Assembly (NCBI GenBank): GCA_965140785.1 | Contig: OZ223518.1 | Location: 32,001 to 96,000, forward strand | Source of the DNA: an uncultured Ruficoccus sp. | Lineage (GTDB): Bacteria > Verrucomicrobiota > Verrucomicrobiia > Opitutales > Cerasicoccaceae | Length of the DNA stretch: 64,000 nucleotides | Direction of reading: 5' to 3' | Part shown: positions 1-64,000 of the stretch, in pieces | How positions within the stretch are numbered: position 1 is the stretch's first letter | How the letters are laid out: every line of letters begins with the position of its first letter | Notes under the pieces: model-generated | The model's database searches: none | What the model was told of the DNA's origin: nothing | What the model saw: only the letters and a program-made list of their open reading frames with translations | Program-made: the position numbers and the translations under genes

Positions 1-161
1 AGGCGCTCGGGATGAAGGACAAGCTCTCCGGCCTGGGCACCGAGGAGGCTTGCGAACTGCTCGGCTCCAACGGCAACCTGGTCAAGCGGCCCTTCCTCAT
101 CGGCGACGGCGTGGCGCTGGTCGGCTTTAACGAAGCCGTCTGGGAAAAGACGCTCGGCTAA
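1..161 (+). CDS. ArsC/Spx/YffB-family reductase, 3' end (truncated by window)
   Basis: Frame reads ...ALGMKDKL...LLGSNGNLVKRPFLIGDGVALVGFNEAVWEKTLG*; the LVKRP...VGF motif is typical of the family. Confidence 0.8.
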   Translation, partial: ALGMKDKLSGLGTEEACELLGSNGNLVKRPFLIGDGVALVGFNEAVWEKTLG

Positions 162-242
162 CGCGGCCAATGCTCTCGCTCGATCGCTTTAAATGATATC
201 ATAGCAGCCCTCTCTTTGCAGGGTCGAACGGCTTTTGTTTTT

Positions 243-337
243 AACCACAGAGACACAAAGGACACAGAGGATGAAAAGGACTCACCTTTTGTGTCTGTTC
301 GCGGCCAAATGACTTATGTCAGGAACCAGGCTAACAC
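243..337 (+). repeat. Degenerate 9-mer (CACAGAG-type) inverted-arm element, homologous to 13793-13956
   Basis: aaccacagagacacaaaggacacagagg...ttttgtgtctgttcgcggcc...gaaccaggctaaca; 3' part aligns with 13900-13947. Confidence 0.6.
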
Positions 338-346
338 GAAAGTGCT

Positions 347-811
347 CTAGGAGGTGGCTTCCAGTTCCTCGACCAGGCGCTTGAGCCGGTGGAGGTAGCG
401 TTCGCCCTGCGGGTGGCCGGTGGCCATGATGAAGCGGATGAGCCAGCGCAGGTACCACGGGATCATCCGGTCCGGGAGCTCGATGGTTTGCGTGAGGTGA
501 ATGCCCCGACGGGTGGACTTGAGGGTGAAACTCAGGCTGGTGCCCTCGAGGCGGTCATTGTCCGGGTGTGCCATGCGCCAGGTCAGGCGGGTGGGCGGTT
601 CATAGTCGCTGAGAGTCTGTTCGCACCACAGCTCCCGTCTGCCCATGCGGTAGCAGGCGCGGATGCGGGCGCCTTCTCCGCTGGTGGGACCGTCCAGCGG
701 CTCCCAGGCGATGAGCTTTGAGCTCCATTCCTCCATCAGGGCCGGGTCTTCCAGAAACAGCCAGACCGCCTCCGGTCGTGCCTGAATGGTGATGGATTCC
801 CGTAGCTTCAC
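347..811 (-). CDS. SRPBCC (polyketide cyclase/START-like) family protein
   Basis: N-terminal SITIQARPEAVWLFLEDP..W and C-terminal helix LHRLKRLVE. Confidence 0.8.
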   Translation of the reverse strand: MKLRESITIQARPEAVWLFLEDPALMEEWSSKLIAWEPLDGPTSGEGARIRACYRMGRRELWCEQTLSDYEPPTRLTWRMAHPDNDRLEGTSLSFTLKSTRRGIHLTQTIELPDRMIPWYLRWLIRFIMATGHPQGERYLHRLKRLVEELEATS

Positions 812-894
812 GCAGACTATTCATAACGAGTACGAAGTTCAGTGGCCATTCCAGAATTCATGGAGGGTGCTTATGCTTTGGATCAAAAGGGGTA

Positions 895-929
895 ATGATT
901 CAAAAAAATCATCATGTCATCGATGTCAT
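895..929. promoter_or_regulatory. Candidate operator in the divergent promoter region
   Basis: Inverted repeat ATGATT-N6-AATCAT followed by direct repeat ATGTCAT x2 in an AT-rich intergenic region. Confidence 0.3.
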
Positions 930-1129
930 ATTATTTATGGCTTTGACCACAGCAGAATGATCGTCACAGTCGTCGGAGTCTCTTTTGGCTGAGGGGAGGC
1001 GCCTAATTCCGCGGTAAAGGGAATTGATGCAGAGATGAACCCGTCTCGCATTATCTTGCTTTGCCGTGGGCGCACATATGAATCGTTCCCTCGCCAGTCT
1101 TTTGGCAGGGGGGAGCTTTATCACGACCC

Positions 1130-3259
1130 ATGCATATAATAGACTGGATATTTGTTTTCACGCCGTTGCTGATCGTGTTCGGGATCGGGGCTTTAACGCA
1201 GAAGTACATGCGCAGTGTGGCGGACTTCATGTCCGGCGGGCGTGTGGCCGGACGCTACCTGCTGGCGGTGTCCAAGGGAGAAATGCAGGCCGGCGCGGTG
1301 GTATTCGCGGCGGTCTTTGAAGTGATCGCGCGGGCGGGTTTTACCTGGACCTGGTGGCAGTGGATTAACATCCCGGTGGGGCTGATTGTGGCCACAACCG
1401 GGTTTGTGGTTTACCGCTACCGCGAGACGCGGGCGATGACGCTGGCGCAGTTTTTTGAAATCCGCTACAGCAAGCGCTTCCGTGTGTTCACGGGCTTCCT
1501 GGGCTTTTTCGCCGGACTGGTGAACTTCGGGATCATCCCGGTGATCGGGGCGCGGTTTATCACGTCCTTTCTGGGGCTGCCTCCGGTTCTTTGTCAGTTT
1601 GATCCCAACATCGATATCAATCTGTATCTGTTCAGTATTCACATCGGTGAAATCATCATCGGCACGCACCTGCTGGTGATGGCCGTGCTGTTGTCGATCA
1701 CGCTGTTTCTGACGCTGGCCGGCGGGCAGATCACCGTCATGGTGACGGACTGCCTGGAGGGGATGCTCTCGCAGATTCTTTACCTGGTCATCATCGGCTG
1801 CCTGCTGTACATGTTCAGTTGGGCTGAGATTACGGACGTGCTCACGGCCCGCCCTCCGGGCCAGTCGATGCTCAACCCCTTCGACTCGATGGGGCTGGAG
1901 GACTTTAATCTGTGGTATGTGCTGATGGCGGCCTGTTTCAGTGTGTACGGGACGATGGCTTGGCAGAACCAGAGCGCCTACAACTCGGCGGGCCTGACCC
2001 CGCACGAGAACCGGATGGGCAACATCCTCGGGCGCTGGCGCGAATACGGCAAGCAGGCGCTGCTGTACCTGCTGGCCATGTGCGCGCTGACCTACCTGCT
2101 GCATCCGGACTTCGCCGAGCAGGCCAAGAGCGTGATGGGTGCGCTGTCACAGATCCCCGGGGAGCGCTCTCAGGAGCAGATGCGGATCCCCATGGCGGTC
2201 TCCTACATGCTGCCCGTCGGGGTCAAGGGCGCCTTCTGCGCGATTCTGATCATGGGCATCTTCGGGGGTGACTCGACCCACCTGCACTCCTGGGGGAGCC
2301 TTTTCATCCAGGACGTGCTGGTGCCGCTGCGCAAGCGACCCTTCGGGCCCAAACAGCACATCAAGGTGCTGCGTCGCTCGATCACCGGCGTGGCTATCTT
2401 TGTCTTTATTTTCGGGGCGCTGTTTCCCCAGACGGAGTTTATCATCATGTGGTGGGTGATCACCATGGCCATCTATGTCGGGGGGGCCGGGGCGGTCATC
2501 ATCGGCGGGCTGTATTGGAAAAAAGGTACCACCGCCGCCGCCTGGACGGCGCTCATCACCGGCTCGGGCCTGAGCGTGGGCGGGATCATCACCCGGATGA
2601 TTTTTGTGAAGGTGTTGGAGAGAGATTTTCCGCTCAACGGCATGGAGATCAGCTTCTACTCGTGTATCATCGCCATGACGCTCTACGTGTTGGTTTCCTT
2701 GCTGACGTGCAAGGAAGACTTTAACATGGACCGCATGCTCCACCGCGGCAAATACGCCAAGGTGACCGCAGCCCTGGGCGACCCGCGTCCGCCCGAGCCC
2801 AATCGGCCCCGCAGCCTGTTCGCGCGCGCGGTGGGCATCGACAAGAACTTCAGCAAAACCGACAAGGTGATCGCCTACGGGCTGCTCGGCTGGGGGCTGT
2901 TCTGGTTCTCGGTCTTCATCGTGGGCACGGCGTGGAATCTCCTGCCGCGAATCCAGTTCTTCGCTGACCTGGGGCTGGAGCCCTGGTCGGAAGAGACCTG
3001 GAAAACGTTCTGGCACGTGGCGGGGATCGGCATCCCGGTCTTCATGTCGCTGCTGACAGCGGTGTGGTTCACCTGGGGCGGCACGCGGGACATCTTCCGG
3101 CTCTTCAAGCACCTCAAGTCCGAGGTCGTAAACGAGCTCGACGACGGCACCGTCGTCGGCCACCAGAACCTCGACGACGCCGTTATCACCCACGACCCCG
3201 ACGGCGCTCAGCAGGACGACAAAATCCACCCCGACCAGCTGCCGGAGAATAGGAAATAA
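1130..3259 (+). CDS. Sodium:solute symporter (SSS) family transporter
   Basis: 709 aa, many TM helices, motifs DFMSGGR and TLAQFFEIRYSK. Confidence 0.85.
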   Translation: MHIIDWIFVFTPLLIVFGIGALTQKYMRSVADFMSGGRVAGRYLLAVSKGEMQAGAVVFAAVFEVIARAGFTWTWWQWINIPVGLIVATTGFVVYRYRETRAMTLAQFFEIRYSKRFRVFTGFLGFFAGLVNFGIIPVIGARFITSFLGLPPVLCQFDPNIDINLYLFSIHIGEIIIGTHLLVMAVLLSITLFLTLAGGQITVMVTDCLEGMLSQILYLVIIGCLLYMFSWAEITDVLTARPPGQSMLNPFDSMGLEDFNLWYVLMAACFSVYGTMAWQNQSAYNSAGLTPHENRMGNILGRWREYGKQALLYLLAMCALTYLLHPDFAEQAKSVMGALSQIPGERSQEQMRIPMAVSYMLPVGVKGAFCAILIMGIFGGDSTHLHSWGSLFIQDVLVPLRKRPFGPKQHIKVLRRSITGVAIFVFIFGALFPQTEFIIMWWVITMAIYVGGAGAVIIGGLYWKKGTTAAAWTALITGSGLSVGGIITRMIFVKVLERDFPLNGMEISFYSCIIAMTLYVLVSLLTCKEDFNMDRMLHRGKYAKVTAALGDPRPPEPNRPRSLFARAVGIDKNFSKTDKVIAYGLLGWGLFWFSVFIVGTAWNLLPRIQFFADLGLEPWSEETWKTFWHVAGIGIPVFMSLLTAVWFTWGGTRDIFRLFKHLKSEVVNELDDGTVVGHQNLDDAVITHDPDGAQQDDKIHPDQLPENRK

Positions 3260-3310
3260 GCCGCCTGCGGCCCACCAGAACCGGCGCTTTTGCGCGGCCC
3301 GGATTTTACC

Positions 3311-3339
3311 AAGCCATGCTCTTCGGAGCATGGCTTTTT
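3311..3339 (+). terminator. Rho-independent terminator
   Basis: aagccatgctc-TTCG-gagcatggctt followed by a T-run. Confidence 0.8.
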
Positions 3340-3412
3340 GCTGGAGCGTGGAGGAGGGGAGGTGAAGGTGGTTTGAGGTTGTGGCCCCGTTCGTTTCCTT
3401 TTACGTAAGGAC

Positions 3413-3847
3413 ATGAAGCTTGCCTCTTGCTGTGCGTCACTTGCCGTTTTTCTGGGTACTTGTTTGCTGTTCGCGGAAAGTGAGAATTCCGCCATCTCTT
3501 TCTCGTCGCCAACGGCTATCTTGCAGGGCAGTGAACCCGGGCCGGCCGAGCGGGCATGGAATCGTTTGCCGGCTCAGAAGCGGCAGGCTATTGAACAAGC
3601 ACTGTTATTGCGACTTGGCCTGTCCAGTACTGGCAGGATCGTGACCCTCGGGTGCTATACCTTGCCGCAGGCCTGTGAACTTGGGGAAAAGGGTGATCCT
3701 GTCTTTCATTTTATGCAGGAAGACCTTCAGGGGCGTCGCTTCGTATGGGCCTGCTTACTCAATAGCCAAGCAATGAAAATACAAGTCCTCTATCGGGTGA
3801 ACGATGCGGACGCATTTGGGCAGATCCTGAATATTGCGTCGAAATAG
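3413..3847 (+). CDS. Hypothetical secreted protein (AT-richer than flanks)
   Basis: 144-aa ORF with signal-peptide-like N terminus, next to the tRNA 3' end. Confidence 0.6.
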   Translation: MKLASCCASLAVFLGTCLLFAESENSAISFSSPTAILQGSEPGPAERAWNRLPAQKRQAIEQALLLRLGLSSTGRIVTLGCYTLPQACELGEKGDPVFHFMQEDLQGRRFVWACLLNSQAMKIQVLYRVNDADAFGQILNIASK

Positions 3848-3886
3848 TGACAGCATTGCATCACACCCGGTCCTTCAGTGGGGAAG

Positions 3887-3963
3887 TGGTGGGAGTAACT
3901 GGGCTCGAACCAGTGACCTCATCCATGTCAAGGATGCGCTCTAGCCAACTGAGCTATACCCCC
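3887..3963 (-). tRNA. tRNA-Val(GAC)
   Basis: Reverse complement GGGGGTATAGCTCAGTTGGCTAGAGCGCATCCTTGACATGGATGAGGTCACTGGTTCGAGCCCAGTTACTCCCACCA: cloverleaf, anticodon GAC, encoded CCA. Confidence 0.95.
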
Positions 3964-4161
3964 ACTGAAGAGAAGGTATTGAACGAATAGATTTTATTTG
4001 GGCTGGCAAGGGAATTTTTCGCTAAATTTTCCGTGGCGAAGCGGGTGCGATGCAGCTCGAAAGAGCCGCTCGGGTGGCTGCGGAAGGCAAAATCGCGATT
4101 GGAAGAGCTCGGGGCGCAGAAACGGCTTTTCTCCGGGCGGGATTTTGCGCAACCTCAGGGC

Positions 4162-5820
4162 ATGCTCGAAGAACTGCATATCCGCGACCTGGCCTTGATG
4201 GACGAGGCGGTGTTGGAGTTCGAGCCCGGCTACACCGCAGTGACCGGGGAGACCGGCGCGGGAAAGAGCGTTCTGCTCGGTGCGCTCTCGCTGCTGGCGG
4301 GCAATCGGGCCGAGAAGACCGTGATCCGCCAGGGGCAGGAGGCCTGCGAGGTGGCCGCGACGCTGCATTTCGCCCAACCGGAGCGGATCGACGCCGTGCT
4401 GGAGGAGCTGGACCTGCCGCTTTGCGAGGAGGGGGCGCTCGTGCTGCGCCGGGTGATCCACCGGCAGCGGGCGGCCAAGGTACAGGTCAACGGGGCGCTG
4501 GCCACGCTGGCCGCGCTTCAGGAACTGGGCGGGCACTGGATCGATTTTCACGGCCCCGGCGAGCCGCAGAAGCTCTTTAAGGCGCGGCACCAGCTCGCCA
4601 TGCTCGATGCCTTCGCCGGGCTGGCCGACGAGCTTGAAGCCTACGGCGTCGGCTACGCGGAGTGGCAGGGCCTGCTCAAGCAGGCTGAGGATCTGCGCAC
4701 GGCGGACCGGCTGGACGCGGACGAGCAGGAATTTCTCTCCCGCCAGATCGCCAAGATCGATCAGGTGGAGGCGTCGGAGGAATCCATCGCCGAGCTTGAG
4801 CGGGACTTTCAGCGCCTGGACCGGGCGCAGGAGTTGACCGAACTGGCCGGGCAACTGGAGGCCGGTTTGACGGGCGACGAGGGCGTGGCCGCTCAGCTCG
4901 GCCCGATGCAGCGGGCGGCGTACGAGCTGGCCCAGCTCGACGAGGAGGCCGCGGCCCTGGCCAATCGCCTGGAGGCCGCCATCATTGAGCTTCAGGACCT
5001 GGGCGGGGAATTTGCCCTGCTGGCCGGTCAGGCGGACTTCGAACCGGAAGCGGCGGAGGCCCTGCAGGCACGGATGGCGACCTGGCTCGAGATCAAGCGC
5101 AAGTACGGCCCCACGGCGGAAGAAGTTCTTGTCCGGCGCGAGGAAATGGCCGCGCGGCTGGCGTCCCAGTCCGATATCGAGGGCACATTGACCCGGCTGG
5201 CCGCTGAGGCTGCGGCTAAAGAAAAGACTTTGCGCAAGCTCGCCGCCGCGCTGACTAAAAAACGCGAAGTAGCGGCCAAGACCCTGAGCACCGAGGTGCG
5301 TACGCTGCTCAAGCGGCTGGGGTTCAAGAAAGCGGGCTTCGAGATCGACGTGCGCACCAGCAAGGAGCTTGGGCCCTTCGGCGATTCCGGGTGCGAGTAT
5401 CTGTTCTCCGCCAATGCGGGGCAGGAACTGCTGCCGCTCAACCGCATCGCCTCCAGTGGCGAGACCGCCCGCGTCATGCTGGCGCTCAAGGCCGTGCTGG
5501 CCCGGGCGGACCACACGCCGTTGCTGGTTTTCGACGAGGTCGATGCCAATGTCGGGGGTGAGATCGGGGCCGAGGTCGGGCGCGAATTGGCGGCGCTGGC
5601 CGGGGAACATCAGGTGCTGTGCGTGACGCACCTGCCGCAGGTGGCGGCGCGGGCACGCCAGCACTATGTCGTGACCAAGTCGCAGCAGGAGGATGCCACC
5701 ACTGTATCCATTCAGCCACTACACGCCGATACCCCCGCCCGCGAGGAAGAGTTGGCCCGCATGCTGGGCGACCGCAAGTCGGCCTCCGCCCGCGAGCATG
5801 CGCGTTCGCTTCTGCAATAA
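4162..5820 (+). CDS. recN: DNA repair protein RecN
   Basis: MLEELHIRD start, Walker A TGETGAGKS, signature ASSGE, Walker B VFDEVD, CVTHLPQVAA. Confidence 0.95.
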   Translation: MLEELHIRDLALMDEAVLEFEPGYTAVTGETGAGKSVLLGALSLLAGNRAEKTVIRQGQEACEVAATLHFAQPERIDAVLEELDLPLCEEGALVLRRVIHRQRAAKVQVNGALATLAALQELGGHWIDFHGPGEPQKLFKARHQLAMLDAFAGLADELEAYGVGYAEWQGLLKQAEDLRTADRLDADEQEFLSRQIAKIDQVEASEESIAELERDFQRLDRAQELTELAGQLEAGLTGDEGVAAQLGPMQRAAYELAQLDEEAAALANRLEAAIIELQDLGGEFALLAGQADFEPEAAEALQARMATWLEIKRKYGPTAEEVLVRREEMAARLASQSDIEGTLTRLAAEAAAKEKTLRKLAAALTKKREVAAKTLSTEVRTLLKRLGFKKAGFEIDVRTSKELGPFGDSGCEYLFSANAGQELLPLNRIASSGETARVMLALKAVLARADHTPLLVFDEVDANVGGEIGAEVGRELAALAGEHQVLCVTHLPQVAARARQHYVVTKSQQEDATTVSIQPLHADTPAREEELARMLGDRKSASAREHARSLLQ

Positions 5821-5949
5821 CGCCGAGCGGCTCGAAGCGCCTCGAACAAAAGAAAAGCGCGACCAATGGCCGCGCTGATGTTTTCCGGCCAGGCCGGATG
5901 AAAACGGGGAGGGTTCGAGAAGACTATATCACCGTTTATCGCAGCCGGC

Positions 5950-6177
5950 TCAGTCCGGCGTTTCCACATCCATGATGGGATTCTCGCCAGCTTCGGGAGC
6001 GTCCGCAGCCGGGTCGTCATATCCCAGATCCTCGTCCATGGTGTCCTGTTCCTGCTGGTTTTCGTAGCTCATGACGCGCTGGTCGGCAGCCGCTTCCTGA
6101 GGAGTGGTGGGCGCGCCAGTGCAACCGGCGAAGGCGGCGAGGGCGAGAAGGAGAAAGGCGTGGGCAAGGATTTTCAT
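5950..6177 (-). CDS. Small acidic lipoprotein (75 aa)
   Basis: Signal peptide with lipobox FAG-C; D/E/Q-rich mature part. Confidence 0.75.
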   Translation of the reverse strand: MKILAHAFLLLALAAFAGCTGAPTTPQEAAADQRVMSYENQQEQDTMDEDLGYDDPAADAPEAGENPIMDVETPD

Positions 6178-6278
6178 GTCTGGATCAGATTGGTAATTAT
6201 CCCATCAAGTTTCCGCAGGCTGACCAAAGGTTCCTGTCGGGGTCTGGGAGAGCAGGGAGGCGGTGGATGGCGCGGGGC

Positions 6279-6479
6279 TTAGTCCACTTGGTTTTCGACG
6301 CCGAGCGGATTTTCGTCCGAGGGGGCGTTGATGCTGCCGGCGCCTTCGTTCAGCGATTCCTGATAGGCTTCGGTGGAGCGGTCCATCTCGCTGGCGCGAG
6401 CTTCGGATTGGGGGGTGTTCTGGCAGCCGGCGAAAAAGAGCAGACCCAGGGAGAAGAAGACGGTGAGAGTGGTTTTCAT
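6279..6479 (-). CDS. Small acidic lipoprotein (66 aa)
   Basis: MKTTLTVFFSLGLLFFAG-C; GAGG Shine-Dalgarno-like sequence upstream. Confidence 0.75.
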   Translation of the reverse strand: MKTTLTVFFSLGLLFFAGCQNTPQSEARASEMDRSTEAYQESLNEGAGSINAPSDENPLGVENQVD

Positions 6480-6540
6480 GTCCTCTAGCTTAACCCGTTG
6501 TATGCCTCTGGCAATACAAATGAGAAGGGGATACAAGCTG

Positions 6541-6580
6541 TGCCGTGGCTATACTGCCGTGGCTATACTGCCGTGGCTAT
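6541..6580. repeat. 14-bp tandem repeat (TGCCGTGGCTATAC x2.9)
   Basis: Exact units at 6541 and 6555, partial unit at 6569. Confidence 0.9.
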
Positions 6581-6590
6581 GATGCCTCAG

Positions 6591-6779
6591 TCAGCGCGCG
6601 GGATGCACGGTCTGGTCGACCTCGCTGCGGACGGTTTGTTGCTCCTGCTGCTGGATCATCATCTGATTGGCGCGTTGCTCGGCTTCGTTGTCATCAGCGG
6701 TGGCGCTGGCCGATGGGCTGCTGCAACCGGCACAGGCGAACAGGAGGAGAGCCGGGAAAATCGGGAGTACGTTTTTCAT
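6591..6779 (-). CDS. Small Gln-rich lipoprotein (62 aa)
   Basis: MKNVLPIFPALLLFACAG-C lipobox. Confidence 0.7.
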   Translation of the reverse strand: MKNVLPIFPALLLFACAGCSSPSASATADDNEAEQRANQMMIQQQEQQTVRSEVDQTVHPAR

Positions 6780-6864
6780 GGGTGAAAAGGTAATCGCCGG
6801 GGTGGAACGGGCAACGCAAATTCGTGGCCGGACCGGGCGGGCCTACTCAGTCGTTTTCCCGCAA

Positions 6865-8739
6865 TCAAACTTGCGTTGCGGGGGTTGTTTTGGCGTTGGG
6901 GGCGGGGCGGGCGAGCCCGAGCGCGATCAGGCAGATCTGGCTGAGGATGAAGATCACGATCCAGAAGAACGCCTTGTCCATGAAGCCGTAGGAGTGCAGG
7001 CCGACGCCGAGCATGTTCGTCCCGAACCACGACCAGACCGTGACGATGTTGCCGAAAACGGCCAGCAGCATGAAGCCGCGCTCGCCGACGAGGCGACCGA
7101 CGCGGGCATGCAGCATGAGCGCACACCACAGCACGATGATGAGCGCGCCGTTCTCCTTCGGGTCCCAGCCCCAGAAACGGCCCCAGCTCTGATCGGCCCA
7201 GACGCCGCCGAGCATGGTACCGACGAAGGAGAAAAGCAGGGCAAAACAGGTGATGCCGTACACCATGCGGTAGAGGGAAGCGGCGGTCTCGCGGGGCAGG
7301 CCGCCCGTCGGCAGGCGGCGCAGGACATACACGATGGCCAGCACCCCGGCCAGGAAGGTGGCCGAGTAGCCGATGGTGATAATGACCACGTGAGTTGCCA
7401 GCCAGAAGTTCGAGTCGAGCACGGCCTGCATCATTCCCAGCGTGTCGCCGCTGAGGGCTAGGTTGTGGGCGATGATCAGCGTGACGAAGCCGATCAGCCC
7501 GGCGACGAAGCTGCCGATGCCGTTGCGGTAGATGCGCTCCAGAATGATCCCGAGCAGGACCGCGCCCCAGCCCACGAAAATGGCCGAGGAGTAGAGGTTG
7601 GTCACGGGCGGGCGACCCTGGATGTACATACGGGCGCCCAGCCCGAAGGTGTGCACGAGGAAGGCCAGCACGAGCAGCCAGAAGGCCGAGCGCTGAAACG
7701 CCTGCGGCAGGCACAGCCAACTGATGGCGGCCAGGAGGAAAATCATGACGTACAAAATACTGGCCCGGTAGAAGGGCTCGAAGGTGTTGAAAAACTCCTC
7801 GAAGCCGACATGGCCCATCGGGCTGACCGGGTCGAGCCGCTCGTGCAGCCCGGCCAGGGTTTCGTTAAAGCCTGTCGCGTCACCTTGCCGCCACTGGACG
7901 GTGAGCTTGCCGTAGTCTTCGATTACGGGGTTGATCTGGTCGGTGCTGATGGTCAGCAGCAGGCCTTCGCCGAGGTTGAGCCAGTCATTGACCTCCTTAT
8001 CCGTCTCGGTCATTGGCGGGACGATGCCGAGGTCGCCGATGCGGGAGAGCTGGAGGTAGCGATTGGTCAGAAAGGTGAAACGCTCGAAGTCCTCCTTGTT
8101 GTAAGGCTTGTCCTGATCGCTGAGGCTGACGGCCTCGCGACCGGGGCCGACGATGCGCTCCCAGGCGCCGTACTCGAGCAGGAGCTGGTCGAGGTTGCCG
8201 CCGGGCTGGAGCGAGCGCGAGAGCAGGTCGTAGCGGGTGAGGGCGTTGGTGAGCTTGAGGAGCTGGCGCTCGTACACGCTGCGCAACTGGGGCTCGGGGT
8301 TGATCTGCGCACTCATCTCCTGAATGGTTTTAAAGTGCGGGCGCAGGTCGTCGAAGGAGAAGTACTTACGGTCGGCCTGCTGCCAGCCGAAGAGGCCGAG
8401 GACCTGCGGGTTGTCGATGCGGAAGACCGACATCTTGTCCGCGGCCACGGGGTTGAAGGACAGCTCCATGAACCAGGCGATGGCGCTGATCTTGCCGCCG
8501 TCGGCCAGCCGGGCGCTCTGGCGGCCACCGAGCAGGCGCAGGCTGTTGCGGGCGACCGAGTCCAGCGGCAGGACGCGCCCGCCCGACTGCACGGGCAGCT
8601 CGGCGAAGCTCTTGACATCGAACTCGGAGCTGTACCGCGGCGGCATCAGCCCGCGGCCCACGATGAGCAGGCCGACGATAGGAATGAGCCTGATGGAGAT
8701 GCTGAAGAGCAGACTGAGGAACGCGATAACCTGTTTCAT
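6865..8739 (-). CDS. ccsA: Cytochrome c biogenesis system II heme lyase, CcsA-like with large periplasmic domain
   Basis: WWD motif WADQSWGRFWGWDPKE and conserved His residues; ATG at 8739 overlaps the upstream stop (ATGA). Confidence 0.9.
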   Translation of the reverse strand: MKQVIAFLSLLFSISIRLIPIVGLLIVGRGLMPPRYSSEFDVKSFAELPVQSGGRVLPLDSVARNSLRLLGGRQSARLADGGKISAIAWFMELSFNPVAADKMSVFRIDNPQVLGLFGWQQADRKYFSFDDLRPHFKTIQEMSAQINPEPQLRSVYERQLLKLTNALTRYDLLSRSLQPGGNLDQLLLEYGAWERIVGPGREAVSLSDQDKPYNKEDFERFTFLTNRYLQLSRIGDLGIVPPMTETDKEVNDWLNLGEGLLLTISTDQINPVIEDYGKLTVQWRQGDATGFNETLAGLHERLDPVSPMGHVGFEEFFNTFEPFYRASILYVMIFLLAAISWLCLPQAFQRSAFWLLVLAFLVHTFGLGARMYIQGRPPVTNLYSSAIFVGWGAVLLGIILERIYRNGIGSFVAGLIGFVTLIIAHNLALSGDTLGMMQAVLDSNFWLATHVVIITIGYSATFLAGVLAIVYVLRRLPTGGLPRETAASLYRMVYGITCFALLFSFVGTMLGGVWADQSWGRFWGWDPKENGALIIVLWCALMLHARVGRLVGERGFMLLAVFGNIVTVWSWFGTNMLGVGLHSYGFMDKAFFWIVIFILSQICLIALGLARPAPNAKTTPATQV

Positions 8740-9923
8740 GAGCGGGCTTGGGCGGAGCGGCGGGCGGTGAAGCGGACCAGGTGTATCATAAACTGGATAC
8801 ACATGCCGATGCCGACGACGAGGACGGCCAGGTAGGGCAGCAGCCAGCTGGGGTTGCGCACGACCTGGAGCATGGAGGCGGTGTTCTGCTTGGCAAAGGA
8901 AGCCTGATAAAAGGTGTAGCCGCCGTGGCGCAGGGGGTGGTTCATGTAGATGAGAGCGGGCTGGGGCGACTCGCCGGGAGTGAGGATGCGCACGTCGCTG
9001 GCGAAGTTTTTCGGGATATCGGTGCCGGGGTAAACGTCGTGGGTGAAGTTTTTCAGCGCCAGTGAGAAGGGCAGGTAGGTGCGCTTGAAGCGCAGGGCGA
9101 TCTCGTAGGTCTTGCCGCCCACCTCGACCGTCTGCGGCGGGAAGCGGTCATCGATCACGTTGGAAACGAGCCAGGAGCCCAGGGAGCCATCGGGGCCGAC
9201 CAGCTCGACAATGGCGGTGGTGGTATTGATGCCTTCCTGACTGTAGTCGGGCGCCTTCTCCACCGCAAACAGCCCCATGCGGGCGGCGGCGCCTCGGGTG
9301 GCACGCGGGGCGGGGCCGTTGGGATTTTGCATTTGGGTGCCCAGCCCGGCATTGATCATGAAGTCCTGCACATTGACCGTCAGGCCGAGGTCGGGCAGTT
9401 CGATGGGGCGCTCTTTTTTCAATAAACTTTGCGGGATACTGGTGACCGTGTCATAGTCGGGATTCGAGCGGTCGATGAGGACCAACTCGTTGCTCAGGTG
9501 GGTCTGGGCGAAGTTGCTCTGGCCGCCTTCGTCGATCCACATCTGGCTCTCTTCCTGCAGCCAGCTGACGAGAAAGCCGCTCACGATGAGCAGGACGACT
9601 CCGAGGTGGGTGAGGGCGATGCCGGCTTTTTTCCAGCTCGGGCGGTAGTAGCGGAAATGTGCGCAGCAGAGGTTGACCAGCAGGAGGATGCCCAGGGCGA
9701 AGCCGCCGGGCAGGGGCACTTTTAGCCAATGCAACTGCATGCCGCCGAACCACTCCGCCGGGTAGTGCCAGAAGACCAGGAAGCTCTCGAAGTAACGGCG
9801 CTGGGTCTCGTGGATGCCGAAGTGTACCTGATCGAGGGTACCGAAGAAGACCAGCAGGATACTAAAGGCCAGCAACACCACGGTCAGCCGCAGCGAACTT
9901 ATGAAACGGAAAAGGGACTTCAT
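8736..9923 (-). CDS. Cytochrome c biogenesis ResB/CcsB family protein
   Basis: SSLRLTVVLL N-terminal TM, THLGV, IYMNHPLRHGGYTFYQASF; adjacent to ccsA. Confidence 0.85.
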   Translation of the reverse strand: MKSLFRFISSLRLTVVLLAFSILLVFFGTLDQVHFGIHETQRRYFESFLVFWHYPAEWFGGMQLHWLKVPLPGGFALGILLLVNLCCAHFRYYRPSWKKAGIALTHLGVVLLIVSGFLVSWLQEESQMWIDEGGQSNFAQTHLSNELVLIDRSNPDYDTVTSIPQSLLKKERPIELPDLGLTVNVQDFMINAGLGTQMQNPNGPAPRATRGAAARMGLFAVEKAPDYSQEGINTTTAIVELVGPDGSLGSWLVSNVIDDRFPPQTVEVGGKTYEIALRFKRTYLPFSLALKNFTHDVYPGTDIPKNFASDVRILTPGESPQPALIYMNHPLRHGGYTFYQASFAKQNTASMLQVVRNPSWLLPYLAVLVVGIGMCIQFMIHLVRFTARRSAQARS

Positions 9924-10606
9924 GAGGCAGGGAAGCGCACGGAGCGCACGAAATCGAGGAAGGCGGGCGTCTGGGCCTGCACGGTGGCGGTGTCGCCCAT
10001 CAATTTAAAGAACCAGCTGGCTCCGGCGTGGGGGATGATCGCCCCGACCACGCTCTGGCCGCCGGGTCCGTCGAAATGAACGAAGAAACCGGTGTCGTCA
10101 CTGGCGGTCGTGAGGGCGTGCTGCTGGCGCTCGGCGTCGAGCTGGGCCTGCGTCATGGGGCCGAGGCCGACCTGGCCGGCCCAGCGGTTGACGTTGGCCA
10201 GGTCGCCGCCGACATCGCCCGGAAAGACCAGCACGCTGACCTCGGCGCTGCCGCCGGAGGGGCCGGGGATTTTCCAGCTGCCCTTGCGCATGGTGCCCAG
10301 GGGCTGGGCTTCCCAGTCAGCCGGGGCGGTCCACTGGGGCGTCTGGAAGCCAGCGGCCTGTTCAGCCAAGCCGGGAAGCGCGGTCATGCCCATGCCGCTA
10401 CCGGCAGGTTGAGCGGTTGCGCCGGGCTGAGCGGAAGTGGCTGAGCCGGCGTTGGCCGGGGCTGGCGAGGCGGCAGGCATCATGGGGGCGGAGGCCGGGC
10501 GTTCCTCCTTGGGAACCCGGTAGGTCGTCACCTCCTCGTCGGAACAGCCGCTGAGCAGGAGCGCCAGTGAGAGCAGCGCGCCCGCCGTGCAGGGGAAATA
10601 TCGCAT
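9920..10606 (-). CDS. Lipoprotein translationally coupled to the ccs operon
   Basis: Lipobox LSG-C, Pro/Ala linker, GGDLANVNRW..QVGL and WFFKLMG motifs. Confidence 0.75.
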   Translation of the reverse strand: MRYFPCTAGALLSLALLLSGCSDEEVTTYRVPKEERPASAPMMPAASPAPANAGSATSAQPGATAQPAGSGMGMTALPGLAEQAAGFQTPQWTAPADWEAQPLGTMRKGSWKIPGPSGGSAEVSVLVFPGDVGGDLANVNRWAGQVGLGPMTQAQLDAERQQHALTTASDDTGFFVHFDGPGGQSVVGAIIPHAGASWFFKLMGDTATVQAQTPAFLDFVRSVRFPAS

Positions 10607-10787
10607 GGCCGAACGATTCCCATATTGCGCCCCCGGTCAAGGCTAACCGGTGGCCGGAAGTTTGACTTATGGGTGCGATTAGCGTTAGTTTTGGGAAAAC
10701 AAAGTTGGATAAACCAGCCGCCGGGCGGGAAGGACTTGAATCGCCCCCGCCGGGTTGGTAATTACCGTCGAAAGAAAGGGTTTTTTG

Positions 10788-11516
10788 ATGAAAGTACAGG
10801 TATTACAGCACGTTCCGTTCGAGTGGATCGGCAGCATGGAGCCTTGGCTGCTGGAGCGCGGGGCGGAGATTTTTACGGCGAAACTCTACGAGTCGGACGA
10901 CCTGCCAGACCCGGCGACGGTGGATCTGGTGATCGCCATGGGCGGGCCGATGAGCGTCAACGACGAGGCCGGGCACCCCTGGCTGGTGCCGGAGAAGGCC
11001 TTCCTGCGCGAAGCCGTCCAGCGCGGCGTGCCCACGCTCGGGGTGTGCCTGGGCGCGCAGCTCATCGCCAACGCGCACGGGGCCACCGTGGGGCGCAACC
11101 CGCAGCCGGAGATCGGCTGGTTCCCCATCGAGTCCGTGCCCGCGCCCCGGGGGACGTTTACCTTTCCGGCCAGGCTCGACGTTTACCACTGGCATGGGGA
11201 AACCTTCGGGTTGCCGGCGGAGGCCTCCCTGCTCGCGTCCAGTCTGGCGTGCAAGAACCAGGCCTTCCAGATGGGGGATAACGCCATCGGCATGCAGTTT
11301 CACCTGGAAACGACCCCCGAAACAGCCGCTCTGCTGGTCGAGAACTGCCGAGACGAGATCGTGCCGGGCGAGTACGTCCAGAGCGCCGAGGCCATGCTCG
11401 CCGCCCCGCCCGAGCGTTATGCGGCCATCAACAAACTCTCGGGCCGCATCCTCGACTACGTGCTCGGCAACCGCACCGGAGCGAAAAAGCGCCCCGAGGA
11501 CGTGATCATATTTTAG
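10788..11516 (+). CDS. Type 1 glutamine amidotransferase (GuaA-like stand-alone)
   Basis: MGGPMS, GVCLGAQL (catalytic Cys), QFHLE (His/Glu). Confidence 0.9.
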   Translation: MKVQVLQHVPFEWIGSMEPWLLERGAEIFTAKLYESDDLPDPATVDLVIAMGGPMSVNDEAGHPWLVPEKAFLREAVQRGVPTLGVCLGAQLIANAHGATVGRNPQPEIGWFPIESVPAPRGTFTFPARLDVYHWHGETFGLPAEASLLASSLACKNQAFQMGDNAIGMQFHLETTPETAALLVENCRDEIVPGEYVQSAEAMLAAPPERYAAINKLSGRILDYVLGNRTGAKKRPEDVIIF

Positions 11517-11517
11517 A

Positions 11518-11654
11518 GGCGGGCGTTTTTTCTGGGCTTATGCAGCCCAGACCCGCAGCAGACGAAGTCTGCACTTTCGATGCTGCGCATCGTGTCTGCA
11601 ATTGCTGAAATGGATATCCATTTCAGCAATTGCAGAGCAAAAGCATCAAAACTG
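11518..11654 (+). other. Four-hairpin structured intergenic element, copy 1 (ncRNA or MITE-like)
   Basis: H1 11531-11551, H2 11558-11572, H3 11578-11592, H4 perfect 42-bp palindrome 11595-11636; homologous to 26845-26988. Confidence 0.75.
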
Positions 11655-11745
11655 GGTCTCCACCATAGGATGGAATCTCTGTGGCAGGGGCCTTTGAGGA
11701 ACAGTGAGTGCTGACGATTGGTCAGGCAAGCTCTGTGCATTGCTT

Positions 11746-11830
11746 GGGGTAGCGGCCTTTTGGACGCGTAGGGGCGATAGCCCCTTCATGTCCCGTGCGG
11801 TCACGCACCCGCGTAGGGGCGCAGCCCCTC
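11746..11830. repeat. GTAG-type REP cluster
   Basis: GGGGTAGCGGCC...GCGTAGGGGC-GATA/GCA-GCCCC; same units as 13985 and 55843. Confidence 0.85.
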
Positions 11831-11855
11831 AATCGGGTCAAGCGCCGAGCGCTTG

Positions 11856-12959
11856 TCACCCACCGATTTTGAAGAGGGTGACGTCGCCGTCTTTGAAGAG
11901 GTACTCTTTGCCTTCGAGGCGGTACTTGCCGGCGTCGCGGGCGGCGGCGATGGAGCCGGCGGCAATGAGGTCGTCGTAGGAGACGACTTCGGCCTTGATG
12001 AATTTCTTCTCGAAGTCGGTGTGGATGACCCCGGCGCATTGGGGGGCCTTCATGCCGAGGCGGAAGGTCCAGGCGCGGGTTTCCTTTTCGCCGGTGGTGA
12101 AGTAGCTGGCCAGCCCGAGCAGGCGGTAGGCCTCGCGGATGAGGCGGTTGCAGCCGCTGTCGGAGATGCCGAGGCTTTCGAGGTATTCTTTGGCCTCGTC
12201 GGGGGCGAGTTCGCCCAGTTCCTCCTCGACGCGGGCACAGATCGGGCAGTAGCCGGCACCGTGGTGCTCGGCGGCCCAGGCGGCGACCTTCTGGACGAGC
12301 GGGAGGTTGTCGGCGTCGGCCAGCTCGTCTTCCTTCACATTGCAGGCGTAGAGGACTTTTTTGGCCGAGAGCAGGTTGTAGAATTTTAAAAGCGCGCGCT
12401 CGTCGTCAGTCAGCTCCATGGTGATGACGGGCTTGCCCTCGCCGGTGTGGGCGAGGATGCGGGTGAGCAGGGCGTGGTGGGTCTGGGCTTCCTTGTCGCC
12501 GCTCTTGGCCTTCTTGGCCCAGCTGTTGAGCTGGCGCTCGACGCTTTCAAGGTCGGCCAGGACGAGTTCGGTGTTGATGATCTCGATATCGCGGACGGGA
12601 TCGACGCCGCCCATGTTGTGGATGACGTCGTCGTCCTCGAAGCAGCGCACGACGTGGACGATGGCGTCCACCTCGCGGATGTTGGCGAGAAACTTGTTGC
12701 CTAAACCTTCGCCCTTGCTGGCCCCGGCGACGAGCCCGGCGATGTCCACGAACTCGATGGCGGCGGGAATGATCGTGCGGGTACCGCCGATCTTGGCTAG
12801 CGGCGCCAAGCGTTCGTCCGGCACCTCAACGACACCGACATTCGGCTCGATGGTGCAGAAGGGATAGTTCGCTGCCTCCGCCTTACGGGTGCGGGTGAGG
12901 GCGTTGAAAAGGGTGCTTTTGCCCACGTTGGGCAGTCCGACGATTCCGGCTTGGAGCAT
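11856..12959 (-). CDS. ychF: Redox-regulated ATPase YchF
   Basis: [29 protein letters not shown]-terminal TGS domain. Confidence 0.97.
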
Positions 12960-13306
12960 AGTTGCGGTGGAAAATGTTTTTGAGCTAAACCTGAGGGATC
13001 GTTCACCAATGACTCATGTCGTCTGCTTGGCTGGGTTCTGGGGCCTTTTTCGTGTTCTCCCCTCGACAATTCTCAACATTGCCTCGGTTCGAAGCCCGAA
13101 AACGTTTCTCAAAACCAGCCTGCGCATACTCGTTCCGTCATTTGCAAACAATCCCAAGCTCTAAAGGGAAAATCCCCCGCTCGCCAAGCGTTATCTCCGG
13201 CCGGAGCAATTCAATCGGGTCCGGCGGACCCGTCGGGCGTAGGGCTTTACCCCCGGCGGGGCGTTTTTGGCTTTCGCCGGGCGGGATTTCTCTTTCAGCT
13301 AAAGGG

Positions 13307-13777
13307 ATGGACAAAACCCAGGTCTTCGACGCGCTGCGCAGCAAGCTCCAGTCCGAGTTGGCGGTGGCGGTGGGCGCTTCGCGCGACGCCGCCGACTACG
13401 CGACCAACGAAGAGTCCCGCGCGGAGTCCAAATACGACACTCAGGGGCTTGAAGCCTCCTACCTGGCCGCCGGTCAGGCCACGCTGGCCCGCGCTCTGGC
13501 CGAGGCGGTGGGCATCCTCGACAGTCTGCACGGGGAGTTGACCACTCCGCGCGAAAGTGTCCTGCGCGGCGCGTTGGTCCAGTGCAGCCTCGGGCGGTTC
13601 AAGGAATGGTTTTACCTCGCCCCGGTCGGCGGCGGGGAAACCCTGGACATCGACGGGACGGAGGTGACCGTCGTGACCGCGCAGTCTCCTATCGGAGCGG
13701 CCATCACCGGCAAAGCCGCCGGGGCGAAGTTCAAGCTCCCCAACGGGGCCGACGGAAGCATCGTGAAGGTGGTCTGA
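13307..13777 (+). CDS. GreA/GreB-family transcription factor-like protein
   Basis: ESKYDTQGLEASYLAAGQ and C-terminal VTAQSPIGAAI.GK..G. Confidence 0.8.
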   Translation: MDKTQVFDALRSKLQSELAVAVGASRDAADYATNEESRAESKYDTQGLEASYLAAGQATLARALAEAVGILDSLHGELTTPRESVLRGALVQCSLGRFKEWFYLAPVGGGETLDIDGTEVTVVTAQSPIGAAITGKAAGAKFKLPNGADGSIVKVV

Positions 13778-13792
13778 GGGAGCGTCTGGGCG

Positions 13793-13956
13793 CTAGTGTG
13801 GCGTTAGCTTAGTTCATTGAAGATGTATTTGAGCCACTAAAAGGCACAAAAAGCACAGAACTGAAACTGACCCCTCTAGATTCGCGGCTTATCCTGATTT
13901 TTTGTGAGTTTTGTGGCCATTAACTTTTGCCTAGAACTAGGCTAACATAATACTAG
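13793..13956. mobile_element. 164-bp MITE-like element with imperfect 23-bp terminal inverted repeats bounded by CTAG
   Basis: Left end CTAGTGTGGCGTTAGCTTAGTTC vs reverse complement of right end CTAGTATTATGTTAGCCTAGTTC; no ORF inside. Confidence 0.6.
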
Positions 13957-13984
13957 ACTGTTCGAACGCACTCCAGACTGGGCA

Positions 13985-14025
13985 GGGGTAGCCGCCTTTC
14001 TGGCGGCGTAGGGGCGCAGCCCCTC
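13985..14025. repeat. GTAG-type REP doublet
   Basis: GGGGTAGCCGCC-TTTCT-GGCGGCGTAGGGGC-GCA-GCCCCTC. Confidence 0.85.
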
Positions 14026-14046
14026 AGTGCCAGCGGGTGCAATCCG

Positions 14047-15657
14047 TTACCACATGCCCTGGTTGAGGGATTCGTTGACTTCGGCCAATTGGGTGAAACC
14101 GGTCTTGAGCTGGTCCACGCGCTCGGCGTGAAAGCCGGTGCGGGGGACGAGGGGGAGTTCCTCGAGTTCCTGGGCCTGCTCACGGAAGAAATCGGTCAGC
14201 GATCGGCCTTTGGCGCGCCCGCGATTGCGGATGATGCCGATGATTTTGTTGCGTTCGTTCAGGGTGATGCGCTTGCCCTCCAGAGAGGCGTACTCCTTGA
14301 CCACGGCATTGTGGGCGGTGATCCACTGGGAGAGGCGCGGGTTCTCGATGCCGGGAATGATGATGGGGGAGAATGGGTCACTGTAGTAAACGGCCATGAT
14401 GGAACCGGACTGCTCCATGGCGGCCTCGGCATCGATCAGGCGTTGGTTGATCATGGCGAGAGCCTCGGCGTGGAAGGGAATCCACTTGATGCGGTCGTCG
14501 AGCTTGACGCCAAAGCGGCGGACCTTGTCGAAGCCCGTCCCGGCCATGATCCAGTCTTTTTCACTGGTGGGGCTGAAGGTGGCGTAGGTGGCGACGGCCA
14601 CGACGACGTCCTTGTCGTTGACGATGGGGCTGCCGCTGTTGCCGGGGACGAACTTCGCGCTGGTCTCGATGCGGTCGAAGGCGTCGCCCTTGACCTCGCC
14701 CCGGATCTCGGTGATGACGCCCGCGCCCGCGCTGTTGCCGTAGACGGTGACATCCTCGCCAATGTCGGCCTCGGTCGTGAAGGTCAGGCAGGGGGGCTGC
14801 TGGTTAATGGTGATGCGGGCCAGGTCGCGGTCCTGGGCCAGCTCGATCAGGCGGGGCTTGAGCTGGGTGCCGTCGCGCATGCGGATGCTCAAGTCCTTGC
14901 CGGAGCCGACGACGTGGCTGTTGGTGAAGAAGTAAACCACGCCGTCCATCTGGCAGAGAAAGCCCGTGCCCGAGCCCTCGGCGGTGGTGACGAGCCCGAC
15001 GGCGTCCTCGGGGTCCCGCACGGGCATGAAGCGGCTCGCGTGCTGGGAAGCATGGACGCGTTCAGCTTTTTCCTCTTCGGCGTCAGCCAGCTTTTGGAGC
15101 TGAGCGGCGCTGAACTTGGGGGTGGAGACTTCCTCGGGCTCATGCCGGGCGACCGCCTGCGCGGCCTCCGAGCGTTCGATGGCCTCGCGGTAGCGGTCGG
15201 TCTCAATGAGGCGGAAGAGATTCTGCGGGAAGGGGACCCGGCGCTGAGTGTCGCCGACCGGGACGACCAGCTCGACTTTCCCGTCCGCGGCGGCGGCGAC
15301 GGGGTAGGGCGTGCCCTTCTGGATGAGGATGACGCCCTTGTCGAAGTTCAGGACGATCATGCCGTTGACGCTGGCGTTTTTGCCCTCGCGGGTACTGACG
15401 GTGCGCCCGTTCTTTTTCTTGGGTAGCTCGACCACGTGGACGGCGTCCCCGAAGTCGTAGTTAATAAAGAACACGTCGTTATTTTCGCTGATGATCTCGA
15501 AGGACTGCGAGGGGTATATCTTGCGCTTGCCCTCGTCGATGGGATAGCGGACGGCAAAGCTGGCGTTGGGCAGCGCGACATACGTGGCGGCGTGGGCGGA
15601 TAGCGGGATCAGCGATAAAAGCAGGCTCAGGAAACAGTAGAGGAAAACGGCTCTCAT
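14047..15657 (-). CDS. Secreted trypsin-like (S1) serine protease, no PDZ domain
   Basis: Signal peptide from MRAVFLYC; triad TNSHVV / DRDLA / PGNSGSP. Confidence 0.85.
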   Translation of the reverse strand: MRAVFLYCFLSLLLSLIPLSAHAATYVALPNASFAVRYPIDEGKRKIYPSQSFEIISENNDVFFINYDFGDAVHVVELPKKKNGRTVSTREGKNASVNGMIVLNFDKGVILIQKGTPYPVAAAADGKVELVVPVGDTQRRVPFPQNLFRLIETDRYREAIERSEAAQAVARHEPEEVSTPKFSAAQLQKLADAEEEKAERVHASQHASRFMPVRDPEDAVGLVTTAEGSGTGFLCQMDGVVYFFTNSHVVGSGKDLSIRMRDGTQLKPRLIELAQDRDLARITINQQPPCLTFTTEADIGEDVTVYGNSAGAGVITEIRGEVKGDAFDRIETSAKFVPGNSGSPIVNDKDVVVAVATYATFSPTSEKDWIMAGTGFDKVRRFGVKLDDRIKWIPFHAEALAMINQRLIDAEAAMEQSGSIMAVYYSDPFSPIIIPGIENPRLSQWITAHNAVVKEYASLEGKRITLNERNKIIGIIRNRGRAKGRSLTDFFREQAQELEELPLVPRTGFHAERVDQLKTGFTQLAEVNESLNQGMW

Positions 15658-15825
15658 AAACAGCGGGAATGAAGGTGCACGCCCAGTAAAAGGCTTCCAT
15701 GGGGGATTGTCATGGCTAATATGAGAAAAGTTCACGAATCAGTGATGCTGATGGTGCTCCGGCGGGTTTGAGCACCGAAAGTCTTGGCGGTGGGGGCGGG
15801 GATACCGCCTCGATCCGGGTTCGAT

Positions 15826-15922
15826 GCGCAACCCTTTCAGGGGTGAAAAATGCTCTCGTCAGCTCCTTTTCCCCGGGTAGCGGGGCAACCGGGGGCTGGT
15901 ATGCGGAAACCCGTCGGGGGTC
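15826..15922. repeat. Degenerate multi-hairpin REP-like element
   Basis: caaccctttcaggggtg ... ccccgggtagcggggcaaccggggg ... aacccgtcgggggt short imperfect hairpins. Confidence 0.4.
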
Positions 15923-15968
15923 AGGGGAGGCCTCGAAATACGGGTGACAAGAACCCGTCAACCACGCC

Positions 15969-16340
15969 TTACGGGATCACCCGGTTGCAGCCGTGGGGGG
16001 CGGGGCGCCCGGCCTCGTCGATAGAGACGAAGACAATGCGGTCGATGGTGATGATCTTGTCTTTGGTTACCTTGTTGCGAACCTCGCAGCAGAGGGTGAT
16101 CGAGGAGGTGCCGAAGGCCACGACGTCCATGCCCAGCTCGATCACGTCGCCGGGCTTGGCGGAGGACTTGAAGTCGATTTCAGAGATGAACTTGGTGACG
16201 ATGTGCGGGTTGTTGTCGAGCTGGCACATCGCGAAGATGGCGGCCTCCTCGTCAATCCACTGGAGCAGTTGCCCTCCGAAGAGGCTACCGTGTGCGTTGA
16301 GGTCGGCGGGCCGGATCCATTTGCGGCTGTAGAATCTCAT
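15969..16340 (-). CDS. Acyl-CoA thioesterase (hotdog fold)
   Basis: DLNAHGSLFGGQLLQWIDEEA motif. Confidence 0.9.
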   Translation of the reverse strand: MRFYSRKWIRPADLNAHGSLFGGQLLQWIDEEAAIFAMCQLDNNPHIVTKFISEIDFKSSAKPGDVIELGMDVVAFGTSSITLCCEVRNKVTKDKIITIDRIVFVSIDEAGRPAPHGCNRVIP

Positions 16341-16422
16341 GATGAAGCAGGTCTAAAAATGAGAGAAAAACGCAGGTGCACCGGGGGAGGTTTGTGGGGG
16401 CTGGTCTCGAAGGAGAGCCCGA

Positions 16423-18000
16423 TCAATGCCCGGCGGCGGCCGGTTTACCGGGGTCAGGGCGCTTGCGCATAAACAGGAGCAGCGGGATGACGCAGGCCAG
16501 GCTGAGGCCGAAAATAGCAAAAATGCGCTCGAAGGCCAGGCTGCTGGCGATGAGATTGTTGACATACTCGATGGTCTTGAGCGCGAAAAGCCGTGCCGTG
16601 TCGAGGGTGATGCCCTGATCGGTGAAGTGCCGCTCAAGGTTGGACATGGTGACGATGGAGGCCGGATCATTGGGGACAACGGCGTTGGCCAGGACGAGCT
16701 CGAAGTTGGCCTTGACCCTGCCCAGGATACTGGCGGCGATGACGATGCCCACCCCGCTGCCGAACTGGCGGGTGAGGTTGAGCAGGCCGCAGGCGTTGGC
16801 CTGTTGCTCGGGGCGCAGGTCGGCCACGGCCAGGGCGTTGAGCGGGACAAAGATGATGCCCAGTCCGATGCCGCGCAGCAGGAAGGGCAGGTACAGGTCG
16901 ATCTTCGGCGTGTCGAAGCTGAAGGTGCTGTACTTGAACATGGCGAAGAAAAAGATCCCCAGCCCGATCAGAATGAGCGCGTAGGGGTTGATGCGGTGGG
17001 CGACCTTGCCCGCGATGTACATGCTCAGGCCCGTTCCTGCCGCCACCGGGAACATGATCAACCCCGTCTCCAGGGCCGAGAAGCCCATCAGGTCGATCAA
17101 CAGCATGGGGGTGACGAAAACGATGGCCAGGGTGCACAGCGCCTGCATGAAGCTGAAAATACAGCAGGCGGTGAACTGGAGGTTCTTTAAAATGCGCAGG
17201 TCCACAATGGGATCGGTGACATTGAGCTCGCGCAGGACAAACATGATGGCGCTGGCCCCGCAGAGAACGGCGAGGTTCATGCCGTTGCCCAGGAAGCCCC
17301 AGTTCATATCCGAGGCCTCGACCAGCAGGTACTGGAGTGAGCCGATGGCAAAAGTCAGCAGGAGCAGCCCCTGTAAGTCGATCTTCTTGACCTTTTCGCG
17401 GTAGGCCGAGTCGGGCACGATCAGGGCGACGAAGACCACGGCGACGAGGCCGAAGGGTACGGTAACATAGAAAATCCACGGCCAGGAAAGGATGCCCGTG
17501 ATGTAGCCGCCGATGGCGGGCCCCATGGCCGGACCGACCATCAGGCCGAGGCCCCACAGGGACATGGCCCGGGCGTGTTCGCGGGGCGGAAATACCTCGT
17601 AGATGATCGCTTGGGCAGTGGCGACAAGCGCGCCGCCGCCCATGCCCTGAAGCACGCGCCAGATGATGATCTCGCTCAGCGAGGTGGACAGCCCGCACAT
17701 GAGGCTGGCAAAGGTGAAAAGCAGCAGCGATCCGTTGAAATAGCGCTTGCGCCCGAAGAGCTGGGCCAGCCAGCCGGTCATGGGAATGATAATGACATTG
17801 GCCAGCAGGTAGCCGTTGGAGACCCAGCTGATCTGCTCCAGCGAGGCGTCGAGACTGCCCATCATATCGGGCAGCGAGACGGTGATGATGCTCGCGTCCA
17901 GCCCCTCCAGGAACGAGGCCAGCGTCACCACCGCGACGATCAGGTAGCGCAGCGGGTGGCCGTCCTCGCCGTAGGTGTTCGGCTGTGGGCTTTTGTCCAT
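16423..18000 (-). CDS. DHA2/EmrB-family MFS efflux permease
   Basis: 14-TM pattern, WRVLQGMGGG, GPAMGPAIGGYI, WPWIFY. Confidence 0.9.
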   Translation of the reverse strand: MDKSPQPNTYGEDGHPLRYLIVAVVTLASFLEGLDASIITVSLPDMMGSLDASLEQISWVSNGYLLANVIIIPMTGWLAQLFGRKRYFNGSLLLFTFASLMCGLSTSLSEIIIWRVLQGMGGGALVATAQAIIYEVFPPREHARAMSLWGLGLMVGPAMGPAIGGYITGILSWPWIFYVTVPFGLVAVVFVALIVPDSAYREKVKKIDLQGLLLLTFAIGSLQYLLVEASDMNWGFLGNGMNLAVLCGASAIMFVLRELNVTDPIVDLRILKNLQFTACCIFSFMQALCTLAIVFVTPMLLIDLMGFSALETGLIMFPVAAGTGLSMYIAGKVAHRINPYALILIGLGIFFFAMFKYSTFSFDTPKIDLYLPFLLRGIGLGIIFVPLNALAVADLRPEQQANACGLLNLTRQFGSGVGIVIAASILGRVKANFELVLANAVVPNDPASIVTMSNLERHFTDQGITLDTARLFALKTIEYVNNLIASSLAFERIFAIFGLSLACVIPLLLFMRKRPDPGKPAAAGH

Positions 18001-18021
18001 ATCCCCGGTGTGAGCCTGAAA

Positions 18022-19647
18022 TTAGCGTCCGTCGGTGCCGACGGAGCCGGGGTTGCGCTTCTCGGCGACCTGCTGGAGATCGGAGGCGGTACTGGCAGCA
18101 GTGGAAGCCGGGGCGGTTCCGGATGAAGGCTGGGGCGGCGGGCTGGCGCTCGTCGTGTCGCCGGGGGACTGGTTGTCCGCGCCGGTGCCCGGAGCGTCAG
18201 TAGCGGGTGCCGCTTGGGAGCCGGAGGAAGCGGCGTCCGTCTGGCCGGAGGCCGGGGTGGCGGGGGGTGGCGTGGCAGCCTTGCCGCTCGTATCTGTGGA
18301 GGAGGACTTATCCGGTGCGGAGGCGTCGGAAGGAGAAGTGTTGGTGGACGATTTCACCGGAGTGGCGTCGGCGTCCGAGTCTGCGGTGTCCGTGGCCGGA
18401 GCCGGGGAGGGCGTGGGGGCATCGCTGCCAGTGGCGTCCGTTTTGCTGCTGTCGGGCTTGGATGTATCGGGCGAGGCCTGTGCGGGCTGGTTTTTCTCGC
18501 CGGTTTCAATGGCGGCCTTGGCCTTGCGGTAGGCGACGACCTGCTTGTCCTTCTCGTCGAGCGGATCGGTCATGATGATGACGGTCGCGCTCATGCCGGG
18601 AAGCATACGGGCCTTTTGGCTGGGATCGAGAATGCGGATACGCACCGGGATGAGGGCCTCGGTCTTGATAAAGTTGCCGGAAGCGTTGTTGCGCGGGATG
18701 AGGGCGAACTCGGACCCGGCGGCCGGGCTGATGCTCTCGACCTCTCCGTAGAAAGTTTCGTTCGGGAAGGCGTCGAGCGAGAGGATGACCGGGTAGTCGA
18801 TCTTCACCTGTTCGATTTTGCTCTCCTTGATGTTGGCTGTGACCCAGGTGTCGGTCTTGGAAACAACGGCCATGAGGTACTGGTTGGACTGGACGAGGAC
18901 GCCGGGGCTGATGTTTTTCTGGGCCACGTAGCCCTCAATCGGGCTGCGGATGGAGGTGTTGATCAGGCGTAGTTTCGCCTGCTCGAGTTCGGCCTTGGCC
19001 TGATCAAGATTGTAGTCACCCAGGCGCTGGCTGGCCTGCTCCTCGGCGAGCTGCTTCTGTGCGAAAAGAGACTGCTTCTCCAGGGTGTTGACGTTGGCCA
19101 TCCACGAGTCGATGTCCGAGAGGGCTTTGGTGTACTGGGACTGGACGAAACCGGGCTTGTCCTTCTGCGCCTCCAGGTCCTTGGCCTTTTGCTGGGCCTC
19201 GGCGAGATTGTCCTTGGCCTCGCTCAACTGTGCGTTGATGAGCTGGAGGTTGGCCTGGGCGCTCTGGAGCTGGGCGGCGTTGAGGCCGGGCTGCTTCTCG
19301 GTGCCGAGCTTGGACTGGACGAGGTCGAAGTTGGCCTGCGCGCGCTGGACCTCCCACTGGTAGAAATTGTTGTCAAGCTGGACAAGGGTCTGATCGGCTT
19401 TGACAAGGTCGTTCTCGTGAAGCTCGACGGCGGTCACATAGCCCTGTTCGGGGGCGAAAATTTTCACCACGAGGCTTTTGACCTCGGCGTTGTCGGTGGT
19501 GACGCGGGTGCGCTCCTTTTGCCACTCCACATAGCCGAACCAGGCGAAGCCGGCGGCGCCGATGATGACGAGCGGCCACAGCAGCTTGGCGACCAGCGGA
19601 TGCAGTTTGGGCTTGGATTTAGCCCCAGTTTCGTTTTTCTCCTCCAT
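18022..19647 (-). CDS. HlyD/EmrA-family membrane fusion protein with long low-complexity C-terminal tail
   Basis: N-terminal TM, TDNA, IRSPIEG, SPAAGSEFALIPRNNASGNFIK. Confidence 0.9.
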   Translation of the reverse strand: MEEKNETGAKSKPKLHPLVAKLLWPLVIIGAAGFAWFGYVEWQKERTRVTTDNAEVKSLVVKIFAPEQGYVTAVELHENDLVKADQTLVQLDNNFYQWEVQRAQANFDLVQSKLGTEKQPGLNAAQLQSAQANLQLINAQLSEAKDNLAEAQQKAKDLEAQKDKPGFVQSQYTKALSDIDSWMANVNTLEKQSLFAQKQLAEEQASQRLGDYNLDQAKAELEQAKLRLINTSIRSPIEGYVAQKNISPGVLVQSNQYLMAVVSKTDTWVTANIKESKIEQVKIDYPVILSLDAFPNETFYGEVESISPAAGSEFALIPRNNASGNFIKTEALIPVRIRILDPSQKARMLPGMSATVIIMTDPLDEKDKQVVAYRKAKAAIETGEKNQPAQASPDTSKPDSSKTDATGSDAPTPSPAPATDTADSDADATPVKSSTNTSPSDASAPDKSSSTDTSGKAATPPPATPASGQTDAASSGSQAAPATDAPGTGADNQSPGDTTSASPPPQPSSGTAPASTAASTASDLQQVAEKRNPGSVGTDGR

Positions 19648-19813
19648 TATTAGTATTACGCATGGCGGCGAGGCCCTGCTGAGGCAACACTTTATGCCCG
19701 CGGAGAGCCTTTCCGCGAAAAAGGTACGTAAGAAAGGTTGACATGCGGGGGTAAAAAGCCTTTTTTCTCCTGCTTTTCCCAAAAGAACCCGCAGAAAACA
19801 GAATACTTTTTAC

Positions 19814-20242
19814 ATGGCACTCCGAATCAGATTGCAGCGTCACGGCGCTTCCCACTCGCCGGTTTATCGCATGGTTGTGACCGAATCCAGCCATCGCCGC
19901 GACGGCCGCCACGCCGAAGTTATCGGCCACTATAACCCGAAGGCCCGCGGCCAGGACACCGAGCTCAATCTCAAGCTCGAGCGCGTGGACTACTGGCTCG
20001 GCGTTGGAGCTCAGCCCTCCGATACCGCCCGCACCCTGATCAACCGCGCCCGCCGCGAAGGTGGCGTGATCGCCGCTTCCGTGCCCGCCCCGCAGCCGGC
20101 CAAGCAAGCCGAAGCCGCCGCTCCCAAGGCCGAGGAAGCCAAGCCCGAAGCTCCCGCCGAAGAGCCCAAGGCCGAAGCTCCCGCCGCTGAAGAAGCTCCC
20201 GCCAAGGAAGCTGCCTCGGAAGAGGAAAAGCCCCAGGCTTAA
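19814..20242 (+). CDS. rpsP: 30S ribosomal protein S16 with Ala/Glu/Pro-rich extension
   Basis: IRLQRHG...YRMVV..RRDGR..IGHYNP...GAQPSDT. Confidence 0.97.
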   Translation: MALRIRLQRHGASHSPVYRMVVTESSHRRDGRHAEVIGHYNPKARGQDTELNLKLERVDYWLGVGAQPSDTARTLINRARREGGVIAASVPAPQPAKQAEAAAPKAEEAKPEAPAEEPKAEAPAAEEAPAKEAASEEEKPQA

Positions 20243-20265
20243 GCGACTTTTAGATATTTTGCCCG

Positions 20266-20301
20266 AAACGGCTTCTCGACGGAGAAGCCGTTTTTTGTTT
20301 T
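20266..20301 (+). terminator. Rho-independent terminator
   Basis: aaacggcttctc-GACG-gagaagccgttt plus T-run. Confidence 0.85.
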
Positions 20302-20316
20302 CCTCGTTGGCAACGC

Positions 20317-20919
20317 ATGAAGGCCGTTCTGATTTTTTTGTGTTTGCTTCTGTCCACTCAGATGGCAGGAGCCAATGAGCCGTACGACAATTTCAGGTTA
20401 GCGCTGATTGGCTATTTGCGGGCGTTTGAAACATTATCTGTTTCCGATGACTCAGCGCTCAATGCGCAACTCGTTCGAAAGGCTGGTTTTGACCTACAGC
20501 AGAGTTGGGACAAGGCAAAATCCTATGTGGAAGAAACCGACCCGGAGCTTGGCGAATACCTCAACCCGCGGGTGAGGTTCCTTGTCTTGGCAACTTACAT
20601 GATCCAATACGACCCAGAATTGGACAGAACTCTGCCTTTAGGCTCCAGTTCGTATACGGATGCGTGGAAGCAGGGGTATGCTGATGCGTATAAGCAGACG
20701 CCACAAAGCTATATTTCTGACCTAACTAAGCGTCTTCAGGGGGTACATCCGGACGAGAAATTTCAACTCAAGAACGGTTTGCTGTACTCTAAACACGTTA
20801 TGTTTATGGCGGATGCCATTTCTGTTTCGCTGCTTGAAACGATTCAGGCGACTATGGGGAAGCCTGTTCTTCAACAGCAAATTGACGCAATTCTGGAGCC
20901 GAAGAGCCAGGCTGACTGA
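20317..20919 (+). CDS. Hypothetical secreted protein (AT-richer orphan)
   Basis: Signal peptide MKAVLIFLCLLLSTQMAGA; no recognisable domain. Confidence 0.7.
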   Translation: MKAVLIFLCLLLSTQMAGANEPYDNFRLALIGYLRAFETLSVSDDSALNAQLVRKAGFDLQQSWDKAKSYVEETDPELGEYLNPRVRFLVLATYMIQYDPELDRTLPLGSSSYTDAWKQGYADAYKQTPQSYISDLTKRLQGVHPDEKFQLKNGLLYSKHVMFMADAISVSLLETIQATMGKPVLQQQIDAILEPKSQAD

Positions 20920-20929
20920 TTTCTTTATC

Positions 20930-21604
20930 ATGTTGAACACAATCGACCTGTTGACGCTTTTTCCGAAAATGGCGGAGGGCTTCCTGACCGAGAGCATTCT
21001 CGGGCGGGCCGTGGCGCAGGGGCTGATGTCGATCAATGTGCACAACCTGCGCGACTGGTCCACGGACAAGCATCACCGCGTGGACGACCGGCCCTTCGGG
21101 GGCGGGGCGGGGATGGTGCTGATGCCCGAGCCGCTTTTTGCCGCCATTGAGGAGATCAAAACCCCCGAGACAACAACGATTTACCTATGCCCGGACGGTG
21201 AGCCGCTCTCCACCCCGATGGCCCGTGAACTGGCCGAGCTGCCCCACCTGCTGCTGGTCAGCGGGCATTACGAGGGGGTGGACCAACGGGTGCGCGACGC
21301 GCTGGTGGACCGAGAGGTTTCCATCGGCGATTACGTCCTGACCAACGGCACGTTGCCGGCGGCGGTCCTGATTGACTGCGTGGTGCGGCAGATCCCGGGT
21401 GTTTTAGGTGAAGAAAAATCCTTGACGCAGGACAGCTTCAACGACAATTTCCTCACTTTTCCTCAATTCACGCGCCCGGCGGATTACCGCGGAATGAAGG
21501 TTCCGGAGGTCCTGCTCAGCGGAGACCATGCGGCCATCGAGCGTTGGAGAGAGGAAGAAAGAAGAAGGCAGACCCGCCTCCGGCGGCCCGATCTTAACGC
21601 ATAA
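20930..21604 (+). CDS. trmD: tRNA (guanine37-N1)-methyltransferase
   Basis: VDDRPFGGGAGMVL, GHYEGVDQRV, SIGDYVLTNG. Confidence 0.97.
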   Translation: MLNTIDLLTLFPKMAEGFLTESILGRAVAQGLMSINVHNLRDWSTDKHHRVDDRPFGGGAGMVLMPEPLFAAIEEIKTPETTTIYLCPDGEPLSTPMARELAELPHLLLVSGHYEGVDQRVRDALVDREVSIGDYVLTNGTLPAAVLIDCVVRQIPGVLGEEKSLTQDSFNDNFLTFPQFTRPADYRGMKVPEVLLSGDHAAIERWREEERRRQTRLRRPDLNA

Positions 21605-21642
21605 TTTAGTATCCATCCGGATATCCAGAACCACCTTTCGCC

Positions 21643-22014
21643 ATGCAAGCGATTCTCGAAAACATCACTCAAGACCAACTCAAGACCGACCTCGTTAAGT
21701 TCAAGGTCGGCGACGGCGTGCGCGTCCACACCAAGGTGCGCGAAGGCGACAAGGAACGTATCCAGATCTTCGCTGGCATCGTGATTTGCCGCAAGGGCCG
21801 GGGCATTGCCGAGACTTTCACCGTGCGCCGCATCTCCTACGGCGAAGGCGTGGAGCGCGTTTTCCCCGTCAACTCCCCCAACATCGAAAAGATCGAGGTG
21901 GACCGCGAATCCGTGACCATGCGCGCCCGCATGTACTACCTGCGTGGCCGTATCGGCAAGCAGGCTAACAAGGTGAAGGAAAAGCGCCTCGTCGAGGCCG
22001 GCCGCGGCCGCTAA
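21643..22014 (+). CDS. rplS: 50S ribosomal protein L19
   Basis: [33 protein letters not shown]. Confidence 0.97.
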
Positions 22015-22046
22015 ACCCCGCGTTCACCCAACCCGTTCTATTTCCC

Positions 22047-22559
22047 ATGGCAACGACAGACATTCTTCTTCTCGAACCCGTCACCGGCCTCGGTGGCGAA
22101 GGCGACCAGGTCACCGTCAAGGCTGGCTACGCCCGTAATTTCCTCCTCCCGCGCAAGGTGGCCCTCCCGGTCAACCGCGCCAACCAGAAGTACATCGACG
22201 CCCTCCAGAAGCGCCGCGCCGAGCGCGAAGCCAAGGAACTGGGTAACGCCCAGGAGCTCGCCGCCAAGATCGAAAAGGTCGGTATCGCCATCGCGGTCAA
22301 GACCGGCGAAGGCGGCAAGATGTTCGGCTCGGTCACTTCGCAGGACCTGATCGACCGCCTCAAGGAAGACGGCATCGAGCTCGAGCGCAAGCAGCTCAAC
22401 CTCTACACCCCGGTCAAGAGCCTGGGCAAGCACACCACCAAGGTGAAGCTGCATCCGGAAATTTCCGTCGAGTTCGAGTGGGAAGTCGTTTCCGAGAACC
22501 CGATCGAAGAGACCGAGGACGCCGAGGTCGCCGCCGAGGAAGCCCCCAAGGCCGAGTAG
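22047..22559 (+). CDS. rplI: 50S ribosomal protein L9
   Basis: LGGEGDQVTVKAGYARNFLLP, GKMFGSVT, KLHPE. Confidence 0.97.
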   Translation: MATTDILLLEPVTGLGGEGDQVTVKAGYARNFLLPRKVALPVNRANQKYIDALQKRRAEREAKELGNAQELAAKIEKVGIAIAVKTGEGGKMFGSVTSQDLIDRLKEDGIELERKQLNLYTPVKSLGKHTTKVKLHPEISVEFEWEVVSENPIEETEDAEVAAEEAPKAE

Positions 22560-22563
22560 CAAC

Positions 22564-22604
22564 AGGCAGGACAGGAGTCCTCCACCTGTGATCTTTCGGA
22601 TCAC
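22564..22604 (+). repeat. Two-hairpin element (H2-H3 type)
   Basis: aggcAGGAC-agga-GTCCTccacctGTGATC-tttcg-GATCAC; near copy at 55205. Confidence 0.7.
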
Positions 22605-22655
22605 TGATGGCTTTACTCAGACAAAGCCATGGGCCGCAAAGAAATCCTTTTATGC

Positions 22656-22689
22656 AAAACCTCCGTCCGGTACCGGGCGGAGGTTTTTT
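22656..22689 (+). terminator. Rho-independent terminator (possibly bidirectional)
   Basis: aaaacctccgtccgg-ta-ccgggcggaggtttttt. Confidence 0.8.
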
Positions 22690-22801
22690 GTGTTCAGCTA
22701 TTCTGCGGGAAGGTCTGACAGAGCCGGAGCATATGTCTCCGGTCTTTCTTTACGTCCTTCCTGTTAAAAGCCGCTTTTTGTCCGGCACGTTGAAGGCAGT
22801 C

Positions 22802-24346
22802 TTAAGCCAAGTCGGCGTCGGCTTCTTCCTCTTCGGCGAGTTCCTTCTCGGTCGGGCGGGCGCCGATCTTATCGAGGCTGATGCCCTTGGTCTCGATCGC
22901 GAATATGGTTGTGATGACCGCGCCTAGTATAGACGCGCCGACCAGGCCGTAGAGGAGTAGCTTATCGCCGATGTCCTGGAGCAGGATGGGGAAGAGAAAC
23001 GCAGTCATGACGGCTCCGATCTTGGCAAAGGAGGCGGCGAAGCCCGCGCCCTTGCCACGGATGTGGGTGGGGAAGACCTCGCCCGCGATGAGGTAGGTCA
23101 TGGCGTTGGGGCCGAGGTTGGTCATGAAGAAAAAGAGCATGAACCCGGCGAAGAGGAGCGGCATGTTATTGCTGCCGTCCGCCTGGAGGGAGAGGGCGGC
23201 CAGCAAGAGCCCGACCGCGCAGCCGATGAAGCCGATGACCTGGAGCTTGATGCGGCCCAGCCTATCGACCAGCAGGATAGCGAAAATAATCCCCACGACG
23301 AAGAGCAGGTCCATCAGGGCTGAGCCCTTGGCGGCAAGCATGTCGTTGTGGATGATGTCGGACAGGCTGGTGTTGACGCGCTGCTGACCGATCAAGGTTG
23401 CCAGGATGGTGGGGGTGAAGATGCCGATCCCGTAGGTGGCCAGGTCCTGAATAAACCAGGGGACCGACGCGAGAATGGTGGCCTTGCGGTGCTGCTTGCT
23501 GAAGAGCGTAGCGTAACCGCAGCGGGGGCGTTGGGCCCCGTCTTTATGGGGGTTGCTCAGCTTGATCTCGCGGGGATACTGGGGGCGGCGGCGCAGCAGC
23601 CGGTGGGTGGCCTTTTCCGCCTCCTGAATGCGGCCGCGGGAAACCAGCCAGTGGCCGCTGTCGGTGACGTAGAAGCGCCCGACGATGACCAGGATAGCCG
23701 GGATGATCGCGCTGGCGTACATCCAGCGCCAGGCGTTTTCGACCGGGTCGCCGGCCAGGATCGCGTAGCCGATGGCGGTGCCGATGAGGGCGCCGACCGC
23801 CTGAAAGGCGAAGGCGCTCAGCACCAGCCGCCCACGGGCGGTGGTCGGAATGCTCTCGGAGATGACCATGTGCGCGGTCGGATAGTCACAGCCCAGCGCG
23901 ACGCCGATGCCGAACAGAAAGACCACGACCCAGGTGAAGCCGGGTGCGAGCGACAGGGCGATGAGGAACACGGTGAAGATCACCATCTCCGCGATGAACA
24001 TGCGCTTGCGCCCGAAGACATCGGCCAATCCGCCCAGGGCCGTCGCGCCCACCAGGATACCGGCGAGGGTGGCGGCGGTGACAAAGCCCTTGGAGGAGGC
24101 TGCGAGGTCGAACTCACGGGAAAGCAGGGGCAGCGCCACCCCGGTCATGAACACGACCATGCCCTCGAAGAACTTTCCGGCGCAAGCCAGCGCCCAGATG
24201 CGCCACTGCATTTGCGTCATCGGGGCAGTGGGAACACGGGTGCCATCCGCCCACATCGGGCATTCGTCGATGTAGTCCTGAACCGAGCGTTCCCGGGCCG
24301 GCTGGCCGGGGTCCGGTTGGAGGCGGGTGACGGGATTTTCAGACAT
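22802..24346 (-). CDS. MFS transporter (sugar-porter-like)
   Basis: GGLADVFGRKR, ESIPTTARG, VDRLGR, GEVFPTHIRG. Confidence 0.9.
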   Translation of the reverse strand: MSENPVTRLQPDPGQPARERSVQDYIDECPMWADGTRVPTAPMTQMQWRIWALACAGKFFEGMVVFMTGVALPLLSREFDLAASSKGFVTAATLAGILVGATALGGLADVFGRKRMFIAEMVIFTVFLIALSLAPGFTWVVVFLFGIGVALGCDYPTAHMVISESIPTTARGRLVLSAFAFQAVGALIGTAIGYAILAGDPVENAWRWMYASAIIPAILVIVGRFYVTDSGHWLVSRGRIQEAEKATHRLLRRRPQYPREIKLSNPHKDGAQRPRCGYATLFSKQHRKATILASVPWFIQDLATYGIGIFTPTILATLIGQQRVNTSLSDIIHNDMLAAKGSALMDLLFVVGIIFAILLVDRLGRIKLQVIGFIGCAVGLLLAALSLQADGSNNMPLLFAGFMLFFFMTNLGPNAMTYLIAGEVFPTHIRGKGAGFAASFAKIGAVMTAFLFPILLQDIGDKLLLYGLVGASILGAVITTIFAIETKGISLDKIGARPTEKELAEEEEADADLA

Positions 24347-24565
24347 GGCAGCTATATCGATAAGCAGCACTTCCGTCCAACCCGCGCAATCCTTATCCCG
24401 GATCGTTGCCTAATCTTAACATGTCACAGCAGCAGGGCGCTTTCTTTTTGATCAAGGATTTTAGCGGAGAATTGAATTTCAAAAATACGTTAGCTTTTAT
24501 GCATACTGCCAGTTCTCATGGGGTTGCGCTAGGTGTCGGTGGCCGGGTTTGTGCCCTGCGGGCAC

Positions 24566-24599
24566 AAAAAAGCTGCCGGAGGGTGAAATCCGGCAGCTT
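24566..24599 (-). terminator. Rho-independent terminator after clpP
   Basis: Stem aagctgccgga/tccggcagctt with an A-run on the + strand. Confidence 0.8.
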
Positions 24600-24687
24600 G
24601 GAAAGGGGGCAGGGCGTGGAAGGGATGTCCCTCCCCTTTCCCGGCCTGTCTGAATGCGCAAGCGCTCGTAGGTGGTCTGTGCGCCCT

Positions 24688-25308
24688 CTAGAGGGACTCT
24701 ACGATCTTGTCCACGAGGCCGTATTTGATGGCCTCGGGAGCGGTCAGGTAAAAGTCGCGGTCGGTGTCCCTGGCGATATTTTCCAGCGGCTGACCGGAGG
24801 AGGCGGCGAGGATGTTGTTGAGCTCGACGCGGAGCTTTTCCATTTCCTCGGCCTGGATGTTAATGTCCACGGCGGGGGCGACGATGCGACCCATGATCAG
24901 CGGTTGGTGGATGAGCACGCGGGCATGGGGGAAGATGAAGCGGTTGCCCTTGTCCGCGCCGCACAGGAGGATCGAGCCCATGCTGGCGGCCATACCGGTG
25001 ACGGTGACGCGGATGGGCGAGTTGAGCAGCTTCATCGTGTCATAGACGGCCATGCCGGCAGTGATGGAGCCGCCGGGGGAGTTGATGTAGAAGTCGATGG
25101 GCTCGCCGGGCTTGTCGCAGTCCATGTAGAGGAGCTTTTCCATCACCTCCTGCATGGACTCGTCATTGACCTCGCCCCAGAGGAAAATTTTGCGCTGTTC
25201 GAGGAATTTCTTCTCTACCAGCATGCGGAAGCCGCCCTTGGACTCTTCCTTGCCTTTTTCTTCGCATCCGCCGTCGAAGCGGGCTGTGTCTGTATCGAAT
25301 TTCGTCAT
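24688..25308 (-). CDS. clpP: ATP-dependent Clp protease proteolytic subunit
   Basis: YINSPGGS, AASMGS (Ser), IHQP (His), DTDRDFY (Asp). Confidence 0.95.
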   Translation of the reverse strand: MTKFDTDTARFDGGCEEKGKEESKGGFRMLVEKKFLEQRKIFLWGEVNDESMQEVMEKLLYMDCDKPGEPIDFYINSPGGSITAGMAVYDTMKLLNSPIRVTVTGMAASMGSILLCGADKGNRFIFPHARVLIHQPLIMGRIVAPAVDINIQAEEMEKLRVELNNILAASSGQPLENIARDTDRDFYLTAPEAIKYGLVDKIVESL

Positions 25309-25567
25309 AAGAGTGAGCTTGGAAATTGCGGGAGTAATTCCCGGGGGACTCATTGGGTACCTTGCGGTCATGAAGAGGCCGGTCAGTGTCCGTTATGTCC
25401 TTTGCATGATTAACGTAGGCATGATGCGCGGATTTACCAATCAAAAATGCGAATGTCTGCTCGGGGAGGGCGGGGGGCAAGATAGCGGGCTGGCGATTGG
25501 CCTGGCAGAGGGCCCTAACGCGCAGTGGGTGATTTTCCGGAGTTAATGCGCAGGGCAAATATCCGAT

Positions 25568-25951
25568 GTGGGACGCATGTCTGTAACCATCGCCTCCTCT
25601 ATGCCAACCGCTGAAGCTGATGAAGAACCGGGCCGAACGGGCCTTCTCGACCGGCTCCGGCCCTGGGTACGCCTGGCCATCCGGCACGTCAACTGGGAGG
25701 AGGGCGAAGAGCTCCGCTCCCGTAAGATCCTGGTCCGGGCCCGTCCCGGTGTGGAGCTCGAACTGCTGAGCGAGGATCACGAGCGGTCCCGGTTTCACGC
25801 CAGTCTGAGCAGGCTGAACGAGCGCGGCTATTATCAGCTGAAAATCTGGCCCCGCACGACGCGTGATTATTGCGAGGATGACATCCAACTGCTGGCCACA
25901 CACCCCTCGGGGCGGGAAAAAATGTACACGATCCGCGCCTTGGTGGATTGA
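25568..25951 (+). CDS. Hypothetical protein (beta-rich)
   Basis: Host-like codon usage; fills the gap divergent from clpP; start uncertain. Confidence 0.55.
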   Translation: MGRMSVTIASSMPTAEADEEPGRTGLLDRLRPWVRLAIRHVNWEEGEELRSRKILVRARPGVELELLSEDHERSRFHASLSRLNERGYYQLKIWPRTTRDYCEDDIQLLATHPSGREKMYTIRALVD

Positions 25952-26110
25952 GGGGGCGTTTTCGCGAGTCCTAGTTGTCTGGCTGCCCCTCAGAGGGGCG
26001 GCTGACTGTATGGGACTGCCCTTGGAGGAGATCGGTTACGAACTTTCCTCTCCGTGCCGGTAAAACCGTCTGCGGCTTGACCTGCGAACGTGAGCCGCTT
26101 TGCTGTCTTT

Positions 26111-26779
26111 ATGAGGATGCCGATTCTTTTTGCGCTGGCTGGCGCGTTCGCGGCGGGAAGCAGCCTGCCCCTGTATGGCGGGCTGGAGTGGGAGCGTACC
26201 GAGTTTACCGCGCCTGCGGTCTTCGGCCAGGCTTCGCTGGAGGCGACGTACCCCTTTAAAAACACCGGGACCGAGCCGGTGCGTATCCTCAAGGTGAAAA
26301 CTTCCTGCGGCTGTACCTACGCCGCCGCCAGCCAGGAGGTGATCGCTCCGGGTGAATCGGCGGAGGTAGCCGCGTTCTTCGAGACCGAATCACGGGAGGG
26401 CCCGCAGTCCTCGACCATTACGGTCCTCACCGATGAGCCGGACGAGTCGGCGACGACTCTGCGCTTCCGTTCGGATATTCCTGCGGCGGCCGAGCTGCCG
26501 ACCCGTGTGGTCCGCTGGAAAGCCGCCGATCCGCGCGAGGCCAGGACATTTGCCATCACCGTCCAGCCCGGCGTGAGCCTGCAACTGCTTCCGCCCAAAC
26601 GCCCGCTGCCGGTGGAGGTGAAGCTGGAGAAAAATCAAGCGACCGACGGCAAGCCCGGCTACACCCTCACCCTGGCCCCGCTCGACGGCGATAGCGGCGC
26701 GGGGATTCTACCGCTGGAGGCCCACTGGGCCGGTGAAGGCAAGCGCCTCTATAATCTTTACGTCCGAGTGGACAAATAG
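26111..26779 (+). CDS. DUF1573-domain secreted protein
   Basis: FKNTGTEPVRI..VKTSCGCT......IAPGES. Confidence 0.85.
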   Translation: MRMPILFALAGAFAAGSSLPLYGGLEWERTEFTAPAVFGQASLEATYPFKNTGTEPVRILKVKTSCGCTYAAASQEVIAPGESAEVAAFFETESREGPQSSTITVLTDEPDESATTLRFRSDIPAAAELPTRVVRWKAADPREARTFAITVQPGVSLQLLPPKRPLPVEVKLEKNQATDGKPGYTLTLAPLDGDSGAGILPLEAHWAGEGKRLYNLYVRVDK

Positions 26780-26844
26780 AACACGGGGAAGGGACTGCTC
26801 TCCTCGTGTGGTGAATGCTAAGTTCCCAATATAATTGGCGGGTG

Positions 26845-26988
26845 CAGTTTGCATGTTTTGTCCCTCTGCGATTGAAGGGAACGGCTGAAGCCGTTCCCTT
26901 CAATCGCATACACGATGCCATCGGCATCGAACGTGCAGGCTTTGCCTGCCGCGGGTGCGGGCTGCGTAAGCCCGCAGAACATTCCGCC
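26845..26988 (-). other. Four-hairpin structured intergenic element, copy 2
   Basis: Reverse complement aligns hairpin-by-hairpin with 11518-11654; H4 is a perfect 19-bp stem at 26867-26908. Confidence 0.75.
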
Positions 26989-27008
26989 GAAGACTTTGAA
27001 GTCAGGCC

Positions 27009-27575
27009 CTAGATCAGGCCGAGCTCCATCTTGCCCTCTTCCGAGATCATGTCCTGATTCCACGGCGGGTCCCAGACGATATCCACCTGAGCCTCACTGA
27101 CGCCGGGGACGGACTCGACGCGGATGCGGGCATCCTCGGCGATGGCCGGTCCCATGCCGCAGCCGGGGGCGGTGAGGGTCATCTGGACGTTGACCTTGAA
27201 GCCGCCTTCCTCGCGCGGGTTGGAGTCGAGCGAGTACACCAGGCCGAGGTCCACGATGTTGACCGGGATCTCCGGGTCATAAACGGTCTTGAGCGCTTCC
27301 CACAGGGCGCCTTCGTCGGGCGGGCCGGAGTGGTCGGCGTCCGCAGCGGCAGGGGCGGTATCTTCGCTGTCGCCGCCGGGCTCGTCTTCACCGAGGGCGT
27401 CAGCGTCCTTGCCCAGGACACGGAACATCCCGTAGTCGCACACGATGGTAAAGTTGCCGCCGAGGCGGTGGGTGATGTCCACCTCCATGCCTTCGGGCAG
27501 GTTGATCTTGTCACCGGCAGGAATGACGGTGGCCTCGACTTCGCGGGTCAGGGTGCGGTGGTTGTCAGTAGGCAT
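27009..27575 (-). CDS. sufT: Fe-S assembly protein SufT (DUF59)
   Basis: [34 protein letters not shown]. Confidence 0.92.
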
Positions 27576-27580
27576 GGCTG

Positions 27581-28906
27581 TTATTCGGCGTGCTGAAATT
27601 TTGACTGAACGAGATTCCTCAGATTATCTTTCAGCTCCTCGTTGTCGATCTTTTCGATGATCTCCTCGAAGAAGCCGAACACGAGCAGCTCGTAGGCGGC
27701 TTGTTTCGGGATGCCGCGTGCTCGCAGGTAGTAGAGCTGTTCCGCGTCGATCTGGCCGGTGGTGGCTCCGTGGGAGCATTTAACGTCGTTGGCCTCGATC
27801 TCCAGCCCCGGCAGCGAGCAAGCCTCGGCGGTGGGGGAGAGGAGGAGGTTGCGGTTGGTCTGGTAGGCGTCGGTCTGCTGGCCGGTGGGCTCGACCAGGA
27901 TCATGCCGGAGAAGATCGTCCGGGCATTGTCGAGGAGCGCGTTTTTATAAAGCAGATCGCTGGTGGCGTGCTCGCCGACGTGGGTCTGGAGCGTGCGCTG
28001 GTCAAACTCCTGCTCGCCAGTGGCGACGGTGAGCGAGTACATCTTGACGTCCGCGCCGGCGCCTTCGACACGGGTCTGGTTTTCCAGGCGGGCGTAGAGA
28101 GCGCCGAGGTTGACCGCGATAGTCTTCACCTGCGCGTCGCGGTGGGCGATGTTCGCCTCGACCTGAAAGGACTGCGCGGCGGGGGCGAGGTTCTGCACGA
28201 CCTTGCGGAATACCTGCGAGCCGGGTCCGGCGTGAATGGTGCCGGTGGCGATGGACAGCGACGGCTCGGGGGGCATTTCCCGGGGCGAGCCGTAGTAGTC
28301 CACGAAGTCCACCTTGCCGTTATCCTCGGTCACGAGCAGGGTGTGCGGGAAAATGGCCTCCTCGGTGTCGCTACACCAGTAGTAGGCGAAGAACGGGTCC
28401 TTGATCTCGACGCCCTTGGGCACGTAGAGGAAGGCGCCGTCTTGGAAGAAGGCGTTGTGCAGCGCGAGCAGCTTGTCCGAGCCGAGCTTCTGGTCCTCGG
28501 CCAGGAAGTACTTGCGGACGAGCTCAGGGTGCTCGGTGAAGGCCTGGCTGAGCGGCATCCATACAACGCCCTGCTTGATCAGCTCCTCGGCGGCGGCGTC
28601 GAAGGCCACGAGCCGGTTATCCACGAAGACGAGGCGACCCGCGCTCTTAGAGGACAGGTCGGAGCGGGCGATGAGCTGTTCCTTCTGCTCGGGCGTGGTC
28701 TCGGTGGCCGGGCGGAAGGCGTCCAAGTCAATGTTTTTAATGCCGGAGAAGCGCCAGCGCTCGTCCTTGCGCGAGGGCATCGGCAGCGTGGTATAGGCGT
28801 CCCAGTTGCTGCGTTTGATCTCCTGCAGCCACGGCAGCTCGGCCCAGGCGGCCAAGTGCGCGTCGAAGGTGGCGGCGTCAAAAGCGGGTTTATCTAAGGT
28901 TGGCAT
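27581..28906 (-). CDS. sufD: Fe-S assembly protein SufD
   Basis: [33 protein letters not shown]. Confidence 0.93.
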
Positions 28907-28943
28907 CTCTAACTGTTTAAGAATGTAAAATTGTCTTCGGGCT

Positions 28944-29678
28944 TTAGTTATAGCGTTGGGTAATGTCTTCGACGGCCTGGCTATAGGCTTTGGCTTTCAA
29001 CTCTGAGACTTGGTCGTCATGTTGTGAATGGCGCGTATAACTGGCGGTGTTGGTCTTGTCCTCGTAGGAAACTGGCGTGAGTAAATCCCAGTCGCCAGAA
29101 AGCGTATCGATGATGGCAATCTTCAGTCTGATTCTCATCTGCTGCTGCTCATCCGGCACGGCTCCACCGACGATGGGGATCCATGACACGGCCTTGGTTG
29201 CATAGGCGTCCTGCGTGATTTCGAGCTGACCCCAGTACACGATTATGTAGGGGGCACCACCTCTTGCAGCTGCCAGCCGGAGGGATTTGTCTAGCGGCGG
29301 GACTTCATTCTTGGAGTCAACACCCGTCCACGCTCGACTATTGCCGTTGTCAGGAACTCCGCTCAGCGGGATCACATCATAGGCATTCTTCAGCCCATTA
29401 AGCATGCCATTGTCCGGAAAGGCCGCTCCAGACTGAATCAACACGATGGTATCACCATGCTTCAGGCCGACCTCTCCGGAACCGTTTTTGAGGGCATTGG
29501 CGATTTCCTGCTCGGTTATCTCATTCCCGCTGGCGCTGATTCCCAGGACAGAGAGCTCATTGAGCTCACCTTGATAGCCCCTGTCATGGTGGTAGCCCGC
29601 GTCTGAGATCGAGCGGGTTTCGCAGCCTGCAAAAAGCAGGCATGCCGTTAGCGCCAGGATGGTGATGGTTGTTTTCAT
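28944..29678 (-). CDS. Hypothetical lipoprotein inserted between sufB and sufD
   Basis: Lipobox FAG-C; codon usage less GC3-biased than the suf genes. Confidence 0.75.
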   Translation of the reverse strand: MKTTITILALTACLLFAGCETRSISDAGYHHDRGYQGELNELSVLGISASGNEITEQEIANALKNGSGEVGLKHGDTIVLIQSGAAFPDNGMLNGLKNAYDVIPLSGVPDNGNSRAWTGVDSKNEVPPLDKSLRLAAARGGAPYIIVYWGQLEITQDAYATKAVSWIPIVGGAVPDEQQQMRIRLKIAIIDTLSGDWDLLTPVSYEDKTNTASYTRHSQHDDQVSELKAKAYSQAVEDITQRYN

Positions 29679-29718
29679 GCGATGGATAGTAGAGAATGAA
29701 TCGGTTGATGAGTCCGAC

Positions 29719-31131
29719 TTAGCCGACGGAGCCTTCCATCTCCAGGTCGATGAGTCGCTTGAGCTCGACGGAGTACTCCATGGGGAACTCGCGCACGAGG
29801 TCGTTGACGAAGCCGTTGACGGCCAGGCTCATGGCCTCGCCCTCGTTCATGCCGCGCTGCTGCATGTAGAAGATCTGCTCGGCGCTGACCTTGGAGACGC
29901 TGGCCTCGTGCTGGACGCTGTTGTGGTCGCCGCGCACGTTGATGGCCGGGTAGGTGTCGGTGCGGCTGTTGGTGTTGATGAGCAGCGCGTCGCACTCGGT
30001 GTTGTTTTTGCAGCCCTTGAGGTGCTTGGGGATCTGGACCAGTCCGCGGTAGCTGGAGCGGCCCTTGCCCACGCTGATGGACTTGGAAATAATATTGGAG
30101 GTGGTCTCGTCGGCGGCGTGGACCATCTTCGCGCCCGTGTCCTGGTGCTGGCCGTCGTTGGCCAGGGCGATGGAGAGGACCTCGCCGCGGGCCTTGCGGC
30201 CCTTGAGGACGACGCCGGGATATTTCATCGTCAGGCGCGAGCCGATGTTGCAGTCGATCCAGCGCACCTCGGCCTCTTCCATGGCCATGCCGCGCTTGGT
30301 CACGAGGTTGAAGACGTTGTTGGACCAGTTCTGCACGGTGATGTACTGGATCTTGGCGCCGGGCATGGCGATCAGCTCGACCACGGCCGAGTGCAGGGTG
30401 GCCGTGTCGAACTTCGGGGCGGTGCAGCCCTCCATGTAGGTCATTTCGCTGCCCTCATCGGCAATGATGAGCGTGCGCTCGAACTGGCCGAAGTTCTCCG
30501 CGTTGATGCGGAAGTAGGCCTGGAGCGGCTGGGCGACCTTCACGCCCGGGGGCACGTAGATGAAGCTGCCGCCCGAGAAGCACGCGCTGTTGAGCGCGGA
30601 GAATTTATTGTCCCCGCTGGGGATGACCTTGCCGAACCACTTTTTGAAAATCTCAGGGTACTCGTGCAGCCCCTCGTGCGGGCCGACGAAGATCACGCCC
30701 AGCTCGCCCAGCTCCTCCTTCATGCGGGAGTAAACGGCCTCGGAGTCGAACTGCGCCTCGACCCCGGCGAGGAACTTGCGCTCGCTCTCGGGGATGCCGA
30801 GGCGCTCGAAGGTCTGCTTGACGTCGTCGGGCACCTCGTCCCACGAGCGGCTGGCCTTCTGACCCTTGGCCAGGTAGTAGCGCACGTCGTCAAAGACGAT
30901 GTTCTCCAAGTCCTTGGAGGCCCAGTTCGTCGGCAGGGGCTTGTCCTGGAAAATCTTGAGGGCGCGTTTGCGGAACTCGCGCACCCAGTCGGCTTCGTTC
31001 TTGGCGTTGGAAATGTAGTCGATGGTGTCCTGGCGCAGGCCGATGCCGGCGTCAAAGGCGTAGTCTTCGGCAAAGGAAAAGTCACCTTTGCTGCGGTCGA
31101 TGTCCAGATCGGGTGTGGCAGTGTCGCTCAT
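29719..31131 (-). CDS. sufB: Fe-S assembly protein SufB
   Basis: [44 protein letters not shown]. Confidence 0.97.
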
Positions 31132-31135
31132 AATA

Positions 31136-31177
31136 AGTTTAAAAGTTTAAGGTTTGAAAGTTTGAGAGTTGAGGGAG
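31136..31177. repeat. Degenerate 8-mer array (GTTTGARR) directly upstream of the sufB start
   Basis: gtttaaaa gtttaag gtttgaaa gtttgaga gttgaggg. Confidence 0.85.
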
Positions 31178-31227
31178 TGGTCTGTTGCACGGCTGTATCC
31201 AAAATGTCGATACGCTATTGATTCTTC

Positions 31228-32235
31228 TTAACGGTCCAGCACGATGCGGTAGCGGGCCTGGCCGGAGCGCAGGTGCTCGAAGGCATCGTTGATCTTGTCC
31301 ATGGGGAAGTGTTCGGTCACAGGCGCGATCTGGTGGCGGGCGCAGAACTCCAGCATATCGCCGACGGTGGCGGGGCTGCCCATGGGGGAGCCACTGATGG
31401 AGAGCTGGCCACCGATCAACTGGAAGGGGACGAACTCGCTCTGCGGCGCGGCGCCGACGAAGTGGAGCTTGCCGCCGGGGCGCAGGGCCGAGAGGTACGC
31501 GCCCCACTCGAGCCCGACATTGACGGTGACGAGCACCATGTCGAGCGAGCCCTGGATCTTCTTGACCGCCTCGGGGTCGCGGGAGGTGACGAAGTGGTGC
31601 GCACCCATTTTGCGGGCTTCCTCCTCCTTGTCCGGGCTGGAGGAAAACGCCGTCACCTCGCAGCCCCAGGCGTTGGCGAACTGGAGGGCGAGGTGGCCGA
31701 GGCCCCCGATGCCGACCACGCCGATGCGCTGTGTCGGGCGGATTTCGTTGATGACAAAGGGATTGAACACCGTGATGCCACCGCAGAAAAGCGGGCCGGC
31801 CTTGGCCGCGTCGAGCGCGGCGGGCAGCGGGATGGCCCACTCGCTCTTGCACACCGCGTGGCTGCCGAAGGCACCGTGTCGGCCCACGATGGTCTGCTCC
31901 GCGCCGGAGCAGCGGTTGTGGTGGCCGCTCATGCACTCGCGACAGTGCATGCACGAGCCGGAGAACCAGCCCAGGCCTACACGCTGCCCAAGCTGCAGGT
32001 GGGAGACGTGGTCGCCCTTCCACAGGATCGTGCCAATGGCCTCATGCCCGCCGACGAACGGATAGGCCGACAGCCCCCAGTCGTTGTCGAGCATGGACAG
32101 GTCGCTGTGGCAGATACCGCAGTGCTCAACCGCGATCAACACATCGTCCGCGTCCAGCTCGTCCGCCTTGTACTCGAAGGGTTCGAGAGCGGCTTTGGCT
32201 TTCGGGGCGGCGTAGGCTTTGATCGTTGTGCTCAT
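31228..32235 (-). CDS. Zn-dependent NADPH aldehyde reductase / alcohol dehydrogenase (Ahr/YjgB-like)
   Basis: CGICHSD, GHE, structural C-x2-C-x2-C-x7-C, GIGGLG, ARYRIVL. Confidence 0.9.
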
Positions 32236-32714
32236 TAAGCGTTTGAAGGTTTGAGAGTTTGAGGGTTTGAGAGTTGATGGGCGGGGCTGAGGTCGAACGC
32301 TTCGTCTGGTTCGCGGAGTTCAGCGGGCTTGAATTTCATGCCCTTGATCTCTGACTTCGCCAGGTAGTTGATGAAACCGCTCAGGAGGGTTTCGGCTTCG
32401 GAGGCGAGTGCATAGGCCAAGTCGAATTGCTTTTGAGAGACATAAGACACGTCCAACATGACGTAGAGCTGGCTCTTGACTTCGGCCAGCGAGCCGCGGG
32501 CAATGTACAGGAACTGCAAAAACTCCCGGTTCCCACTGCGCCCAAAGCCCTCGGCGATATTAGACATGACCGAAATACTGCTGCGCCGAATTTGATCGCA
32601 CAGAGCAAAGTCCCGGACGACAGCTTCGGCGGACGTGAGACCATAGACCAAGCGCGAAAGCTCGCGAGCTTTCTGCCAGGCCTGAATCTCTTCAAATGTC
32701 CGGATGCTTGCCAT
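32235..32714 (-). CDS. Four helix bundle protein (23S rRNA IVS protein / TIGR02436-like)
   Basis: [46 protein letters not shown]. Confidence 0.93.
32241..32277. repeat. 8-mer array inside the 3' end of the four-helix-bundle gene
   Basis: gtttgaag gtttgaga gtttgagg gtttgaga gttga. Confidence 0.9.
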
Positions 32715-32720
32715 CAACTG

Positions 32721-32760
32721 AACTTTCAAACTCTCAAACAATAAACTCTCAAACTCCCTC
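32721..32760. repeat. 8-mer array in inverted orientation (TCTCAAAC) between sufC stop and four-helix-bundle start
   Basis: aactttcaaactctcaaacaataaactctcaaactccctc. Confidence 0.9.
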
Positions 32761-32769
32761 AGCCTCGGC

Positions 32770-33528
32770 TTAAGCCGACGCGGGGGCCAACTCTTCCTTG
32801 ACCCAGTCGTAGCCCTTTTCCTCGAGTTCGAGGGCGAGGGTCTTGTCGCCGCTCTTGACGATGTGGCCGTTGTACATGACGTGGACGACGTCCGGCACGA
32901 TGTAGTCGAGCAGGCGCTGGTAGTGGGTGATGACGAGGAAGCCGCGATCGGGGCCGCGCATCTGGTTGACGCCCTCAGCGACGATGCGCAGGGCGTCGAT
33001 GTCGAGGCCGGAGTCGGTCTCGTCCATGATGGCGTACTCGGGCTTGAGCATCATCATCTGGAGAATTTCGCAGCGCTTCTTTTCGCCGCCGGAGAAGCCG
33101 TCATTGACCGAGCGGGAGGTGAAGGAGCGGTCCATCTTGAGCTGGTCCATGGCGGCGTAGAGCTCCTTGTAGTACTTCGTGGCGACGATGTTCTCGCCCT
33201 CGGGCAGACGGGCCTGAACGGCGGCGCGGATGAAGTTGGCGATGGTCACACCGGGGATCTCTGCCGGGTACTGAAAAGCGAGGAAGAGGCCGGCGCGGGC
33301 GATTTCGTCCGGCTCCATACCGACAATATTCGTCCCGTCGAGGAGGGCTTCGCCACCGATGATGTCGTAGTCCTCGTGGCCGGCGAGGGCCTTGGCCAGG
33401 GTGCTTTTACCGGTCCCGTTGGGGCCCATGATGGCATGGACCTCGCCCTTGGGAACGGAGAGGTTGAATTCCTTAAGGATCGGCTTGTCGCCGATACTGA
33501 CGGTCAGGTTACGGATATCCAGTGACAT
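32770..33528 (-). CDS. sufC: Fe-S assembly ATPase SufC
   Basis: [40 protein letters not shown]. Confidence 0.97.
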
Positions 33529-33534
33529 GATGTG

Positions 33535-33574
33535 TAAATGGCTGATTGTTAATTGTTAAATGGCTAATTGATAA
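33535..33574. repeat. 7/8-mer AT-rich array directly upstream of the sufC start
   Basis: taaatggc tgattgt taattgt taaatggc taattga. Confidence 0.75.
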
Positions 33575-33605
33575 AGGGCTACTGGTTGGTCTGGGGGCCT
33601 CCGGC

Positions 33606-34052
33606 TCAGGAAGTGTGGTCGGGGCTAAGGCCCTTGGGCGCATAGCCGCTGAAACTGAGTTTAAATTTCTTCGCCTCGAAACCGGATGGGAGGACGTTCG
33701 TGATCTCACGCATGAAGTTTTCGGGCAAATCGATATCGAACACCCGTCCGGTGGCCTCGTCCAGAAAATGTGCGTGCTCGCCGTCGTTAGGGCAGAAGCG
33801 GCTGGGTTCGCGCTCGTAGTTGAGCTTTTTCACCAAGTCGCACTCGACGAGGGTCTCCAGGCAGTTATAGACGGTGGCGAGCGAAATGGAAGGCATGGCC
33901 TGCTTGGCTCGGGCGTACACCTCGTCGGCCGTCGGGTGGTCGCGCTGGGTGAGAAGGACCAGATAGACGTGCTCGCGCTGGCGGGTGGCGCGCAGGCCGT
34001 TTTGCAGCAGGGCGTCCTCCAGTTCGTGTTTGGCGTTGGTGGCTAATTTCAT
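33606..34052 (-). CDS. Fur-family transcriptional regulator (Irr/PerR-like, lacks CxxC motifs)
   Basis: GLRATRQR, HPTADEVY, SLATVYNCL, EHAHF. Confidence 0.9.
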   Translation of the reverse strand: MKLATNAKHELEDALLQNGLRATRQREHVYLVLLTQRDHPTADEVYARAKQAMPSISLATVYNCLETLVECDLVKKLNYEREPSRFCPNDGEHAHFLDEATGRVFDIDLPENFMREITNVLPSGFEAKKFKLSFSGYAPKGLSPDHTS

Positions 34053-34075
34053 GGATGAAAACAGGGCTTAACTAA

Positions 34076-34092
34076 ATTGGAATGATTCCAGA
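34076..34092. promoter_or_regulatory. ICE-like (Irr) box
   Basis: ATTGGAATGATTCCAGA matches TTTRGAAYNRTTCYAAA at 15/17 positions. Confidence 0.5.
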
Positions 34093-34103
34093 AATCAACC
34101 GAA

Positions 34104-34178
34104 ATTGAGAATTATTTTCATTACAATTAGCAATATTTCTCATGGGGATTGCGTAAACAAATAATGATTATCGTTACA
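34104..34178. promoter_or_regulatory. Two Fur-box-like sites
   Basis: ATTGAGAATTATTTTCATT (34104) and AATAATGATTATCGTTACA (34160; 14/19 to the E. coli Fur box). Confidence 0.5.
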
Positions 34179-34181
34179 AAT

Positions 34182-34198
34182 AGCAGGCGAACTGCCAA
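34182..34198 (-). promoter_or_regulatory. Candidate sigma-54 promoter for the regulator-suf operon
   Basis: Minus strand TTGGCAGTTCGCCTGCT = GG-N10-GC. Confidence 0.35.
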
Positions 34199-34237
34199 GT
34201 GGAGGGGGAAGGGGTGGATTTTGGGTGAAAACGACAG

Positions 34238-34267
34238 AAAAAAGCCCGGGGTGGTGGCCCGGGCTTT
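34238..34267 (-). terminator. Rho-independent terminator after the 28-aa ORF
   Basis: aaagcccggg-N7-cccgggcttt with a U-run on the minus strand. Confidence 0.8.
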
Positions 34268-34306
34268 GCAGTGCTGGTTGTCGAAGCGGTGTTTATGCGA
34301 GCACGA

Positions 34307-34393
34307 CTACTGCGGTATCTTGTTCTCGCAGCAGGAGAACAGGAAGGTTGCTGCCACACACACCGCTACGGTTATGAGTGCTACGCTAAACAT
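34307..34393 (-). CDS. Unannotated 28-aa peptide MFSVALITVAVCVAATFLFSCCENKIPQ
   Basis: ATG..TAG, hydrophobic stretch, AT-rich leader, own terminator 40 nt downstream. Confidence 0.55.
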   Translation of the reverse strand: MFSVALITVAVCVAATFLFSCCENKIPQ

Positions 34394-34566
34394 GATAATA
34401 ATATAGACGTGGCTCGTGGGAATTCCTGACGATATAGTCAAAAAAAGGTGTTTTTCGTCCGCAACGGGGGGTGAGCACCGGCTCCAGACGGGGACCCGAG
34501 AGCGCGACGGGGTGAAAAAATGCCGTTGCCATCGACGGGCGCATTTTTCAAACAGGCCCTGAACAT

Positions 34567-34932
34567 ATGGAAACTTTTGAAAATCCCCACCCGGGCCGTG
34601 ACTACCTGATCCAGCACATCGCCGAGGAATTCACCTCCGTGTGCCCGAAAACGGGCCACCCGGACTTCGGCACCGTGGTGTTGACCTACATCCCGGCCCA
34701 GCTCTGCGTCGAACTCAAGGCCTACAAGCTCTACCTGCACGACTTCCGCAACAAGGGGATCTTCTTCGAGGCCGTGACGAACAAGATCATGGACGACTTG
34801 TGCGAGGTGCTCCAGCCCCGCTGGCTGCGTATCGAAACGATCTGGAAGGGCCGCGGGGGCATCCGCTCCGTCGTCCGTATCGAGCAGGCCGCCGACGACT
34901 TCGACGGGCCGACGCCGCCGTACTTCGGCTAG
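34567..34932 (+). CDS. queF: NADPH-dependent 7-cyano-7-deazaguanine reductase (short form)
   Basis: EFTSVCPKTGHPDF and QueF motif ELKAYKLY. Confidence 0.92.
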   Translation: METFENPHPGRDYLIQHIAEEFTSVCPKTGHPDFGTVVLTYIPAQLCVELKAYKLYLHDFRNKGIFFEAVTNKIMDDLCEVLQPRWLRIETIWKGRGGIRSVVRIEQAADDFDGPTPPYFG

Positions 34933-35007
34933 TTTACTCAGCGAGGTGCTGAGGAGAAATGCTACGGGTCTCGCTCAGGCGCAAAAGGCGGCATCACCTC
35001 CCGGGGC

Positions 35008-35637
35008 TCAGACCGGCATCGTAATGTAGTGGAGAAACTCGTTGCGGTGCAGCAGCTCGATGCAGTCGCTCAGCACAATCGCGAGCAGAAACCAGACGAC
35101 CTCACGCAGGCCGCGCTCGATGATTCTCGGGTTCACGGTGATCTCCTCCGTGCGTTCGAGATGCAGGCCGCGCGGCCAGAAGCGCGGGATGTGCGCCACG
35201 TAGGCATCGAAGCTTGGACCAAAGAGGTCCCGGAGCCGGCTTTCCTCGCTCTGGATGACGCCCCGGTAATAGGATAGAAACAGGACCGCTGCGATCGAGG
35301 CGAGGATCAGGTTTTGCGCGGCGAGGAAGAAGCCGACGACCCCGATAAAGGAAAACAGGTACAGGGGATTGCGGCAAAGAGAATACGGGCCGGTCTGGCA
35401 CAGTTCCTTGTTCTTGCGCCCGGCGATGTACACCAGGCACCAGATGCGCCCCATGGCCGCAAACACGAGCAGGGTCATGCCGAGAAATTCCATCCCCTCA
35501 TAGGGCATGGAGCGGAAGCCGGATGGCACGCTGATCAGGACGCCTGCAAACAGCGCGCAGGCCATGATGAGGGAGACGGGCTTGCGGAGCCGCTCGAAGT
35601 TTTCCAGATACCGTGCCAGGTTTCCAAAGATACTCAT
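35008..35637 (-). CDS. ICMT/PEMT-family membrane methyltransferase
   Basis: GPYSLCRNPLY, EESRL..LFG..F..Y....PRFWP. Confidence 0.85.
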   Translation of the reverse strand: MSIFGNLARYLENFERLRKPVSLIMACALFAGVLISVPSGFRSMPYEGMEFLGMTLLVFAAMGRIWCLVYIAGRKNKELCQTGPYSLCRNPLYLFSFIGVVGFFLAAQNLILASIAAVLFLSYYRGVIQSEESRLRDLFGPSFDAYVAHIPRFWPRGLHLERTEEITVNPRIIERGLREVVWFLLAIVLSDCIELLHRNEFLHYITMPV

Positions 35638-35780
35638 TGGAGCTTATGACGCTTCCGGGCTTGTCCGCGTTCAAAAAATAATTTGCACCAGCGCCGCTCG
35701 CTGCCCCTGATGGTGCCCAATCTGATTGCCGTGGCCCCGTGCTGGAAGAGGTCCCTTCCAGCTTTTTTTACAGCTGCGGG

Positions 35781-35990
35781 CTATTGCCCGTTGATGGACT
35801 CTTCCATCTGCTCCTCTTCGTAGCTGTTGATCTGGCCATCTGCCGCGAAGTTGTCCACCGACTGCGACTGCGTGGCATTCAGGCTCTTGATGGAGGTGGC
35901 GTTGGCGTCTTCCTCCACGTTTTTTTCGTACTGGGCGCAGCCTGCGAGCAGAGAGAGGGGCAGGAGAATAAGGAGAGCTTTATGCAGCAT
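35781..35990 (-). CDS. Small acidic lipoprotein (69 aa)
   Basis: Lipobox LAG-C; E/Q/N/S-rich mature part. Confidence 0.7.
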   Translation of the reverse strand: MLHKALLILLPLSLLAGCAQYEKNVEEDANATSIKSLNATQSQSVDNFAADGQINSYEEEQMEESINGQ

Positions 35991-36062
35991 GGTGGGAATC
36001 TGGTGGGTGGCGGGCTGTCTTACAAACCTAAAGCGTTGGGAGCTTGTGCTATCAGATATTGG

Positions 36063-36344
36063 TCAGGCCCGGTATCGGATGAGAAAATAGATACCGCTCA
36101 TAATTCCAATCGCTATCAACGTCCATCCGATGTACTCATCGGGAAGCACAACCGTGTAGTAGATGCCAAAGCCAAAGCACATTATAATCTGAAAAATAAG
36201 CCCCTGCTTCTTGATGGATTGAGGGTCTTTTGCGGCCCTGATCCGGAATTTTTCCAAGCTGGATCTGAAAAATATGATCGGGATGAGGCCAAGCATCAAA
36301 AAAACAAACAACGTCAGCGTCGGATGCCTACTTAATAGCTCCAT
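36063..36344 (-). CDS. Hypothetical 3-TM membrane protein (AT-rich orphan)
   Basis: Three hydrophobic segments; AT-rich codons. Confidence 0.6.
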   Translation of the reverse strand: MELLSRHPTLTLFVFLMLGLIPIIFFRSSLEKFRIRAAKDPQSIKKQGLIFQIIMCFGFGIYYTVVLPDEYIGWTLIAIGIMSGIYFLIRYRA

Positions 36345-36455
36345 GCCTTGCTCATACAACGTTTGTCTCTACGCATACAACCGTAAAGGGTATTCTGGGT
36401 AGGCTGCGGCTGCGCGTCGGCAATTCTAGATTGACTGAAATGCGTGCTCCTCGAC

Positions 36456-36887
36456 TTAAGCCGGGGCATACGTAGCCGAGTTCTTGGAGTCTTCGTCCAC
36501 CGTCACGGCGGTGACCCAGGCGCGGCCCTGGGAGTCGGCGCGTACGAGCTGGTCGAAAATCCCATGCAGGTGCATGGCGAGGCCCTCGCAGGAGCAGCTC
36601 TCGACCAGATAGACCTTGAAGGCCGCCGGGCAGGCGGCCACGAGGCGTTCGCGCAGGGGGTCGTCGTGATTGAGGACGCAGGCGTGGTCGAGGTTTTTGT
36701 CGATCCACTTGCGCAGGTACTTGAGCTTGCCGAAATCGACCACAAAGCCGTTGGCGTCGGGCTCGCGGCAAGCGAAGGTGACGTGGAGCGTCCAGTTGTG
36801 GCCGTGCAGCAGCGCGCAGTGGCCGTCGTGGCAGTGCTGGCGGTGGGCGAAGGGAATATCGGAGTAGGTCTTGCGGCAGGTCAGCAT
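36456..36887 (-). CDS. queD: 6-carboxytetrahydropterin synthase
   Basis: FAHR, C..LHGHNW, GFVVDFG, LDH; overlaps queC. Confidence 0.9.
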
Positions 36888-37591
36888 GACGGGAGCCTCC
36901 AGTCGTTGGCGATCAGCTCGGAAAGGGCGGGGGCGTGGTCGGCGTAGGGCGTGGGGTCCTCGACCCCGGCCAGGTGAAAAGCCTCGCGGCGCTCGATGCA
37001 GGTGCCGCAGCGGCCGCAGTGTTTTTCCCCGCCCTGATAGCAGGACCAGGTGTCGGCAAAGGGCACGTCCAGCTCGGCGCCGCGGGCGACGATGTCGGCC
37101 TTGGTCAGCTGGACATAGGGGCGGTGGACGAAGACCTCGTGCCAGTCGGCCATGCGGATGACCTTGTCGAGCGCGTCGGTGAACTCCTCGCGGCAGTCCG
37201 GATAAATCGTATGGTCCCCGGCGTGGGCGGCGTAGGCGACGCAGTCGGCCTTGGTCGAGATGGCCCAGCCGGCGGCCAGGGAGAGCAGGATCATGTTGCG
37301 GTTGGGTACGACGGTCTGCTTCATCGAGTCCTCGGCGTAGTGGCCTTCGGGCACGGCGATGGACGGGTCGGTCAGGCTGCTGCCACCGAGCAGACCGGTT
37401 ACCGAACTGAGGTCGGCCACGCGGTGCTCGATACCCAGGCGCTTACAGATGGCAGCGGCGCAGGTGATCTCCTTGTCGTGGCGCTGGCCGTAGTTGACGC
37501 TGAGGGCGGCCGCTTCGTGGCCGTTTTTCAACAGATCGTATAAGAGGACGGTCGAGTCCAGACCGCCGGAATAAACAACTATCGCTTTCAT
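36881..37591 (-). CDS. queC: 7-cyano-7-deazaguanine synthase
   Basis: SGGLDST, YGQRH, VPNRN, YPDCR, TWSCY...CGRCGTC. Confidence 0.96.
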
Positions 37592-37779
37592 GATGAAATT
37601 CAGTGTGCGGGCGGCGTCATTGCCGTTTCGCCCCTGGGAATTTCTTAGCAGGGTAGGCGCAGCCTATGGCTGGTCCGGCGTGTTAATCAATACCAATCGG
37701 CCGATACCGATGATCGATCCGTCCGAAAAGGCGATGCCGATCCGGGAGTGTGTCCTTGCGGTGGGGGGGCAGGGGCCGG

Positions 37780-38091
37780 TTATTCGGCGAGCGCACCGAT
37801 CAACATTAATGCGCCCAGACAGAGGATTCCTCCGGTGGAGAAAACAATCCCGAGGATGGCGAAGACTTTCTTGCGCCCGGCGATGCAGACCCCGGCAATG
37901 CCCAGGCCGAGCCCGACCAGCATCAGAAACACGGACGCGAAAAGGAACAGCCCGACGATAACGAACTGAATGGAATCATCCCTGTAGTTGGCGCTGGCCA
38001 GGACGACCGATGCCGCCACCATCGCGACGGCCAGCAGGCCGCCGAGTACGGTGATGATGAAGGAAGCGATGCCGAGTCCGGAATGTTTCAT
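37780..38091 (-). CDS. Small 3-TM membrane protein
   Basis: HSGLGIASF...GLGLGIAG...RKKVFAILG. Confidence 0.7.
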   Translation of the reverse strand: MKHSGLGIASFIITVLGGLLAVAMVAASVVLASANYRDDSIQFVIVGLFLFASVFLMLVGLGLGIAGVCIAGRKKVFAILGIVFSTGGILCLGALMLIGALAE

Positions 38092-38141
38092 GGGGTTGGC
38101 GGATACTCTATGTTAAGCCCAATGGGGCGAGCGGAGTCGAT

Positions 38142-38169
38142 AAAAAAGCCCGCCGGAACTCGGCGGGCT
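38142..38169 (-). terminator. Terminator after trxB
   Basis: aaaaaagcccgccg-gaact-cggcgggct. Confidence 0.8.
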
Positions 38170-38197
38170 CGGAATAAGGGAAGAAGTGAGAGTCTGG

Positions 38198-39142
38198 CTA
38201 GACGCCGACGCCGTGAGTGTCGGCCAGGTAGCGCTCCGCCGAGATGGCGGCGCGGCAACCCATGCCGGCGGCGGTGATGGCCTGGCGGTAAACGTGGTCC
38301 GAGCAGTCCCCGGCCACATAGACGCCCTCGACCTCCGTGTGCACGCCGCTGGCGTGGTTGGAGATGATGTAGCCGTCTTCGTCGGTCTGGATTTCGCCGC
38401 CCAGGAAATGCGTGTTGGGAATGTGGCCGATGGCGATGAAGAAGCCCTTGGCCTCGATTTCGGAGACCTCACCGGTTTCGACATTCTTGACGCGCGTGGC
38501 GCGCATGTTGCCGGTTTCGTCGGCCAGGACTTCCTCGGGCACGGTGTTCCAGCGCACCTCGATCTTGTCGTGGTTGATGGCGCGGTCGGCCATGATCTTG
38601 GAAGCGCGGAACTCGTCACGGCGGTGCAGGATGGTGACCTTGCTGGCGAAGCGGGTGAGGAAGAGCGCCTCCTCGCAGGCGGAGTCGCCGCCGCCGACCA
38701 CGATCACCTCCATGCCACGGTAAAAGGCGCCGTCGCAGGTGGCGCAGGTGGTCACGCCCTTGCCGCCGTACATCTCCTGCTCACCGGGGATGCCCAGCAG
38801 GCGCGGGCGGGCGCCGGTGGCGATGATGAGCGTGCGGGTTTCGTAGGTCTTGCCGCCGGCGGCCTTGAGCACCTTGACCTCGCCCTTGAGATCGACCGAT
38901 TCGATAATGTCGTTGGTGTACCTGGTGCCGAAGCGGGCGGCCTGTTTGCGGATGTTATCGGTCAGGGTGTAGCCGTCGATTCCCTCCGGAAAGCCGGGGA
39001 AGTTCTCCACCTCGGAGGTGGTGGTCAATTGGCCGCCGGGCTGGGTGCCCTCGATCACGAGCGGCTCGAGGTTGGCGCGGGCGGCGTAAATGGCGGCGGT
39101 CAGGCCGGCGCAGCCGGTCCCGATGATGATGACATTTTCCAT
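38198..39142 (-). CDS. trxB: Thioredoxin-disulfide reductase
   Basis: [40 protein letters not shown]. Confidence 0.96.
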
Positions 39143-39238
39143 GGTGCTGAATAAAGGGCGTTGGGGAAGGGTGTGGGAAGTAAAAACGACAACCCCCCGC
39201 GGAGCATAAGCTCCGCGCATGGGGGAGCCGAAAAACGG

Positions 39239-39865
39239 TTATTTGCTCAGGTACTCGGCCACGCCTTCATGGGTGGCGTTCATGGCTTCCTTGCCCTTTT
39301 CCCAGTTCATCGGGCAAACCTCGCCGACCTCCTCGAAGTGCTGGAGCGCGTCCACCATGCGGATGGCCTCGGCGATGCTGCGGCCCAGGGGCAGGTCGTT
39401 GACGATCTGGTGGCGCACGACGCCTTCCTTGTCGATGAGGAAGAGGCCGCGGTAGGCGACCAGTTCGCCGCTGGCCACGAGGTTGCCCTCTACGTCGATG
39501 TCGTAATCGCCGGTGAGCACGTCATAGGCCGAGGCGATGGTCTTGTTGGTGTCGGCCACGATCGGGTACTCGACGCCCTCGATCCCGCCCTGCTTGCGCG
39601 GGGTGTTGACCCAGGCCCAGTGGCACTGCTCGGTGTCGGTCGAGCAGCCGATGACCTGCACGTTACGCTCCTCGAACTGGCCGAGGGCGTCCTGGAAGGC
39701 GATCAGCTCGGTCGGGCACACGAAGGTGAAGTCCTTCGGGTAGAAGAACAGGATCACGTACTTGTCTCCCAAGTACTGATCGAGCGTGAAGTTTTCCACG
39801 ATCTGGCCCTTGGCACAGGCGGCGGCGTTAAAGTTCGGAGCTTTTTTTCCTACTAGAACTGACAT
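39239..39865 (-). CDS. ahpC: 2-Cys peroxiredoxin AhpC
   Basis: FFYPKDFTFVCPTE, GGI, GEVCP. Confidence 0.93.
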   Translation of the reverse strand: MSVLVGKKAPNFNAAACAKGQIVENFTLDQYLGDKYVILFFYPKDFTFVCPTELIAFQDALGQFEERNVQVIGCSTDTEQCHWAWVNTPRKQGGIEGVEYPIVADTNKTIASAYDVLTGDYDIDVEGNLVASGELVAYRGLFLIDKEGVVRHQIVNDLPLGRSIAEAIRMVDALQHFEEVGEVCPMNWEKGKEAMNATHEGVAEYLSK

Positions 39866-40068
39866 GATAGTATAGGTTTGGTAATTTACCGGCAAGCCGG
39901 GGGCTTGCGAGGCTTTCATGGAAAGCTCCTTGCAGCAGGAGTCAAGCCGGAGACCGGAGAATGGCTATTCTAATCGGTTATGTTGACGATAGGTGTAGCC
40001 TATATTAGGTGGCGGAATGGATTTGTGGTGCCTGTCCTGCAAGGAGGCTGCTGCTCTTGGCGACCCCC

Positions 40069-40101
40069 AAAAGAACAGGCCTCCCGGTGAGGGGAGGCCT
40101 G
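40069..40101 (-). terminator. Terminator after the PEP-CTERM gene
   Basis: caggcctccc-N6-gggaggcctg preceded by an A-rich tract. Confidence 0.65.
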
Positions 40102-40147
40102 CCTGAGTCACCGCGAGAGGGCGGGAACTGTATGGTTATCGCGACTT

Positions 40148-41050
40148 TTAGCCACCGAGGGAGGCACGCCGTCGACGCAGCAACAGGGTGAGGGTGAGTA
40201 CACCGGCTCCGGCCATGAGTGCCCAGGTCGCGGGCTCGGGCACGGGGATCATGGACGTGGTGCCATAGTCGAAGCTGCTCTGGTCGAGCTGAAGGGCGTA
40301 GAGCTGGGCGTGTTCGACGCCGGAGAAGGCGATGGAGAAGCTGGTAATGTCCTCGTAATCGCTCACGTCCCACTGGAAGCCGTACAGGTTGATGTAAATA
40401 TCTTCATCCTGAAGCTCACCTTCTGGACCGGTGGGCATCTCCACACTCCCGTTGTAGGCTGCCAGAATCAGGTCGCTGATGTCGGCCTCGATCGTGGTCG
40501 AGAGGGAATCGCCATAGTTGAGGGTCAGCTGCGGTCCGGCTCCGTTGTAGAAGTCGTAGGTGAAGGTCTCACCGATCTGGACCTGGAAAACGATCGTGCC
40601 CAGATCGAGCACCGGGTTGTCCTCGAACACTGTCAGCGTGCCGCCGAAGGTATTCGGGACATCCCCCATGCCGCCGAAATAGATCGAGTCCCCGGAAGGG
40701 AAGGGGGCGAAGGTCATCCCGCCCGCGCCGTTGGCGGTCTTGTTCAGGGTGGCCGCGTTCGAAGGATTAGAATTCAACTGCGAATCGATCGGGCTGGGCC
40801 AGGGGTTGTTGGCCTGGAAGAACGTCGGGTACCCGGTGTTGCCCGGGATCGTCTCGCTCTCCCCGTGGATGACCTTGGTCTTTTCCGCGGAGCTGAGGTT
40901 GTACCAGCCGTCGTATTTGGTGGTACCTCCCATTTCGACGGCGACAGGCAGCGCGTCGGTGATGCCCGTGTAAGTTTGTGCGTAGCCCGTCACCCCCGCC
41001 AGAAGCGGGAGCGAGCAGACGGCAGACAGTATACGTGTGTGTTTTTTCAT
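40148..41050 (-). CDS. PEP-CTERM sorting-domain surface protein
   Basis: Signal peptide; C-terminal VPEPATWALMAGAG..LLLRRRR. Confidence 0.9.
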   Translation of the reverse strand: MKKHTRILSAVCSLPLLAGVTGYAQTYTGITDALPVAVEMGGTTKYDGWYNLSSAEKTKVIHGESETIPGNTGYPTFFQANNPWPSPIDSQLNSNPSNAATLNKTANGAGGMTFAPFPSGDSIYFGGMGDVPNTFGGTLTVFEDNPVLDLGTIVFQVQIGETFTYDFYNGAGPQLTLNYGDSLSTTIEADISDLILAAYNGSVEMPTGPEGELQDEDIYINLYGFQWDVSDYEDITSFSIAFSGVEHAQLYALQLDQSSFDYGTTSMIPVPEPATWALMAGAGVLTLTLLLRRRRASLGG

Positions 41051-41061
41051 GGTTAGATGTA

Positions 41062-41108
41062 AATGAGATTGACTCTCAATGCAGAATGCAATGAGACTGA
41101 GTGTCAAT
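41062..41108. promoter_or_regulatory. Tandem Fur-like palindromic boxes in the divergent promoter
   Basis: AATGAGATTGACTCTCAAT (41062) and AATGAGACTGAGTGTCAAT (41090). Confidence 0.6.
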
Positions 41109-41161
41109 ATCAATTCTTTTAAAAATATAACCACGGAAAAAAGCTAATATCAGGAAACGCT

Positions 41162-42064
41162 ATGTGCTTGAAAATAAACGAAAACAGACTCGTTAGGGGT
41201 GGCGGGTCTGCGAACACCCAGCCTGCACCCGGGGAGGCGAGGTCAAAAATAGAATCTCAATACCGTCTCAGCAGAGCGGGGCTGTCACTGATGGAGTTGT
41301 TGGTGTGTCTGGGTATCGTGACGGTGCTCTCAACCATCACCTTTGGGGTGATTCATAAGGCGAGCGATTACGCCGCCATGTCCAACGAGCTTTCAGCGGG
41401 GCGGCGGCTGATCGTCGGCTTCCACCTCTATACGCAGGACCACAACGGCCAGTTTATGCCCGGATTGGACCGGACGGTGTCGTCCATCATGTTCCGCGAT
41501 CACCGGGTCAATTTCGCCGAGGCCCCGCACCGGTATCCCTTCCGGTTGGCACCGTACCTGGACTACGAACTGGAGGGGGCGATCTTCGTCAACGGCAACA
41601 AGGAGCAAATCGTGGAGCAATACGGCTCGGCAGGATCGATCTACGACTACATTGTGAGCCTGCAACCGGCACTGGGCATGAACATGTTTTTCGTGGGCGG
41701 TGAGATCGACGGCCAGGGCAACATGATGGCCGATCAACGCACCGAAGTGGTGGCCCGCCAGTCCCAGATGGAGACCTCGCTTATCGTCTTTGCCTCGGCG
41801 GGAGCCAGTTATTCGGTCGGCAGCAATGACAACCAGCTCCTCGGCTACCATGAGGTGACGGCTCCGTACACCTGGTCCCAGATGCCCTGGAAGGAGAGTG
41901 CCAACCCGGCCGACTACGGCAAGGTCGCCGCCCGCCACGGGGGCAAAGCCGTGTGCGTCTTTCTGGATGGTAGTGTCAAGGCGATGACGATCGGGGAACT
42001 GCGGGACATGCGGCTGTGGAGCACGCAAGCGTATCGCCGGAATGATCCCGGCTACGCTCCCTGA
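41162..42064 (+). CDS. Prepilin-type N-terminal methylation protein with C-terminal H-X9-DG motif
   Basis: RAG|LSLMELLVCLGIV and RHGGKAVCVFLDGSV. Confidence 0.88.
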   Translation: MCLKINENRLVRGGGSANTQPAPGEARSKIESQYRLSRAGLSLMELLVCLGIVTVLSTITFGVIHKASDYAAMSNELSAGRRLIVGFHLYTQDHNGQFMPGLDRTVSSIMFRDHRVNFAEAPHRYPFRLAPYLDYELEGAIFVNGNKEQIVEQYGSAGSIYDYIVSLQPALGMNMFFVGGEIDGQGNMMADQRTEVVARQSQMETSLIVFASAGASYSVGSNDNQLLGYHEVTAPYTWSQMPWKESANPADYGKVAARHGGKAVCVFLDGSVKAMTIGELRDMRLWSTQAYRRNDPGYAP

Positions 42065-42078
42065 GGGCGGGAGCCGGA

Positions 42079-43470
42079 CTATTGCCGCAGGCGCTTTTCC
42101 CAGTCCTGGATATTGCGCGAGAGGTAGTCGCGGATTTTTACTTCGCGCTCGATGGTTTCGTTGAAATACGGGTAGTAGCTTTGGATCGGAGTGCCGCCGG
42201 CTTTCAGCGTACGCAGGTAGCGATTGTAGGCGTGATAGGTCTCGTTTTTGATCAGCCCGTTGAGCTGCCGGGAGATAGTGACGCTGATCTGGTTGAGGGA
42301 GTCTCGCCCGATTTGGTTCACAATGGCTTTACGGCGGACCTGCTCGTTGGCGTCGGCAACGATCTGCATCAGGTCAACGTCTGTGCGCCATTCGTCGCTG
42401 TCGGTGTAGAGGAAGATGGCGACGTTCTGGCGTTGACGGGTAAAGTCGTCCAGCTCTTCACTCTGGCGGGAGAACCTGGGCAGCTCGATGCCGTACCACT
42501 TATGGGGCGAGTCCAGGCGATAGCCGAAGTAACGGATGTCGTTCTTGATGGCGGAGCGCTTGTCGTTAAAAGCCTCCTCGTCGAAGAAAGACTCGATCGG
42601 CACCTGCTCGGCGTAGCTGAGCACACCGACGACTTTTCCGTTGGCGATATGGATGATGGGGCTGCCACTGTTGCCCTCATAGACCGGGGCGTCGTGCTCG
42701 ATTTTGGTCGGGCCGATGCCGACGACGTCGCCCTCGGTCCAGACCATGGTGCCGCCGCCTTTGCTGTTGCCGGGGATGACCAGGGCGTCACCCACCTGAA
42801 CCGTGCCGCCGACGTCTGTTTCAAATTCCAGCGCCTTGTCGGCATAGTCACCGCCCTCGGCGAATCGGATGATGCACAGGTCGTGCTCCTCGGCTCCGTA
42901 GATACCGGTCAGCGTCAGCTTGTTGCCGTCGAGGGTGTGGGCTTCGAGCTCATTCAGGCCGTCGCCGTAGCTGTCGGCGGCATCGGCGCAGCCCAGCACG
43001 TGGATGTTGGTCACCAGAAAGGGGATGTCTCGGATTTTGCAGATAAAGCCAGTGCCGGAGCCGTTGTCTCCCTCGATCAGCACAAGGGCGGGCTGGTACA
43101 GGGAACGGTCGTAGCTGAGCTTACCGCCGCTGGCACCGGCCTTTTCCGCCTCGGCTTCGGCCTTTTCCTTTTCGGCGGCTCGCAGGGCGGCCTGGTAGGC
43201 CTCGGGGTAGTGGATTTTCAACCACTCCATCGAGCCAGGTTCGGGTTCTGAGGAGCCCTCCGTATCGTCGGATTTTTTGTTCTGGGGGTCGCCGCTTGTC
43301 GCGTGAGACGGAGGCACGTCGTGCCAATGCCCGCCGCCCGGGCTCAGCCAGGGAGGGGTACTGTCAGCGAGTTGCCGGGCGTCATTGGACCGGCTGAACT
43401 GGGCGTCGGCATAGTAGCCGCCCCCAATGATCAGCCCGACCAAACCGAAGGTAAGAAACAAGACTTTCAT
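42079..43470 (-). CDS. Membrane-anchored/secreted trypsin-like serine protease, no PDZ domain
   Basis: TNIHVL / HDLC / EGNSGSP triad. Confidence 0.85.
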   Translation of the reverse strand: MKVLFLTFGLVGLIIGGGYYADAQFSRSNDARQLADSTPPWLSPGGGHWHDVPPSHATSGDPQNKKSDDTEGSSEPEPGSMEWLKIHYPEAYQAALRAAEKEKAEAEAEKAGASGGKLSYDRSLYQPALVLIEGDNGSGTGFICKIRDIPFLVTNIHVLGCADAADSYGDGLNELEAHTLDGNKLTLTGIYGAEEHDLCIIRFAEGGDYADKALEFETDVGGTVQVGDALVIPGNSKGGGTMVWTEGDVVGIGPTKIEHDAPVYEGNSGSPIIHIANGKVVGVLSYAEQVPIESFFDEEAFNDKRSAIKNDIRYFGYRLDSPHKWYGIELPRFSRQSEELDDFTRQRQNVAIFLYTDSDEWRTDVDLMQIVADANEQVRRKAIVNQIGRDSLNQISVTISRQLNGLIKNETYHAYNRYLRTLKAGGTPIQSYYPYFNETIEREVKIRDYLSRNIQDWEKRLRQ

Positions 43471-43632
43471 GGCGGAAAAAGTTCGTTACTAACGAAGTGT
43501 AGGGGAGCGGCCTTTGGGCGTAAAGTGTATTTACGGAAAATGCCCTATGTTAGCCAGAGATATACATTGCGTGGACTTGCGGGCCCGATTCAAAGCTTGG
43601 AATGCGGACGAGGCCGTCCAATGCTCGATCCC

Positions 43633-44430
43633 ATGGAACTGATCGACAGCCATTGCCACCTGCAACGCTTTTACCAACAGGGAGAACTCGACGCTGTCCT
43701 CGCTCGTGCGGCTGAGGCCGGGGTGGGACGGCTGATCACGATCGGAACCAGCCAGGAGGATTGGCCCCTGTACCGGCAACTGGCCGACGAGCAACCGGAA
43801 CGCATCTTCTGGGCGGCCGGGCTTCACCCTTCAGACGTGGCCGAGGACTGGGAGCAGCAGGTGGAGATGCTCCCGCAATATTGGCAAAGCGGCCCGCCGC
43901 CGGTCGCGGTAGGCGAAATCGGGCTGGACCGATTCCGTCTGCCCAAAGACGCAGCCGAGGCCGCCACGGTCATGGTGCGGCAGGACAAGGCGTTCCGGCG
44001 GCAGTTGGAGTTGGCGGCGGAGCTGAACATGCCCGTGGTCGTGCATTCGCGCCAGGCCTTCGAGGCATGCGTGGCTGTGATCGACGAGGTGAAGTTCCCC
44101 TGGGAGCGTGTGGTCTTTCACTGCTTTGTGGACGGACCCGCGCAAATGCGGTTGCTCAACCGGCACGGGGGGCGCGGCTCTTTCACTGGTATCGTGACTT
44201 ATAAAAGCGCGCCCGAAGTGCGCGAAGCCTGTCGCGAGCAGGGATTGGAGCGCCTGATGGTGGAGACGGACGCTCCCTACCTGGCCCCGGTGCCCCACCG
44301 GGGCAAGCCCTGCGAACCGGTCATGGTACGCGATACGGCGACGCTCATTGCCCAGGAGCTGAGGGTGGAACTGGAAGAGCTGGCCGCCACCACCACGGCC
44401 AACGCGCGCGCTTTCTTTAATCTTCCGTAG
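43633..44430 (+). CDS. tatD: TatD-family nuclease
   Basis: IDSHCHL, GEIGLD, VHSR, FHCF, ETDAPYLAP. Confidence 0.92.
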   Translation: MELIDSHCHLQRFYQQGELDAVLARAAEAGVGRLITIGTSQEDWPLYRQLADEQPERIFWAAGLHPSDVAEDWEQQVEMLPQYWQSGPPPVAVGEIGLDRFRLPKDAAEAATVMVRQDKAFRRQLELAAELNMPVVVHSRQAFEACVAVIDEVKFPWERVVFHCFVDGPAQMRLLNRHGGRGSFTGIVTYKSAPEVREACREQGLERLMVETDAPYLAPVPHRGKPCEPVMVRDTATLIAQELRVELEELAATTTANARAFFNLP

Positions 44431-45067
44431 GCTGCGCCGGTGAATCCGGGGCGGCCTCGTCGGAGGTCTTTTTGAGTACGCCGCGCATGGTGACCAGAGC
44501 GCGGTTATTGCCGACCGCAACTTCCTCGTAGCCCTCGATGATCAGGGTGGAGCCCTCCGGGCCTTCGTCAAAAGTGTCGGTGACTTTGCGCGAAAGCGGA
44601 TCGGTGTCGTCCCCCGGCATCCAACTGATGCGCTTGCCGTCCTCGTTGACCTTGGCCACATAAAAATGCTCGTTACCGTCCTGTTCGGCGATGGAATAAA
44701 TTCGCCCGTTCTCGATGTAGGTCAGCGAACTGGAGGTTGAGAGCGTGCCCTGGGCGGCGAGCACGGCCTGCCCCTTCAGCACGTGATTGCCGTCGATGTC
44801 CGCCCACCAGTACTGCTGCTCGATCTCGATGGTCTGGATAACACGATTCAGGCTGCGGATCTCGAAGTTGCCGACCCAGCGGCCGACGTAGTGCTTGAGT
44901 ACGTCGTTGAGCCTGGCCTCGTCGTCGGGCACGGGCTTGGAGGAGTCGGGATGGGTAACGCTCAGGGGGGCGCTGTCGGCAAGGGCATCGTTGGTCTGGG
45001 CATACAGCGGGCTGACGACAAGCAGCGCGACCGAAAGCGTGGAAACAAAGCGGGTGAGCATACTCAC
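44417..45067 (-). CDS. Hypothetical secreted protein (lipocalin-like beta pattern)
   Basis: Signal peptide; YVGRWVG motif. Confidence 0.6.
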   Translation of the reverse strand: MSMLTRFVSTLSVALLVVSPLYAQTNDALADSAPLSVTHPDSSKPVPDDEARLNDVLKHYVGRWVGNFEIRSLNRVIQTIEIEQQYWWADIDGNHVLKGQAVLAAQGTLSTSSSLTYIENGRIYSIAEQDGNEHFYVAKVNEDGKRISWMPGDDTDPLSRKVTDTFDEGPEGSTLIIEGYEEVAVGNNRALVTMRGVLKKTSDEAAPDSPAQPTED

Positions 45068-45124
45068 AAAATGGGCGAAACTTTGCCGTTGGCAAGCGCG
45101 GGCGGGAAAAGAGATACTTTACCT

Positions 45125-45490
45125 ATGGCCGATGAGGATACCACGCTGGGACAGCTCAAGGGGCGTGTGCAGGCATTCGCACGGGAGCGCGACTGGGAGC
45201 AGTTCCACTCGCCCAAGAACCTGAGCATGGCGCTGGCCGCCGAGGCTGCCGAGCTGATGGAGCACTACCTGTGGGTGGACGCGCCCGGCTCTCAGGCCCG
45301 CAGCGCCGAGCCGGACCGGCGGGCCCGGATCGAGGAGGAACTGGCCGATGTTGTCATCTATGCGCTGGAGTTCGCCAATGTCACCGGCCTGGACCTGAGC
45401 GAGGCCATTCGCCGCAAGATGGCTCGCAACGCTGAAAAGTACCCCGTCGAAAAAGCCCGTGGCCGCGCCGACAAGTACGACGAACTTTAG
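45125..45490 (+). CDS. MazG-like nucleotide pyrophosphohydrolase
   Basis: FARERDWEQFHSPKNL...EAAEL...EELADV...KYP. Confidence 0.92.
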   Translation: MADEDTTLGQLKGRVQAFARERDWEQFHSPKNLSMALAAEAAELMEHYLWVDAPGSQARSAEPDRRARIEEELADVVIYALEFANVTGLDLSEAIRRKMARNAEKYPVEKARGRADKYDEL

Positions 45491-45496
45491 ACCGCG

Positions 45497-45589
45497 TTAC
45501 AGCACGAACGTTACGCACAGCCCCAGGCCGAGCAGGAGGATGAGGACGCTCAGGGCGGTGGCTTCGCGACGGGTCAGGTTGAGCAGCAT
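45497..45589 (-). CDS. Unannotated 30-aa single-TM peptide MLLNLTRREATALSVLILLLGLGLCVTFVL
   Basis: ATG..TAA with strongly host-like GC3 codons. Confidence 0.55.
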   Translation of the reverse strand: MLLNLTRREATALSVLILLLGLGLCVTFVL

Positions 45590-45753
45590 GGCAGGAGAAG
45601 GTTGCGGCTCTTATCCTTACTCAATTCAAATGATAAAACAAGCGCATCCGCGTTTCGTCCTTTGCGCAGACCGTCTCGTGTTCTCTTCGTGCTTTCCGCC
45701 TTTCCTGTTAAACCTATTTTCTAGTGGGGGCGCCCCTTGCGGAGAAATCGCGC

Positions 45754-46995
45754 TCAGACAAAATTGAGCGGCGGAAAGGCGCGGTTGATAACTTTGCCGG
45801 GGTTGGCCTGCATCCACTTCTTGAGCACGGTGGCGTACACCTGTCGGAAGTCGGTGGAGAACTTCAGGTCCTTATTTTTCTCGACGTTGAGGTTCGGGGC
45901 CTGTCCGACGAGTGTGTCGCGCACCCCTGCGCCCATGACGAAGAGCGGCGCGGCGGTGCCATGGTCGGTGCCGCCACTGGCGTTCTCGTTCGGACGGCGC
46001 CCGAACTCGGAGAAGGTCATGGTCAGGACCTGGTCCTGTAGGCCGTGCCGCTCCAGGTCGAACTGAAACGCGGCCAGCGCGCTGGACAGTTCGCCCAGCA
46101 ACTGGCTGTGCTTGTTGGCCTGGTTGGAGTGGGTGTCGTAGCCGCTCTGGCGCACGAAGTAAACGCGCGTCTCCAGCCCGGCTGCAATGAGCGCGGCGAC
46201 CCGCTTGAGCGATTGGGCGAGGGCGTTCCCCTGGTAATCGGCCATGGGCTTGTACTTGCCCAGAACCTGGTTGACGCGGCGCTCGGTCACGATGGCGTCC
46301 ATCAGTGTGTGCTGAAGGTAGCCGGCATTGCCCTCGCTCCCGGCGGTTTCGACGACGCCCTCAAGCAGGTTGATCTCGGTGTCGGCGGATTTGCCGATAC
46401 CACCCCGGGCGGGCATGCCGAAAATGTTGTGCGGGGTATCGGACTGGCAGGACTGGGGCATCTCGTCGCCGATATGGATCGCGTTGGGATCGGGCGAGTC
46501 GGGCCGACCCGCGCACTCGGCATCGAAGTAGCGGCCGATCCAGCCAGTGGTGGCGGTCCGGTTGCTGTCTACGGCGGTTTCCCAGATTTCAGTCGAGCGG
46601 AAGTGACTGCGGTTGGGATTGGGGTAGCCCACGTTCTGGACGATGGAGAGCTGGCCGTTTTTCCACAGCTCGCTCATTTCTCCCATGGCCGGATGCAGGC
46701 CGGTCAGCCCGTTCAGCCGGATGACCTCCTTGGCGGTGAGTCCGATTTTCGGGCGCAGCTTATAGTAGTTGTCATCGGCAAAGGGGATGACCGTGTTGAG
46801 GCCGTCGTTGCCGCCGGCGAGCTGCACCAGGACTAGGATGGTGCGGTCGCGCTCGGCCCCGGGCACCTGGGCGGCGGTGGCACGGGTTATGAAGGCCGGG
46901 ACGAGGCCGCTGAAGGCCAGGAGCCCGAGCCCTCCGGCTGAACTACGCAGGAATTCTCGGCGGGTCAGGGGGAAGCGCGGGAGGGGCTCGTTCAT
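45754..46995 (-). CDS. DUF1501-family protein with Tat signal
   Basis: TRREFL, VQLAGGNDGLN, RSHFRS, YDTH, FSEFGRR...GTDHG. Confidence 0.9.
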   Translation of the reverse strand: MNEPLPRFPLTRREFLRSSAGGLGLLAFSGLVPAFITRATAAQVPGAERDRTILVLVQLAGGNDGLNTVIPFADDNYYKLRPKIGLTAKEVIRLNGLTGLHPAMGEMSELWKNGQLSIVQNVGYPNPNRSHFRSTEIWETAVDSNRTATTGWIGRYFDAECAGRPDSPDPNAIHIGDEMPQSCQSDTPHNIFGMPARGGIGKSADTEINLLEGVVETAGSEGNAGYLQHTLMDAIVTERRVNQVLGKYKPMADYQGNALAQSLKRVAALIAAGLETRVYFVRQSGYDTHSNQANKHSQLLGELSSALAAFQFDLERHGLQDQVLTMTFSEFGRRPNENASGGTDHGTAAPLFVMGAGVRDTLVGQAPNLNVEKNKDLKFSTDFRQVYATVLKKWMQANPGKVINRAFPPLNFV

Positions 46996-47034
46996 GGCTG
47001 GCTGGGGGGCGGAAACTATTTTGTTTAAAAAAGC

Positions 47035-48525
47035 TCAACAGAGTTGGTACTGCGGGGTCTGGAGGATGGTTTGAATGACTTCCCGGGTGCTCCTGTATTT
47101 ACCGCCTTCAGCCCGGGCGATGTGGGCTTCGAGTTGCTGGCGAAAAGCTTCACTGGGCATCTCGGTCAGGAAGAGGCGGCAGAGGTGGTTGACGACGTAT
47201 TCCGGCGGTTGGCCGTAGAGGTATTTCAGGTCGGACGAGGAAATATTGAAATCGGTGTGGCCGGCTGCGCGGGCAGCTTTGAGATCACGCAGCTCGTCGG
47301 CGTTGAGCTTGTCCTCATTGATTCCCCAGAAGAGGGTCCGTGTCAACTGCCGCCGGGCTTCCAGCGTGGTGGCGTTGATCCAGTGCCGACCGCCGACCCA
47401 GCCGCGGACGTTGGGCGGGTTGTAAAACTCCTGCCCCATGGACCGGAGCCGACTCAGGGTCCGGCTGGGCAATGGGGGGATGTCCAGCTTCGCATCTTGG
47501 AATACGCCGACGTAGAACTGGACGGGGCTCTTGATGAGATTCATACGGTACTCGGGCGCGTAGAAGATCCGGCTGCGGAAAAATGTCTGCAACAGGGTGC
47601 TCATGTCGAAGTTGTGCATGCGCCAGACCCGGCCGAGCTCACGTATGAACGGCTCGGGCAGAGGCTGCTCCGAGAGATAGAAGTGCACCATCTCGCGCGG
47701 GACAAAGGTCTGGGCTGCCGGTTGCTGATAGACCAGGTCAATCACGTCATCGCCGTTGAAGCGCCCGGTCTTGTCGAAAACGGTTTTCATACCGTCGTCA
47801 TGATGCTTCCCCGAGAACCGGAATCCGTCCTTGCCGACGCGGTAGCCGGTGAAGGCGCGGGCCGCCTCCTTGATATCCTTTTCGCTGTAGTTGCCCTCTC
47901 CGAGAGTGAACAGCTCGAACAGCTCGCGGGCAAAATTCTCGTTCGGGGCCGATTTGGTATTCCGGTCGAGATTGAGGTATTTGATCATGGCGGGCGAGCG
48001 GCTGACCGCCTTGGCCAGATCCCGGTACGAGCCGAATCCCTTCATCCGCAGCAGGTCCTGATGGTCAAAGAGTAAATCGGTCTGCGGGACGCTTTGTCGC
48101 CCGACGACGAAGATATTCTGGAGAAAAAGCACGTACTTCTCCTGGGGCGAAGTAGCGGGCTGACGGGCGAACTGGAGCCAGCGGATACCGTAGTCCTGGT
48201 AGGCCTCGCCGCGCAGCTTCCGCTGCTCGCGCCGGATCTCCCGTTTCTTTTCCGGGTCCTTCGTCTCGCGGACCATGGCCTCCATCTGCGAGCTTTCCTC
48301 TGTATACTCGAGGACTTCCTGAGGCTCGGGCATGGGGGTGGGGGTGCTGAACCAGGCCTCCAGTGTGGCGTCGAGTCCTCGGCTGCGAGTGTTCTCTACT
48401 TCCTCCGGCGTGGACGAAAAACCCGCTCGGCGCAGCAAATGCCGCGTCTCTTTTTCGCCCCACTGATCCGGGGGCACTGCCTGCCAGGCCTGGCGCGGCG
48501 TGAGGTTTTTTATGCTCGTCGTCAC
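47035..48525 (-). CDS. DUF1800-family protein
   Basis: HLLRRAGF, PNENFARELFELFTLG, AARAFTG, PPNVRGW. Confidence 0.9.
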   Translation of the reverse strand: MTTSIKNLTPRQAWQAVPPDQWGEKETRHLLRRAGFSSTPEEVENTRSRGLDATLEAWFSTPTPMPEPQEVLEYTEESSQMEAMVRETKDPEKKREIRREQRKLRGEAYQDYGIRWLQFARQPATSPQEKYVLFLQNIFVVGRQSVPQTDLLFDHQDLLRMKGFGSYRDLAKAVSRSPAMIKYLNLDRNTKSAPNENFARELFELFTLGEGNYSEKDIKEAARAFTGYRVGKDGFRFSGKHHDDGMKTVFDKTGRFNGDDVIDLVYQQPAAQTFVPREMVHFYLSEQPLPEPFIRELGRVWRMHNFDMSTLLQTFFRSRIFYAPEYRMNLIKSPVQFYVGVFQDAKLDIPPLPSRTLSRLRSMGQEFYNPPNVRGWVGGRHWINATTLEARRQLTRTLFWGINEDKLNADELRDLKAARAAGHTDFNISSSDLKYLYGQPPEYVVNHLCRLFLTEMPSEAFRQQLEAHIARAEGGKYRSTREVIQTILQTPQYQLC

Positions 48526-48623
48526 CGCTGATTAGTGTTAACCTCCACGATCAGTTAAAGTTCCGAACAATCTTAATTTAGTTGTATTCAAAAATACCTT
48601 AAACGCAAAACGTAAATAACCCT

Positions 48624-49196
48624 ATGCGCAACTTGGCTCGTTCTTCTTTTCTCTTTTTTTCCGCCGCTTTGGTCGGACTTTTCGCCTTCAGTGGTTGTGA
48701 CACCACCAACACCTCCGAAAACGCCCAGCTGATTTCTTCCATGAAGACCTTCCACATGGGAGAGGTCCGCGGTGCTATCAGTGGCTTTTCCTCCCGCGAT
48801 CAGCAGGATGTGGTCGTCTTGACCCAGGAGATGGTCGCCCGTCGACTGGAGTCGCTCGGCTACCGCGAGGTGCAGACCTCGGACCCCGCCGACATGACCG
48901 TCATCCCGGGATGGAGCTTCTATCAGGAGCGTAACCCGGCCCTGCAAAATTCCGAGCCAGTCTCCTACGAGCAGGCGCTTTACCAGTCGGGTAATCTGAG
49001 CATGGCCCGCCTCGGCGTCGAGGTTCTCGGCGGCAGCGGTCAGGTGCTCTGGAGCTCGATGGCGAGTTGGGGCATCCAGGCTTCGGTCAATACGACGCAG
49101 GACTTTTCGCACGCGGCTGAGCAGGCGCTTATCGGTTTTCCCGAAGCCCAGCCCGATGCCGCGGTCAAGGCTCCGGCCACACCCAGCGATTCCTGA
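48624..49196 (+). CDS. Lipoprotein (DUF4136-like)
   Basis: Lipobox FSG-C; L.SLGY....PADM...FP pattern. Confidence 0.6.
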   Translation: MRNLARSSFLFFSAALVGLFAFSGCDTTNTSENAQLISSMKTFHMGEVRGAISGFSSRDQQDVVVLTQEMVARRLESLGYREVQTSDPADMTVIPGWSFYQERNPALQNSEPVSYEQALYQSGNLSMARLGVEVLGGSGQVLWSSMASWGIQASVNTTQDFSHAAEQALIGFPEAQPDAAVKAPATPSDS

Positions 49197-49276
49197 ATCG
49201 GGGGCTAAACGGGTACCGCTTTATTCATAAGCAGAGGACGCGGATCAGCCTCAACGGCACTCGTTAATTTTTCACT

Positions 49277-49312
49277 ATCCTCCGTCCGTTTGCGGGCGGG
49301 GGATTCTTTTTT
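49277..49312 (+). terminator. Rho-independent terminator
   Basis: atcctccgtccg-tttg-cgggcgggggat plus T-run. Confidence 0.7.
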
Positions 49313-49348
49313 ACGCTGGAGGGAAGCTCGACTCAACCAGCCTCTGGC

Positions 49349-50482
49349 CTACACCTCGCGCGAAGTGCGGTAGAGGCGTGGCACCCGCTTGGTGATCGAG
49401 CAGAAAGCCTCCCAGGGCACACAGTCGGCCCAGTGGCTGAACTCCTGCACGCCGATTTCCTCCTCTGCCTGATGGCCGATGATCGTCACGGTATCGCCGG
49501 CGGTGGCCTCGGGGTTGTCGGTCAGATCCACGATGGTCTGGTCCATGGTCACCCGGCCCAGGACCGGGCAGCGTCTGCCCCGGATGAGGACCTGGGCGCG
49601 GTTGCTGGCCGTGGTCGGGATGCCGTCGCCGTAGCCAGCGGTGATCACCCCCAGCCGGGAGTCACGCTGTAGGCGGCAGGTCTGCCCGTAGCTGATACCA
49701 GTCCCGGCGGGCAAGTGTTTGGTGATGCCGATGCGGGTATGAAAACTCAGGACGGGCTCGGGCTTGAGCTCGGCCAGGAAGGAATCGGGGTAGGGCAGGC
49801 AGCCGAACTGTAGCAGCCCCACGCGCACGGCGTTGAAGGGTGAGTCCTGGCTGAGCGTTTCCAGCCCTGCGCTATTGTCGGCGTGGATGAGCAGCGCAGC
49901 CGGGTCGAGGTCGGGCAGCGCTTCGAGTACGCGCAGGAAGCGGTTGCGCTGCTCCTGGGTGAAGGCCGGATCGGTGTCGGCGCTGGAAAAGTGGGTGAAG
50001 ATGCCCGCCAATTTCAGGTGCGGAGTGGCCATGATCTGCCGGTAGAGCCCCGCGGCGTTCTCGTGCCAAATGCCCAGCCGCCCCATGCCGGTGTCGATCT
50101 TGAGGTGAACGGGCAGGACCCCCTTGGCACGCTCCGCGGCGGTGGCCAGCCGCTCCACTTCCTCGGGGGTGGAGACGGTAGCGGTCAGGTCGTACTCGGC
50201 CAGATAGCGCTCCTCTTCCGGCAGGACGGGGCCGAGGACCAGGATCGGCCAGCCCCGGCCGATTTCGCGCAGCTCGGCCGCCTCGTAAACATTGGCCACG
50301 GCGAACATGCTCGCGCCGCTCTGCATCAAGCGGGTAACCATGCGCGGCATGCCATGGCCGTAGGCGTCGGCCTTGACCACGGCCACGTACTGCATGTGCG
50401 GCGGCAGTGCCGCCCGAATCCGCCCCAGGTTCCGCTCCAGCGCGCCCAGATCAATTTCCGCCCAGCAACGATATTTCTTCAT
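49349..50482 (-). CDS. alr: Alanine racemase
   Basis: [35 protein letters not shown]. Confidence 0.96.
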
Positions 50483-50599
50483 CGATCTCACAGCAAAGCA
50501 CGCCGATCCCGCCCGTGCAATGAAGCAAATCGTCCGGCCTGCTTTTCTGGAGGGGGCGGCAGCCACAATGCACAAAATTCTTAGTGCAGGCTCGGAAGA

Positions 50600-51247
50600 C
50601 TATTTATGCCGCGCGGGGGTCCAGGTGCGGTACGATGGTTCGTTGACCAGGTAGAGGCCGGGGGCCTCGGCAGGCCGGAGGAGGCCGGGGGTGGTCAGGA
50701 GTTCCGGATGCTCGCGCAGGTCGTTCGTGATGGGCTCGGCGTGCGCGGGCGGGGTGTGCCAGGACTTACGCTGGCGCAGGTGGTAGATCGGGCCGGTCAA
50801 GGTTTCCAGCGCCTCCGGTTCGACTTCGGTGATCTTGCTGTCGGGGTGGGTGAGGAGGTTCCAGCGCGTTTGCCGGGCCTCCGCGATGACGTGGAAGGGC
50901 GTGTCGTTTTTCTGCTTAGCCGCGACCAGCGCGGCGGAAAGCTCCAGGCTGCGGCAGGTCAGCACCTCGGCCTGCTCCCAGGCCGGCAGCGCCAGCCACG
51001 AGCGAATGGCCATGGCGGCCAGGCGAATGCCCAGCACCGAGCCGGGGCCCTCGCAGTGGATGAAGCCCTGCACCGCTTCCAGTTTCCGTCCGCTATCGCG
51101 CAGACAACCTTCCACGAGCGAAAAAATACTCTCCAGCGCCGGGCTTTGCTCCGTGCGGTAGGCCAGCCACTGTCCGCCCCGCCAGAGACCGGCTTGGGCA
51201 CTCACCGAACTGGCATCTAGAAAAAGGTATAGGCGGTCGTTATCCAC
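50600..51247 (-). CDS. tsaB: TsaB-like tRNA t6A biosynthesis protein (GTG start)
   Basis: LFLDAS, EGPGSVLGIR (cf. GPGSFTGLR), IAEAR. Confidence 0.75.
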   Translation of the reverse strand: MDNDRLYLFLDASSVSAQAGLWRGGQWLAYRTEQSPALESIFSLVEGCLRDSGRKLEAVQGFIHCEGPGSVLGIRLAAMAIRSWLALPAWEQAEVLTCRSLELSAALVAAKQKNDTPFHVIAEARQTRWNLLTHPDSKITEVEPEALETLTGPIYHLRQRKSWHTPPAHAEPITNDLREHPELLTTPGLLRPAEAPGLYLVNEPSYRTWTPARHK

Positions 51248-51256
51248 TTCTTTTAT

Positions 51257-51404
51257 GATTCGTAAATTCGGGGATTTATTAATTCGAAAATTAAATCAAT
51301 CGAAAGTGAAAAAATGACGCGGGCTCGAAGACAGCGCAATCGACAATCGGCCCCAGCGCCCCCAAAAAAATCTACGAATTTATGAATCTATAAATCTACG
51401 AATT
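51257..51404. repeat. Pair of inverted AT-rich 8-mer arrays with no gene between them
   Basis: gattcgta aattcggg gatttatt aattcgaa ... aatctacg aatttatg aatctata aatctacg. Confidence 0.75.
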
Positions 51405-51407
51405 TTA

Positions 51408-51722
51408 TTACCGCCGTTTCTGCCAGGGCTGAGCCATGAGCTTTTCGATATCGGCGGTGGCGAGCATTTTCCACAGGGAAAAGATGCGCGAGTTGGAGAG
51501 GTCTTCCATTTCCCTCTCGGGGACGGGGCGGATATTGTTCTCCAGCGTGACGTAGCCGCCCGGAAAGACCGAGATGGTCCAACCGGTTTCGAGATGGGTC
51601 AGCCACACATCCGGGTTGGAGCCGTCGTCTTCCTCCTCACTCGCAGCCAGGAGGAGCTCCTTCAGCTTTTCGTCGGAAGGATTGATCTCGGTGATGCCCT
51701 CGCGATTAGTCGTGTGGTACAT
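51408..51722 (-). CDS. Hypothetical protein
   Basis: Host-like ORF co-oriented with rpoN/tsaB. Confidence 0.65.
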   Translation of the reverse strand: MYHTTNREGITEINPSDEKLKELLLAASEEEDDGSNPDVWLTHLETGWTISVFPGGYVTLENNIRPVPEREMEDLSNSRIFSLWKMLATADIEKLMAQPWQKRR

Positions 51723-51782
51723 GGCATTAAGCTGGCTCAGAAAGGGCAATGGTTCCGCAATTGAGCCGGAGGATCATTCAAA

Positions 51783-52277
51783 TTATTGGCGCACCTCAGA
51801 AAGTGCTTTTTCGGTTACTTTGGCAGTTTCTTCGATAAGCCGGTCCCTCTTCTTGGACCAATTGGTGAGGTCTGCATCTCTAAGGGATTGAATCCGTTGT
51901 TTAATGGAAGAGTCGTCAGGAAATGCGGACAATAGTAGAAGCAATCGATGATAGATAATCTCCACTTCAAAGGTAAGGTTTTGTTCTTTCTCGTCTAGCG
52001 GGAAGGACCTCCTGCTGTCATACGCACACTGGCGGGTATGGATGTTGTGGTAAATTTTTACGCAAAAAACAGATACCTCTTGTCGAAGGTTCTCCACCCA
52101 GGCGGTGTTTTGATCACTGATTCTGTCCGCACGATTCATCTCCTTTGCGACAAGGAGCGTCTTTTTTTGATACCAGGCTCCGACGAGAACAGCCGTCAAT
52201 GCAACGAACGCCGAAACTGATGCCGCAATCGCGGAGATTGCCTCGCTTACGTATTCAATGCTCATAGGCTCATTCAA
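51783..52277 (-). CDS. Hypothetical N-terminal-TM helical protein (AT-richer orphan)
   Basis: Starts a few nt after the rpoN stop; N..WVENLRQEVS motif. Confidence 0.65.
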   Translation of the reverse strand: MNEPMSIEYVSEAISAIAASVSAFVALTAVLVGAWYQKKTLLVAKEMNRADRISDQNTAWVENLRQEVSVFCVKIYHNIHTRQCAYDSRRSFPLDEKEQNLTFEVEIIYHRLLLLLSAFPDDSSIKQRIQSLRDADLTNWSKKRDRLIEETAKVTEKALSEVRQ

Positions 52278-52280
52278 TTC

Positions 52281-53735
52281 TCAGCGGTAGCGACGGCGTA
52301 GGTTGGTGGGCAGGATACCAAGCTCCTCGCGGTACTTGGCCACGGTGCGGCGGGCGATCTTGATGTCCTTTTCGCCCAAAATGCCGACAATGCCCTGGTC
52401 GCTGTAGGGCTTGGCCGGGTCCTCGTCCTCAATGATGTGGGCGATGAGGTCCTTGATGCTCTTGTTGGAAAACGATTCGCCGTCCTGGCCCTGGTAGCCG
52501 GGCGTGAAAAAGTATTTGAATTCGAATACACCGTGCGGGGTGTCGATGAACTTGTTGGCGATGGCGCGGGAGACGGTTGTCTCGTGCACGCCGACCAGCT
52601 CGGCCACCTGATTCATGGTGAGGGGGCGGAGCTTGGAGACGCCTTTTTCGAAAAAATCGCGCTGGAGCTGGAGAATCTCGCGCGTGATGCGCTCGATCGT
52701 CTGCTGGCGCTGCTCGATGGAGTTGATGAGGAACTTGCCGGAGCGGATCTTTTCGCGCAGGTACTCGCGGTCCTTGCCGTTGACGATGCCGCGGGCGATC
52801 ATCTCCTTGTAGGCGTGGGAAATGCGCAGGCGTGGGATGTAGTCGTTGTTCAGGTGGATGATCCACTCGTCCCCGTCCTTCTCCACGCGCACATCGGGCA
52901 CGATGACGCGGTTGGAGTCATCGCCGAATTTCCGCCCCGGCGCCGGGTCGAGCATGGCGATGTCCTCCATCGCCGCCTGCACGTCATCCACGGGGGTGGA
53001 GGCCTTGCGGGCGATCTCGGGGATACGCCGGCGCAGGAGCAGGTCGTAGTGGTCGCGGATGATGCGGGCTGGGAGGGACTTGGTGCGGCCCTGGAGGTTG
53101 AGCTGGGTCAGCAGGCAGTCCTGCAAATCCTTGGCCCCGATCCCGGCCGGATCGAAGGTTTTTAAAATCTCGGCCGCGCTCTGCACGCTCGAGAGCGGCA
53201 GGTTGGCCATGAGGGCGAGGTCGGAAAGACTGGCGGTGAGGAAGCCGCGGTCGTCGAGGCTGCCCACAAGGTAGTCCATGGCGGCGCGCTCGAGCTCGTC
53301 GAGTTCGGAGAGGTCGGCCTGGCGCAGGAGGTGCTCCTGCAGGGAGGTCTCCGAGGTCAGTGAATCGAAAAAGTGCTGGCGCTTCTCGTCGTCGTCGCGG
53401 GTGTAGGAACCGGCGGCGTTTTCCTGGGCGAAGTACTCGCGGAACTCCTCGTTGAGGTTGCTGAGGACGGAGTAGTCGTCGTCGCCCATTTTGAGCTCAC
53501 GCGGGTTGTCGTCGTCCTCGGAGCTGGAGTTGTCTCCGTCGCTGGACTGCTGTTCGAGGCTGACCCCGTCCATGGGGAGCTCCTCCAGTGTCGGGTTGGC
53601 CTGCAGTTCCTCCAAAATGGTATTGCGCAGCTCCAGGGCGGGCGCCTGGAGAATCTTAAGCGACTGGCGCAGCTGGGGCGCTAGCACCAGCGACTGCGTC
53701 TGCTTCTGAACCTGCTGAAACCCTTGGTTGGCCAT
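52281..53735 (-). CDS. rpoN: RNA polymerase sigma-54 factor
   Basis: Region I QKQTQSLVLAPQLRQ, HETTVSRA, RpoN box ARRTVAKYRE. Confidence 0.98.
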   Translation of the reverse strand: MANQGFQQVQKQTQSLVLAPQLRQSLKILQAPALELRNTILEELQANPTLEELPMDGVSLEQQSSDGDNSSSEDDDNPRELKMGDDDYSVLSNLNEEFREYFAQENAAGSYTRDDDEKRQHFFDSLTSETSLQEHLLRQADLSELDELERAAMDYLVGSLDDRGFLTASLSDLALMANLPLSSVQSAAEILKTFDPAGIGAKDLQDCLLTQLNLQGRTKSLPARIIRDHYDLLLRRRIPEIARKASTPVDDVQAAMEDIAMLDPAPGRKFGDDSNRVIVPDVRVEKDGDEWIIHLNNDYIPRLRISHAYKEMIARGIVNGKDREYLREKIRSGKFLINSIEQRQQTIERITREILQLQRDFFEKGVSKLRPLTMNQVAELVGVHETTVSRAIANKFIDTPHGVFEFKYFFTPGYQGQDGESFSNKSIKDLIAHIIEDEDPAKPYSDQGIVGILGEKDIKIARRTVAKYREELGILPTNLRRRYR

Positions 53736-53797
53736 CTATGTGTGTCGTGATCATTGGCGTGGGGTTTTCGCCAGGTGAAAGTGTGTGCGCCTTGCCT

Positions 53798-54742
53798 TTA
53801 GCGCCGCCCGGTGAACCAGCGGGTGCTGGCCGAGCCTCCTTCCTCACTGTAGAGGTCTTTGAGGTACACGGACAGTTTTTCGTTGGTGGGGCCGTAGCCG
53901 TCGCTGTAGAGGTAAACCTCGAGCGCGGTCAGCATCTCGGCGGCGGTCTGGTAGCGCTCCTCGCGGGGGCGGGCGAGGCAGCGGTGTAAAATGTCGTTGA
54001 GCTTCTCGTCGATGCCCTCGCGCATGCGCGTGAAGTCGGGCAGGTCCAGGTACTGAATCTTGTGCCGGGTCTGCTCCGGCAGCTCCCCCTCGAAAATGTT
54101 ATAGCCCAGCAGCAGTTCCGAGAGGACGATGCCGCAGGGGAAGATGTCCGCCCGCTCGTCGGTGATCTCCTTGCGGGCCTGCTCGGGGGAGAGGTACTCG
54201 TCCTTGCCCGCGATGACCTCGCCCTCCTCGTTGTACATGAGGTCCAGGGCCTTGGCGATGCCGAAGTCGGTCAGCTTCACGTCGCCCTCGTAGGCGAGCA
54301 TGATGTTTTTCGGGCCCACGTCGCGGTGGACGATGCCCAGCGGGCGGCCGTACATGTCGCGTTTGCTGTGGGCGTAGGCCAGCCCGCGGCAGATGCGCGA
54401 GACGATGAACACCGCCAGCTCGACCGGAATGAGCTGGTTGGTCTCCATGTGCCGATTGATGAACTCCTCGGTGTTGATGCCGTTGACGTACTCCATGACC
54501 ATGAAGTACTGCCCGTCGATGGAGCCGAGGTGGTAGGTCTGGACAATGTTGGTATGGATGAGGTCGGCCACCAGCCGGGCCTCCCCGATGAAATTATCCC
54601 GAAACTCGTCGATGGCGGAAAACTCCTCCCGGATCACCTTGATCGCGACCACCTTGCGGAACTCGTCGATCCCGAGCTGGCGCGCCTCATAGACCATACC
54701 CATGCCCCCCTCCGCGATTTTGCGGACGAGTTCGTATTCCAT
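53798..54742 (-). CDS. Hanks-type Ser/Thr protein kinase (cytoplasmic, catalytic domain only)
   Basis: [32 protein letters not shown]; alternative GTG start at 54772. Confidence 0.92.
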
Positions 54743-54851
54743 GTTGTCTACGAGTCGTTTATGAGCTACCACAATCTCCCTAGTTTAGACGGTGATTTCG
54801 CACGCGCAAGCGGTTTTTTACCAAGTGAGCACGAAACCTGCTTCCCGCTGG

Positions 54852-54881
54852 TTGACAGGCTCGGAGATTCACCTATACACT
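54852..54881 (+). promoter_or_regulatory. Sigma-70-type promoter for erpA
   Basis: TTGACA-N18-TACACT, ending 7 nt before the ATG. Confidence 0.55.
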
Positions 54882-54888
54882 TATTACC

Positions 54889-55206
54889 ATGATTAAACTG
54901 ACCGATAGCGCGGCGGAACGAATTTCCTCTCTCCAGTCCAAACTCGACGACAACACCAAGATCCTGCGGATATTCGTCGAGCCGGGCGGCTGCTCCGGCT
55001 TTGAGTACGGGATGTCCTTCGACGCGGAGAAGGAGGGCGACACAAAAATGGAGAGCAACGGTGTCAACTTCCTCGTGGACGCCGCGAGCCTCCAGTACCT
55101 TGACGGCTGCGTCATCAACTTTGACGACGGCCTCACTGGCAAGGGCTTCGATATTCATAACCCGAACGCCACCAGCACCTGCGGCTGCGGCAAAAGCTTC
55201 AGCTAG
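54889..55206 (+). CDS. erpA: A-type Fe-S carrier (HesB/IscA/ErpA)
   Basis: GGCSGFEY, NPNATSTCGCGKSFS. Confidence 0.9.
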   Translation: MIKLTDSAAERISSLQSKLDDNTKILRIFVEPGGCSGFEYGMSFDAEKEGDTKMESNGVNFLVDAASLQYLDGCVINFDDGLTGKGFDIHNPNATSTCGCGKSFS

Positions 55207-55245
55207 GCAGGACGCAGTCCTGCACCTGTGATGCTTACGCATCAC
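55205..55245 (+). repeat. Two-hairpin element (H2-H3 type)
   Basis: GCAGGAC-gca-GTCCTGC acct GTGATGC-ttac-GCATCAC. Confidence 0.75.
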
Positions 55246-55275
55246 GGAGGGGCTTGCCCCTTTATTGCCCCCGGG

Positions 55276-55662
55276 TTAACCCGGGAGGATTTCGACTTCG
55301 TAGCCGTCGGGGTCGGTGATGAAGGCCATCTTGGAGTCGTTGTCGGGGGTGAATTTTTCCTTCCAGTCATCGGGCCAGATTTCGATCCCGGCGTCTTCGA
55401 GCTTCTGGCAGTGAGCCACGACATCGTCCACGCGGATGCAGGTGTGCACGAGGTCCTCGGGGAATTCGACCTTGTAGTCGGGCGAGTAGGTCAGCTCCAG
55501 CTTGTGGGAGCTGCCGGGGATTTGCAGGTGGGCAAGCTGGTTGCCGGAGGGGGACTTGTCAGTGCGCTTGAGCACTTCGAAGCCGCAGGTCAGGCAGTAC
55601 CAGTCGATGGATTTCTGAAGATCGCTGACGCGGATGCGGGTATGGTCAAAGGTAATGGGCAT
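55276..55662 (-). CDS. VOC/glyoxalase I-family protein
   Basis: HTRIRVSDL..SIDWY, LELTY, AFITDPDGYEVE. Confidence 0.9.
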   Translation of the reverse strand: MPITFDHTRIRVSDLQKSIDWYCLTCGFEVLKRTDKSPSGNQLAHLQIPGSSHKLELTYSPDYKVEFPEDLVHTCIRVDDVVAHCQKLEDAGIEIWPDDWKEKFTPDNDSKMAFITDPDGYEVEILPG

Positions 55663-55672
55663 GGCTTTCGCA

Positions 55673-55710
55673 GTTTGGGAGTTCAGAGTTTGAAGGTTTG
55701 AAAGTTAAGG
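55673..55710. repeat. 8-mer array (GTTTGAAR) upstream of the VOC gene start
   Basis: gtttggga gttcaga gtttgaag gtttgaaa gttaagg. Confidence 0.8.
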
Positions 55711-55842
55711 GTATGCGAGTCGGGCGTCGCGTCTAGTCAGAAGGGCAATTTCTCCGGGAGATCGCGGCTGTTCGTTCTTATGTCTGTTTGATTGCGGGTT
55801 GAGCAGCTTCGTTGTGGACAGGAGCGGTCGCCCACATGTCCC

Positions 55843-56125
55843 GGGGTAGCGGCCTTTCTGGCCGCGTAGGGGCGCAGCCCCTCCATGTCCAGTGCGGTCA
55901 CGCACCCGCGTAGGGGCGCAGCCCCTTCATGTCCAGTGCGGTCACGCACCCGCGTAGGGGCGGAGCCCCTCTATGTCCAGTGCGGTCACGCACCCGCGTA
56001 GGGGCGGAGTCCCTCCATGTCGAGTGCGGTCACGCACCCGCGTAGGGGCGGAGTCCCTCCATGTCCAGTGCGGTCACGCACCCGCGTAGGGGCGGAGCCC
56101 CTCTATGTCCAGTGCGGTCACGCAC
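55843..56125. repeat. GTAG-REP followed by a 6 x 44-bp tandem array
   Basis: Units start at 55863, 55907, 55951, 55995, 56039 and 56083 (CGCGTAGGGGCGSAGYCCCTYYATGTCSAGTGCGGTCACGCACC). Confidence 0.95.
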
Positions 56126-56813
56126 TGGCCTGGTGGATGGCGACGATGCCGCCGGTCATCGGGACGGCCTTGACCTCGGCGAAGCCCACCCCGCGCAACT
56201 GCTCGGCGAAGACCGCGCGGGCGGGAAATTTTTCAATCGAGTCGCCTAAATATTCGTAGGCGTCGCGGTTGCCGGTGGCGAGTCGGGCCACGAGCGGGAG
56301 GATGCCTTTTAAATACGCGTAGTAAAAGGGCTTCATCCACCACGAGGGCTGGGAGAACTCCAGGATGAAAGCGGCGCCGCCGGGGCGCAGGACGCGGAGC
56401 ATCTCGCGCATGCCGCGTTCGCGGTCCTCGAAGTTGCGCAGGCCGAAGGAGATCGTGACCGCGTCCACGGAGGCGTCGTCGAGCGGGAGGTTCATGCAAT
56501 CGCCGAAGGCGAAACGGAGGTTCTCCATGTCCGGGCGCTGCTGCTTTTTTTCCTCAGCCTGGTCGAGCATGGGCTGGCAGAAGTCCAGCCCGGTGATGGC
56601 GACGCGTGGGCCGAGCGTTTCGCGCAGGGTAAAGGCGACGTCACCGCTGCCGGTGGCCAGGTCCACCACGTCGCAGGGCTGGCGGGCCTCGACCATGGCG
56701 GCCAGGCGGCGGCGCCAGCGAAAGTCCTGCCCGAAGCTGAGCAGGTGGTTGGCGGTGTCGTAGCGACCGGCGATTCCGGCGAACATGCGGCTGATGGCGG
56801 CTCCTTCTGGCAT
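56118..56813 (-). CDS. menG: UbiE/MenG quinone C-methyltransferase
   Basis: [46 protein letters not shown]. Confidence 0.9.
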
Positions 56814-56851
56814 AGCGTGTCTTGAATCCAGTAATTGCGATCTGTACCTTT

Positions 56852-57325
56852 TCAGACCAAGGCCTCGATGCCTTCCCAATCTGGACCTTGCAGCTCAATA
56901 ACTGCACTGTCCTCATCAAAATCAAAAAGAAGTCTATTTTCAAGATCCTGAGTAGCCACACTAAAGATTCCTTCTCCAATTATCTCTGGTGAAAATCCCA
57001 AATCAATACTTGTAACACTCTGCAGCCCTAAGGCTCCACATGCTGCTGTCAGCTCGGTCCCTATGAACACAGGTTTTGGGTTAGCTATCTTCAGATCTTC
57101 AATAAACCGAGTAAAACCTTTGGACTGGATGTCTGTTAGTTTCACTTCAAAAGACGATTTTCCAATACCACTAAATTTCTTAATTTTTGAGTGTAAAACA
57201 TTTGTTTGATCAACCGAAAGTAACTCACCTTGGCTAACAACTCTTCCAGCAATTTCAGAAAGTTGCTCAAGATGCCGCGGCATTTGAGTCTTATAGGCTA
57301 ATTTTTTGGCAAGTTCTTTGTTCAT
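56852..57325 (-). CDS. Hypothetical AT-rich orphan, possibly toxin-immunity-like
   Basis: Markedly AT-rich 157-aa ORF; family assignment is only a guess. Confidence 0.6.
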
Positions 57326-57433
57326 CTATAATTGCTCAGTAGCTTATAAATCTCAGTCGTCATCATCAACCGAAGGAAAATACGGCGTTCGGGGCGGACG
57401 GCTTGAATCCCGTATGGCGGTCCCCGGTAGTGG

Positions 57434-57928
57434 TCAGTCCTTGTCTTCGGCTTTTTGGGCGTTCTGGGCCATCATTTTTTTCAATCCAGCGGGCAGGTCC
57501 TCCTGTTTGCGCGACAGGTAGGGGCGGATGGGGACCTTGTAGGTAAAGGCGCCCTCGTAGCGGTCGTTGCCGTAATCGACCAGCACGTAGAGGTAGGGCA
57601 GAAAGGATTCCTCGATCTCGAAGCTGGTGTAGTAAATGCCCTCAGGCCATTCCTGATGCCACATGCGGGCGGTCAGCTCGGCGTCGTCGCTGCGGGGTTT
57701 CTGGATGAGGATGCGGAAGCCCTCGAAGCTTTTGCGGCGGCTCTTTTCCTCGGTATCGACACCGACCAGATAGACCTGAGCACCGTGGCGCATCTTGAGT
57801 GGGTCGATGCCCAGCCGGATGCCGGCATCCACCGCCTGGTCCGGATTGAGGAGGAGTTCCTCCCGCTCGGCGGCGGAGGCGAGATGAAGGCAGAAAAGTC
57901 CGAGCAGGGTAAGAACAACAACGCGCAT
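57434..57928 (-). CDS. Hypothetical secreted protein
   Basis: Signal peptide ending LASA; host-like codons. Confidence 0.65.
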   Translation of the reverse strand: MRVVVLTLLGLFCLHLASAAEREELLLNPDQAVDAGIRLGIDPLKMRHGAQVYLVGVDTEEKSRRKSFEGFRILIQKPRSDDAELTARMWHQEWPEGIYYTSFEIEESFLPYLYVLVDYGNDRYEGAFTYKVPIRPYLSRKQEDLPAGLKKMMAQNAQKAEDKD

Positions 57929-58057
57929 GGTGAAGAAAAACTATCATCTGCGGCCCGCCTGCCAACTCCGTTTTTATCGGCTGTGGGAGCTGATTGACAG
58001 TCACGGATTGTCTGAAACGGGGAAACGGTATTGTCATGAGCGGGGCACGCCTCATGC

Positions 58058-59488
58058 TTGGGGGCCAGTGTGAACAGCTTACATCAGGTTCTCATCTCTA
58101 TAAACGGCGTCCTTTGGGGATGGCTGCTGATCTATCTGCTGCTGGGGGTGGGGGCGTACTTCACCGTGCGCACCCGGTTCGTGCAGGTGCGGCTGCTCAA
58201 ACGCTCCTGTCAGGAGATCTTCAGCGGGATGAGGGCCGGGGACACCGGGGGGATTTCGCCGTTTCAGGCTTTCGCTACCGGGCTGGCCAGCCGGGTCGGC
58301 ACGGGCAACATCGTCGGCGTGGCCATCGCGCTTTCGCTGGGCGGGCCGGGGGCGATTTTCTGGATGTGGATGACGGCGCTTGTCGGGATGGCCAGCTCGC
58401 TGGTCGAGTGCTCGCTGGCCCAGCTTTTCAAGGTCAAGCACGGCGACAATACCTTTCGGGGCGGACCCGCCTACTATATCCAGATCGGGCTGGGGCAGCG
58501 CTGGCTGGGGATTGTTTTCGCCTGCACGCTGATTCTTTCTTTCGGTTTTGTCTTCAACGCCGTGCAGAGCAACTCCATCGCGGATGTCATGGAGGACAAA
58601 TACGGTTTCAAGAACTGGGTGCTGGGGCTCATCCTGGTGGGGTTGAGCGGCCCGGTTATCTTCGGGGGCGTGCGCAGCGTGGCCAAACTGGCCGGAATCA
58701 TCGTCCCCATCATGGCCTTTCTCTACCTGCTGGCCACGCTCTATGTTATCGTGGTTAACGTGACGGCGCTGCCGGGCGTACTGATGACGATCGTGCGTAG
58801 CGCCTTTGGGCTGGAGCAGGCGGCGGGGGGCTTCCTGGGCTTCGCCATCTCTCAGGCTATGATGCACGGTATCAAGCGCGGGCTCTTTTCCAATGAGGCC
58901 GGGATGGGCTCGGCCCCGAACGCGGCCGCCACCGCCACCACGCCGCACCCGATCTCTCAGGGGCTGCTGCAAATGCTCGGCACGGCCATCGACACCATGA
59001 TCGTGTGCACCGCTACCGCGGCCATGATTCTGCTCTCCGGGGTATACGAGCCTTCCGGGGGTACAGAAGGCGTGCGGCTTACGCTGGCCGCGCTGGAGAG
59101 CCAGTTCGGGGCGCTCGGTGGGCATTTTCTGGCCTGGGCGATTTTCTTTTTCGCGTACTCCTCGCTCATCGGCAACTACGCCTACGCCGAGGGCAATGTG
59201 GAGTTCATTAAGCGCAGCCCGGTGATGATCATCATCTTCCGCGTGCTGGTGCTGGGGATGGTATTCTTCGGCGCGGTGGGCGAGGTGCCGGTAATCTGGA
59301 GCCTGGCCGACTTCAGCCAGGCGCTGATGGCGATTATCAACCTCGTGGCCATCGTCCTGCTCTCCGGCGTCGCCATGAAGCTGCTCAAGGACTACGAGGA
59401 GCAATACGCCGCCGGTAACAAGGCCCCGAGCTTCAAGCCGGAGAGCATCCCCGAGGTCGAGGACAAGGTCCACGAAGAGGCGTGGTAG
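58058..59488 (+). CDS. Alanine/glycine:cation symporter (AGCS/AlsT family)
   Basis: GLASRVGTGNI, GGPGAIFWMW, RGLFSNEAGMGSAPNAAA. Confidence 0.95.
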   Translation: MGASVNSLHQVLISINGVLWGWLLIYLLLGVGAYFTVRTRFVQVRLLKRSCQEIFSGMRAGDTGGISPFQAFATGLASRVGTGNIVGVAIALSLGGPGAIFWMWMTALVGMASSLVECSLAQLFKVKHGDNTFRGGPAYYIQIGLGQRWLGIVFACTLILSFGFVFNAVQSNSIADVMEDKYGFKNWVLGLILVGLSGPVIFGGVRSVAKLAGIIVPIMAFLYLLATLYVIVVNVTALPGVLMTIVRSAFGLEQAAGGFLGFAISQAMMHGIKRGLFSNEAGMGSAPNAAATATTPHPISQGLLQMLGTAIDTMIVCTATAAMILLSGVYEPSGGTEGVRLTLAALESQFGALGGHFLAWAIFFFAYSSLIGNYAYAEGNVEFIKRSPVMIIIFRVLVLGMVFFGAVGEVPVIWSLADFSQALMAIINLVAIVLLSGVAMKLLKDYEEQYAAGNKAPSFKPESIPEVEDKVHEEAW

Positions 59489-59519
59489 GCCGGAGACGCT
59501 TCGCTATTCTGCTTTATAT

Positions 59520-59606
59520 CTGACACGGACGCATAGAGAAGGTAAAGAGGGGATAAAACTTATAGCTCCAAGCACCCCTCTGTGTTCTCTGTGCCCTCTG
59601 TGGTTA
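59520..59606 (-). repeat. 9-mer (CACAGAG-type) inverted-arm element
   Basis: Minus strand accacagagggcacagagaacacagagg ... cctctttaccttctctatgcgtccgtgt. Confidence 0.6.
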
Positions 59607-59624
59607 TAACATTTTGCAAAAGCT

Positions 59625-61223
59625 TTAGTCAGACGAACTCTGCGCGTCCTTGAAGCTGGCCACGACCCACTGGGAGAGTTCCTTGTCGGGGTCTTTGGCG
59701 GCGGCCTCGGTGATGGTGAACTCGGTCTTCTCGGTGTTGCGGCTGATGATCTGGAGGCCGTGCTGGAAGTCCTTGAACTTCTCCTCGCACACGGCGCGGA
59801 TAGTTTTGTCGGCCTCGGTGGCGTGGGCGATGATAACCTCGGCGGCGGCGTCCTCAAAGCTGAGGGTAAAGCCGTGGGCGTTGCGGAAGGCCTCGGTGAA
59901 GCGCGCCAGGTCGGCCTTCCAGACATCGTCCTGAAGGTGGTGGTTTTCCACGATCAGTTCCTTGAGTGCCTTGTCGGGCTCGGTCAGGGTGTCGGTGGTG
60001 ACTTCGAAGGTTTTGATCGCGGTCGAGGGCAGCTCGAACTTGTAGTTGCGGAAGAGCCGCTCCAGGACGGTCATGAGGCCGCGCGCACCGGTCTTCTCGG
60101 CGTGGGCCTGGCGGGCGATTTCCTGGATGGCCTCGGTCGTGATGTTGAAGGAGATGTCGTAGCCGTTGAAGTCGCTGCGGTACTGGTTGAGCAGCGAGCC
60201 CTCGGAGGAGGTCAGGATCTGGGCCAAATCCTCGGACTGGAGGGACTCGCAGGCCACGCGCACCGGGATGCGCCCGATGAACTCCGGCTCGAAGCCGTAT
60301 TTGATGAAGTCGGCCGAGGAGGATCGCTTCAAGTACGCGTAGGGGTCCTCGTCAGTGTCGTCGTGGCTGGCGGCGAAGCCGATGGAGGCGGTCTCGACGC
60401 GCTTCTTGACCGATTCGGCCAGCTTGTCGAAAGCGCCGCTGACGATGAAAAGGATGTGGCGGGTGCTGATCGTCTTGGGCTGCTCCTTCTTGTCGCCGCG
60501 CTGCATGGACATCATGGCCTGCATCTGGCCCATGATGTCGTTGGGGGCGAAAAGATTGACCTCGGTGTCCTCCATCAGCTTGAGGAGGTTGATCTGCACG
60601 CCGCGCCCGGAGACATCCTTGCCGCCGGTTTCGCCGGCGCTGGCGATCTTGTCAATCTCGTCGATATAAATGATGCCGTACTGGGCCAGCTCGACGTTGT
60701 TGTTGGCGGCCTTGACCAGGTCGCGGACGAGGTCCTCCACGTCGTAGCCGACGTAGCCGGTCTCGGAGAATTTGGTCGCGTCGGCCTTGATATACGGCAC
60801 GCCGATGAGCCGGGCGATGTTGCGCATGAGGTAGGTCTTACCCACGCCGGTGGGGCCGAGCAGGAGGATGTTCTGCTTGCTGTACTCGCGCTCGCGCGTC
60901 TTCGGGTTCTCCAGGCACTGACGCACGTGGTTGTAGTGGTCACAGATGGCGACGGAGAGGACTTTTTTCGCCTCGGACTGCTTGATGACGTAGCGGTTGA
61001 GGTGGTCGCGGATTTCCCGCGGTTTGAAGCTGAAGTCGCGGATGCGGCGCAGGACTTCCTCGTCTTTTTCTTTTTCCTCGGGGGGCGGAGCCTCGACGTG
61101 TTGGGGGCCGGGCTGCTGCGCGCCCATGTTGGCCATATTCGCCATGCCGGGGTTTTTCCGGAGCATGTCCTGAATTTGCTTCTGAAGTTCTTCCAGCGGG
61201 TTTTTGTCGTCTTTATCGCTCAT
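59625..61223 (-). CDS. ClpX-like AAA+ ATPase lacking the N-terminal zinc finger
   Basis: [12 protein letters not shown] pore loop, IDEIDK, IGF loop, TGARGL. Confidence 0.88.
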
Positions 61224-61466
61224 GAAAGGGAATGGGAGGGTGGTTAAAGTGGGCGGTGGCGGCACGAAAGCCCGTGAAAAAGGCAGCTGCCGGCCAGGGC
61301 TGTACAGGGGTAAGTTCGGACAGGCGCGGTGTCAAAATGTAACGTCGATTTGAAAAATTGCGGCAACTAAATTGGGTTTGACATGACAGAGAGCCCGGAG
61401 GAATATCCATTCCCCATCGCATAAATATCGTTGCACCAGAGCTAAATACCTTAAAGACTACATCTT

Positions 61467-61808
61467 ATGGCCGGGAACCTTACCAAGCGGGACATCGTAC
61501 TTGCCATCTATGACAAGACAAACTTTCCGCAAAAAGAAGTCCGGGAAACGGTTCAGCTGACCCTCGACTGTATTGCTGATGCGTTGGCCGAAGGGCGTAA
61601 CGTGGAACTGCGCAATTTTGGCGTATTCGAGGTCCAGGTGCGCAAGAGCCGGATCGGACGCAACCCCAACCGACCGGAGACGGACGTGGTTATCCCCACA
61701 CGCGCGGTGATCAAGTTCAAAGCCGGTAAGGAGCTCAAGGCGGCTCTCAAGGACATCGACCTTGAGAAACTGCAGGAGCCCAAGAGCCCAGGCGGGGACG
61801 GCCTCTGA
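61467..61808 (+). CDS. HU/IHF-family DNA-binding protein
   Basis: LTKRDIV, VELRNFGVF, RIGRNP, FKAGKELK. Confidence 0.93.
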   Translation: MAGNLTKRDIVLAIYDKTNFPQKEVRETVQLTLDCIADALAEGRNVELRNFGVFEVQVRKSRIGRNPNRPETDVVIPTRAVIKFKAGKELKAALKDIDLEKLQEPKSPGGDGL

Positions 61809-61902
61809 GGGCCGACGCGGGATTTGGCCCGTGGCCCCCGGCTCGTTCCGGAGGGCCGGCGACATTGCTTTCTGGGTGGCAACGGAGCGTTGCCGCCTTT
61901 TT

Positions 61903-62520
61903 TTATACCTCGGTCTGAGGTGAGGGCGGTTGCTCCAGCAGGTCCTCGATGGGCTGGCCGTCCACAATGAGCGCTTCCAGGGCGGCGGTGCCGTCGAGGA
62001 TTTTTACCCGGGCGTAATTGTCGTCGGACCAGTTGTCGCCGTTGCGCCGGTTTTCGCGGATGGCTTCGCGGTAGCGGCGTTCGGCCTCGGGGGCGGCCTC
62101 TTCGTTCATAAAATACCGGTCGAAGGGCAGGTCAAGCCGGGCGACTTTGTGATCGTAGATCCGGCACGGCAGCCGGAGGTACGGGCCGGCAGCGGGTTTT
62201 TCGGTGGAAATCGCCTTCACCGTGGCGAAGCCGTCGGCGTCTGGCTCGAACTGTACGTAGAGCGGCTGGCGGCTTCGGGTGGGCTGGTGATTGAAGGCGT
62301 CTCCCTCGACGGGCAGCGGAGTCGGCAGTCGGCTGAGCTCGAAGTTCAGCCACACATAGCGCCCGCGAAAGGGATCGTACGGATCGCGGATGCCGGTGCG
62401 GAATTTCAGGGAGACGCCGTGCGTGAGCGCCGCCTCGTGGCGGGCGATCATGCCCGCCGGGACCGCCAGTTGAGCGGCGGCCACGGCGAGCAGCAGGATG
62501 AGCGGGAGGAACTTTTTCAT
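61903..62520 (-). CDS. GDYXXLXY-domain protein
   Basis: DPYDPFRGRYVWLNF, DRYFMNE..A..AE. Confidence 0.85.
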   Translation of the reverse strand: MKKFLPLILLLAVAAAQLAVPAGMIARHEAALTHGVSLKFRTGIRDPYDPFRGRYVWLNFELSRLPTPLPVEGDAFNHQPTRSRQPLYVQFEPDADGFATVKAISTEKPAAGPYLRLPCRIYDHKVARLDLPFDRYFMNEEAAPEAERRYREAIRENRRNGDNWSDDNYARVKILDGTAALEALIVDGQPIEDLLEQPPSPQTEV

Positions 62521-63830
62521 GAGGCAGAGTGGGGTTGGTTTTTAAAGAGACGGGCACTGATGATGTTGACCGCGATGAAGAGGCCGCCCACCAGAATGAA
62601 GCCGGTCCCCTTGGCCACGAGGCCGAAGGAGCTGTCAAAGAACCGGAACACCGCCAACGCCCCCAGCAGGAGCAGCCCAAGGTTGAGCACGAGCAGTCGC
62701 TGCCGTCGCACGCCTTCGGCGATGGTCAGGGCGCCCACGGCCAGTGTGTACAGGGTGAGAGCGATCTCCGGCCCCTGGGCTCGGGCGCCAAAGGGGGCGC
62801 TGAGTGCTGGGAGGAGAGCGTACAGGGTCAGCACGGCCAGGGGTAGTGCTCCGATTCCCAGCAGCCAGTAGTGCTTTTTCGCTACGCACCGGAGGACGCC
62901 GGCCAGCCAGGCGAGGCTCGCCACCGCGAGCACCGCGCAGCGGAGGCTATCGGTGGGCAGCGCTTCCTGGGCCCAGTGGCTGTCGAAGGAAAAAATGAGC
63001 ATATAGACGGCCAGCAAGAGAGCGCCTACCAGCGCGAAGGGGCGTTCGGCCAGCCGGGCGTCTTTGCGCTGGTCGAGCAGGAACCCGGCGGCGAAATACG
63101 TGGTGAAAAGCAGTGGCCAGCCGGCATGGACTGTGTTGTCGGTCCAGAACCACAGCGCCAGCGGGGCGGAGAGAGCCAGCGCCCACTTATTCATCCCGGA
63201 CTGGACAGGGTGGTCCGGGTGGTGGCGAATCCAGAAATAATAGGGCAAGAGCGCGGCGAAGAGCGCCGGGATCCAGGTAAGGGCGGGCAGGTGGTTGTCC
63301 ATCGCATAGCCGCCCCAGCACAGCAGCCCGATCTGGCACAGCCAGAAGCCCAGCCCCGACCGCAGCAGGTAAACCGCCGGCAGGGCCAGCGCGAACCACG
63401 TCAGCATGAACTGCGCGAAGTCGCCCCCGATCTGGTAGGTCTGGGCGATCAGTCCGATTGCCGCCCCGATGGCCAGAATGAGCCCGCCGCAGACGCTTTC
63501 TCGCACGGCGGCGGAGTCTTTCCAGCGCCACAGGGTCAGCGCAGCCAGCGTCTGCATCACGACCAGTGGAAGCAGGGCCAGGGCCGCGCGGACGGGGCGG
63601 TCGAGGTTGTCCCAGTTGTAGGCGAACAGCGAGATCACCCCGGCGCCGATCAGGCACGCGCCGAAGGCGGATACGAGGATGACGCCGAGCTGGCGAGCCC
63701 GGCTGGGCGAGCTTGCGTAGCGGGCGCGAAGTTTATCGGCGGCGCCGGGCGTGAGAAGGCCCTCTTGTTCCCAGGCGGGGAGCTCCTGATCCAGCCAGCG
63801 TAGAGTGTGTGAGTGGGGGATGATAGGCAT
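62517..63830 (-). CDS. DUF2157-domain membrane protein
   Basis: W..EGLL......LRARY, FAYNWDNL, GAAIGLIAQTYQI; start uncertain. Confidence 0.85.
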   Translation of the reverse strand: MPIIPHSHTLRWLDQELPAWEQEGLLTPGAADKLRARYASSPSRARQLGVILVSAFGACLIGAGVISLFAYNWDNLDRPVRAALALLPLVVMQTLAALTLWRWKDSAAVRESVCGGLILAIGAAIGLIAQTYQIGGDFAQFMLTWFALALPAVYLLRSGLGFWLCQIGLLCWGGYAMDNHLPALTWIPALFAALLPYYFWIRHHPDHPVQSGMNKWALALSAPLALWFWTDNTVHAGWPLLFTTYFAAGFLLDQRKDARLAERPFALVGALLLAVYMLIFSFDSHWAQEALPTDSLRCAVLAVASLAWLAGVLRCVAKKHYWLLGIGALPLAVLTLYALLPALSAPFGARAQGPEIALTLYTLAVGALTIAEGVRRQRLLVLNLGLLLLGALAVFRFFDSSFGLVAKGTGFILVGGLFIAVNIISARLFKNQPHSAS

Positions 63831-63865
63831 CGGGGGTGCGGACTTTAGATTCACATCCTTCTTAT

Positions 63866-63882
63866 AGAAAGCGTCGTGCCAA
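63866..63882 (-). promoter_or_regulatory. Candidate sigma-54 promoter
   Basis: Minus strand TTGGCACG-ACGC-TTTCT (perfect -24, imperfect -12). Confidence 0.3.
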
Positions 63883-63966
63883 TGTTATGCGGATTGTTTT
63901 TAGTGTGTTGATTGTGAGTGGCTTGTGTTTTTTTTGGTATAGAGATGAGCTTCTTGGACGTTTTTG

Positions 63967-63987
63967 ATCAGACATAAAATGTCTGAT
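63967..63987. promoter_or_regulatory. Palindromic operator candidate (GntR/FadR-like)
   Basis: ATCAGACAT-AAA-ATGTCTGAT perfect inverted repeat. Confidence 0.5.
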
Positions 63988-64000
63988 AGATGGCTTTATT

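Follow-up and report, generated by a model that had tools for sequence, protein, structure and literature searches.

A four-hairpin intergenic repeat in Ruficoccus, probably a new REP/BIME-like DNA family with a MITE subset rather than a new RNA

Genes and hairpin copies in the window

The window, that is, the whole stretch of 64,000 nucleotides of Ruficoccus sp. DNA analyzed here, contains two copies of a unit of about 140 nt in which, as read from the sequence, four hairpins and a tail are arranged in the order H1-H2-H3-H4-tail. Copy 1 starts 15 nt past the stop (11516) of a gene encoding a class I glutamine amidotransferase (GATase) and has ychF as its opposite neighbour, in a convergent gene gap that also houses an oppositely oriented module array (11746-11855). 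Copy 2 is located behind the stop of a SufT-like gene (FeS_assembly_P) and is opposed by a gene encoding a DUF1573 protein, also in convergent arrangement. The relevant features are the following (G1, G2, C2 and D1 are labels of this report):

10755..11516, + strand: GATase, class I glutamine amidotransferase gene (PF00117)
11531..11551, + strand: copy 1 H1, 8-bp stem with a 5-nt loop, preceded by a T-rich linker
11558..11572, + strand: copy 1 H2, 6 bp with a triloop, purine-N-A loop on the + strand
11578..11592, + strand: copy 1 H3, 6 bp with a triloop, on the - strand a GCGNAGC mini-hairpin
11595..11636, + strand: copy 1 H4, long variable hairpin with a perfect 19-bp stem
11637..11664 (end approximate), + strand: copy 1 conserved tail, in which the H2/H3 junction recurs as an imperfect inverted repeat of 13 nt
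11746..11855, - strand: companion module array beginning at the ychF stop, GTAG-tagged REP-like hairpins in the order G1, C2, G1, G2
11856..12959, - strand: YchF GTPase gene (PF06071, PF01926)
13794..13955, strand not given: putative 162-bp MITE with similar IS630 TA-bounded ends and a different inverted-repeat cargo
13985..14046, - strand: companion module array of G1/G2 type, beginning at the stop codon at 14047
22560..22632, + strand: module D1, an H2/H3-like pair beginning at a TAG stop, related to the four-hairpin unit
26090..26779, + strand: DUF1573 protein gene (PF07610)
26804..27011, - strand: putative old IS630-type MITE of 208 bp enclosing copy 2; right end with 5 mismatches in 21, left end degenerate (10 in 21)
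26842..26981, - strand: copy 2 four-hairpin unit and tail, behind the SufT-like stop
27009..27575, - strand: SufT-like FeS assembly protein gene (PF01883)

A first-pass annotation of this DNA had described the two copies as sense-oriented units behind genes in convergent gaps, and both were located as such, each folding into four hairpins with z = -8.2 (0 of 200 shuffles equally stable). The hairpin unit that it had delimited as copy 2 is also present but belongs to something larger, a TA-bounded unit of 208 bp (26804-27011) of which it forms the core. The fold of copy 1 contains in addition an enclosing helix, which is not conserved among copies. The long-range pairing between the tail and the H2/H3 junction is conserved, with two constant mismatches and zero compensatory change.

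Copy number and taxonomic distribution

The genome of the window (G000, 90.85% complete) and four other genomes (G001-G004) represent the genus. An iterated nhmmer profile detected 83 matches (E<=1) in G000, of which 33 are nearly complete and the others fragments, meaning that the two copies initially listed are real but far from the only ones. A covariance-model search, which the first-pass annotation had suggested, showed the unit to be multi-copy in all five genus genomes and nearly absent beyond: with a model built from 71 copies, 150 candidates scored per genome and partial modules counted, the numbers of matches were 89, 139, 129, 75 and 32 (139 corresponding to G001). Under the same scoring, matches elsewhere in the family were limited to 18 weak ones in G008 and a single one in each of G013 and G014, the remaining eight genomes having none, while only one of 140 further genomes of the wider phylum was matched, weakly. 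At the 13 out-of-genus loci examined, the matches are mostly H1-H2-H3 or H2-H3 cores lacking H4 and the tail. In one of the G008 loci (L229 1500-1570) the H1-H2-H3 core apparently continues into the start of a coding region.

Searches with an exact pattern yielded 68 loci in the genome collection (66 from Verrucomicrobiota records and two chance partial matches), seven in metagenomes (one true, L080, and six chance partial matches) and none in viral contigs. No description of the family was found in the open-access literature. The four-hairpin element is probably a non-coding DNA repeat of the REP/BIME kind, interspersed in the genome and specific to this lineage.

Module arrays at the 3' ends of genes

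The four-hairpin unit belongs to a set of hairpin modules that can recombine and that occur in arrays at gene 3' ends. The modules were defined by 17 motifs of our own naming, an array being two or more modules, and the counts of gaps, stops and orientations given below depend on a rough hexamer gene caller. According to these rough calls, 68 of the 130 arrays of G000 lie in convergent gaps, 56 in co-directional gaps, five in divergent gaps and one at a contig end; for the four-hairpin copies themselves the convergent location amounts to 33 of 54, compared with 348 of 1823 gaps in the genome. Orientation is also biased, as 41 of the 54 copies are in the sense of the upstream gene (crude gene calls). 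The ends of 102 arrays in G000 map between -10 and 30 nt from a stop codon and those of four near a start, and many arrays begin on the first base past the stop. TAG is the stop at 59 of these 102 ends vs 789 of 2957 stops overall (p=2e-11), and 33 of the 102 are CTAG stops. A GTAG tag is carried by two of the modules, the companions G1 and G2, and is absent from the four-hairpin consensus; the available part of PMC3733652 describes that the ends of GTAG REPs frequently provide the TAG stop. Opposite the four-hairpin unit there is often a paralogous arm whose H1-H2 head is the same, which results in composites of ~290 bp.

Some short modules, co-oriented with the gene, have its stop codon within the loop, and in the window the segments 11746-11855, 13985-14046 and 22560-22632 begin at stops. 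Tandem runs of at least five GTAG-tagged module pairs occur at G000 C47:87843-88125 and C18:47952-48176.

At orthologous gene gaps the occupancy, make-up and orientation of the arrays vary between species: in the relatives the gap has another arrangement, orientation or H4, or is empty. The gap of copy 1 holds a unit with a different H4 in G002, a truncated unit in G003 and only a short module in G004, and is not syntenic in G001, while that of copy 2 lacks the unit in all four other genus genomes. One two-arm composite (G000 C2:3902-4268) is inverted in G001 and G002 in the same gap (L005 and L045). Some sites are occupied in several species, for example both sides of metG, which fits long residence and possible host use. 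The two units there, 2 kb apart, flank metG and not a transposase. The metG frame itself (G000 C14:38099-39640) shows an apparent shift near its 3' end relative to L107, which may be an assembly error.

In eight loci of the relatives (L007, L012, L018, L032, L034, L035, L047, L059) the two flanks of the copy map apart in G000. Copies may mark rearrangement breakpoints, and contig breaks could imitate some of these cases.

IS630-type ends and the MITE subset

A minority of the copies sit inside TA-bounded, IS630-like terminal inverted repeats (TIRs), as MITEs of ~208 bp, as judged by sequence. TA-bounded inverted repeats extend about a dozen near-identical copies in G000, and ends of IS630 type were detected on 17 of the 59 G000 matches at E<=1e-3, compared with 7 of 1000 random windows. 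No such ends were found on the other 42, copy 1 included, nor on 89 of 122 copies overall (~70%). Among the 12 TIR-bearing units listed, which are short and non-coding, 11 measure 192-211 bp and 10 have TA at the right end, the left TA having belonged to the search pattern. In the window, the putative MITE around copy 2 has the same length (208 bp) as the MITEs of G003; on the left it opens with the TA of the CTAG which provides the SufT-like stop, and TA is present on this side only. The cargo type of the 162-bp element at 13794-13955 stands in tandem with a four-hairpin MITE in G003 (L159, L162, L250), and the 162-bp element shows that ends of IS630 type carry several cargos.

At the locus L159 of G003 three elements are lined up with single TA junctions common to neighbours: an intact IS630, a MITE of 208 bp with the four hairpins, and one more MITE whose cargo is different. 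The L159 transposase scored 272 bits on NF033545 (cut-off 100), and the right end of this IS630 shares an exact stretch of 18 nt with the end of a young G000 MITE. DDE_3 matches amounted to 12 in G003 and four in G002, and no IS630 transposase was found in G000 (90.85% complete), G001 or G004, though G000 and G004 hold TIR-bearing copies. The copies with TIRs, copy 2 included, would be MITE cargo, and the IS630 DDE transposase, for this subset only, is the one enzyme to which the sequence evidence points.

With regard to insertion sites, the gap in G002 orthologous to the C25 site has no MITE and is strongly diverged, and the C40 site is not syntenic in the four relatives. Where a MITE has inserted inside a G1-G2 module, the sequence departs by one base from the empty form seen most often, and neither an excision nor an empty site could be read in the contigs of four sequencing runs.

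A tree was built from 122 near-full copies, of which 33 bear TIRs. These 33 require 8 changes on it (shuffled mean 29.4), and none of 200 bootstrap trees unites them in one group, a result obtained with few columns, an unsettled bootstrap and recombining sequences, H4 included. Tail types are also unevenly distributed, one being present in 42 free and one TIR-bearing copies and the other in five free and 22 TIR-bearing copies. Since the TIR copies fall in separate groups and never in a single bootstrap group, it is suggested that an older free unit was captured repeatedly by IS630 ends.

Alternatively, all copies could come from IS630 MITEs, the free ones being old insertions that lost their ends and whose hairpins were kept by the host as 3'-UTR elements acting on mRNA stability or processing, as in ERIC or Correia. 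Eroded ends do exist (copy 2), T-rich stretches precede H1 in both free and TIR forms, and at one site the G003 copy has TIRs and the G000 copy is free; the enrichment of CTAG stops at array ends (33/102) and the sense orientation of 41 of 54 copies by the crude gene calls are also in its favour. Against this descent, the tails of free and TIR-bearing copies differ (42 vs 1 and 5 vs 22), the TIR copies are clustered separately with no bootstrap tree giving them one origin (few columns, recombining sequences), H1-H2-H3 cores occur in other genera without such ends, as judged by reading, and unrelated cargo is found within the same IS630 ends. Altogether, a common descent from IS630 MITEs is considered unlikely, and the reading in which a free repeat was captured by IS630 ends is preferred. 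What is new is that a REP-like unit enclosed by IS630 ends links repeat classes usually kept apart.

Covariation and DNA-type features of the hairpins

The compensatory changes reported initially for two copies were confirmed in an alignment of 71 related copies with the structure set by hand, in which 95.0% of the paired cells can pair, compared with 78.9% after shuffling, and the covariation value is 0.377 vs 0.098 (0 of 500 shuffles reached it). Two-sided change occurs at 19 of the 22 H4 pairs, whereas five of the six H3 pairs are invariant. In these 71 copies H4 accumulates 318 two-sided changes and only six one-sided (wobble) changes. H4 could be parsed in 97 of 162 de-duplicated matches, with stem limits that maximise pairing and hence inflate perfection; under these limits the pairs are 1972 Watson-Crick, seven G-T, 12 A-C and 23 other. 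The 97 parsed copies contain 93 distinct H4 variants. The first-pass annotation had seen a swapped palindromic core, and the inner H4 does differ between the two window copies, but as part of a continuum and not as two cassettes. The length is 45 nt in 64 of the 97, with a near-fixed stem of 21 bp.

The loops of H1-H3 have a fixed polarity. Of 71 copies, 57 have a GCGNAGC/GCGNNAGC DNA mini-hairpin as H3 when read on the - strand and none when read on the + strand, while the purine-N-A loop of H2 is on the + strand in 63; the accessible text of PMC13037366 reports that mini-hairpin motifs of the GCGNAGC type are far more stable as DNA than as RNA. The stable loop of H2 is on the strand opposite to that of H1 and H3, an arrangement not accounted for by a single-stranded intermediate. 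The tips of H4 show no clear polarity (37 purine-rich vs 54 pyrimidine-rich, p = 0.09), and its triloops appear in both orientations in 13 of 37 loop classes, comprising 67 of 97 copies, a count that could partly reflect free loop mutation. A flip of the tip was found in otherwise near-identical copies of the young G000 group (TTATC/GATAA); L135 and L086 have six differences as read and one when flipped. Only one pair passed the strict flip test.

Template switching, in the part of PMC8794818 available, yields perfect stems and inverts loops, loop inversion being its published mark. Arm-to-arm copying by this mechanism would fit the covariation of H4 better than RNA selection or cassette swapping. 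The covariation looks DNA-like because wobble is near-absent, the stem is near-fixed at 21 bp and the tip occurs in both orientations. The initial proposal that structure is under selection is reasonable for H1-H3 and for the length of H4; for the H4 pairing it is too strong, since arm-to-arm copying gives the same pattern with no selection. The repeat is a warning case for RNA-motif discovery, as very strong covariation occurs in a DNA repeat and probably arises through arm-to-arm copying, and the scarcity of G-U pairs together with loop flipping are signs that separate a DNA repeat from RNA selection.

A functional structured RNA, either a non-coding RNA or a 3'-UTR motif with many paralogous copies and selection on the RNA structure, was one of the first-pass suggestions, and it agrees with the z = -8.2 folds, with the excess of pairing and covariation over all 500 shuffles (95.0% vs 78.9% and 0.377 vs 0.098) and with the strong bias in 3'-end location and orientation. 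This suggestion was not supported: G-U pairs are nearly absent, the loops are triloops and not RNA tetraloops, and in 71 of 71 copies the strand co-oriented with the upstream gene gives the weaker RNA fold of the two. Moreover, promoter-like and terminator-like sites are absent inside the unit, the sites turn over between species and there is no Rfam match, all of which makes an RNA function quite improbable and speaks for the DNA repeat.

Searches for known families and mobilizing enzymes

The view that the unit belongs to no known Rfam family was corroborated by comparing the window, the copy 1 region and seven further loci with this database. The window at gathering score and the seven loci gave tRNA matches only, and the copy 1 region, inspected by E-value, gave only sub-threshold matches to miRNA and snoRNA hairpins. 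The tRNA gene of the window is located at 3890-3963 (- strand). MISL RNA was considered and discarded, having no Rfam match in the window and no paper found in the open-access literature.

The first-pass annotation had also contemplated a non-autonomous single-stranded DNA element of HUH/RAYT type, of which the non-autonomous mobile repeat stands and the RAYT/HUH partner was not found. Neither a RAYT nor a reverse transcriptase (RT) was detected beside copies: Y1_Tnp is absent in three of the five genus genomes (G001, G003 and G004), and the scanned Y1 loci (L063-L071; loci L169-L187 of other genera left out) and RT loci (L072-L076) contain no four-hairpin unit. The two Y1_Tnp genes of G000 were rejected as mobilizers, having TIRYT-like ends of their own and no four-hairpin unit nearby, as were the short Y1 genes of G008, which are flanked by other repeats. 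The small ORFs between inverted module arrays, judged by reading, looked like ordinary unknown genes. IS701 (PF13546) gave nothing above cut-off in the five genomes, and in G001 no DDE_3 match was obtained.

Near-identical Y1 transposase genes of 308 aa with short TIRs are present at L001 1400-2430 and L002 (G000 C10:480060-481075 and C43:224640-225655), and orphan TIRYT-like ends at C48:189878 and 190688 surround AT-rich ORFs inside a module composite.

A retron-like (msr-msd) origin, with copying by an RT, would account for the order of the hairpins, the short ones preceding a single long and variable one, and for the helix that encloses them in the copy 1 fold. As this helix is not conserved, no RT was found in G001 and the RT loci L072-L076 have no unit nearby, such an origin is hardly credible.

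The unit could instead be a recombination or binding site in a folded single strand, comparable to attC or to the site of a host DNA-binding protein, in which a fixed-length rod with a variable tip would be read by a host enzyme other than a transposase. This idea would explain the 45-nt length of H4 in 64 of 97 copies, the conserved imperfect 13-nt inverted repeat with its two constant mismatches that flanks H4, and the location of several copies at synteny breaks, as well as the fact that G001 has 139 matches yet no Y1_Tnp, RT or DDE_3 match. Conversely, the long-range pairing shows no compensatory change, the units sit between housekeeping genes and do not divide gene cassettes, the R and L integrase boxes of integron attC sites were not seen in the consensus by reading, and no enzyme was found. 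A site of this kind is very unlikely, and the modular repeat remains the preferred reading.

Proposed origin and spread

The best explanation of the whole (probability of about 0.7) is a modular DNA repeat of the REP/BIME kind, a subset of which is carried in IS630 MITEs and whose H4 is maintained by arm-to-arm copying. Ranked by support from the highest to the lowest, its parts are the dispersed repeat, the IS630 carriage, the H4 copying, the constraint on loops and length, and the spread of the free copies. The free unit would have come first and would have been captured by IS630 ends more than once. The IS630 transposase would move the TIR copies in trans to TA/CTAG sites, often a TAG stop, which would be left intact. 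Pairing in H4 would be kept by recopying one arm from the other at replication, through template switching or arm-to-arm recombination, with flips of the tip as well, of which direct examples exist; the loops of H1-H3 and the length of H4 would be constrained as DNA hairpins. More tentatively, free copies such as copy 1 might spread by a single-strand route of REP type with an enzyme that was lost or not recognised, and perhaps also by gene conversion among resident arrays, and copies may persist at stop codons because the genes remain intact. A side effect on mRNA 3' ends is possible by analogy with proposals for ERIC and Correia, as presented in the part of PMC2229807 at hand.

A bolder version gives the folded strand the leading role: the free form would be a new class of non-autonomous element, moved or recombined as a folded single strand of DNA without a transposase of its own. 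Its shape would be read by a host enzyme that places it head-first at stop codons, and the capture by IS630 would be a side route. The shape code would be made up of the three mini-hairpins with their polarity, the rod of two turns whose tip can flip, and the mismatched 13-nt flanking repeat. This version is a long shot; if true, it would represent shape-coded, stop-codon-targeted mobile DNA with no known enzyme.

Relation to known repeats

The modular repeat described here is best seen as a new family within a well-known type of selfish DNA (REP/BIME-like, MITE) rather than as a new RNA, and it shares features with several systems. The comparisons with RUP, ERIC, Correia/NEMIS and CIR repeats that follow rely on the part of PMC2229807 available. 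The TIR subset resembles the IS630-mobilised MITEs known as RUP in S. pneumoniae in being short, non-coding, TA-bounded and intergenic (PMC2229807), and, as with RUP and IS630-Spn1, the evidence is indirect, consisting of ends that match an autonomous IS630 (PMC2229807). Unlike in RUP, ERIC and Correia/NEMIS, the ends here seem to enclose a captured four-hairpin unit that mostly occurs free, and this unit is GC-rich and forms separate hairpins in place of a single end-to-end stem (PMC2229807). It also differs from the IS630-mobilised MITEs in that the partner transposase was not found in G000, the genome being 90.85% complete.

GTAG REPs, BIMEs and REPINs, as far as described in the available text of PMC3733652, are likewise palindromic intergenic modules in arrays or inverted pairs, located downstream of genes with a convergent bias, and are often at the TAG stop or supply it, the GTAG being carried here by the companion G1/G2 modules. 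Conversely, a GTAG REP/REPIN is a palindrome of 20-40 bp with terminal GTAG, whereas the four-hairpin unit is ~140 nt long, has no GTAG tag and was not found flanking a RAYT, and it possesses a long hairpin of fixed length that varies freely and flips. The unit was not filed as a REP because the GTAG and RAYT tests failed, though it works like a REP/BIME module.

The CIR repeats of Caulobacter/Brucella, which are intergenic, 110-140 bp long and composed of independent arms and linkers with a conserved shape, are similar by description (PMC2229807); they belong to a different phylum, and four hairpins are present here.

Finally, hairpins maintained by template switching have in common with H4 the perfect stems, several paired changes at once and loop inversion (available part of PMC8794818). 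The published cases concern rRNA and miRNA genes, with rare inversions (PMC8794818, same part), whereas in this dispersed bacterial repeat they appear common, and the dozens of paralogous 21-bp hairpins per genome provide a natural data set to measure template switching in bacteria.

Follow-up and report, generated by a model that had tools for sequence, protein, structure and literature searches.

Results

Organization of the sufC-sufB locus

The window analysed here is a stretch of 64,000 nucleotides from an uncultured Ruficoccus sp., whose genome is denoted G000, with other G numbers standing for its family relatives. The features of the locus all lie on the minus strand, and their order on the mRNA is sufC (32770..33528; TIGR01978, 346.8 bits), arm 1, a four-helix-bundle (FHB) ORF, arm 2, a dehydrogenase gene, arm 3 and sufB (29719..31131; TIGR01980, 617.9 bits). 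Arm 1 is a 5' array of GTTTGAGA-type units downstream of the stop of sufC, the upstream host gene (core 32721..32754), and is followed by the FHB gene, a TIGR02436/PF05635 gene encoding 159 amino acids (32235..32714, with the ATG at 32714 and the stop at 32235; PF05635 111 bits, TIGR02436 107 bits). The FHB unit is closed by arm 2, a 3' array of TCTCAAAC-type units (32241..32277) upstream of the dehydrogenase start, and the dehydrogenase itself is an Ahr-type NADPH-dependent aldehyde reductase, a zinc alcohol dehydrogenase (31228..32235; NF047908, 496 bits against a cut-off of 470). Arm 3, again of the TCTCAAAC type, is a solo 3' array that forms the leader of sufB, the downstream host gene (core 31137..31172), and no 5' partner array for it is present in the same spacer. 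A preliminary description of this DNA had placed an array after the sufC stop and complementary arrays before the dehydrogenase and sufB starts; all three are found where it put them, and its identification of the FHB, alcohol dehydrogenase, sufC and sufB genes was upheld by the profile matches. In the window, arm 2 falls inside the last codons of the FHB ORF and the FHB stop overlaps the dehydrogenase ATG, unlike in G002 and G003, where the FHB ORF ends ahead of arm 2.

The neighbours identified by profile are a Fur-family gene, SufC, Ahr, SufB, one gene without identification, SufD and SufT. The gene between sufB and sufD (28944-29678, 244 aa, no Pfam or NCBIfam match) is present in G000 and G001, and an empty arm pair takes its place in G002 and G003. 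A solo 3'-type array of a third, 7-base repeat family, absent from the preliminary description, precedes the sufC start (33535..33571); this family has 12 matches in G000 and forms an inward pair at gltB-gltD in G003. A further solo 8-mer array of the same family as the arms was observed at 55673-55703, about 10 nt ahead of a minus-strand gene start.

Pairing between the three arms

Repeat searches recovered arm 1 and arm 3 as a 38-nt inverted pair of 82% identity with 1544 nt between them, and arm 1 and arm 2 as 19-nt inverted pairs of 89% identity with 445-453 nt between them. The predicted RNA duplexes have energies of −40.3 kcal/mol for arms 1 and 2 and −40.0 kcal/mol for arms 1 and 3, and neither value was reached by any of 100 composition shuffles (means about −21; best −32.6 and −35.9). 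The earlier proposal that the upstream arm could pair with either downstream arm is therefore possible on energy grounds, both duplexes being predicted at about −40 kcal/mol. In G003, the arm 1-arm 3 duplex is predicted at −30.6, a value that some shuffles match or beat. When the transcript is folded up to the dehydrogenase start, arms 1 and 2 form 29 pairs, and the minimum-energy fold of the whole insert divides arm 1, with 22 pairs to arm 2 and 20 to arm 3; arm 3 folded alone has no structure. As arm 2 is transcribed before arm 3, arm 1 would be expected to pair first with arm 2, and the modelled pairing with arm 3 is possible and likely a by-product. A switch between the two pairings is possible, but no observation here requires one.

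A small hairpin centred on the stop codon of the upstream gene was seen at several FHB sites (32765..32778 on the minus strand of the window, at the sufC stop; loci L064 and L044); at one of them, G013 and G012 differ by a compensatory change. A role of this hairpin as a general insertion scar is ruled out, since a stem of at least 6 bp occurs at 2 of 29 array-followed stops versus 206 of 2823 controls and is thus not enriched at empty arrays.

The FHB unit and the dehydrogenase are inherited separately

Of the 16 family genomes, 15 allowed the sufC-sufB interval to be read, G010 being too fragmentary (loci inspected for inserts: L012, L018, L031-L041 and L232). An FHB gene is found at sufC in five of the 15 (G000, G002, G003, G012 and G013) and the dehydrogenase at sufC-sufB in seven (G000-G004, G009 and G011), the two occurring together in three. 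The dehydrogenase stands at the junction without the FHB gene in four genomes (G001, G004, G009 and G011), and the FHB gene without the dehydrogenase in two (G012 and G013). In G001, the dehydrogenase begins 28 nt past the sufC stop, and this spacer carries neither FHB gene nor arms; in G004, empty arms of a different unit are present. The FHB gene of G013 lies directly upstream of sufB and that of G012 is followed by a DJ-1/PfpI-like gene (read by eye), which occurs without arms at the junction in six other genomes. The preliminary description had called for relatives with adjacent sufC and sufB in order to define the junctions; the two genes are adjacent in 15 genomes of other families, and G001 provides an arm-free and FHB-free junction.

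Concordant trees were obtained for sufB, sufC and the dehydrogenase, and in them G001 falls among the FHB carriers (support for its closest branch, which is not a clade test, of 92/93, 84/95 and 88/95, respectively). A fast tree of 83 rows groups the five sufC-linked copies of the FHB gene in a single clade (support 96) and places the three cysD-linked copies described below in a separate one.

Capture of the dehydrogenase as cargo, as first proposed, was not borne out, because each gene occurs at the junction without the other (four and two of the 15 genomes) and the dehydrogenase tree follows that of sufB; across the 15 family genomes, the dehydrogenase does not come and go with the ends. 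The dehydrogenase is a resident, separately inherited neighbour. What stands of the proposed repeat-delimited element, similar to an intervening sequence, is its first part: the FHB gene and its inverted arms come and go as one, as seen in G001, and a cassette reaching from arm 1 to arm 3 with its cargo does not. The data support a unit made of the FHB gene and arms 1 and 2 that is gained or lost whole. The sufC-linked FHB gene looks like an old resident that was lost repeatedly rather than a recent jumper, and the simplest history would be a single old insertion followed by several losses, the alternative being repeated transfer to the same site among kin.

A third arm, in the local unit, is present in all four genomes that have an FHB gene and an intervening gene (G000, G002, G003 and G012) and is decayed or absent in the family genomes without FHB. 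This pattern favours the preliminary description, in which arm 3 ends the element, but is also expected from the genome-wide array family described below. Arm 3 is an ordinary solo array of the kind that precedes many start codons, also in FHB-free operons. In the arm-less G009, G011, G014 and G015, inspection by eye shows a purine-rich, Shine-Dalgarno-like sufB leader where the arm-bearing relatives have the array. The junction also gathers unrelated genes, namely the dehydrogenase and, all read by eye, DJ-1/PfpI-like and lipoprotein-like genes and a HEPN-like pair in G004.

Arrays of the same family are dispersed over the genome

A strict scan of the genome found 42 arrays against none in three genome shuffles, and a profile scan found 63 against 1-2 in a block shuffle; the latter is the usable null, reversed-word controls being invalid for array scans because the units read alike backwards after rotation. 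The 63 arrays consist of 28 in 14 inward-facing pairs and 35 solo arrays, the three of the sufC-sufB locus included, and no outward-facing pair was found among them. According to rough gene calls, 38 of the 54 stronger arrays abut a called stop or ATG: 12 of the paired arrays follow a stop, 10 precede a start and the remaining 5 are unassigned, and the 27 solo arrays divide into 13 before an ATG, 3 after a stop and 11 unassigned. The arrays are thus a genome-wide family and are not special to the sufC-sufB locus. Shine-Dalgarno-like motifs precede only 58 of 1533 roughly called ATG starts in this genome.

The spacers of the 14 empty pairs measure 46-164 nt and share no body, with no all-against-all match at E 0.05; against the rest of the genome they gave nothing beyond chance-level matches of 16-18 nt. 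The arrays are weakly clustered, with 8 of 40 sites lying within 5 kb where 3.0 were expected (p 0.04). No target-site duplication was visible by eye at sufC or gltB-gltD, where the empty relatives are too diverged. Arm-to-arm joints in the contigs were not taken as products of excision, as their sides are short (20-36 letters), some with other letters between; they most likely stem from empty pairs elsewhere.

Several junctions are hybrid, combining 5' and 3' arms of different families that are unable to pair (G000:C27:22846, C29:10616 and C30:39958, and fur-sufC of G012, L038). Their layout suggests that arms may be gained or replaced one side at a time, and junctions with an arm of another family account for only 3 of the 24 solo arrays outside the sufC-sufB locus. 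The solo 3' arms at the fur-sufC junction belong to a 7-mer family in G000 and G003 and to the 8-mer family in G012 and G013, and a microcompartment-like operon of G012 has five junctions with solo or paired arms and no FHB gene within the 5 kb read. Two arrays have grown to about 12-13 perfect units (G000:C18:108002-108097 and C10:695981-696073), probably via slippage.

The arrays follow their FHB gene

The 8-mer arrays depend on the presence of the sufC-linked FHB gene, and this is the main result of the present work. The pattern GTTTGARR has 72, 73 and 52 matches in G000, G002 and G003 and 4 in G013; the remaining 19 of the 23 genomes scanned, which include G001 and G004 (both 98% complete), have no match. 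Its variant GTTCGWAR has 24 matches in G012, 13 in G013 and a single one in G004, and is missing from the remaining 10 of 13 genomes. The five genomes with the sufC-linked FHB gene have abundant 8-mer arrays; where the gene is missing, such arrays are decayed or nearly absent, and G001 and G004 retain short, decayed remnants at orthologous junctions (judged by eye). The sufC arms of G013 have drifted to another unit, and its genome carries GTTCGWAR arrays.

A second FHB gene of the genome, with inverted arms of 7-mers, lies between cysD and cysN (G000:C26:43700-44140; L060, L243). One gene upstream of it, a solo arm of the 8-mer family was observed ahead of cysD. G000, G002 and G012 carry the cysD-linked gene, and G001, G003 and G004 lack it at this site. 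Its 7-mer, which was predicted in advance to follow the gene, has 18, 36 and 10 matches in the three carriers and none in the three genomes without the gene. For the second FHB gene and its 7-mer, the dependence is the same, with exceptions: G008 (95% complete) and G015 (72%) have 11 and 9 matches, with no matching FHB arms among the copies read, and matches also occur in G013 (2) and G014 (1). G003 retains the 8-mer gene and arrays and has lost the 7-mer gene and arrays, and G001 is without both. The genomes compared are kin and not independent, and the co-occurrence rests on a few losses.

The FHB protein and the five-unit count

Among the five sufC-linked FHB copies, dN/dS is 0.07-0.25 in 8 of 10 pairs, the other pairs being saturated, and the gene is under purifying selection. 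In a profile search, the protein of the window matches only PF05635, with no match to the Pfam bAvd family, which is matched by 8 of 60 aligned FHB relatives (best E 7.6e-6); its first 128 residues contain 15 basic and 14 acidic ones. It matches the structure 2GSC with an E value of 6e-14. The solved relatives 2GSC and 2RLD both have five chains, and PMC4990558 describes 2GSC as a homopentamer. An RNase III gene is present in the genome.

Five anchored units were counted in 34 of 54 arrays of the genome. Across phyla, five is also the mode, in 41 of 121 upstream and 36 of 122 downstream arms, with a mode of 1 in the shuffles; this count admits a terminal part-unit, and a limit on stem length would give a similar peak. 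Other families depart from five, with four full units in 9 of 13 arrays of the 7-mer GTKCTT family and counts spread from 2 to 12 in the GTYATT family. The match in number suggests one repeat unit per subunit of a predicted five-subunit ring.

Inverted arms are widespread among FHB relatives

We fetched the loci of 160 relatives, of which 154 had enough flank, near-duplicates being kept in. In 133 of the 154 testable loci, across phyla, the inverted flank match was unreached by any of 50 shuffles, so the association of inverted arms with FHB genes elsewhere, a point raised in the preliminary description, is supported. Within the family, each FHB clade has its own repeat unit, with the exception of one divergent clade without visible repeat arms (L053, L062, L063, L319, L320 and L321). 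Extra arrays of the same unit were found within 5 kb of the FHB relative at 30 of 92 loci, with 71 matches; the reversed-word control gave 40 but is invalid. Two distant relatives with inverted arms (L073 and L154) were seen between the sufS-like and sufE-like genes of a different suf operon, and at L154 an empty array pair lies two genes downstream.

Genes of another type, GxxExxY, have similar surroundings: all five GxxExxY loci of G000, one of them split in two frames, carry inverted short-repeat arms of their own (by eye; G000:C34:83800, C3:994, C25:201567, C10:105511 and C39:231619). The gltB-gltD junction is empty in G001, contains an 8-mer pair in G000 and G002 and a 7-mer pair in G003, and is occupied in G004 by a GxxExxY-like gene with its own arms.

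Discussion

Proposed mechanism

We propose, with a probability of roughly 55%, that the sufC-linked FHB gene acts as a REPIN/RAYT-like master gene with dependent arrays, in a unit built like an rRNA intervening sequence but placed in an mRNA. The FHB protein would recognise its own repeat unit and likely maintains or spreads the approximately 60 gene-less arrays at gene junctions, arm 3 among them, probably via a predicted five-subunit ring that binds five-unit arrays. Paired arms would form an RNA stem of 30-40 bp, which is likely cut by the encoded RNase III by analogy with rRNA intervening sequences. The 3' arms appear to persist longer than their 5' partners, a difference that likely reflects a role as unstructured leaders of the following gene. 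This reading is based on the anatomy of the unit, the co-occurrence of gene and arrays, the purifying selection and the inward-only pairs located after stops and before starts. Counting against it, the 14 spacers share no sequence, unlike copies of one mobile element; the GxxExxY genes carry similar arms, so another protein could write the arrays; arrays and gene do not match in G008, G015 and G013, with unit counts of the 7-mer families off five; and the near balance of basic and acidic residues in the first 128 positions is unlike the strongly positive Avd barrel.

A bolder extension can be put forward only tentatively: PF05635 proteins in general may be sequence-specific five-subunit rings, each reading a five-unit array of its own repeat and directing a novel installation of arms, one side at a time, after stops and before starts. 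If so, one small gene would reshape both the sites of RNA processing and the leaders for translation in dozens of operons, and the installed arms would replace Shine-Dalgarno leaders and decay once the FHB gene is lost.

Three other explanations were weighed against the master-gene reading. In the first, which we consider unlikely, the FHB ring serves the host as an RNA- or DNA-binding regulator of a domesticated regulon, the arrays are its operators at gene junctions and nothing is mobile; TRAP offers an analogue for such a ring-shaped regulator. The site-faithful vertical inheritance of the FHB gene, its low dN/dS, the unique spacers, the five-unit mode and the decay of arrays following gene loss would all fit with operators, but not the range of states at gltB-gltD, which depending on the genome is empty, occupied by an 8-mer or a 7-mer pair, or home to a GxxExxY-like gene. 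The array-bearing genes are also without an evident common function, and the FHB gene is often lost with no visible substitute.

Quite doubtful is the second possibility, in which the arrays are written by a different agent, such as a GxxExxY nuclease, a reverse transcriptase or a host repair enzyme, while the FHB gene is a passenger whose co-occurrence with them reflects shared ancestry. A shared outside agent would not predict that G003 lost only the 7-mer gene with its arrays and G001 both genes with theirs, nor that each FHB clade has its own unit, although we know of no catalytic activity for PF05635 and both the similar arms of the GxxExxY genes and the mismatches in G008 and G013 point in its direction. 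The third, the preliminary description's single element from arm 1 to arm 3 with a captured dehydrogenase and a two-loop switch that masks one of two translation starts, is improbable, for despite the two strong predicted duplexes, the use of both in the whole-insert fold and the third arm in four of four genomes, the enclosed gene varies (dehydrogenase, dehydrogenase with a second gene, or DJ-1/PfpI-like) and is in each case also found arm-less, the trees are vertical, an FHB-free operon has solo 3' arms at successive junctions, and the transcript already folds arms 1 and 2 together by the time it reaches the dehydrogenase start. Cargo and switch are the weak part of that proposal.

Implications

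Solved structures exist for the very common PF05635/TIGR02436 family, which to our knowledge has not been assigned a function. Under the master-gene reading, this family gains a candidate ligand, namely arrays of five units of a particular 7- or 8-mer, for which the unit of the other gene is a built-in specificity control. The relatives are natural knock-outs, as there are two FHB genes in one genus, each lost in some members together with its own arrays, and the locus adds a predicted RNA processing site in an Fe-S operon. Our literature search, supplements aside, brought up no account of operon-borne FHB genes with inverted tandem arrays. Tandem inverted repeats, together with small genes of these families associated with them, are reportedly the subject of a recent paper from the REPIN field; should that paper exist, the system as a whole already has a name. 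The present work adds that the cargo model is rejected, that each of two FHB genes is lost together with its arrays, that the spacers are unique and that the arrays most often count five units.

Comparison with known systems

In REPIN/RAYT systems, a vertically inherited RAYT gene is flanked by its own repeats, which have many gene-less intergenic copies and are lost with the gene. The locus described here is alike in having a single vertically inherited FHB master gene flanked by its own repeats, and gene-less copies that follow the gene, with the exceptions of G008, G013 and G015. It differs in encoding a four-helix bundle, matched only by PF05635, instead of an HUH tyrosine (Y1) transposase, and in arms that are tandem 8-mers abutting stop and start codons and not palindromes. 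MITEs are short gene-less units with inverted ends, and composite cassettes carry cargo between such ends. Short gene-less units with inverted ends are likewise found here beside a gene-bearing form, but the dehydrogenase does not travel with the ends, and the 14 gene-less spacers are unique, unlike in either REPINs or MITEs.

A relation to Avd of the diversity-generating retroelements (PMC6182149) is indicated by the pentameric family and by the bAvd matches of some relatives; the protein of the window is itself without such a match, and its net charge is near zero versus the strongly positive barrel of Avd. No reverse transcriptase is present among the identified sufC-sufB neighbours.

In construction, the unit resembles the ORF-bearing 23S intervening sequence of Coxiella burnetii, for which PMC4990558 describes a PF05635/S23p-family ORF in the loop of a terminal 28-bp stem, tandem heptamers ahead of the start codon and cleavage by RNase III. 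The window similarly has its PF05635/S23p ORF in the loop of a stem of complementary ends, here a predicted one of 29 pairs and −40.3 kcal/mol. Unlike the rRNA case, the unit lies in a protein-coding operon, between sufC and the Ahr gene, and not in an rRNA precursor; its ORF is under purifying selection instead of decaying; and dozens of gene-less arrays are found elsewhere in its genome. The unit is thus built like an ORF-bearing intervening sequence and behaves like a REPIN/RAYT system, yet fails a defining feature of each.
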